Below, piece after piece: positions 1 through 29,761 of a stretch of 29,761 nucleotides of DNA. This DNA is from an uncultured Chloracidobacterium sp. (GTDB lineage Bacteria; Acidobacteriota; Blastocatellia; Pyrinomonadales; Pyrinomonadaceae): contig CAYSMU010000002.1 of the NCBI GenBank assembly GCA_964432145.1, positions 1 through 29,761 of the forward strand. Reading direction: 5' to 3'. Below the pieces are notes generated by a model. It had not been told where the DNA came from and ran no database searches. It saw only the letters and a program-made list of their open reading frames with translations. Both the position numbers and the translations under genes were made by a program. Positions within the stretch are counted from its first letter, which is position 1. Each line of letters begins with the position of its first letter.

Positions 1-31
1 GGGCGCCCTTTCTCTATTTCCGGTCGGTAAC

Positions 32-2608
32 TTATCTTACTTTCAGCAAGGGATCGCCGAGCAATACCCACGAAAATCGTACGTCGCCCCCGCTCGGGAT
101 AGCGGTTTTTGCATCCTTGATCAGGTCGCCGATCCTCGGGATCGACCCGTCGCCGAGCTTATGGTAAAAACGCACACCCATCAATAACTGAATATCCGGG
201 GTCGTTCGTGCGCTTGATGCCCATGTCGCGGCACCGCCGCCATTACCGGCCTTTAGTACATTTTCGGCCAACGCATCAAACGATGACGACGGATGCATGA
301 AGAAGCCGTTAAGGCAGGTCAACATCGTATATATCGTCGGATTATTAGCGTTCGTCAATGACGGAACCGTGCTGTTCGCAAAGAATGTGCTTGAGGCCCA
401 AAGCCCAATTGACCCGTGACCCGAATAGTTTGCGATAAAGCGGCCATTGTTCATCTCGTTCAGGAGAGTCGTTCCCGAATCGGGTGCCCCACGGTCGACC
501 ATAGGTGCCGGGATATTCGCAGGAAGCTCGTTGCGAAGCTGCTGGCTCATTCCCTGAAAATCGAAACCGTTTGGCAGGTCGTAGGCGAAAATGGCTCCGC
601 GGTCCAGTGTCTGCATTGGTGCTGTTTCAAAGATCATTGTCTTATTGAAAACAGTATTAATGGACAAAGCGGTCCGGGACGGTATGCGTCCGATCGCGAT
701 CTCGGACAAACCGTCGTTATTGAAATCTGCCAGCGCCTCATCACTACCACTCTCTTCGAATATGAGACTAACATTCTTTGTCGGGACCAGATCCCAATAG
801 CCAAATCCCTCGTAGTTCCGCGGGTCGTATGAGGCATCTCCCATCAGAAGTACGTAACCGGGCGGCTCACGCCAGACATTGTAGGCATAATTAAGGTAGC
901 TCTTTATGGCATCTGCGCTCGACGACCCGTAACTGAATTCGTCAAAGATGTCGGCTACGTCGACCACTGTTGTCGTGTACCCCTGATTCCGACGATAGTC
1001 GGCCCAGTTTTCGGCTGCCGCTTTGAAATCCGCTGCCGAATGAGTGATGATCACGAAGTTAGATGCCTCCGTGCTTGCCGACAGCGTAGAAGGAAAATTC
1101 TGAATGACCATCGGTGCGGTCAGCAGACCACCTTCAGTGAGTCCGAAACCGACGATATTTCGATGAGATGGGATCTTTGCCGTAAATGTCGCCCCGTCTT
1201 GAACGACCGGTAAACCAAGGATCTCGATGGGGTCACCGTCATATGTGGTCTCAAATACGCGAATGTTCGCGGACGTAAACCCGCTGAGATCGACCTTGCG
1301 ATAGTTCGGTGTAAAAAAGCTTATCCGGTTCTGTTCGGCCGCGTATCGCCGATTGTGTTTGATCGAGATCTGGTCAAAAAGACAAAAATCCCCCGGATTT
1401 AGGCCCGTCATTTCGAGATTGTTAGTGCCCTCAACGAGGCTATTCGCCGGGATCGTAAGATTGCCCGTAAATGCGTCATATCCATTCCAGGTCTGAGATT
1501 GTAGTTCCTGCCCATTAAGGACCAGTCGGATCAAATGCGTTCCCTGAGAGTAACCTTGGAGCTTTATCTGAAAGTCAACGGTTCCCGCGCTATCTATCCC
1601 GGTAAGCGAAAATGGGAATGTAGTCGGTGTAGAAGTGATGACGCGTCCCCAATAATTCTCCAGTTCGCCATTATGGAGCGTGTTCAGATAGGACGTACGT
1701 TCCTTACGAACTGATGTGACCGGATATGTCGGTGCGATGGACACGCCGCCAACAGGACGCATTACTTTTGTACGCATCCGCCTACCATCGACATTCCCCG
1801 TTATCAGATAGTAAACACGGGTGTCGCTCTCGACGGTATCGATCGGCTTGCCATAAAACTCGATATAACCGTTACCAGGGCCAACTGTGATCGCTTGCTC
1901 GTTACCTTCGACAAACAAGCGCCACTTCGAGCCGTCACCACCGATGTCCCAACCCGCGGCGGCAAGTTCTCCCGCAGTTACCCGATACAATCCTTCGCGC
2001 CGAACGCCGATCTTAACTCCCGGCTGCGACACAACCCATCGGTGGGTCGTGTGGTCAGGCGACTGGAGAGATTCCTGAACCAAACCCCGTAGTTCCGGAT
2101 GCATCTCCATCTCTAAGGACGTCGGCCTTCTGTTCGGCGAGTTCGAGGCGGCAAACCATTCGTCGGTCGTCTGACCCGTAATTTCCGCCATGTCCTTTAC
2201 CATCGACGCCGAGGCGGTACGGCTTTGAGTGCTCCGACCATCGCGGCCGAGAGTCGATATGAAATACCGGGATCCTATGCCACCCTCGGGATCGAATACC
2301 TGATACATATTGGCGTATGTTGGCTCCCCGTCGAGTGTTGAAGTGCTAAGTACCAATGTCGGGTTAACAAGTTCGTTGCCGTTTGAGCTTACGCGGTAAA
2401 CATTGAACCCCACATTCTGCTTCTCGACGGTCATGTACCATCGGACCAAGACGCCTACGCCCTCCGTGTAAGCCACGATACGTGAAAAGGCAGTTCTCAG
2501 GGGTTTAACCGAATCGATCTCGTCAGCTTTTGCTCTCTGAGCGAAGGACGGAATGCATGCCGAGGCCAATAGACAAGCCATAACGGCAACCGAAAGGAAT
2601 CTTTTCAT
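32..2608 (-). CDS. Secreted C25 family (gingipain-like) cysteine peptidase
   Basis: 858-aa ORF with a signal peptide (MKRFLSVAVMACLLASACIPSFAQ) and RBS GAGGAG. C25 motifs: VLLMGDASYD, GRIP, NYSGHGS (catalytic His), MLTCLNG (catalytic Cys), terminal LLGDP. Confidence 0.9.
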   Translation of the reverse strand: MKRFLSVAVMACLLASACIPSFAQRAKADEIDSVKPLRTAFSRIVAYTEGVGVLVRWYMTVEKQNVGFNVYRVSSNGNELVNPTLVLSTSTLDGEPTYANMYQVFDPEGGIGSRYFISTLGRDGRSTQSRTASASMVKDMAEITGQTTDEWFAASNSPNRRPTSLEMEMHPELRGLVQESLQSPDHTTHRWVVSQPGVKIGVRREGLYRVTAGELAAAGWDIGGDGSKWRLFVEGNEQAITVGPGNGYIEFYGKPIDTVESDTRVYYLITGNVDGRRMRTKVMRPVGGVSIAPTYPVTSVRKERTSYLNTLHNGELENYWGRVITSTPTTFPFSLTGIDSAGTVDFQIKLQGYSQGTHLIRLVLNGQELQSQTWNGYDAFTGNLTIPANSLVEGTNNLEMTGLNPGDFCLFDQISIKHNRRYAAEQNRISFFTPNYRKVDLSGFTSANIRVFETTYDGDPIEILGLPVVQDGATFTAKIPSHRNIVGFGLTEGGLLTAPMVIQNFPSTLSASTEASNFVIITHSAADFKAAAENWADYRRNQGYTTTVVDVADIFDEFSYGSSSADAIKSYLNYAYNVWREPPGYVLLMGDASYDPRNYEGFGYWDLVPTKNVSLIFEESGSDEALADFNNDGLSEIAIGRIPSRTALSINTVFNKTMIFETAPMQTLDRGAIFAYDLPNGFDFQGMSQQLRNELPANIPAPMVDRGAPDSGTTLLNEMNNGRFIANYSGHGSIGLWASSTFFANSTVPSLTNANNPTIYTMLTCLNGFFMHPSSSFDALAENVLKAGNGGGAATWASSARTTPDIQLLMGVRFYHKLGDGSIPRIGDLIKDAKTAIPSGGDVRFSWVLLGDPLLKVR

Positions 2609-2704
2609 TTTTTTCTCCTCAAAAAAGGCCGAAATCGACGGCGCAGTTCAAAAGTGCGAATAATACGTAAATCTAACACTCAATCATCCCCATTACAAGA
2701 AATT

Positions 2705-5575
2705 TCAACTTACCAACTGGCGAAGCACATACGGCAAAATGCCGCCATTCTTGTAATACTCTATCTCGATCGGAGTATCGATCCTCAACGTGAGCGTAGT
2801 CTCAACGACCTCGCCGCCGGGCTTTGTGATCCTCAGGGTCACATCCTGCCTTGGCCTCACTTCTACGCTCTCGAGCCCGATCAGGTCAAAGCTCTCCGTT
2901 CCATCGAGTCCCAGCGTCTGAGCGGTCACGCCGTCTTTAAACTGGAGAGGTAAAACGCCCATCCCGACGAGATTCGAACGGTGAATGCGCTCGAAAGATT
3001 CCGTAACGACCGCTTTCACGCCCATCAGTGCGGTTCCTTTTGCGGCCCAATCACGCGAGCTGCCCGTACCGTATTCCTTGCCCGCGAAGATCACCAAAGG
3101 CTTGTTGTCCGCCTTATACTGCATCGCAGCATCGTAGATCGTCATTTCGACACCGTCAGGCTGATACCGCGTGAAGCCTCCCTCGATCGGCGAGACCATG
3201 GTGTTCTTGATACGAACGTTGGCAAACGTGCCCCGGAGCATCACCCGGTCGTTGCCCCTCCGCGAACCGTACGAATTGAAATCTTCCGCGGCGACGCCAA
3301 GTTCCTGCAAATATTTGCCTGCCGGCGAATTCGCCTTGATCGCTCCGGCCGGTGATATATGGTCCGTAGTCACCGAGTCTCCGAATATCGCAAGAGCCCG
3401 CGCGCCTCGAATGTCGGAAAATTCACCGGTATCCATCGAGAAATTCTCAAAGAACGGCGGTTCCTGAATATACGTAGATGCAGGGTCCCACTCATATATC
3501 TGGCCAACCGGCGATTCTATTCCATTCCAGAGAGGATTTTTTTCGGCAAATTCCGAGTAGAGTCGTTTTTTGGGATCCGGATCAAATGCTTCCCCCCGAA
3601 CGTAGCGGGCCACGTCCAGCGAAGCCCAAATATCCTTGAGAAATACTTCATTACCGTCGCGGTCAACACCGATCGGATGAAGATAGATGTCCTTTACGAC
3701 CGTCCCGGCCAGAGCGTATGCCACGACCAGCGGCGGCGACATTAGGAAATTCGCCTTAATGTTCTGATGGACACGCGCCTCAAAATTGCGATTTCCTGAC
3801 AATACAGAGGCGGCAATCAGATCATTTTCGACCACCTCGTCCTCGATCGACGGATCGAGCGGGCCTGAATTCCCGATGCACGTCGTGCAGCCGTATCCGA
3901 CCAGATTAAATCCGATCTCGTTAAGGTATCGCATCAATCCGGTCTTTTCGAGATATTCAGTCACGACCCGTGAACCAGGGGCGAGCGATGTCTTGACGTA
4001 AGGCGGGACTTTCATGCCTCTTTCGACCGCCTTTTTGGCGACAATTCCCGCCGCTATCATAACCGCCGGATTCGAGGTATTTGTACACGAGGTAATAGCG
4101 GCGATCAGAACATCACCGCTGCCGATCGTTGTCGTTACCGATACTTCCTGATCTTCGTCAAACTCGACCCGGCTCGGCGTCGGCCGGTTATTGACCATCT
4201 CTATTTCGGTCTCAACATTCGTGTTATCAGGTGAGGTTGTGTTGTGGATAGCGTCCGGGATCGATCTCGAGCTCTGCTCTCCGCCGCCCTCCACCATATC
4301 GGTGGGGTGCGATCCCATAGTCACGCTAAAGCGCTTACCGAGATCTTCAGCATCTTTTCCGTATCCGCCATCGGCAACCGGTATAGTAAACAGCTCGACG
4401 AAACGGTCATCGAGGTTTGAAAGCTCGATCCGGTCCTGCGGGCGTTTTGGACCGGCGACCGATGGATTGATCGTTTCGAGGTTTAGCTCCACAACCGTCG
4501 AATAATCGACATCGCCCTCTCGCGGTATTCCGAACATCCCCTGAGCGGTGTAATAATTCCTGATCGTGTCGATCTGCGCTTCGGAGCGGCCCGTATTCCG
4601 GAAGTAGTCGAGCGTCTTCTCGTCTGTTCCAAAAAATCCCATGGTCGCTCCGTATTCCGGCGCCATGTTGGCAATCGTTGCCCGATCTGTCGCTGCGAGT
4701 GCGGCGGCGCCGTCGCCAAAGAACTCGACGAACTTTCCTACAACGTTCGCCTTGCGCAACATTTCCGTAATGCGCAGAACGAGATCGGTCGCGGTCGCTC
4801 CCTGTGGAAGTTCTCCGGTCAGATTCACTCCGACCACATCCGGCGTAAGGAAATAAACCGGTTGGCCCAACATGCCCGCCTCAGCCTCGATACCGCCCAC
4901 GCCCCATCCGACGATGCCGACACCATTGATCATCGTAGTGTGCGAGTCGGTACCGACCAGCGAATCCGGAAAATAAACCCCGTCGCGTTCAAAAACACCT
5001 TTCGCCAAATATTCGAGATTAACTTGATGAACAATGCCGATTCCCGGCGGTATCACACTAAAGCCGTTGAATGCCTGAGTTCCCCACTTCAAAAAGCGGT
5101 AGCGTTGATCGTTCCGCTTGAACTCCATCTCCATATTCTGGCGGTACGCCGTTTCGCTTCCCGCATAATCTACTTGCACCGAATGGTCGATCACAAGGTC
5201 GACCGGAACGAGAGGTTCGATCACCGACGGGTTGCCGCCGGTACGCTTTACCGCCGAACGCATCGCCGCGAGGTCGACGAGGAGCGGCACACCCGTAAAA
5301 TCCTGAAGGATAACTCTTGCTACCACGAACGGGATTTCATCCGTTCGTTCCGCAGACGGTTTCCAATTCGCGAGCGCGCGAATATTTGCCTCATTCACCT
5401 TTTTGCCGCCGTCGTAATTTCGCAGAACGGATTCCAGTACGATCCGGATGGAGACCGGCAGTCGCGAGGTATCGCCTACGTCCTCTGCAGCCAATTGAGG
5501 AAGGGAGTAAAAGACGCCATCGGTACCGCTGCCGGTTCTGAAGGTCTGCCGCGAATTAAACAGATTGTGGCTCAT
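2705..5575 (-). CDS. acnA: Aconitate hydratase A
   Basis: 956 aa. Motifs [40 protein letters not shown] and [12 protein letters not shown] (three Fe-S Cys), [22 protein letters not shown]. Confidence 0.98.
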
Positions 5576-5691
5576 AGTGTTTTTTTCAAAAGAATGAATT
5601 AAATAATCAGTTTAAAAAGCCCGTCGAACAAAAGCAAGGAACGCTTGTCCTGCCTTTATCCCGGCCTGATTATCCTATATTCTTTCGCATT

Positions 5692-6333
5692 ATGTGCGGT
5701 CGTGCTTCCCAGGCTGAGATCCAGGCCTACAAGGACCATATTTACCAGTGGCTTCACCCGAAAAAGTTCGTTCCTCGCCGAAATCTTAGGCCAACTGAGC
5801 CGGCATGGATCGTCGCCCGCCATCCCGATACCGAGATCGCCATCGTCGATGCCCGATGGTGGTGTCAATGGGATGGGTCTTACAAGTTTGAAGCGAAATA
5901 CCCGACGTTCAATGCGCGTGTTGAGACAATGCATGATAAGAAGCTTTGGCCCGCTCTGCTGACCAAGGGGAAACGCTGCATATTTCCGGTTGATAGCTTT
6001 TACGAATGGCCCGTAAAGGGCAAAGGCCAGCCGCCCGTGGAGATTTTCGTCGCAGGACGAAGGCCTTATGCACTTGCGGGTCTGTGGAGTACATGGTTTG
6101 AAGATCGCGAACCAAGGTACTCTTTTACCGTTTTTACCTGTGATCCAAACGAGTTCATGAAGCCGATCCACCCTAAGGCGATGCCTGTCATTCTGGGATC
6201 GATCGAAGAACAAAAGCTTTGGTTGATGGAAGGGGATGAGTCGCTGTTGCGGCCATACGAAGGCGAAATGGAACTCGACCAATTGCCCGACACACTTGAA
6301 CATCTATACCCGGAAGAAAACCGGAAGTATTGA
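5692..6333 (+). CDS. SOS response-associated peptidase (SRAP/YedK/HMCES family, abasic-site crosslinking protein)
   Basis: N-terminal MCGR (catalytic Cys2), FNARVET, RCIFPVDSFYEW (catalytic Glu), ALAGLW, IHPKAMPVIL. Confidence 0.93.
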   Translation: MCGRASQAEIQAYKDHIYQWLHPKKFVPRRNLRPTEPAWIVARHPDTEIAIVDARWWCQWDGSYKFEAKYPTFNARVETMHDKKLWPALLTKGKRCIFPVDSFYEWPVKGKGQPPVEIFVAGRRPYALAGLWSTWFEDREPRYSFTVFTCDPNEFMKPIHPKAMPVILGSIEEQKLWLMEGDESLLRPYEGEMELDQLPDTLEHLYPEENRKY

Positions 6334-6506
6334 TATTGCCCTGATCTTGCGGTGTCCCGTAACAGCGTCTCGTTCACGCCGCTACTCTTCGCTTTTGCCG
6401 GGATCAAAAGCGGATCTTCCGCAGCGCGGCGGAGAACGCAGAGGATCTTGAAACCGGACACAACAATCTAAGTAAACTACCGAAGTATTAGAGAGAAGCA
6501 CAGGGC

Positions 6507-6536
6507 TTGCTTTGGATTCCGGTGATGTTCTATACT
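6507..6536 (+). promoter_or_regulatory. Candidate sigma70 promoter for tRNA-Glu
   Basis: TTGCTT (6507-6512), 18-nt spacer, TATACT (6531-6536), 20 nt upstream of the tRNA 5' end. Confidence 0.6.
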
Positions 6537-6556
6537 TGCGATTCGTCGCTTCTTAC

Positions 6557-6631
6557 GGCGCCTTCGTCTATCGGTTAGGACGCGAGGTTCTCAACCTCGA
6601 AAGAGGGGTTCAACTCCCCTAGGCGCTACCA
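6557..6631 (+). tRNA. tRNA-Glu (anticodon CTC)
   Basis: 75-nt cloverleaf. Acceptor stem GGCGCCT/AGGCGCT (G1-U72 wobble), anticodon arm CGAGG-TTCTCAA-CCTCG, 4-nt variable loop, T arm AGGGG-TTCAACT-CCCCT, encoded CCA end. Confidence 0.97.
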
Positions 6632-6658
6632 AAAATCCAGATCGGACAGTTTGAGACC

Positions 6659-6973
6659 ATGATCGTGACAACCGGGATCAACATCGAGGGACGCCAGGTC
6701 GTTGAATATCTAGGCGTCGTTCGCGGCATCGTCGTTCGAGCGACCGGGATCGGCCGGGGCATCGTCGGCGGCCTTAAGTCGCTCGCAGGCGGCAACATAG
6801 AGGAATGGTCCGTCGTGTGTGAAGCAGCTCGTATGGAAGCATTTAATCGGATGGTCCAGCACGCTCACGAGATCGGTGCCGATGCTGTGATCGCCATGCG
6901 CTACGACGCCACTGAATTTACCCAAGGCTCGACCGAAGTGCTTGCCTATGGCACGGCCGTAAAGATCCGCTAG
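6659..6973 (+). CDS. YbjQ/UPF0145 family protein
   Basis: 104 aa with the typical MIVTTG-IEG-V-EYLGVV start and GADAVIAMRYDATE...EVLAYGTAV end. Confidence 0.93.
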   Translation: MIVTTGINIEGRQVVEYLGVVRGIVVRATGIGRGIVGGLKSLAGGNIEEWSVVCEAARMEAFNRMVQHAHEIGADAVIAMRYDATEFTQGSTEVLAYGTAVKIR

Positions 6974-6984
6974 AAAATTTCTCT

Positions 6985-8085
6985 TTACATGATGGGCGAG
7001 CGGCCAGAACGCCCGATCTCAAGATCCGTCACTTTCCTAAATAGCCAATTGTTCAATCTCCGCGGATCGACGAATTCGACAAGTCCCGCCGTTCTTCGCT
7101 CGCCCTCGTTGGGGATCCCGAAAGTAATCTCGCTGAGCATCTTTGCCTCCATCAGGCCCGATCGAACGGGGATTATTGGCCTGATCCTGATAGACATATC
7201 ATCTTCGGTAATGAAGTTGACAGTTTCAGGGATCGTGAGTCCCCAGCGAGAACGTTTCCGCCCGATCGCCTCACAGTTCGCTTCGTAATGTTCGATCCTG
7301 CCGTTCCGGATGAGGAATATCTGACCAGGGGCGTGCCGGTTACGTGCGCCGCCGTGCCGGTCGAAAACAACCGTCGAATCGACGAAATGCGCCCGTCCCC
7401 ACAGCCGCGACTCCCGATCTCTATAATGAACGTCCTCACTTGTGATCTGATCGTGATAACCGGTCCCGCGGAATTGAACGGTTTTTCGTGCCTTCCCAAA
7501 CCGCCCGATCTGGATGATCTTCCCGCTCACATCGGCACGCGGGACCACGATGTTCCAGTTTGCAGGCGAGCGCGGGCGGTCAGGCTTCATAAGGTCAGAT
7601 TCGACGAAGAGCCATTCGAATTCACCCCTGAGCCTCCGGCCCCGCGCGGAACGCAGTTCGACCTTGACCAGAAATCCCGAGCCGTACTTCGCTTGTGCGA
7701 GACCAAAGCTTGAGTCTCCGATCGAGTAGTTTAGATCGTAACTATTGACATTGAACTCATTAGGCCGAAATTCGTTTACGGCCTGGAATACCGTCCGGCC
7801 CGCAACCATGTACACAAGCGAGACGGCCGGGAACCTTTGCGCTGACGAAGCACCGTTGCCCGTACCGACCTTGCGATCTCCGGCCGCCGCATGAAATCTG
7901 GGTGAGAGCGGATAGTTATCGTGGAAAGTGATGACCAGGGCCTCGCGCCCGTCATCTGAGACCGCATCAAAATGCCAGGATTCAAAAGCATTCGCTCCAC
8001 CGAGGCCATGCCATACGTCATCCTCCAGGCTGGAGCAAAACGACATCTCGCCGAAACGCGGGTTGTAACGAGGTTCACCAGTCAT
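6985..8085 (-). CDS. CrtC-like (carotenoid 1,2-hydratase / lipocalin-like) protein
   Basis: ESWHFDAVSDDGREALVITF resembles the CrtC N-terminal motif WWYxDAxSDDGxxxLxI. WNIVVPRADV and GTGYHD resemble the CrtC catalytic-region motifs. Confidence 0.65.
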   Translation of the reverse strand: MTGEPRYNPRFGEMSFCSSLEDDVWHGLGGANAFESWHFDAVSDDGREALVITFHDNYPLSPRFHAAAGDRKVGTGNGASSAQRFPAVSLVYMVAGRTVFQAVNEFRPNEFNVNSYDLNYSIGDSSFGLAQAKYGSGFLVKVELRSARGRRLRGEFEWLFVESDLMKPDRPRSPANWNIVVPRADVSGKIIQIGRFGKARKTVQFRGTGYHDQITSEDVHYRDRESRLWGRAHFVDSTVVFDRHGGARNRHAPGQIFLIRNGRIEHYEANCEAIGRKRSRWGLTIPETVNFITEDDMSIRIRPIIPVRSGLMEAKMLSEITFGIPNEGERRTAGLVEFVDPRRLNNWLFRKVTDLEIGRSGRSPIM

Positions 8086-8222
8086 CTATTTGATCGAGAG
8101 CACGGAAGAAAAACGTCTTCAGAATCGCAGAAATGCAAATCTATGGCAAACTTACGTTGAGAAATGGAATCTTTACGGTGGCAATAGCTCTTCCCGAAGA
8201 ATATGTGCCGAGGGAGATCAAT

Positions 8223-8597
8223 ATGAAGACGTTAACCACAACATTATTGCTGTCAATAGTCGCAGCATTCGCCCTTTTGACCGCAGCTTGCCCCGAGCGA
8301 AAGAGCATTGCAGATCTTGAGGCAAATCCCGGAAAATACCAAAACAAAGAGGTTGCGATCGCCGGTCGGGTCGTTGACAGTTATGGGATCTCGATACCGG
8401 GCACGCGTCTCGGAGGAGGAGCCTACAAAGTGGATGACGGGACCGGTTCTATTTGGGTCCTTGTCACGGACGGAAGCGTGCCTACTCGCGGAGCCGAGAT
8501 CGGTGTTAAAGGCAAGTTAAGCAGCGGCGTCAATTGGCGCGGCCGCAATTACGGTCTCGGGATCTACGAAAAGGACCGCCGCTATCGTGACCGATAG
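8223..8597 (+). CDS. Small lipoprotein with probable OB-fold
   Basis: Start reassigned to the ATG at 8223 after SD AGGGAG. Signal peptide with lipobox LTAA-C. SIADLEANPGKYQNKEVAIAGRV...YKVDDGTGSIWV is typical of periplasmic OB-fold proteins. Confidence 0.75.
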   Translation: MKTLTTTLLLSIVAAFALLTAACPERKSIADLEANPGKYQNKEVAIAGRVVDSYGISIPGTRLGGGAYKVDDGTGSIWVLVTDGSVPTRGAEIGVKGKLSSGVNWRGRNYGLGIYEKDRRYRDR

Positions 8598-8642
8598 TTC
8601 ACCGAACACGAATGCGGTGGTAAACTCTAGCGGCCGTCTAGA

Positions 8643-9137
8643 GTGCGGCCGTTATTTCTTATGGGTCCGCTGATCAAACTCTTCGACGACAGATTCGTGT
8701 TGATCGACCTTCGTTCGCGAGGTTTGCTTGACCTTCTCGATGAACAAACGTTGTATTCGCGGCCGCGTATTATCGCCAATTCAATGGCCCCATTCTCCTG
8801 CGGCGAATATATTCTCCGCTCCGCGGCGATGGTCGAAAAGACCTTTGGCGGTATAACAACCAGGCTCTGGGACGACCCGTTTGAATGGACGCTTCCCGAA
8901 AAACTCCGGGATATCCCGAGCGTTCGGGACTATCTGGATGACGTCGAAACGACCCGGCGAAACGGATTCCGCTTTTTGGCGTCCGACGATGACCTCCGTC
9001 GCGAGATCCCTTCACCGACCGCATTCCGCTCGCTTGCTGAAATTCTCCTGGATACCGTCGGATCGGCCGAGCATTATCAAGGCCGCGCCTTTGCCGTCTT
9101 TCAAATGATCTCCGATGTCCACCTTCCCCGGCTCTGA
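8643..9137 (+). CDS. Hypothetical protein, possibly degenerate DinB/YfiT-like four-helix bundle
   Basis: 164-aa ORF (GTG start; alternative ATG at 8660) fills the intergenic space. GEYILRSAAMVE and AEHYQGRA align in position with the DinB His motifs. Confidence 0.55.
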   Translation: MRPLFLMGPLIKLFDDRFVLIDLRSRGLLDLLDEQTLYSRPRIIANSMAPFSCGEYILRSAAMVEKTFGGITTRLWDDPFEWTLPEKLRDIPSVRDYLDDVETTRRNGFRFLASDDDLRREIPSPTAFRSLAEILLDTVGSAEHYQGRAFAVFQMISDVHLPRL

Positions 9138-9151
9138 TCTTTTTGCATATC

Positions 9152-9180
9152 GAACTTTTTCGTGCAAGAATTCGTTAGGT
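9152..9180 (+). promoter_or_regulatory. Candidate ECF sigma promoter (copy 1)
   Basis: GAAC (9152-9155), 17-nt spacer, CGTTAGGT (9173-9180), 33 nt before the ATG at 9214. The same 12 fixed bases recur at 16870-16898 on the minus strand. Confidence 0.65.
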
Positions 9181-9213
9181 TTTTGGACTACAACGGTTTA
9201 ACGGAGCGAATGC

Positions 9214-9747
9214 ATGCATTGTCCTGGATGCGGACAACAACAGGTTTCAAATGAGACTAAGTTTTGCTCGCGATGCGGACTTCCGCTAAGCGTGGTTGCG
9301 GAGGTGCTGTCTAACGGCGGCTATTTGCCGCAGCTTGCCGAGTTGAATAAGAAGACCACTGTTTTTACGCGGCGCAATGGGATCGCATTCAGCTTGTTAT
9401 GGTGCCTGTTTTTCCTCCTCGTTATGGCTCCGCTGTGGGGTATCGTTAACGTCGATAAACTAGCGGGTGCCTCCGCGGTGATCGGTATCTTCGGCGGGCT
9501 GATAATGTTCATTTCGTCTTTGATCTTTCTGAAGAAGCCCTTTGTATCTTACGGCGATTCACCGTATGTGCAGCCACCTGCACCCTTGTATGGAACGGGG
9601 CAGCAAAATGCTCTTCCGCCGCAGCAGTCGTTCCCCACATCCCAGTATGTTCCCGGGACCGGAAACTGGCGTGATACAAACGACCTACAGCCGGCGAGTG
9701 TCACTGAAAGCACTACTCGCCTGCTTCACGACGACGAGCGGCGTTGA
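9214..9747 (+). CDS. Zinc-ribbon, two-TM membrane protein (paralog 1)
   Basis: CPGC-x11-CSRC, two hydrophobic helices, Pro-rich tail, terminal GNWRDTNDLQPASVTESTTRLL. SD GGAG upstream. Confidence 0.88.
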   Translation: MHCPGCGQQQVSNETKFCSRCGLPLSVVAEVLSNGGYLPQLAELNKKTTVFTRRNGIAFSLLWCLFFLLVMAPLWGIVNVDKLAGASAVIGIFGGLIMFISSLIFLKKPFVSYGDSPYVQPPAPLYGTGQQNALPPQQSFPTSQYVPGTGNWRDTNDLQPASVTESTTRLLHDDERR

Positions 9748-9757
9748 TCTGGAAAAT

Positions 9758-10300
9758 ATGTATTGTCCATCGTGCGGCCAGCAACAAGTATCGATCCAGA
9801 CCAAGTTCTGCTCCCGGTGCGGCATGCCGATGGGCGTGGTAGCCGAGGTCGTGACAAACGGCGGTACGCTGCCGCAGCTTGAGCAGTTGGAGAAATTGAA
9901 CTTCAAAAAACCCTTCTTTTCTAAAAAGAACGGTGTGGTTTTTGGAACGTTCTGGTTTATTTTTCTGACTATGTTCTGCACCGCGTTCTTTGGGATCCTG
10001 GGTGCACCGGAAGAACTTATCGCGATTATCGCCATTTCTGGGGTGTTCGGAGCAATGATGATCATTATCGGTTCATTGGTGCTGCTCCCCAGTTCCAGGC
10101 CGCCTGTCGTAATGCCGTCATCGATGCAGCCATTTTTGGGAGCGGCAGGTTCACATCAGGCGTTGCCGCCGCAGCAATCGGTCCCCGCGTCGGTCTATGG
10201 AGCCCCGCAAGCCGGCAGTTGGCGCGACACCAACGACCTCCAGCCCACTAGCGTGACTGAGAATACAACGAGACTCCTTGAAGAAAAGGATAGGCGTTAG
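9758..10300 (+). CDS. Zinc-ribbon, two-TM membrane protein (paralog 2)
   Basis: Start reassigned to the ATG at 9758 by alignment with its paralogs (MYCPSCGQ...FCSRCG). Terminal GSWRDTNDLQPTSVTENTTRLL. Confidence 0.88.
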   Translation: MYCPSCGQQQVSIQTKFCSRCGMPMGVVAEVVTNGGTLPQLEQLEKLNFKKPFFSKKNGVVFGTFWFIFLTMFCTAFFGILGAPEELIAIIAISGVFGAMMIIIGSLVLLPSSRPPVVMPSSMQPFLGAAGSHQALPPQQSVPASVYGAPQAGSWRDTNDLQPTSVTENTTRLLEEKDRR

Positions 10301-10302
10301 TT

Positions 10303-10857
10303 ATGTTTTGCCCCCAGTGCGGACAGGAAAGGATCTCGATGGACACGAACTATTGTTCGCGGTGCGGATTTTTGCTGGTTGCGGTCGGCGAACTCCTACA
10401 CACCGGCGGCCAAAGCCCGATTGCCAGTCCAAATCCGGCGTCAGGCCTTCAATCACCGAGAAAACGCGGTCTTAAACAAGGGCTTTTCCTGTTCCTGCTG
10501 ACTTTTTTGGTAGCACCATTGATGGGTATGGTCTCCCTCGCTCTCGATATAGAGCCATTTCTTGTCGGGATAGCGGTGATCGTTTGTTTTATCGGAGGGC
10601 TGCTGCGGATGGTTTATGCGTTGATGTTCGAGGAAGCCTATGCAACAAATGCGACGTCGGACAATTTTCTCGATGCCGCTAAGCACCACCTTAACCGGGC
10701 TGCTTCAGCAGGAGCATTGCCGCCCCAGAAGTCGACTCCCGTATCTGCCTACACCGCTCCAAAAACCGGAAACTGGCGTGATACCAATGACCTCCAGCCC
10801 ACAAGTGTCGTCGAGGGAACGACAAAACTGCTTGAGAAGGACGAATTATCTCAATAA
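10303..10857 (+). CDS. Zinc-ribbon, two-TM membrane protein (paralog 3)
   Basis: MFCPQCGQ...YCSRCG, two TM helices, terminal GNWRDTNDLQPTSVVEGTTKLL. Starts after a 2-nt gap from paralog 2. Confidence 0.88.
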   Translation: MFCPQCGQERISMDTNYCSRCGFLLVAVGELLHTGGQSPIASPNPASGLQSPRKRGLKQGLFLFLLTFLVAPLMGMVSLALDIEPFLVGIAVIVCFIGGLLRMVYALMFEEAYATNATSDNFLDAAKHHLNRAASAGALPPQKSTPVSAYTAPKTGNWRDTNDLQPTSVVEGTTKLLEKDELSQ

Positions 10858-12587
10858 CCGACCGCCAGGCCATCGCTTCGCGAGTCTATCGCACCTAACC
10901 GCACACCTTTCTGATCGACCATAATGCCGGTCGCCGACGCTATATAGCCCGGACGCTCGGAAAACTTGTGACCGTAAGCTGACAGCACAGAGATCGTGTC
11001 GGGCGACATTCCATAGGGCTCGTACATCAGCTCATCCGGAAGCCACTGATGATGGACCCGCGGGGCATCGATCGCCTCCTGGATGTCCATGCCAAAATCG
11101 ATCACATTCATTACCGTCTGCATAACGGCCGAGATTATCCTCGGGCCGCCGCGTGCTCCGAGCGCGAACCAGAACGACCCGTCCTTGCGAAGCACTATCG
11201 TCGGCGTCATCGAGTAAAGCGGACGCTTGCCGCCCTCGACCTTGTTCCGTTCGCCCTGCACGAGACCAAAGAGGTTCGCACGTCCGGGCCGCGCGGCAAA
11301 ATCGTCCATCTCGTCGTTCAGCAGAACTCCGGTTCCTTTCGCCGTTACACGCGAGCCGTAGAGGTCATTGATGGTGTAAGTATTGGTAACGACGGTCCCA
11401 TCCCGATCGACGACGGTAAAATGCGTCGTGTCCATCGATTCGCTGCCGACAGGTTCGCCAAACCTGATATCTTTACTAGTTGACGCCTTTTTCAGATCTA
11501 TCGACGCTCGCCGTTGTTCGGCGTATTTTTTATCTATGAGCTTGGTAAACGGGACCTCCGCGAAATCAGGATCGCCCATATATTCCGCCCGATCGGCAAA
11601 TGCTCTTCGCATCGCCTCAACGAGCACGTGATATTTGGCGGAGGAGTTATGCTGCATCTTAGCAATGTCATAGCCCTCGAGCATATTGAGAACATTGAGC
11701 ATCACGACACCTCCCGAACTCGGCGGCGGCATGGTGATGATCTCGTGGCCGCGATACGTGCCTCGCAAGGGCGTACGCTCCTTTGCCACGTAGTTCCTCA
11801 GATCGTCTTCCGTGATCAGTCCGCCGTTCGCTTTCATATCCGCCGCAATGAGTTTCGCCGTCCGGCCTGTGTAAAACTCGCGTGCGCCGAAGCGTTCAAT
11901 ACGGCCGAGTGTCGCCGCCAGCTCAGGCTGACGAAACACGTCGCCCTCGCTAAAATATTTCCCTCCATTCAAAAATATCCGTTTGCTCTCGGGGTATTTT
12001 GACAATGTGTCCTTGTAGGCTTTGAATAGTTCGGCGAGGCGGTTCGACAGCACGTAACCATTCTGCGCGACCACTCGCGATGGACGGACGAGATCTGCCC
12101 ACGTGATCTTGCCCGAACCATATTTCTTGAATGCAAGATCAAACCCCGCAAGTGTTCCCGGCACGCCCGACGCACGATAGCCCACGGTCGACGAGCCTTC
12201 GCCGCGGATGAGATTTCCCTGTTTATCCACAAAGACATCGCGGGTCGCCGCCTTCGGCGCCATTTCCCGATAATCGATAGCAAACGCCTCGCCGTTTTGC
12301 TTTCTGATGAGCATAAAACCGCCGCCGCCGATATTCCCCGCCTCTGGATAAACAACAGCGAGAGCGATCCCGACCGCGATCGCCGCGTCCACGGCATTGC
12401 CGCCGCGCTTTAGCACGTCGACACCGATCTTCGACGCCAGTTCGTGCTGCGAGGCAACCATTGCGTGCCGCCCGCGGACGGGAGCCGGAGCGGCATGTAT
12501 CGAGACCGTACCAAACGGAACGACACCGACCAGAAACGAGAACGCGATCAACCCGGTGACCGCTATTCGATTTAGCCTTGATCTCAT
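10851..12587 (-). CDS. ggt: Gamma-glutamyltransferase, secreted
   Basis: Signal peptide; GGNAVDAA, GNIGGGGF, DYREMAP, PPPSSGG, autocatalytic TTHFTVVD, NDEMDDF, KRPLYSMTP, GARGG. Confidence 0.96.
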   Translation of the reverse strand: MRSRLNRIAVTGLIAFSFLVGVVPFGTVSIHAAPAPVRGRHAMVASQHELASKIGVDVLKRGGNAVDAAIAVGIALAVVYPEAGNIGGGGFMLIRKQNGEAFAIDYREMAPKAATRDVFVDKQGNLIRGEGSSTVGYRASGVPGTLAGFDLAFKKYGSGKITWADLVRPSRVVAQNGYVLSNRLAELFKAYKDTLSKYPESKRIFLNGGKYFSEGDVFRQPELAATLGRIERFGAREFYTGRTAKLIAADMKANGGLITEDDLRNYVAKERTPLRGTYRGHEIITMPPPSSGGVVMLNVLNMLEGYDIAKMQHNSSAKYHVLVEAMRRAFADRAEYMGDPDFAEVPFTKLIDKKYAEQRRASIDLKKASTSKDIRFGEPVGSESMDTTHFTVVDRDGTVVTNTYTINDLYGSRVTAKGTGVLLNDEMDDFAARPGRANLFGLVQGERNKVEGGKRPLYSMTPTIVLRKDGSFWFALGARGGPRIISAVMQTVMNVIDFGMDIQEAIDAPRVHHQWLPDELMYEPYGMSPDTISVLSAYGHKFSERPGYIASATGIMVDQKGVRLGAIDSRSDGLAVGY

Positions 12588-12741
12588 ATCCGAAACTCTA
12601 ACAAATCAATCTTTCTCGACCAAACCCGGCAAGCCGTGGAATAACGCTTTCTTATTTGACCTAAAAGAGTTATAGTCAGGGTTTTGAAAGCCATTAGGCC
12701 TTCCAAAACGATGATGGACGACGGCAGTAGTAGAAAGGGCA

Positions 12742-14043
12742 ATGTTTGGCTTTTCCCCGAAAAAGTTCATTCAGAGGGTGCGCGGTTCGCGCACGCGCCT
12801 TCGCCGCAGTCTGTCTGAGTATCGCTTCTTTGCATACCTTGCCGTACTTGGACCCGGAATAATCGCCGCAAATGCTGGTAACGACGCCAGCGGAATTGCC
12901 ACTTACTCGACAGTAGGTGCCGAGTTTGGCTATTCCCTGCTTTGGGTATTTGTCCCGATGGTGATCAGCCTGATCGTCGTGCAGGAAATGTGCGTCCGAA
13001 TGGGCGTTGTGACCGGCCAGGGCCTCGCTGATCTTATTCGCGAACAGTTCGGCGTCCGCTGGACGGCGGTCGTCATGCTCGCTCTCCTGATCGCAAATAC
13101 CGGGGTCATCATTTCCGAATTCGTTGGGATCGCCCAGGCGTCCGAATTATTCGGCATCCCACGTTATCTTACGATCCCCGTCACCGCCACCCTGATCTGG
13201 TGGCTCGTGGTCAAGGGCACCCAAAAGCGGGTAGAACGCGTATTTCTGGCAATGTCGCTCGTTTTTCTGACTTATATCGCGTCGGCGTTTCTCGCAAGGC
13301 CCGATTGGGGCTCGGTCGGCGAGGGTTTTTACAAACCGACGCTCAGTCACGAGGTCAACTATTTATTTATGATATTGGCGTTGATCGGCACGACGATCAC
13401 ACCGTTCATGCAGGTATACGTCCAGTCCTCGGTCGTAGAGAAACGAATGGACGAAGAGGACCTTCCGGTTGTAAGAGCCGACGTCGTCGTGGGTACCTTG
13501 TTTGCCTGTGCGATCGCTTCGTTTATCGTCATCTCTGCGGGCGCGACCCTTCATTTTCAAGGAATAACTACGATCGACTCTGCGGCAACCGCGGCAGAGG
13601 CATTTGAGCCCGTGGCCGGAACCTACGCAAAGTACCTTTTCGGTATCGGGCTCTTCGGGGCGGCAATGCTCGCGATGGGTGTGCTTCCTCTCGCAACCGC
13701 ATACAGCCTGAGTGAAGCCCTCGGTTTTGAGAAGGGCTTGTCGCGTTCATTTCGCGAGGCCCCGATATTTCTCGGGATCTTTACGTCGCTCATTGTCATC
13801 GGCGCTCTTGTGGCCCTTATTCCGGGCATCCCGCAGATCCGCCTTCTTTTGTTTACTCAAGGCATCAACGGCCTTCTCCTCCCCGTTCTGCTAATTGCTA
13901 TCGTATCGCTCGCCAGCAATCCTGAGATCATGGGAAAGCGGCGAAACACTCCTGTCTATAATCTCTTTGCGTGGACAATAACCGCGGTGGTTTCCCTTCT
14001 CTCGCTGGCTTTGATTGGAAAGGCGATTGCTGATATGTTTTAG
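12742..14043 (+). CDS. NRAMP-family transporter, NRAMP-related Mg2+ transporter (NRMT)-like clade
   Basis: GPGIIAANAGNDASGIATYS (canonical DPGN replaced), FGYSLLW, VQEMCVRMGVVTGQGLADLIRE, IGTTITP; about 11 TM segments. Confidence 0.88.
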   Translation: MFGFSPKKFIQRVRGSRTRLRRSLSEYRFFAYLAVLGPGIIAANAGNDASGIATYSTVGAEFGYSLLWVFVPMVISLIVVQEMCVRMGVVTGQGLADLIREQFGVRWTAVVMLALLIANTGVIISEFVGIAQASELFGIPRYLTIPVTATLIWWLVVKGTQKRVERVFLAMSLVFLTYIASAFLARPDWGSVGEGFYKPTLSHEVNYLFMILALIGTTITPFMQVYVQSSVVEKRMDEEDLPVVRADVVVGTLFACAIASFIVISAGATLHFQGITTIDSAATAAEAFEPVAGTYAKYLFGIGLFGAAMLAMGVLPLATAYSLSEALGFEKGLSRSFREAPIFLGIFTSLIVIGALVALIPGIPQIRLLLFTQGINGLLLPVLLIAIVSLASNPEIMGKRRNTPVYNLFAWTITAVVSLLSLALIGKAIADMF

Positions 14044-14051
14044 CTCTGTTT

Positions 14052-15563
14052 ATGGCCTCGGAAATCCAGAAAAAGGTATTTTTCTTTGTTACTTTTGCGG
14101 CACTCTGCATACTTGCTCTACTTCTCTTCCCGGTCCTGCAGGACGCCATAAGGCTTTCCCTCGCCGGCAGAATGGGGATAGAGATCAATACGGATTGGAA
14201 GATCGTCCAATCGTCCGCCGAATCCGACAAGATGATCAGCGCAACGCTGAACATCGTCGGCACTCTGTTGAAGCTCGGCCCGGTCATTCTGGGCATGGCA
14301 CTGGTCATCGCTACGGTCCGATTCATCACCTATGTCATTACAAAGACCTTCTATCGAACTGCGGCTCAGGGCGAGATCTCGTCCCTGCTTAAGACCGTTC
14401 TTTCGGTGATCGTTTACATTGTCTCGTTTTTCATAATTTTCCAGTCTCAGTTCCCGACTGTTGAACTCACTGCCTTGTTCACCGGTTCGACGATCATTGG
14501 TATTGTTGTCGGTCTTGCGTTACAGGATACGCTGGGCAATCTCTTTGCCGGTCTCGCCTTGCAGGCCGACCAGCCCTTCCAGGTCGGAGACGTTGTATTG
14601 CTCCCCGGCCGCGGCGAAGGTGTGGTAGAGGCGGTTTCATGGCGTGGAGTTAAGATCCGCACTTTCCAGAATAAGCTGCTCGTCGTAAGCAATTCCGTAC
14701 TCGGCAAAGAGCTGATCGAGGTCGCACCTAAGGACAATCTGAACGCGCGGGCTGTTTTTTTCAATACGCTCTATACCCATTCACCTGCCCGTACGATACA
14801 GGTGGTACGCGAGGCAGTTCGGCAGGTCGACAATGTCTCGTCAAAGATGCGGCCCGTGGTCCGTATCCGTAATCTTGGTGCCGACGGTATTGATTGGGAG
14901 GTCAAGTATTGGCTCGATGACTATAAACTGCAGCACGATACCGATGCACTCATTCGTCAGCGCATTTGGTATGTCTTTCAACGCGAAAAACTCAGCTTTG
15001 CGTATCCGACGCGTACCGTTTACCGCGAGGAAAAGCCGCCGGAACTCCCGGCCGAGGAAGTGTTCAACACCGTCACGGAACGACTGAACAATGTGTCGAT
15101 CTTTTCACCTTTATCCGACGAAGAGATCGAGCGCCTTGCGAACGCCTCCACGACACGAGTTTACGCCCCCGGCGAAGCTGTTGTTCGTACAGGTCAGGAA
15201 GGCAACTCGATGTATGTAATCATTCGCGGTTCTGTCAAGGTCCAGATAACTGAAAACGATTATCAAAAGACGATCAATACTCTGAAAGAGAATGATTTTT
15301 TCGGAGAGATGAGCCTGCTCACGGGTGAACCGCGAACGGCGAATGTTATCGCGGCCGAGGAGTCTGAGGTATTACGTATAGACAAGTCCGGTCTGAAGCC
15401 GATCTTCGACAGCAATCCTGCACTTGTCGAAGCGATAAGCGAACTGATCGAAGAGCGCCGCCTGCTTCTCACCAAGACCCGCGAAGAATCCGAATCGAAA
15501 GAACACGGCGAACAGGGAAAAGGGATGATGAAGTCGATCCGAAGGTTTTTTGGGATGCGCTGA
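14052..15563 (+). CDS. MscS family mechanosensitive channel with C-terminal cyclic-nucleotide-binding domain
   Basis: GLALQDTLGNLFAGL...PFQVGD (MscS core) and FFGEMSLLTGEPRTANV (cNMP phosphate-binding cassette). Confidence 0.93.
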   Translation: MASEIQKKVFFFVTFAALCILALLLFPVLQDAIRLSLAGRMGIEINTDWKIVQSSAESDKMISATLNIVGTLLKLGPVILGMALVIATVRFITYVITKTFYRTAAQGEISSLLKTVLSVIVYIVSFFIIFQSQFPTVELTALFTGSTIIGIVVGLALQDTLGNLFAGLALQADQPFQVGDVVLLPGRGEGVVEAVSWRGVKIRTFQNKLLVVSNSVLGKELIEVAPKDNLNARAVFFNTLYTHSPARTIQVVREAVRQVDNVSSKMRPVVRIRNLGADGIDWEVKYWLDDYKLQHDTDALIRQRIWYVFQREKLSFAYPTRTVYREEKPPELPAEEVFNTVTERLNNVSIFSPLSDEEIERLANASTTRVYAPGEAVVRTGQEGNSMYVIIRGSVKVQITENDYQKTINTLKENDFFGEMSLLTGEPRTANVIAAEESEVLRIDKSGLKPIFDSNPALVEAISELIEERRLLLTKTREESESKEHGEQGKGMMKSIRRFFGMR

Positions 15564-15585
15564 TCGGGTCACGAGACCTTCTATT

Positions 15586-16413
15586 TCAACCGTTCGAATC
15601 GTATATATCATGCAGCACTTCTGAGATGGTCTTTCGTTCGCGCTTGTCATGCTCGACCTGAGACTTTCTCTTCCTCCGCGGCACCTGGAGATCCGCAAGC
15701 CGGTTCTCTCCGCCGCCATCACTGCTCCGGCCATTCTCTGAACCCGAAGCCTCCGCTTCAGACTCTGTCGGTTCGGTGATCGACGTCCGCTGCTGTCCGG
15801 CATGGCTTTCTTCGCCGGATGCCGTATTCGCCTGGAGCTGAGCGGGAGTGGAAAGCTGCGACCGGCTGAATGCCAGCATCTGCCGGCCTCGATTCTTCCG
15901 GGCACGCTCCAGCGAGCGGATCGCCGCCGAGGTCAAAGGTGATTCCGCGGGCGCACGTTCGATGCGACGCAGAAGGCGCACATACTCGCGAAGCTCGGCG
16001 GGTGGGAAAACTATCGAAAGCTCGTCACTCGCGGGGCCTTCAACCGCGTCAGAAAGGTGCTTTGCCGCCGAACCATGATCGTTCACCCGTTGATAGAGGG
16101 CCCCAAGAGCAAAATGCACCAGCGGCGGGGCCGATGTCATGCTCTTAACGATCGATTCCCCACGCGCGATGACATCCTGAACTTCAAAACCAAACCATCG
16201 CCGGTCGTCATCGCGCAGTATCTCACTGGCAGACAGGTAAAATTCAAAGATCCTCCGCGTTTCCGTCCGCGATTCAGGTGAGAATATCTTCCAGACAAAA
16301 AACGCCAGAACACCAAAAAACACGAACAAAAGCACCGGAAATCCGACGGCAAACAGCATCACGGCGATCACGCCAAAGGCGAGCCCATACTGGCCCTTTT
16401 CCTTGAGCGTCAT
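15586..16413 (-). CDS. Hypothetical membrane-anchored protein
   Basis: N-terminal hydrophobic hairpin, helical/TPR-like middle (VHFALGALYQRVNDHGSAAKHL), low-complexity linker, C-terminal RKTISEVLHDIYD. Start at 16413, or 16446 as in the ORF track. Confidence 0.7.
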   Translation of the reverse strand: MTLKEKGQYGLAFGVIAVMLFAVGFPVLLFVFFGVLAFFVWKIFSPESRTETRRIFEFYLSASEILRDDDRRWFGFEVQDVIARGESIVKSMTSAPPLVHFALGALYQRVNDHGSAAKHLSDAVEGPASDELSIVFPPAELREYVRLLRRIERAPAESPLTSAAIRSLERARKNRGRQMLAFSRSQLSTPAQLQANTASGEESHAGQQRTSITEPTESEAEASGSENGRSSDGGGENRLADLQVPRRKRKSQVEHDKRERKTISEVLHDIYDSNG

Positions 16414-16465
16414 CGACGAACGTTTCTCCAGGCTGGTTTGATTCACACCTTGTTAAGATATCCCT

Positions 16466-16816
16466 TTAGCCCTTTGCGGGGCCTGATCTCGGCGGCCGTT
16501 TTCCGGATGCGGGCTTTGAGGCTGAGCGTCGCTCCTTCTGCTCCGAAGTCGACTTCGAGGTGCTCCCGCCTGAAGCTCCCGCCGACGCCGCGGCCTTTTT
16601 CACTTCATTTTCTAACTTCTCTCCCATCTCATGAATGAATTCCCCTGCCTTTTCCACGGCCTTGGCCGAGGAATTCGCAATGAACGTCAGGGTTTCGCCC
16701 AGCGTAGCCGCCTCCATCCGCAAGAGCGCGGCGATCTTCTCTTCGAGTGACAGGGCTGCAAACTCCTTCTCAAAGCCATGTTTAGGCGCTGAGCCTTTTT
16801 TGTTTTGATCGGTCAT
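16466..16816 (-). CDS. Hypothetical small helical protein
   Basis: 116 aa with SD GGGAGA. Amphipathic helical core and Ser/Lys-rich disordered tail. Confidence 0.7.
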   Translation of the reverse strand: MTDQNKKGSAPKHGFEKEFAALSLEEKIAALLRMEAATLGETLTFIANSSAKAVEKAGEFIHEMGEKLENEVKKAAASAGASGGSTSKSTSEQKERRSASKPASGKRPPRSGPAKG

Positions 16817-16869
16817 TTTCTTACTTCTCCCGTTTCAATGAATTGGCCGCAAATCGCTGCCTTCATTAG

Positions 16870-16898
16870 ACCTAACGCCGCCGGTGCGATAAATGTTC
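16870..16898 (-). promoter_or_regulatory. Candidate ECF sigma promoter (copy 2)
   Basis: Minus strand reads gGAAC-atttatcgcaccggcgg (17 nt)-CGTTAGGT. It lies between the fur stop and the ATG at 16816. Confidence 0.65.
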
Positions 16899-16905
16899 CC
16901 TTACG

Positions 16906-17457
16906 TCACCTCAGCGCGGTCCGGACACGAACCTTGGGCTGAGCTCCGGAGGGTGCGATATTCGCGTCCGATCGCTTCGCCTGGCAATCTGAACACAGCC
17001 CCCACATTCTCAGGCTGTGATGTGTCGGCCGAAAATGGAATTTGTCTGCCATCTCATCCTGTAACGCCTCGATCTCCGGTGAAAAGAACTCGATGACCTT
17101 TCCACATTCGGTGCAGATCATATGATCGTGATGTTCGTGCTCGTAATGGTGTTCGTAGTAGGTCTTGTTATCTCCAAACCGAACTTCCCGGGCGAGTCCG
17201 GCCTCGGTCAGGAGCTTGAGAGTACGGTAAACGGTGGTGAGCCCGACCGAGTCGTCCCGCTTGCGAACAAGGCCGTACAACGCCTCGCTTGTAAGGTGTT
17301 CCTCTGTGCTGAGAAATATCTCGAGGATCAGGTCGCGTTGGCCGGTCCTGCGCAGTCCCGCGGCATGAATGTGCTCATCGAGGATCGCCTTTTCTTTTTC
17401 AAATCTGTCAGGTCTCTTAGCCAATTTCGCCACCTTGCCAAGGCACGATACTACCAT
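16906..17457 (-). CDS. fur: Fur family transcriptional regulator
   Basis: RRTGQRDLIL, VGLTTVYRTLKLL (HTH), HHYEHEHHDHMICTECG and a second CxxC (CSDC). The true start may be the downstream GTG or TTG. Confidence 0.9.
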   Translation of the reverse strand: MVVSCLGKVAKLAKRPDRFEKEKAILDEHIHAAGLRRTGQRDLILEIFLSTEEHLTSEALYGLVRKRDDSVGLTTVYRTLKLLTEAGLAREVRFGDNKTYYEHHYEHEHHDHMICTECGKVIEFFSPEIEALQDEMADKFHFRPTHHSLRMWGLCSDCQAKRSDANIAPSGAQPKVRVRTALR

Positions 17458-18341
17458 TTCAGTTTGGATTTCGCTATGGCTACCTTGGTCCTCAGAGTGT
17501 CGATCCGCTCGGAACTAACACCCTGACGGGCCGCCAGTTGCAGAGATCTTTCACCCAGCAATAAATAGATCTCCAACAACTCGTCCGAGACATTTTCGTT
17601 GAGCGATGTCAGGTGCCGGGTAAAGGTCTCGATATCGGCACGAGCGAAAGTGCCGGTGAGAGCCGCCGACGGCGACTGTTCCTCAAGATTCCTAACCGTG
17701 CTCAATACGAGCGGAAGCAGTATCTCTTTTGAACGTTCGGATTCAAGGCCGCACCTTGTCATCATCTCGACGGCCGCATCAAAGAGTGCGACGAGATGGC
17801 CGCACGCCGTAACGGCCGCCGCGTGATACAAGGTCTTGAATCGCGTATCTATGGAGAATGGAATTCCCCCGATATCGGCCACAAGTTCCGTACCGGCCGT
17901 TACAGCTCTTTCGTCACCCTCGACACAGAAATACGACCCTCGGAATCGGTCCGGGCCGAACTCAGCCCGGCTGATCGAAACCAGAGGATGTATCGAACCA
18001 ACGTCACATCCGTTCTCTCGCAGTCCGCCTAGGATCGACGAATCGAGAGCGCCGCTAGTATGAAATACGAGCGTACCGGCGGAAACAAGCCCGGCCAGGA
18101 GTTCGGCAGCATCGCGGATACACGCATCCTGAGTGGTAATAAAGACGATATCTCCCGCAACTCGCTCCAGATCGTCAAAACTGACGATCTCCGGCCCTGA
18201 CGGCGACACCAGGCCCGGCGGAATTGCGTCATGAGAATCGGTCCGGGAGACAAGGCGTTCGACACGGTACTTGTTCGGCGGCAATGACAGAGCAAGTGCT
18301 CCGCCTACGCGGCCAATACCTACGATCGTTACGCTAAGCAT
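17451..18341 (-). CDS. Rossmann-like and DUF2520 domain protein (PanG-like ketopantoate reductase family)
   Basis: IVGIGRVGGAL (NAD(P) binding), FHTSGA, GSIHPL, YHAAAV, LTGTFARAD. Confidence 0.88.
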   Translation of the reverse strand: MLSVTIVGIGRVGGALALSLPPNKYRVERLVSRTDSHDAIPPGLVSPSGPEIVSFDDLERVAGDIVFITTQDACIRDAAELLAGLVSAGTLVFHTSGALDSSILGGLRENGCDVGSIHPLVSISRAEFGPDRFRGSYFCVEGDERAVTAGTELVADIGGIPFSIDTRFKTLYHAAAVTACGHLVALFDAAVEMMTRCGLESERSKEILLPLVLSTVRNLEEQSPSAALTGTFARADIETFTRHLTSLNENVSDELLEIYLLLGERSLQLAARQGVSSERIDTLRTKVAIAKSKLKW

Positions 18342-18397
18342 ACCGATAAACTATATTCCAAAAGCGGTATTTCGCGTAATTGTGCGAGGGGACGGGA

Positions 18398-21300
18398 TCA
18401 GGGACTTGTTACTATTTCCACGGAGGGGACTCCGTCACCCCATTTCGGGCCAGGAACGTCTATGTCCTCGATATCGGCGGTAGCTTCCATGGTACCCGCA
18501 TGGAATTGTCCTGAAAGTCCCTCCGCTGCACGATCTGCTACTCGTCGGATCAGTCGGAGATCCTGGCCCGTCAGCGACGCGACGCCGCCGGCTCCGTCCA
18601 CCAGCTCAAGGATGCGGAGAATGGCCGTACGCATCGCGTCCGATTCTGCTGCGTCGACTATCGCAGCCGCGTTTGACCGAAGCGCAACCTCGATCGACGA
18701 CAAACCGCTCTCCAGCGTCGAGCGAAGTTCTTTTGCTAAGTCACCGCCGCCTCCGTTTGAGAGAGCGAATGAACATCCGCAGTAGGGTCTTTCTTCAAGG
18801 ATATCCTTCGTCGGTGCATTACATTTCCTTCCGCGTATCTCACGGATCATTGCCCTCGCTGTTGAGAGGAAAGTAGGGTCCGCCCACGATGCATGGGATA
18901 AGTTTTCGAAGGCCGACCATTCGGGCGAGGCAAGTATCTCGCGCAGTTCCTCACCGGCTGTTGCGTCTCTCATAGCCCGGTCATGCCTCTCAACATAATG
19001 GTCCCGGAACGCAGAAATAAACCGCTCCCAGCTCGGAGCGACGAGCCCCGCGTCGCTCGATTTGGACCAAAACGCCTCCGGATCGATCGCAGCAAGCAAT
19101 TCGCTCCTGGCGGATTCAACCCCCGCGTCTGAAGTTGGTTCACAAACAGCAACGTAGGCGGCAATAGCGGAACGGCGAGATACGCTGCTTGTGAAATCGC
19201 CCAGGACACGAAGTTCGTTCTTTTTTCGTTCGAATTCTTCCTCAGAATCGGAGAAATTCTCCGCTATGGTATGCAAACACTGATCGAGCGAAATCTCATC
19301 TTTCACCAGTGCCTCGATGGCGGCCGCCATCGAACCAAAGGAATTGCGAAGACTGGCCGCCGTCTTCCATATCTGCGCGTTCAGACTCTCGTCGGGAAGG
19401 GACTCGAAATCCGCCAGGATCCGACTGTCGTTCCACGCCGTTAGCCAGCCGGTCAGCGAATCGATGACGAGCAGCCTGTCTTCGACCCGATCCAAGGACT
19501 TTATGCCGGAATTCCCGGTCGCAAGTTTGGCCCACGCAAGGAGCCGGTCGGGGGCGAAAAGTTCGTTGAGCGGCTTTGCAATTCCAACAATGTCGTCCCA
19601 GATGATCTGAAGGTCGAGTGAACGATGATTGATCCTGTTTCCGCTCGACGTGACAAACTCGAACTCGCGTTGCCCCACAAGAGCGGCAAGAACAAGATGC
19701 TGCGACTCCCGAGTGAGCCCAAATGGACGATCTCTCATCCGATCCCCAAGTTCTTCAAGGGAAATAACACCATTGTTCGGAGTTCCGACAGCATCAAAAG
19801 CAGCTCGGACCACCGGCAGTGAATTCAAGACTTCGGGGGGAGATGCAACGTATTCCTCGCCCTGTTTGATCGCGAGACCGAGTGGAGCGGCGAATGCTTC
19901 GACGAGTTTCTGAATATCCGGATCAGTCGGCCGCGTCCTGCCAAAGAACTCTCCAACCAGCGACGCCGCTTCCTTCATATTCAATGGGCTTTCGAATCGC
20001 GGATGCTCGGGAAATCGAGATTCGAATATCGGCTCCAAGAGGGGCGTCAGAAGCTGAGCCAGGCTGTGTAAGGCCGACGCATCGGGAGGAAAGCCAAACT
20101 TGCCTCCGTCTGCCTCGAGATGAGCATCTCTAAGAAAAACCCTCTGACAGATCTTGTCAACGCCAATGCTGTGCATATGCATCGCGTTCATCAACCCATC
20201 ACCGAGGCTCTCTCTGATACGCGCGTCATTCTGCAGGAGATAGTGTCTCCGGACCGTGTCTCTTTCTTCAGGGTCAAGGTCTGCGACGTTCCAGATGATC
20301 GCACTGGGATCGTCCGTTGGTTTTTTGTCCGCGTTAATTATCTGGATCCACCAGTCCGTTTTGTGCGGCCTGTCCTGATCCGAGGTTTGGCTCCATCGTA
20401 CCTCCCCTCGGCGCACAGCTCCGCGCCATTCCACGCTGCACGAAGATGGCATTCCCGCGTCCATTAGTGAAGCGTCGAGATCGCTGAATTTCTCGCCGGC
20501 CTGTCGAAGGAGCGTAAGCCAGACGGCATCATCATCCACTTCGGCCGCCGCGAGATTCAGCTCGTTTCCGCCACTCTCCTTGGCGGCAAGCCTAAGAGTG
20601 TATTTGGAAAGCTTACCGTCCTGTCCGGTACGCACGACGCCGTCGGGGAGAGCGTCTACGAATGTATCCAACAGATGCTCGACTTCGATTGACGGGCTGT
20701 AAGATTCTTCCGCATCGAAGATCATCATCGATGCGGCAATTTCCGCTGCGGTCGTTCCCTGCCCGTCGAGCGAAAGCATAAACAGCCCTTTAAGGGCCAG
20801 TTTTGCCTGCAAACGCTGCTGGACCGGCATCTTGGCGACAACCTGCAGCTCGAGGCGGTCATATGCTTCAAATGACTCTTTCAGCTCAACGGTCGCCCTA
20901 AGGCGTTTTTCCACGCTGTCAAAGACCTCATCGAGACCGATAAGGGAATTAGCCGGTCGCCCAAGTATTTTGACGCCTGCCTCAGAGGCAAAGCCAAGTA
21001 GTGCAAACTCCTGAATATAGAGCCGGATCAGCGGAGCGATCTCCACCGTAGCTGGGTGCAGCGGATAGAGCGACGTAAACCGCTGTTCGCTCCACCTGAA
21101 TCCCGGCATCAGCCGCCGGTAATCTTCGTATATCTCGCGAAGCAGCGGTAGCTTTGTACTATTTTTGGTAAATATGTGCGAATCGACGATCTTGTACAAG
21201 TGTTCCTGGTCAAGATAATTGATCGAGAAATTCGCGGAGATCGAAGAATTTGGCCCGTCCGCGCCTGAAATATCGTCGTCGAGGGCGACCCCGACAAAGA

Positions 21301-21883
21301 TCCCCAGGGTATCGGCCGCCTCGGCGATCTCGCTGATCATCGGCCCATCGTCACGTGCGACTCGCGTCTCCCTTCCCGGCGCCGTGTCGATAAGCACGAC
21401 CAGAGGACTATCACCGGCGTGTTCCGACGCCCGCAGCAGCAGGTCGTACAGGGAGTCGCTGAGAGTACCGGGATTTACACTTAATAGCTCCGCAACGGCC
21501 CTTTTCAGTTCATCAACCAGTGACGTGCCCGATCCGCGCCGGATAAACGCAACACTGCCGTGCTTGCGAGAAAGCCGTTCCGCCGCCGCTGCGACGTAAG
21601 AATCTGAGATTCTCACCCTCAGTTCGGGCCGGGAGACGATGCTTGCGATCACCGCGAGAAAATGGCTCTTTCCGACACCCCTGAAGCCTGCCAGTGCAAG
21701 GGCGGCGCCTTGTCCGGGCCGGACCCGAGAGACACGGTCGATCCATTTGGCCATTAGATCGGCGGTAATATCGGTAAAATGATATCCCCCGAGCGTCAAT
21801 GACGGATCGGCACCAAAGTCATGTAAGTGAACAAAAGGGCGGACCTCAACGATGTCCTTGACCTTTTCGACGACTCGCTTCAT
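18398..21883 (-). CDS. Large P-loop NTPase-like protein, DUF6079/BrxC(PglY)-like
   Basis: 1161 aa. Walker A GFRGVGKS(H), Walker B position VVLIDT, LYPLHP motif, long helical/coiled-coil region, C-terminal C-x13-CxC (KC...PYCGC). Confidence 0.65.
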   Translation of the reverse strand: MKRVVEKVKDIVEVRPFVHLHDFGADPSLTLGGYHFTDITADLMAKWIDRVSRVRPGQGAALALAGFRGVGKSHFLAVIASIVSRPELRVRISDSYVAAAAERLSRKHGSVAFIRRGSGTSLVDELKRAVAELLSVNPGTLSDSLYDLLLRASEHAGDSPLVVLIDTAPGRETRVARDDGPMISEIAEAADTLGIFVGVALDDDISGADGPNSSISANFSINYLDQEHLYKIVDSHIFTKNSTKLPLLREIYEDYRRLMPGFRWSEQRFTSLYPLHPATVEIAPLIRLYIQEFALLGFASEAGVKILGRPANSLIGLDEVFDSVEKRLRATVELKESFEAYDRLELQVVAKMPVQQRLQAKLALKGLFMLSLDGQGTTAAEIAASMMIFDAEESYSPSIEVEHLLDTFVDALPDGVVRTGQDGKLSKYTLRLAAKESGGNELNLAAAEVDDDAVWLTLLRQAGEKFSDLDASLMDAGMPSSCSVEWRGAVRRGEVRWSQTSDQDRPHKTDWWIQIINADKKPTDDPSAIIWNVADLDPEERDTVRRHYLLQNDARIRESLGDGLMNAMHMHSIGVDKICQRVFLRDAHLEADGGKFGFPPDASALHSLAQLLTPLLEPIFESRFPEHPRFESPLNMKEAASLVGEFFGRTRPTDPDIQKLVEAFAAPLGLAIKQGEEYVASPPEVLNSLPVVRAAFDAVGTPNNGVISLEELGDRMRDRPFGLTRESQHLVLAALVGQREFEFVTSSGNRINHRSLDLQIIWDDIVGIAKPLNELFAPDRLLAWAKLATGNSGIKSLDRVEDRLLVIDSLTGWLTAWNDSRILADFESLPDESLNAQIWKTAASLRNSFGSMAAAIEALVKDEISLDQCLHTIAENFSDSEEEFERKKNELRVLGDFTSSVSRRSAIAAYVAVCEPTSDAGVESARSELLAAIDPEAFWSKSSDAGLVAPSWERFISAFRDHYVERHDRAMRDATAGEELREILASPEWSAFENLSHASWADPTFLSTARAMIREIRGRKCNAPTKDILEERPYCGCSFALSNGGGGDLAKELRSTLESGLSSIEVALRSNAAAIVDAAESDAMRTAILRILELVDGAGGVASLTGQDLRLIRRVADRAAEGLSGQFHAGTMEATADIEDIDVPGPKWGDGVPSVEIVTSP

Positions 21884-21895
21884 CTGAAAACTTAT

Positions 21896-21922
21896 TTAGA
21901 ACACTTAGGGGCAGAGTGCTAA
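21896..21922 (-). promoter_or_regulatory. CIRCE-like element (HrcA operator)
   Basis: Minus strand reads TTAGCACTC-tgcccctaa-GTGTTCTAA against the consensus TTAGCACTC-N9-GAGTGCTAA. That is 9/9 plus 7/9 with exact 9-nt spacing, 12 nt upstream of the ATG at 21883. Confidence 0.75.
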
Positions 21923-22058
21923 CCGGAACGATTTCTCGCTGTTGCCGGCTTCACATAAAACGGTCGAAATCTCGACCTGCGGTATATAGTTTAACAAGTT
22001 TGGTCACAATATTGAATACCTAATCTGCACCCATGCCATTTTTTTCCATTTTTTCCGC

Positions 22059-22107
22059 TTTTCACAACTTATAAGCCAACTCTCGCATCAAAAGTACGTT
22101 GTGAAAA
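22059..22107. repeat. Perfect 10-bp inverted repeat with 29-nt spacer
   Basis: TTTTCACAAC (22059-22068) and GTTGTGAAAA (22098-22107) in the AT-rich divergent intergenic region. Confidence 0.8.
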
Positions 22108-22162
22108 ACTCCGTAATGGGGATAGAATTTGGTAACAGGGACCTTTTGTCAGGAGAAAGTTT

Positions 22163-23353
22163 ATGTATCGCTCATTGATCAGGCAGTTCGGCGCTGTAAT
22201 AACCGTGTTAAGCGTATGGTTCACCACGGTCGCGATGCTGCCTATGTCTGGAATCGCTCAGGATAGTTCTGCTTCAAAGGACGGGGCTGTTAAACAGGAT
22301 AAGAAGAGTGATAAGAAGAAAGATGCCAAGCCCGCGGCAACGCCGTCCGGCCCGACCCCGCTGAGCACGAAGGAAGATCCGGCACAGATCGGAAAGCGCA
22401 ATATCAACAGCGGTACCGATAAGCTGTTTGGCTGGCTCGGCGGCTCGCAGGAAAAGGAAATGCAGATCGGCCGTCAGCTAGCTCTCGAGGTTGAGCAGCA
22501 GGCGAAAATGATCGACGACCCGGTAATTACCGAGTATGTTAATCGTGTCGGCCAGAATGTCGTGCTCCACTCCGACGCGAAGATCCCGTTTACGATCAAG
22601 GTCATCGATAGCGACGAGGTCAATGCATTCGCACTTCCGGGCGGATTTTTCTTCGTTAATAAGGGCCTGCTCCTGGCAGCCGACAACGAAGCAGAACTTG
22701 CCGGCGTCATGGCACACGAGATAGCTCACGTCGCTGCCCGCCACGCAATGGAAAATCAGGGCAAGGGCACGCTCCTACAGTACGGAATGCTCGCCGGTAT
22801 CCTGTTCGGCGGCGGTATCGCGAGTGCGGTTCTGCAAAACGCAGGCGGCATTACACAGGCGATGGCCTTCTTCAAGTTCAGCCGCAATTCCGAGGGTGAG
22901 GCTGATCGGCTCGGTGTGCAATACCTTTACGCATCTGGTTACGACCCCACCGCGATGTCGACCATGTTCGAGAAGCTTGCTTCTCAAAACAAGAAAAAGC
23001 CGGGTACCTTGTCCAAGCTCTTTTCGTCGCATCCGCAGTCCGTTGACCGGCGTGATGAGAGCCTCCAGCTTGTTGCACGATTTCCTGAAAAGGAAGAGTA
23101 CGTGATCAGCACGTCTGAGTTTCAGCGTGTGAAGAGCCATCTGATGCGTCAAACAAATGCTAAGGCAGGCGTAATGGTCGATTTTGACCAGGCGGATGAT
23201 AGCCGGCCGACATTGAAGAAGCGCCAGCCCGATAGTACCGATCCCGCATCCACCGATGGTGATGCAAGCTCGTCCTCATCGTCTGACGGCCCGCCAAAGC
23301 TCAAGAAGAAGAGCGAGCCCGAACCGCAGGCGACCCCGACGCCGCAACCCTAA
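22163..23353 (+). CDS. M48 family zinc metalloprotease (BepA/YfgC-like core)
   Basis: Signal peptide, VNAFALPGG, HEIAH (HExxH), FSRNSEGEADRLG, SSHP; SD AGGAG. Confidence 0.93.
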   Translation: MYRSLIRQFGAVITVLSVWFTTVAMLPMSGIAQDSSASKDGAVKQDKKSDKKKDAKPAATPSGPTPLSTKEDPAQIGKRNINSGTDKLFGWLGGSQEKEMQIGRQLALEVEQQAKMIDDPVITEYVNRVGQNVVLHSDAKIPFTIKVIDSDEVNAFALPGGFFFVNKGLLLAADNEAELAGVMAHEIAHVAARHAMENQGKGTLLQYGMLAGILFGGGIASAVLQNAGGITQAMAFFKFSRNSEGEADRLGVQYLYASGYDPTAMSTMFEKLASQNKKKPGTLSKLFSSHPQSVDRRDESLQLVARFPEKEEYVISTSEFQRVKSHLMRQTNAKAGVMVDFDQADDSRPTLKKRQPDSTDPASTDGDASSSSSSDGPPKLKKKSEPEPQATPTPQP

Positions 23354-23372
23354 TTCGACACTATATATCTTC

Positions 23373-23408
23373 AAAAAAACACCGGCCGACGAATCGACCG
23401 GTGTTTTT
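23373..23408. terminator. Bidirectional intrinsic terminator
   Basis: AAAAAAACACCGGCCGA-CGAA-TCGACCGGTGTTTTT. GC stem with one mismatch, flanked by A and T tracts, between the convergent M48 and bamD genes. Confidence 0.88.
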
Positions 23409-23430
23409 ACTTTGGCTCTCAGTCTCGGGA

Positions 23431-24957
23431 CTATTTCTTTTCTTCAGGCTGCGGGCTCGGCTTCGGCGGAACAACGGCCTGCCGCTGCGTAATTACTGTC
23501 GTTAACGCCTGCGGTATCTGATTTACGAGTATGTCGCCCTGGTTCTCGATGATCTGGTCGATCATCTCAAACTTTTCCTTGTCGAAATCTTTGGTCATAA
23601 GGACGCCATTCTTATCGATCGTCATCGGATAGATACCAAATAGCTGATTCTTGAAATTCTGGAAAAACGAAACGTCTTCGGTCGGCAGTATGTGCGCCCT
23701 TTCCGGGTTAGCCGCCGGGATCGTGGCCCCGATCAGCTCTAACTGCTCTTTGGATTTCGCCAAATACTCGCTGTTCGGATAGTCCGAGACGATCCGCTGA
23801 AAGTAGCGTGCGGCCTGGTCCGTCTCTTCTTCCACAAGATACGTTACCGCAAGCTTGTAGAGGACCTCGTCCATGAAGTTGAAATTGGGATATTTATCGA
23901 TGATCTCGCGATATCGGGACTGCGAGCCCTTCAGGCCGCCTTTTTTCTGGTCGACCGAAAGTGTGTAGTAGTAATTGGCGATCAGGAGGTTGTGCAGGCC
24001 CAAATTGTCCTGGACCTCCTTTAACCGCTTATCGGCCTCGGGCTTAAGGATCGAATTCGGATATTGCTGCAGCAGGGCCTTCAATCGTGTTTCAGCACGC
24101 TTTGCACGAGTCGCGTCGCGGTCCGGCAGGCCTATCTGGCGCATTTCCGCCTCCGCTATTTTTAAAACGACCCGATCCGCCAGAGGATGCGTCGGAAAGA
24201 ATGTCAGCCAGTCCTGATAAGCCGCAATCGCCTGGATAAGTGAACTCGTCGATCCTTCCAAATAGAATGAATCACCTACCGCGAGCTTTGACATCGGCAG
24301 ATACGGCGAATCGGGATAAGTAGTGATGATCGTCTGGAAAAGAAGACGGCCGACATCGAAGTTACGTTTTCTTACCTCGCGCGTCGCGACAACAAAAAGC
24401 TCTCTGTCGCGCCCAACCTGGACGCTCCCCAGCAATTCCTCATATTCATCGTTTCCGCCGCCCCCAAAGATACCGAGGAATTTCTTCTTTTTCTTCTTTT
24501 CGCGAGGCTGGCCGATGGTCGAGTTAGGATTTGCCCTGGCCGAGGCGGTCTCCAATTGAGCGGTATCCACGCGGCCCTGGAGTTCAGCGACCATCTGTTC
24601 CAGCGAATCGAGGTCGGCCCGCTCGTATTTCTCGCCGCGGTCGACCTTACCCCGAAGGCTGTTGACATCGGACTGCAGCCTCGAAGTATCCTTTTCGAGA
24701 GCGACTAGACGGCCAAGTGGCGTGTTCAGCTTCTTTTCGTCGTCCTTCTTGTTCTTATCGTCCTTGTTCTCCTCTTTGAGAACGGCGATCGCACTGTTAA
24801 GCGAACGGCGCATGCGCTCTAATTTATCGCGCATCACATCCAGTCGCTGGAGGGCCGTGCCGTCACCGGGCTTCACCTGACCATACGCCGCAACGCCCAG
24901 GCCAAGTACCGTCAATATGGTGAAAAGAACAATCTTTTTTGCGTCAAAAAACTTCAT
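23431..24957 (-). CDS. bamD: Outer membrane protein assembly factor BamD with N-terminal coiled-coil extension
   Basis: TPR region typical of BamD (FQTIITTYPDSPY, YQDWLTFFPTHP, RDATRAKRA, LLQQYPNS, YREIIDKYPNF, EVLYKLA). Start reassigned to the ATG at 24957, which begins a signal peptide. Confidence 0.85.
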   Translation of the reverse strand: MKFFDAKKIVLFTILTVLGLGVAAYGQVKPGDGTALQRLDVMRDKLERMRRSLNSAIAVLKEENKDDKNKKDDEKKLNTPLGRLVALEKDTSRLQSDVNSLRGKVDRGEKYERADLDSLEQMVAELQGRVDTAQLETASARANPNSTIGQPREKKKKKKFLGIFGGGGNDEYEELLGSVQVGRDRELFVVATREVRKRNFDVGRLLFQTIITTYPDSPYLPMSKLAVGDSFYLEGSTSSLIQAIAAYQDWLTFFPTHPLADRVVLKIAEAEMRQIGLPDRDATRAKRAETRLKALLQQYPNSILKPEADKRLKEVQDNLGLHNLLIANYYYTLSVDQKKGGLKGSQSRYREIIDKYPNFNFMDEVLYKLAVTYLVEEETDQAARYFQRIVSDYPNSEYLAKSKEQLELIGATIPAANPERAHILPTEDVSFFQNFKNQLFGIYPMTIDKNGVLMTKDFDKEKFEMIDQIIENQGDILVNQIPQALTTVITQRQAVVPPKPSPQPEEKK

Positions 24958-24983
24958 ATCAGATCCAAAACGTCGATAGAGAT

Positions 24984-25646
24984 CTAAACCCAAACCGTAC
25001 CCTTTGCCAACAAAACCTTTACGGCCTCCGCGGCGTCATCCGTACCGAATACCGCCGAGCCCGCCACAATGATCTCAGCTCCCGCGTCCGCTATCTCAGC
25101 TATATTCGCAGCATCGATGCCCCCGTCGATCTCGATCCGCACGTCCAGGCCGCGCAGATCTATCATTTGCTTAAGGCGGCGTAGCTTATCGACCATCGTC
25201 GGGATGAATTTCTGCCCGCCAAATCCAGGATTCACCGACATCAGCAAAACGAAGTCCGTATAAGGCAACGCTTCGCTGAGACTTTCGATCGGTGTCGCAG
25301 GGTTGATCGCGACTCCCGCTTTTGCGCCGGCTTCGCGTACCGCGGTCAACGTTCGCTGTAAGTGAGCGTCTGCCTCGACATGGACCGAGACCATATCGGC
25401 GCCCGCCTTAACGAATTCCACTGCGTATCGCCCCGGCTCAGAGATCATCAGATGCGTATCAATCGTCATATCCGTGGCCTTTCGGATGGATCTGACCACT
25501 GGAAGTCCGATGGTGATATTCGGGACAAAATGTCCGTCCATCACGTCAACGTGAAGGATCGAAGCGCCGCCCGTTCGAACGGCTTCGATCTCATCTGCAA
25601 GCCTCGTAAAATCGGCTGAAAGGATCGACGGGGCAATTTCAAACAT
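24984..25646 (-). CDS. rpe: Ribulose-phosphate 3-epimerase
   Basis: IAPSILSADF, HVDVMDGHFVPNIT, DTHLMI, LLMSVNPGFGGQKF, IEIDGGI. Confidence 0.98.
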   Translation of the reverse strand: MFEIAPSILSADFTRLADEIEAVRTGGASILHVDVMDGHFVPNITIGLPVVRSIRKATDMTIDTHLMISEPGRYAVEFVKAGADMVSVHVEADAHLQRTLTAVREAGAKAGVAINPATPIESLSEALPYTDFVLLMSVNPGFGGQKFIPTMVDKLRRLKQMIDLRGLDVRIEIDGGIDAANIAEIADAGAEIIVAGSAVFGTDDAAEAVKVLLAKGTVWV

Positions 25647-25694
25647 GGGCAATTCGTCTCTTGATTTGTTGCAATTACGGCCGTAATCGTTGCA

Positions 25695-26357
25695 TTAGGG
25701 CCGACGTTCCGGTTTCGGCTTCGTATTTGCGGCCGGCTTCGTCGTCGGATTTGGCACACGCCCGGGAACGGCCTGCGTGTTCTTGTTCGGTTTATCCGAA
25801 GTGTTGCCTGCCGGAGCGACCTCTTTCTTATTCGAATTCGACTCGGACGAATTCGAGTTCGAGTTTGACGCTCCGTCCGAGTTTGACTCGCCGTTAACGT
25901 CTCGCGCCGTATCGGCTTTCTTTTTATTGGTATTTGTATTGCTTTTAGGCTTTTTCGGCTTGTCCGTGATCATTTCCTCGATCTTTTCCGAGTCATCTTC
26001 GTCGGAGGAGTTTTTAAGGCTGTCGGGCTGAGTTCCGTCCCCCGGCCCTTTGCTGGTAACGACCAGGATCAACTGCCCTGTTTTCACGGTTTCGCCCGCC
26101 TTTGGAAGCTGCTCGATCACTGTCCCGGGGCTTTCCTGACTAAATCGATCTGCCCGCTTTTTGACCTTCAACCCGAGCGAGGCGAGTTCGGCTTCTCCGG
26201 TGCCGAGGTCTTTGCCGGTGATCTCGGGCACCTGTACTTCTCTGCCCTGCAGCGACATATAGACAACACCGGCCATTCCAAAAAGAAAAGCCACGGCTAA
26301 AACAGCGATCGCCGCTAAACGTCCTAAAGCGGAAAAACCCGAGTTAATAATACTCAT
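25695..26357 (-). CDS. Membrane-anchored single PASTA domain protein
   Basis: N-terminal TM, then VQVPEITGKDLGTGEAELASLGL...PGTVIEQLPKAGETVKTGQLILVVTSKG (PASTA), then a disordered Asn/Ser/Lys tail. Confidence 0.88.
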   Translation of the reverse strand: MSIINSGFSALGRLAAIAVLAVAFLFGMAGVVYMSLQGREVQVPEITGKDLGTGEAELASLGLKVKKRADRFSQESPGTVIEQLPKAGETVKTGQLILVVTSKGPGDGTQPDSLKNSSDEDDSEKIEEMITDKPKKPKSNTNTNKKKADTARDVNGESNSDGASNSNSNSSESNSNKKEVAPAGNTSDKPNKNTQAVPGRVPNPTTKPAANTKPKPERRP

Positions 26358-26443
26358 CCGTTGCCTACCTCAAAACTAATCCGTAAGTTTAACACCTTTG
26401 CGAAAAACAAAAAACCGGGATCGCCTCAATTTCACCGGACCGG

Positions 26444-27730
26444 TCATGCCTCATTCCTTGTCATGCGGGCGATGAAAAACCCATCCATACCGTCTCTTTG
26501 CGGCCACGTTCTCGCAAACCCCTCCGGGGTGACGAACGCGTCCGGTACCGCGGGTCCGGCCAGTCTGAACTCTCGCGAAACTTCGAGGAATCGCGCTATC
26601 ACCCCCTCGTTCTCATCCATCTCCAGCGAGCACGTCGAATAGACAAGCACACCACCGGGCCGTACGACTTTTGATGCATTTATCAAGATCGCCAGTTGTT
26701 TGGTTTGAAGTTCGATAAGATCATTCGGTTCAAGATGATACCGGATCTCCGGATTTCTTCTGATCGTTCCGGTCCCGGAACACGGGGCATCCACCAAAAC
26801 CGCCCCAAACCGGCCCTCTCCGAACGGAAGTCCGCCGACGGCGTCGTGCTGAACGACATCGACCGCCGCACCCTGCCGCCGGCAGTTCTCGGCCAGATGC
26901 CGGACCCGCGACCCGTGAAGGTCGCCCGCGACGACCTGCGAGTTCGGCTGAAGCGACGCGATCAGGCCGGCCTTGCCCCCGGGAGCCGCACAAACATCGA
27001 GTATCGGCCCAGCCGTATCTCTGAACAGGTAGGCGATCATTTGCGAGCCTTCGTCCTGTAAATAGATCTCGCCCTGTTCGGCGTGGCGGTTGAGCATCGC
27101 ACCGTGCCCCGCGATCGAGTAACAACCCGGAACATTCGGCGACTCGCGGGCGATCTCGAGCGTTGTTCTCAGTTCGGCAGTTGGATCTTTCAACAATCTG
27201 AACCACGTCGCCGGATTTTCGTTGTTCGCAACGGCGATCGCAGACGCCTCTCCCGCGCCAAACTGCTGCGTCCAACGCTCGATCAGCCACCTTGGATGCG
27301 ATGTCTCGACCGAGACCCTTTCGGTCTCATCGACAAAGCTTAAATTTGGCCGCTTCTCGCTTGCGCGTCGCAGTATGGCATTGACAAAGCCTTTAGCCGA
27401 AGACTTTCTCGCTGCCTGAACCAGATCGACGCTCTCGTTGATCGCAGAGTACGCCGGGATCTTGTCGAGAAAATAGAGCTGATATAAACCCAGCCGAAGC
27501 GCGACGCGAACCTCTATGTCGAGTTTCTTCCCACGCGAAAAGTGATCTATTATCCGATCGAGATAGATCTGGCGCCTTAGGGTGCCGAGCACCAACTCGT
27601 GGCACAGGCCGCGATCGATGTCGGACAGAGCTTCTTCGCGTTGCGGCAGCAGCACCGACGTAAATGCTTTCTCTGCCTCGACGCGTAAAAGTACGCCGAA
27701 CGCTGCGGATCTTGCCGGCGATATCTTCAT
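26444..27730 (-). CDS. rsmB: 16S rRNA m5C967 methyltransferase (Sun/Fmu) with NusB-like domain
   Basis: ELVLGTLR, LRLGLYQL, FVNAILR, QDEGSQ, LDVCAAPGGK, DAPCSGTG, YSTCS. Confidence 0.96.
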   Translation of the reverse strand: MKISPARSAAFGVLLRVEAEKAFTSVLLPQREEALSDIDRGLCHELVLGTLRRQIYLDRIIDHFSRGKKLDIEVRVALRLGLYQLYFLDKIPAYSAINESVDLVQAARKSSAKGFVNAILRRASEKRPNLSFVDETERVSVETSHPRWLIERWTQQFGAGEASAIAVANNENPATWFRLLKDPTAELRTTLEIARESPNVPGCYSIAGHGAMLNRHAEQGEIYLQDEGSQMIAYLFRDTAGPILDVCAAPGGKAGLIASLQPNSQVVAGDLHGSRVRHLAENCRRQGAAVDVVQHDAVGGLPFGEGRFGAVLVDAPCSGTGTIRRNPEIRYHLEPNDLIELQTKQLAILINASKVVRPGGVLVYSTCSLEMDENEGVIARFLEVSREFRLAGPAVPDAFVTPEGFARTWPQRDGMDGFFIARMTRNEA

Positions 27731-28515
27731 TCGGTGATCTTATAGGCGGGATTCTTTCGGTTAGCGGTTCGCTGGGACAGGTCCGGGCCGCTTCCTTTTT
27801 TCAGGTTGGCGTCGACCGTGACGCGTTCGTCGAAGACAAAACATTCGCCTTCCCAAAAGGTTTCCTCCGCCGGCGTATCTTCGAGGTATTTGAGTATTCC
27901 GCCTTCGAGCTGATATACCTCTGCGAATCCTAACTGCTTCATATACGGAGCGAACTTTTCACAGCGAATACCGCCCGTGCAGAACATGGCGATTCGCTTG
28001 TGCCGTTTGGGGTCGAGGTTTTTCTCGACGAATGCGGGCAGGTCGCTAAACCTTGTAACATCGGGGTTTACGGCACCATGGAACGTACCGGTCTTGAATT
28101 CATAATCGTTCCGCGTGTCCAGAACGACGGTCTCAGGATCAGAGATCAACGCGTTCCACTCTGCCGCCTTGACGTGGGTTCCCTGACCGAGCGAAATGTC
28201 GACCGGCCGCTTTAGAGTCACGATCTCGGGTTTGATCTTGACGTCCACTTTGCGGAACGGTGCCTTCTCATGAAATGAAGATTTGTATACCAGTGTAATC
28301 TCAAGGATCTCTTCTATCCGGGCAATAAATCTGGTCACGTCCGCAGGCCGGCCGCAGATCATGCCGTTGTAACCCTCGTACGCAATAATTATCGTTCCCC
28401 GAACGTCCGTGTCTATCACCGCCTGTTTCAACGCGGCACGGACCTCGGCCAAGGGCCCCAGCTCAGCTATGTCCTTGAACTCATAAAACGCAATGATCTG
28501 AATCGATTCCCTCAC
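27727..28515 (-). CDS. trhO: Oxygen-dependent tRNA U34 hydroxylase (YceA/UPF0176 rhodanese family)
   Basis: GTIIIAYEGYNG, VKIKPEIVT, LDTRNDYE, FCTGGIRCEK, VYQLEGGILKY, CFVFDER. GTG start overlaps the fmt stop. Confidence 0.93.
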   Translation of the reverse strand: MRESIQIIAFYEFKDIAELGPLAEVRAALKQAVIDTDVRGTIIIAYEGYNGMICGRPADVTRFIARIEEILEITLVYKSSFHEKAPFRKVDVKIKPEIVTLKRPVDISLGQGTHVKAAEWNALISDPETVVLDTRNDYEFKTGTFHGAVNPDVTRFSDLPAFVEKNLDPKRHKRIAMFCTGGIRCEKFAPYMKQLGFAEVYQLEGGILKYLEDTPAEETFWEGECFVFDERVTVDANLKKGSGPDLSQRTANRKNPAYKITE

Positions 28516-29435
28516 TAGCCAAGTATCTCACCAACTGGCAGTTTTGTGCCATTCAGAAGGTCACGAACGGCCATGCGGCGCTTCCCTTCAGCCTGTATTT
28601 CCTCGATCCTCACTGCGGTCTCACCGCCGCACGCGACGATGAGGCAGTCTCCGGCAGCTTCGAGTACCTCGCCCGGGCTGCCCGTGCCTTCCGTCGGATG
28701 TGTTTTCCAGATAGTCAGCCTTCCGCCGCCAAAATTAGTGAACGACGATGGAAATGGCTGGAAGGCCCTCACGCGATCGGCGATCTGTTTCCCGTTCATC
28801 GACCAATCTATGAGGCCATCTTCACGCTTCATTATCGGCGCGAGCGTCGCCTCAGCTTCGTTCTGTGCCGCGGGTACGATGCCGGGCAGATCTCGCAGCG
28901 TACGTGAGATAAGCTCAGCCCCCAGTTCCGCAAGCCGCTCCATCAATCCGATCGACGTTTCGTCATCCCCGATCGCCGTCTTTTCCTGCATCAAGATCGG
29001 CCCAGTGTCGAGCCCGGCGTCCATCTGCATCGTTGTGACCCCGGTCTCAACTTCGCCATTTGCGATCGCCCAATTGACGGGGGCCGCACCGCGATATTTC
29101 GGAAGCAGCGAAAAATGGACATTGATCGCACCGTGCGGAAACGCCGTGAGAAAGCCCTCCGGCAATATTCGGCCGTAGGCAACTACGACGGCGGCGTCAG
29201 CTGAAAACGCCCTGAATTCATCGAGTGCCTCCGCTGTACGGACCTTCAGAGGCTGCATCACCGGTATCGAGTTTCGAAGGGCGCATTCCTTTACGGGCGA
29301 GAACGTGATCTTGTTCCCACGGCCCGACGGGCGGTCGGGTTGTGTGTAAACGGCCACTACCTGATGGCCGTCAGCGATCAGACGCTCAAGCGACGGCACC
29401 GCCGCGAGCGGTGTGCCCATAAAGACTATTCTCAT
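28515..29435 (-). CDS. fmt: Methionyl-tRNA formyltransferase
   Basis: MRIVFMGTP, VYTQPDRPSGRG, VVVAYGRILP, INVHFSLLPKYRGAAP, GLDTG. Confidence 0.98.
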   Translation of the reverse strand: MRIVFMGTPLAAVPSLERLIADGHQVVAVYTQPDRPSGRGNKITFSPVKECALRNSIPVMQPLKVRTAEALDEFRAFSADAAVVVAYGRILPEGFLTAFPHGAINVHFSLLPKYRGAAPVNWAIANGEVETGVTTMQMDAGLDTGPILMQEKTAIGDDETSIGLMERLAELGAELISRTLRDLPGIVPAAQNEAEATLAPIMKREDGLIDWSMNGKQIADRVRAFQPFPSSFTNFGGGRLTIWKTHPTEGTGSPGEVLEAAGDCLIVACGGETAVRIEEIQAEGKRRMAVRDLLNGTKLPVGEILG

Positions 29436-29761
29436 TTTCGGCCCAGCCTCAAGGCGTCCGCCATAACGTAAAATATCCAGTTCTGCTCCATCGAGCCTCT
29501 AAATAGGTGTGCGTTCACGCCGGTCGCAAATATCGCGACGTCCTCACCCGCATGCGTCTCGGATGTAAACGGAATATTCGATTCCTGAAGGTAATTCGGG
29601 TCCAGCACTTTCTCTTCAGTAAGCTTTGGCCTTTCCACTCCCCGTGCGCCGGGACCGTTTGCGTAGCCCAAGGTCGTGTAAGGCATCTTGTTGCGATCAA
29701 GTTTGTAGTTTGGCTCGGGCTCGCCGCCGGCGCCGATCTCGCGGACCAGGCCGAGGATGTT
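29432..29761 (-). CDS. Alkaline phosphatase, C-terminal part (runs off the window edge)
   Basis: Frame is open to 29761 (NILGLVRE...KMPYTTLGYANGPG). SETHAGEDVAIFATG matches the alkaline phosphatase THxGEDV metal-ligand motif. Confidence 0.88.
   Translation of the reverse strand, partial: NILGLVREIGAGGEPEPNYKLDRNKMPYTTLGYANGPGARGVERPKLTEEKVLDPNYLQESNIPFTSETHAGEDVAIFATGVNAHLFRGSMEQNWIFYVMADALRLGRK

Follow-up and report, generated by a model that had tools for sequence, protein, structure and literature searches.

What keeps a short peptide almost unchanged in neighboring membrane proteins that otherwise share little of their sequence? Three consecutive small genes of an uncultured Chloracidobacterium sp. 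raise this question. They lie on contig CAYSMU010000002.1, which we analyzed over 29,761 nt (the window). The organism belongs to the Pyrinomonadaceae, abundant soil Acidobacteria with almost no genetics. An initial annotation described the genes as a tandem triplet of zinc-ribbon membrane proteins and proposed a modular system, in which variable membrane sensors share one docking motif.

Three adjacent genes encode one family of small membrane proteins

All three genes are encoded on the forward strand, separated by gaps of 10 nt (genes 1 and 2) and 2 nt (genes 2 and 3). Gene 1 (9214–9747; 177 aa) and gene 3 (10303–10857; 184 aa) are taken from the ORF listing. Gene 2 (9758–10300; 180 aa) starts at an ATG within a longer TTG ORF, and this start is backed by the MxCPxCGQ sequence of its orthologues. 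The database call for gene 2 (P0001, 158 aa) begins at an internal methionine, by which the ribbon is lost. Upstream of gene 1, a Shine–Dalgarno-like GGAG is read at 9203–9206 (+), 7 nt before ATG 9214, and its column is kept in the alignment of upstream regions. On the other side, a convergent γ-glutamyltranspeptidase gene (GGT; 10851–12587, reverse strand) overlaps the stop codon of gene 3 with its own. The genes, gaps, and motifs, including the conserved peptides starting at 9661, 10214, and 10768, are positioned as first annotated.

The three proteins follow a common plan, in which a C4 zinc ribbon is succeeded by a membrane hairpin of two helices, a Pro/Ala/Gln-rich linker of roughly 45 residues, and the conserved tail. 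Gene 2 is 52% and gene 3 is 41% identical to gene 1 in the alignment of the three proteins, and the shared architecture recognized in the initial annotation is borne out there by the invariant elements CPxCGQ…CSRCG (CxxC-x11-CSRC), V..E....GG, ALPPQxSxPxSxY, and WRDTNDLQPxSVxExTTxLL. The ribbon comprises C3, C6, C18, and C21 in gene 1 (9220–9276, +) and residues 3–21 in genes 2 and 3. These four cysteines are invariant in 139 sequences and form the two CxxC knuckles of a Cys4 zinc ribbon. It is followed by helices 25–33 and 39–48 in gene 2 and by helix 25–33 in gene 3. Kyte–Doolittle profiles reveal two hydrophobic helices in each protein. The TM hairpin covers approximately residues 56–106 of gene 1 (9379–9531, +), and the TM helices comprise residues 56–80 and 85–109 of gene 2 (9923–10084, +) and 52–81 and 86–109 of gene 3 (10456–10629, +). 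The linker spans residues 110–134 in gene 2 and contains a short helix (123–130) in gene 3. The tail box begins at A133 (9610), A135 (10160), and A138 (10714) of genes 1, 2, and 3, with the core motif at W152–L171 (9667–9726, +), W155–L174 (10220–10279, +), and W158–L177 (10774–10833, +), respectively.

AlphaFold2 models were built as monomers for gene 2 (A-type, see below) and gene 3 (B-type), based on 139 and 129 sequences, respectively. The A-type model (mean pLDDT 79) combines a hairpin at 92–98 with a tail at 53–73, and its ribbon displays paired β-bridges at residues 2/9/17/24 (pLDDT 84–86). The B-type model (pLDDT 72) places the hairpin at 89–96 and the tail at 48–67. In both models, the tail is devoid of regular secondary structure and forms only isolated 3-residue helical turns. 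The hairpin flanks are rich in Lys/Arg and the connecting loop is acidic and only 4–6 residues long. A Cys4 zinc site is located at the N-terminus. On the basis of hydropathy and charge, both termini are predicted to lie on one side of the membrane, probably the cytoplasmic one, in agreement with the topology originally proposed.

The three proteins stay below the cut-off of every Pfam and NCBIfam model, and none of the sources offers a functional name. The best Pfam matches are sub-threshold hits to the PF13248 (Zn_ribbon_3), PF13240 (Zn_Ribbon_1), and PF12773 (DZR) class, with 24.3 bits against a gathering score of 27 for gene 2, 20.0 against 25 for gene 3, and 17.6 against 27.3 for gene 1. 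A few homologues do pass PF13248 or PF13240 in precomputed annotation. The NCBIfam "4-Cys prefix" model NF045510 scores 16.8 bits against the ribbon (cut-off 24). The whole-family and tail profiles have no significant sequence match in the PDB, and a Foldseek search of the PDB with the A-type model yields nothing with an E-value below 5. PADLOC gives no match better than E = 0.098. PHROG matches are weak and point to phage zinc-ribbon/TM families without known function, the longest covering residues 1–97 of gene 1 (ribbon and part of the hairpin). Viral contigs contain no relatives of the family. The tail motif strings occur in no paper, and a literature search on Pyrinomonadaceae, ECF sigma factors, and zinc ribbons yielded general ECF papers only. 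Thus, the expectation that the family had not been functionally characterized holds for names, qualifying models, and motif-bearing papers alike. The three genes represent a real, strongly selected, lineage-specific family of small inner-membrane proteins that was not previously characterized.

The C-terminal tail is under strong protein-level selection

Across the family, the tail consensus reads W-R-D-T-x-D-L-x-P-x-S-V-T-E-x-T-T-[KR]-L-L followed by an acidic end, with WRDTNDLQPxSV[TV]ExTT[RK]LL as the version in the window. For the 24 codons of the tail core, Nei–Gojobori analysis of the three gene pairs gives pS values of 0.97, 0.59, and 0.88 and pN values of 0.13, 0.20, and 0.14. As the peptide is retained in spite of saturated synonymous sites, selection acts on the peptide itself, and recent duplication as well as gene conversion are excluded. 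This confirms the purifying selection deduced in the initial annotation. Tail core identity amounts to 0.82 within type A, 0.83 within type B, and 0.80 between the types. Besides the tryptophan, T171 and L174 (gene 2 numbering) with their TxxL spacing are invariant, and a second TxxL (T158/L161) is at least 90% conserved. In nearly all members, the motif ends 3–13 residues before the C-terminus; these end residues are acidic or polar, and the very last ones are variable.

The tail is also conserved beyond the window, being kept in the best 120 of 1867 homologues and in all genome loci. Among 1.84 billion proteins, a tail-only profile retrieves 94 clusters at E ≤ 1e-10 and 206 at E ≤ 0.001. Nearly all of the best 150 of these 206 clusters are proteins of at most 190 aa that carry the motif C-terminally, and the matches outside the family are repeat-protein false positives and one assembly chimera. 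Within this set, the motif is exclusive to the zinc-ribbon/hairpin family, and it is absent outside the family in 0.85 Mb of Pyrinomonadaceae DNA. The modular system initially envisaged is therefore not substantiated, because the best 150 of the 206 clusters contain no other architecture with the motif. Candidate carriers P0343, P0378, and P0383 were rejected as Kelch, TPR, or other repeat proteins, whose scores sum up weak repeats. P0384 appeared to be a second tail architecture (signal peptide, CarboxypepD_reg, one TM helix, and tail) and was discarded as a three-way assembly chimera: it sits on a single 1.3-kb contig, and its middle third is 75–92% identical to Hyphomicrobiales LivH-type permeases.

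A fixed A–B gene pair underlies the locus

In the genome scan, the family is found only in Pyrinomonadaceae/Blastocatellia MAGs and always at one syntenic locus. We compared 81 sources, comprising 80 genome loci and the window. Two tandem copies are present in 50 of the 81, three in 4, and a single copy in 27. The copies fall into two types, A (genes 1 and 2) and B (gene 3). Hairpin identity is 0.67 within A, 0.69 within B, and 0.22 between A and B. Thus, the hairpins are divergent between the types, as first described, but not within a type. The most conserved regions between A and B are the tail core and the ribbon (0.60), in contrast to 0.22–0.25 for the hairpin and helices. The linker of 41–57 residues, rich in P/A/Q/S/G, shows 28–29% identity among members of one type and 6% across the types. 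The notion of variable membrane sensors is not upheld, as there are just two conserved hairpin types and the outside loop is too short for a sensing domain.

The order A (g1- or g2-like) then B (g3-like) is seen in 49 of the 50 loci with two copies, where the genes overlap or stand a few nucleotides apart, and none of the 81 sources contains a B-type gene without an A-type gene upstream. Hence, the conserved unit consists of one gene of each type, A before B, and the window arrangement is A1–A2–B. The "tandem triplet" is correct for the three genes of the window, yet it is composed of this pair plus a second A-type gene. The two A lineages of the window, A1 (gene 1) and A2 (gene 2), are old and stand side by side in front of B. 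The nearest relatives of gene 1 are L001 and the A genes of L064, L052, and L056, each of which has one A copy; gene 3 has 800 relatives at E ≤ 0.001. In about 22 genomes, a single A gene is directly followed by the GGT gene. Consequently, B is dispensable and an A/B heteromer is not obligatory.

A conserved element precedes the operon

Alignments of upstream regions delineate a conserved cis element of 25–34 nt at 9143–9176 (+), TTGCAT-atc-GAACTTTTTCGTGcAAGAATTCGTT, which follows closely on the upstream gene (stop at 9137) and is situated 38 nt ahead of ATG 9214. Its core occurs once in the window, where no match is expected by chance (expectation 0). Among the 80 genome loci, which derive from species-level genomes, the core is exact in 37 and carries few changes elsewhere, so that it is present in 80 of 80. 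Core positions contain approximately 1.8–2 bits each, and the flanks are not conserved. Metagenomes provide 120 matches, and a family gene lies directly downstream in all 118 that include downstream DNA. As all informative matches precede a family gene, the element in its present form is not a shared operator. A regulon search found no further copy in the window or the genome loci. No Rfam match for an RNA element was obtained in 8000–11000; by eye, the region displays a weak 4-bp pairing.

Based on its bases, the element may be an ECF-type promoter, a sigma-70-like promoter, or both. The ECF-type reading consists of GAAC (9152–9155), a 17-nt spacer, and CGTT (9173–9176), in line with the AAC and CGT hallmarks at 16–17 nt distance upstream of a gene. 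GAAC and CGTT are kept in all loci, including the most divergent ones, L051 and L071, with an altered spacer. The sigma-70-like reading of the same bases is TTGCAT-N17-(TGc)AAGAAT. The spacer is as conserved as the −35/−10-like ends, which exceeds the need of a plain promoter and argues against a simple promoter. A sigma-70 promoter combined with an operator could explain the element equally well. A putative ECF-type promoter of the operon suggests that expression may depend on stress.

The flanks of the 80 loci comprise acn, o366, o154, o164, GGT, Nramp, and MscS. As the whole 12-kb neighborhood is syntenic, adjacency carries no functional signal. This also applies to o154, which is lipoprotein-like with a faint OB-fold match, and o164, neither of which has a family or structure match; consequently, we draw no functional link to them. 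A Pfam scan of the window, covering 24 ORFs with a length of 120 aa or more, revealed no sigma factor (Sigma70_r2/r4), FHA, or kinase gene, and no sigma, FHA, kinase, or protease gene is conserved beside the locus. Weak leads to a partner are the ECF-like promoter in front of the operon and the TxxL of the tail, which has the spacing preferred by FHA domains.

A membrane tether may present a docking peptide

The best reading of these data, which we put forward tentatively, is that A and B form a membrane tether presenting a cytoplasmic docking peptide. Each protein would enter the membrane as a hairpin of two helices and keep its two ends in the cytoplasm. As the hairpins are distinct between the types but conserved within each type, A and B may associate in the membrane. 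The flexible Pro/Ala/Gln-rich tether would end in a short linear motif that docks at the membrane to one cytoplasmic partner; a single partner is suggested by a tail that is common to A and B and disordered in the monomer models. PspB/PspC and membrane anti-sigma factors bind a soluble protein in a comparable way. The zinc ribbon may serve as a second cytoplasmic surface, while the operon would be driven in a stress-dependent manner by its own promoter, possibly of the ECF type.

Several alternatives have to be weighed against this tether. The tail might not leave the complex at all but pack onto the zinc ribbon of the same or a neighboring subunit, as an assembly or auto-inhibitory strand without an outside partner. 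The joint conservation of ribbon and tail core between A and B would be explained in this way, the sequence S-V-T-E-x-T-T is rich in β-branched residues suitable for strand addition, and the pLDDT of the A-type tail (64–73) is moderate rather than very low. We nevertheless regard internal packing as unlikely, since DSSP assigns no tail strand and only isolated ribbon bridges in both monomer models, the B-type tail remains at a pLDDT of about 50–58, and an unconserved tether of 41–57 residues is more typical of a motif that reaches out. Less probable still is a degron or adaptor tag for regulated turnover by a cytoplasmic AAA+ protease. The predicted disorder and accessibility of the C-terminal segment would suit such a role, as would the placement of the motif, which in nearly all members lies 3–13 residues before the end; yet the final residues are variable, no protease gene is linked, and known C-terminal degrons fall far short of the specificity of a nearly invariant 20-residue motif. 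Least of all do we expect the hairpins to form holin- or channel-like oligomers, which would act as a small pore or perturb the membrane under the control of the cytoplasmic ends. TM conservation beyond plain hydrophobicity, Gly/Ala/Ser-rich faces, a pLDDT of 92–98, and the weak PHROG matches to phage zinc-ribbon/TM proteins are compatible with a pore, while the stable chromosomal locus, the lack of relatives on viral contigs and of PADLOC matches, and the absence of lysis or defense neighbors speak against it.

Two further explanations concern the identity of the partner. FHA domains commonly favor I/L/V at pT+3. The pattern of FHA ligands (Thr with Leu/Ile/Val/Asp at +3) occurs in T171/L174 and T158/L161, though it is short and weakly specific. 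A Ser/Thr kinase might thus modify the threonine of TxxL for recognition by an FHA protein; the invariance of T171/L174, the conserved second TxxL, and, as a faint lead, the sub-threshold ribbon match to NF045510 are in line with this. We consider phospho-threonine docking improbable, because TxxL is very short, FHA recognition leaves about 15 other conserved residues unexplained, and neither the 24 ORFs scanned in the window nor the conserved neighborhood includes an FHA or kinase gene. Alternatively, the proteins might act on an ECF sigma factor encoded elsewhere, either as membrane anti-sigma factors of an unconventional kind or as sigma tethers; this sigma factor would also drive their promoter in a negative feedback. 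GAAC-N17-CGTT matches the ECF hallmark at the right spacing and survives the spacer change of the two most divergent loci, the proteins combine a zinc-binding N-terminus in the cytoplasm with a membrane anchor, and anti-sigma factors with two TM helices are known for 14 ECF groups (PMC7826278). Conversely, ECF sigma factors are usually encoded together with their anti-sigma factors (PMC7826278), and the 24 window ORFs contain no sigma gene. Anti-sigma domains (zf-HC2, RskA, and related) give no Pfam or NCBIfam match even at E ≤ 1, the ribbon is CxxC-x11-CxxC instead of HxxxCxxC, and the cis element fits a sigma-70 promoter with operator just as well. Sigma tethering, too, is thus rather doubtful. 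In a bolder version of the membrane tether, which we consider fairly unlikely, A and B would constitute a membrane-embedded two-protein sensor without an outside domain. It would hold a transcription or stress regulator via the new motif and release it upon membrane stress. Such a regulator might be an FHA protein reading phospho-TxxL or an ECF sigma factor whose gene is not linked to the locus. With an auto-regulated ECF-type promoter, this would amount to a new signaling module of Pyrinomonadaceae.

Three strong constraints converge at this one locus: a 20-residue peptide, a fixed A-then-B pair, and a 25-nt promoter element. Between paralogues, identity is 80% for the peptide and 22% for the membrane parts. 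Constraint of this kind speaks for a specific molecular interaction that has been conserved, and for a regulatory input, neither of them described so far. If a reader of the peptide is found, it would establish a new motif–reader pair in bacterial cell biology and provide a handle on stress signaling in Acidobacteria. If the peptide serves internal assembly only, the proteins would make up a lineage-specific family of membrane proteins that is clearly defined yet ordinary.

Comparison with known systems

The family resembles generic zinc ribbons (PF13248, PF13240, and PF12773) in having, right at the N-terminus, two CxxC knuckles spaced by 11 residues. These models span the first 25 residues only, so that the hairpin, linker, and tail lie outside them. 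DUF983 proteins (PF06170) and similar proteins of unknown function have the same order of parts, an N-terminal CxxC…CxxC followed by two TM helices. In contrast to the family, DUF983-like proteins lack the long linker and tail motif, and neither DUF983 nor any other curated zinc-ribbon membrane family is matched at E ≤ 1 in Pfam-A or NCBIfam.

PEP-CTERM, GlyGly-CTERM, and LPXTG signals are likewise short conserved motifs that lie close to the C-terminus in proteins restricted to certain lineages. In these signals, a TM helix and a basic cluster come after the motif, and a wide range of different proteins carries them, whereas the motif described here precedes 3–13 acidic or polar residues without a TM helix and is restricted to one family. 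The ZAS membrane anti-sigma factors of the RsiW/RslA class share a cytoplasmic zinc-binding N-terminus, a membrane anchor, and an ECF-like motif upstream. The family differs from them in lacking HxxxCxxC, a match to the four-helix anti-sigma domain, and an adjacent sigma gene; moreover, its members end in the cytoplasm and have no extracytoplasmic sensor domain.

The PspB/PspC pair offers a functional analogy only. Its sequence and domains bear no similarity to the family, its topology differs, and the Psp promoter is sigma-54 dependent. Still, PspB and PspC are small inner-membrane proteins, encoded side by side and expressed together, which have no outside domain, are considered to hold a cytoplasmic partner, and are served by a dedicated promoter, and it is to this mechanism that we liken the one proposed for A and B.

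Three tandem genes share a strongly constrained C-terminal tail

The three plus-strand genes at 9214-9747 (gene 1, 177 aa), 9758-10300 (gene 2, 180 aa, its ATG internal to a longer TTG ORF), and 10303-10857 (gene 3, 184 aa) are separated by 10 and 2 nt, and each product carries two hydrophobic helices. In the three-way alignment, the ribbon CPxCGQ-x9-CSRCG (CxxC-x11-CxxC), V-x-E-x4-GG, ALPPQxSxPxSxY, and the tail WRDTNDLQPxSVxExTTxLL are invariant, and positions, architecture, and gaps are those of the initial annotation. Its claim that the peptide is conserved despite synonymous divergence and does not stem from recent duplication is borne out by the 24 codons of the tail core, where pS reaches 0.97, 0.59, and 0.88 (saturated) versus a pN of 0.13-0.20; the ribbon codons follow the same pattern. 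Since synonymous sites are saturated while pN is low, these codons argue that the tail is maintained by protein-level selection and reflects neither recent duplication, gene conversion, nor a nucleotide-level feature.

Relatives of gene 1 (sub-lineage A1) and gene 2 (A2) constitute the A-type, relatives of gene 3 the B-type. Mean pairwise identities within A, within B, and between A and B amount to 0.86, 0.80, and 0.60 for the ribbon, 0.65, 0.43, and 0.25 for the juxta-ribbon helices, 0.67, 0.69, and 0.22 for the TM hairpin, 0.29, 0.28, and 0.06 for the linker, 0.59, 0.49, and 0.50 for the PPQ box, and 0.82, 0.83, and 0.80 for the tail core. Judged by sequence identity, the tail is the sole region alike in both types, and the hairpins form two fixed types that are not free to vary. 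Within the tail, only W, one T, and L at T+3 are fully invariant.

AlphaFold2 on 139 sequences yielded a gene 2 model (mean pLDDT 79) with ribbon bridges at residues 2/9/17/24, helices at 25-33 and 39-48, and TM helices at 56-80 and 85-109 (pLDDT 92-98). Beyond TM2, it contains no regular secondary structure except two isolated 3-residue helical turns (pLDDT 53-73); the model of the B-type protein matches it, its tail scoring about 50-58. The linker from TM2 to the motif comprises 41-57 poorly conserved, P/A/Q/S/G-rich residues. In nearly all members, the motif ends 3-13 residues short of the C-terminus; the segment has a net charge of about −3. Because the hairpin flanks are Lys/Arg-rich (KKxxFxKKNG, SS[KR]; RKRGLKQG in B), the 4-6 residue loop is acidic (APEE, IEP), and the ribbon forms a Cys4 site, an N-in/C-in topology is predicted, in agreement with the earlier proposal that both conserved ends lie on the same, probably cytoplasmic, side.

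The tail motif is confined to an uncharacterised family

Among 1.84 billion representative proteins, a 46-residue tail profile matched 206 clusters at E ≤ 0.001, 94 of which reach E ≤ 1e-10. Among the best 150 of the 206, nearly all are at most 190 aa long with the match C-terminal. Longer matches were rejected as other architectures: they are repeat proteins (Kelch, TPR, or others) whose score sums many weak repeats. Likewise rejected was the database protein P0384, which combines CarboxypepD_reg, one TM, and the tail but is most likely a three-way assembly chimera, encoded on a contig of 1.3 kb (locus L081, metagenomic JGI contig Ga0395527_119020). Its middle, a piece of a LivH-like permease, shares 75-92% identity with Hyphomicrobiales proteins, and the apparent fusion would mislead architecture surveys. 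Since the long matches are repeat proteins or a chimera, and no ORF outside the family carries the motif in 0.85 Mb of related DNA, the motif appears private to the zinc-ribbon family. Thus, the initial picture, in which variable sensors have a modular docking motif in common, holds only in part: the hairpins are of two fixed types, and only this family carries the motif.

At E ≤ 0.001, gene 2 has 1867 homologues and gene 3 has 800, almost all of 155-190 aa. The tail is kept beyond this locus, being present in all of the best 120 of the 1867. Pfam domains are nearly absent from homologues (PF13248 or PF13240 in a few), which are named only “hypothetical” or “zinc ribbon domain-containing protein” and come from Chloracidobacterium or Pyrinomonadaceae MAGs. 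For the window proteins of this family, Pfam and NCBIfam gave only sub-threshold zinc-ribbon matches, and the best PADLOC match had E = 0.098. PHROGs matches were weak, to families of unknown function, and mostly spanned the ribbon only; phrog_6586 (E = 1.4e-4) spans residues 1-97 of gene 1. Neither sequence nor fold searches of solved structures found a relative, the viral contigs searched held none, and the motif strings are absent from the literature searched. The family is real, strongly constrained, uncharacterised, and lineage-restricted, and we rate its members as zinc-ribbon membrane tether proteins.

Because public gene calls often begin at an internal Met, which removes the ribbon partly or wholly (P0001, P0002, P0126, and other database proteins), the family seems ribbon-less in many records. 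Miscalled A-type genes encode 154-162 aa starting with MP[ML]G.., B-type genes 169-175 aa; the stretches concerned in the window are 9758-9826 and 10303-10341.

A- and B-type genes are paired at one orthologous locus

With each species represented by one genome, the scan yielded 203 relatives; the 80 loci kept are all from Pyrinomonadaceae, Pyrinomonadales, Blastocatellia, or “Chloracidobacterium sp.” MAGs. By HMM search of six-frame ORFs from these loci and the window, 50 sources carry a tandem pair, 27 a single copy, and 4 three copies (the window and loci L001, L032, and L051). The A-type gene precedes the B-type gene in 49 of the 50 two-copy loci, and the two overlap or lie a few nt apart. 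B never occurred without A in the 80 loci and the window, while A alone, directly followed by a gamma-glutamyltranspeptidase (GGT) gene, was found in about 22 genomes. In the neighbour-joining tree, genes 1 and 2 each cluster with the lone A copy found in other genomes, in separate deep sub-lineages whose common ancestor covers all 83 A sequences; the arrangement therefore reads as A1-A2-B, not as a recent local triplication.

The genes sit at one orthologous chromosomal locus, ordered in most cases as aconitase, o366(−), o154(+), o164(+), zinc-ribbon genes, GGT(−), Nramp(+), and MscS-cNMP(+). This neighbourhood gives no specific functional hint. Directly upstream, o154 (8133-8597, +; 67/80 loci) is lipoprotein-like with a faint OB-fold match, and o164 (8643-9137, +; 164 aa) is conserved (69/80 loci) and has no family match. 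Just 3′ of o154, a terminator-like hairpin (8628-8654; 10 pairs, 6 of them G-C, then a T-rich run) overlaps the annotated GTG start of o164 at 8643, so the true start may lie further downstream. The B-type gene and the convergent GGT gene (10851-12587, −) share 7 nt where their 3′ ends meet (10851-10857), and abut tail to tail in most related loci as well.

A conserved cis element precedes the first gene

When the 150 nt 5′ of the first family gene were aligned across 80 loci, a new cis element stood out: the block TTGCA(T)-n3-GAACTTTTTCGTGnAAGAATTCGTT, embedded in otherwise unconserved DNA. In the window it reads TTGCAT-n3-GAACTTTTTCGTGcAAGAATTCGTT (9143-9176), 6 nt past the stop of o164 and 38 nt ahead of the ATG at 9214, upstream of which lies GGAG (9203-9206). 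Its 25-nt core occurs only once in the window (0 expected by chance), is exact in 37 of the 80 loci, and is recognisable in all, at about 1.8-2 bits per position. A degenerate form matched at least 120 metagenome contigs, and among the matches listed a family gene lies directly downstream in 118/118 contigs with downstream sequence. Rfam gave no match to the element.

The core ends, GAAC and CGTT, lie 17 nt apart (GAAC-N17-CGTT), the hallmark −35/−10 motifs of ECF-sigma promoters. In the two loci that diverge most, GAACTTTT and TCGT persist at unchanged spacing, but the spacer differs. We consider the predicted promoter probably ECF-type. The element could instead be a sigma-70 promoter with an overlapping operator, since TTGCAT-N17-TGcAAGAAT is readable in the same bases, TTCGT occurs twice, 12 nt apart, and the spacer is conserved as strongly as the ends.

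Other features of the window

An 1161-aa protein (18398-21883, −) with DUF6079 and AAA_16 matches, possibly a large STAND/BREX-like ATPase, adjoins a Fur-family regulator (16906-17457) and a DUF2520/Rossmann protein. A mirrored pair of long ORFs occupies 5656-6303 (−) and 5692-6333 (+); only the latter matches a family (SRAP peptidase, found here in just 4/80 related loci), so the former is probably a shadow ORF. A 220-aa PASTA protein without kinase domain (25695-26357, −), the sole Ser/Thr-kinase-associated domain in the window, lies in the cluster fmt - rhodanese/UPF0176 - rsmB - PASTA - rpe.

A tentative model and its relation to known systems

In the best-supported reading, which we advance tentatively, A and B would associate as a small membrane-embedded complex whose flexible cytoplasmic tails present one docking peptide to a common partner; the zinc ribbon would offer a second surface, and the operon would be transcribed from its dedicated, probably ECF-type, promoter. 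The partner might instead lie within the complex, the tail binding the ribbon; both are highly conserved in either type, and we regard this as unlikely. An unconventional anti-sigma factor, or a tether for an unlinked ECF sigma, would suit the predicted promoter class and is rather improbable; slightly more so is recognition of a phospho-TxxL site by an FHA protein, where the invariant T and L at T+3 would make up that site. Among the 24 ORFs of at least 120 aa scanned against Pfam, the window holds no sigma, FHA, or kinase gene, and the only nearby signalling-type domain is the PASTA protein, 15 kb off. That the near-terminal tail acts as a degron is very improbable, and that the hairpins form a pore seems farfetched.

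The A/B module resembles known systems in part. The N-termini encoded by genes 1-3 are generic zinc ribbons; the other parts match no curated family. C-terminal sorting signals have a TM and a basic cluster after the motif; since neither follows the tail and a single family carries it, this assignment was rejected. PspB/PspC-type pairs resemble the A/B module in logic, without domain similarity. Membrane anti-sigma factors are likewise similar in logic, and two-TM forms are known in 14 ECF groups (PMC7826278), but the A/B proteins lack the HxxxCxxC anti-sigma domain and an adjacent sigma gene. An ECF gene and its regulator are usually encoded together (PMC7826278), in contrast to the arrangement at the zinc-ribbon locus.
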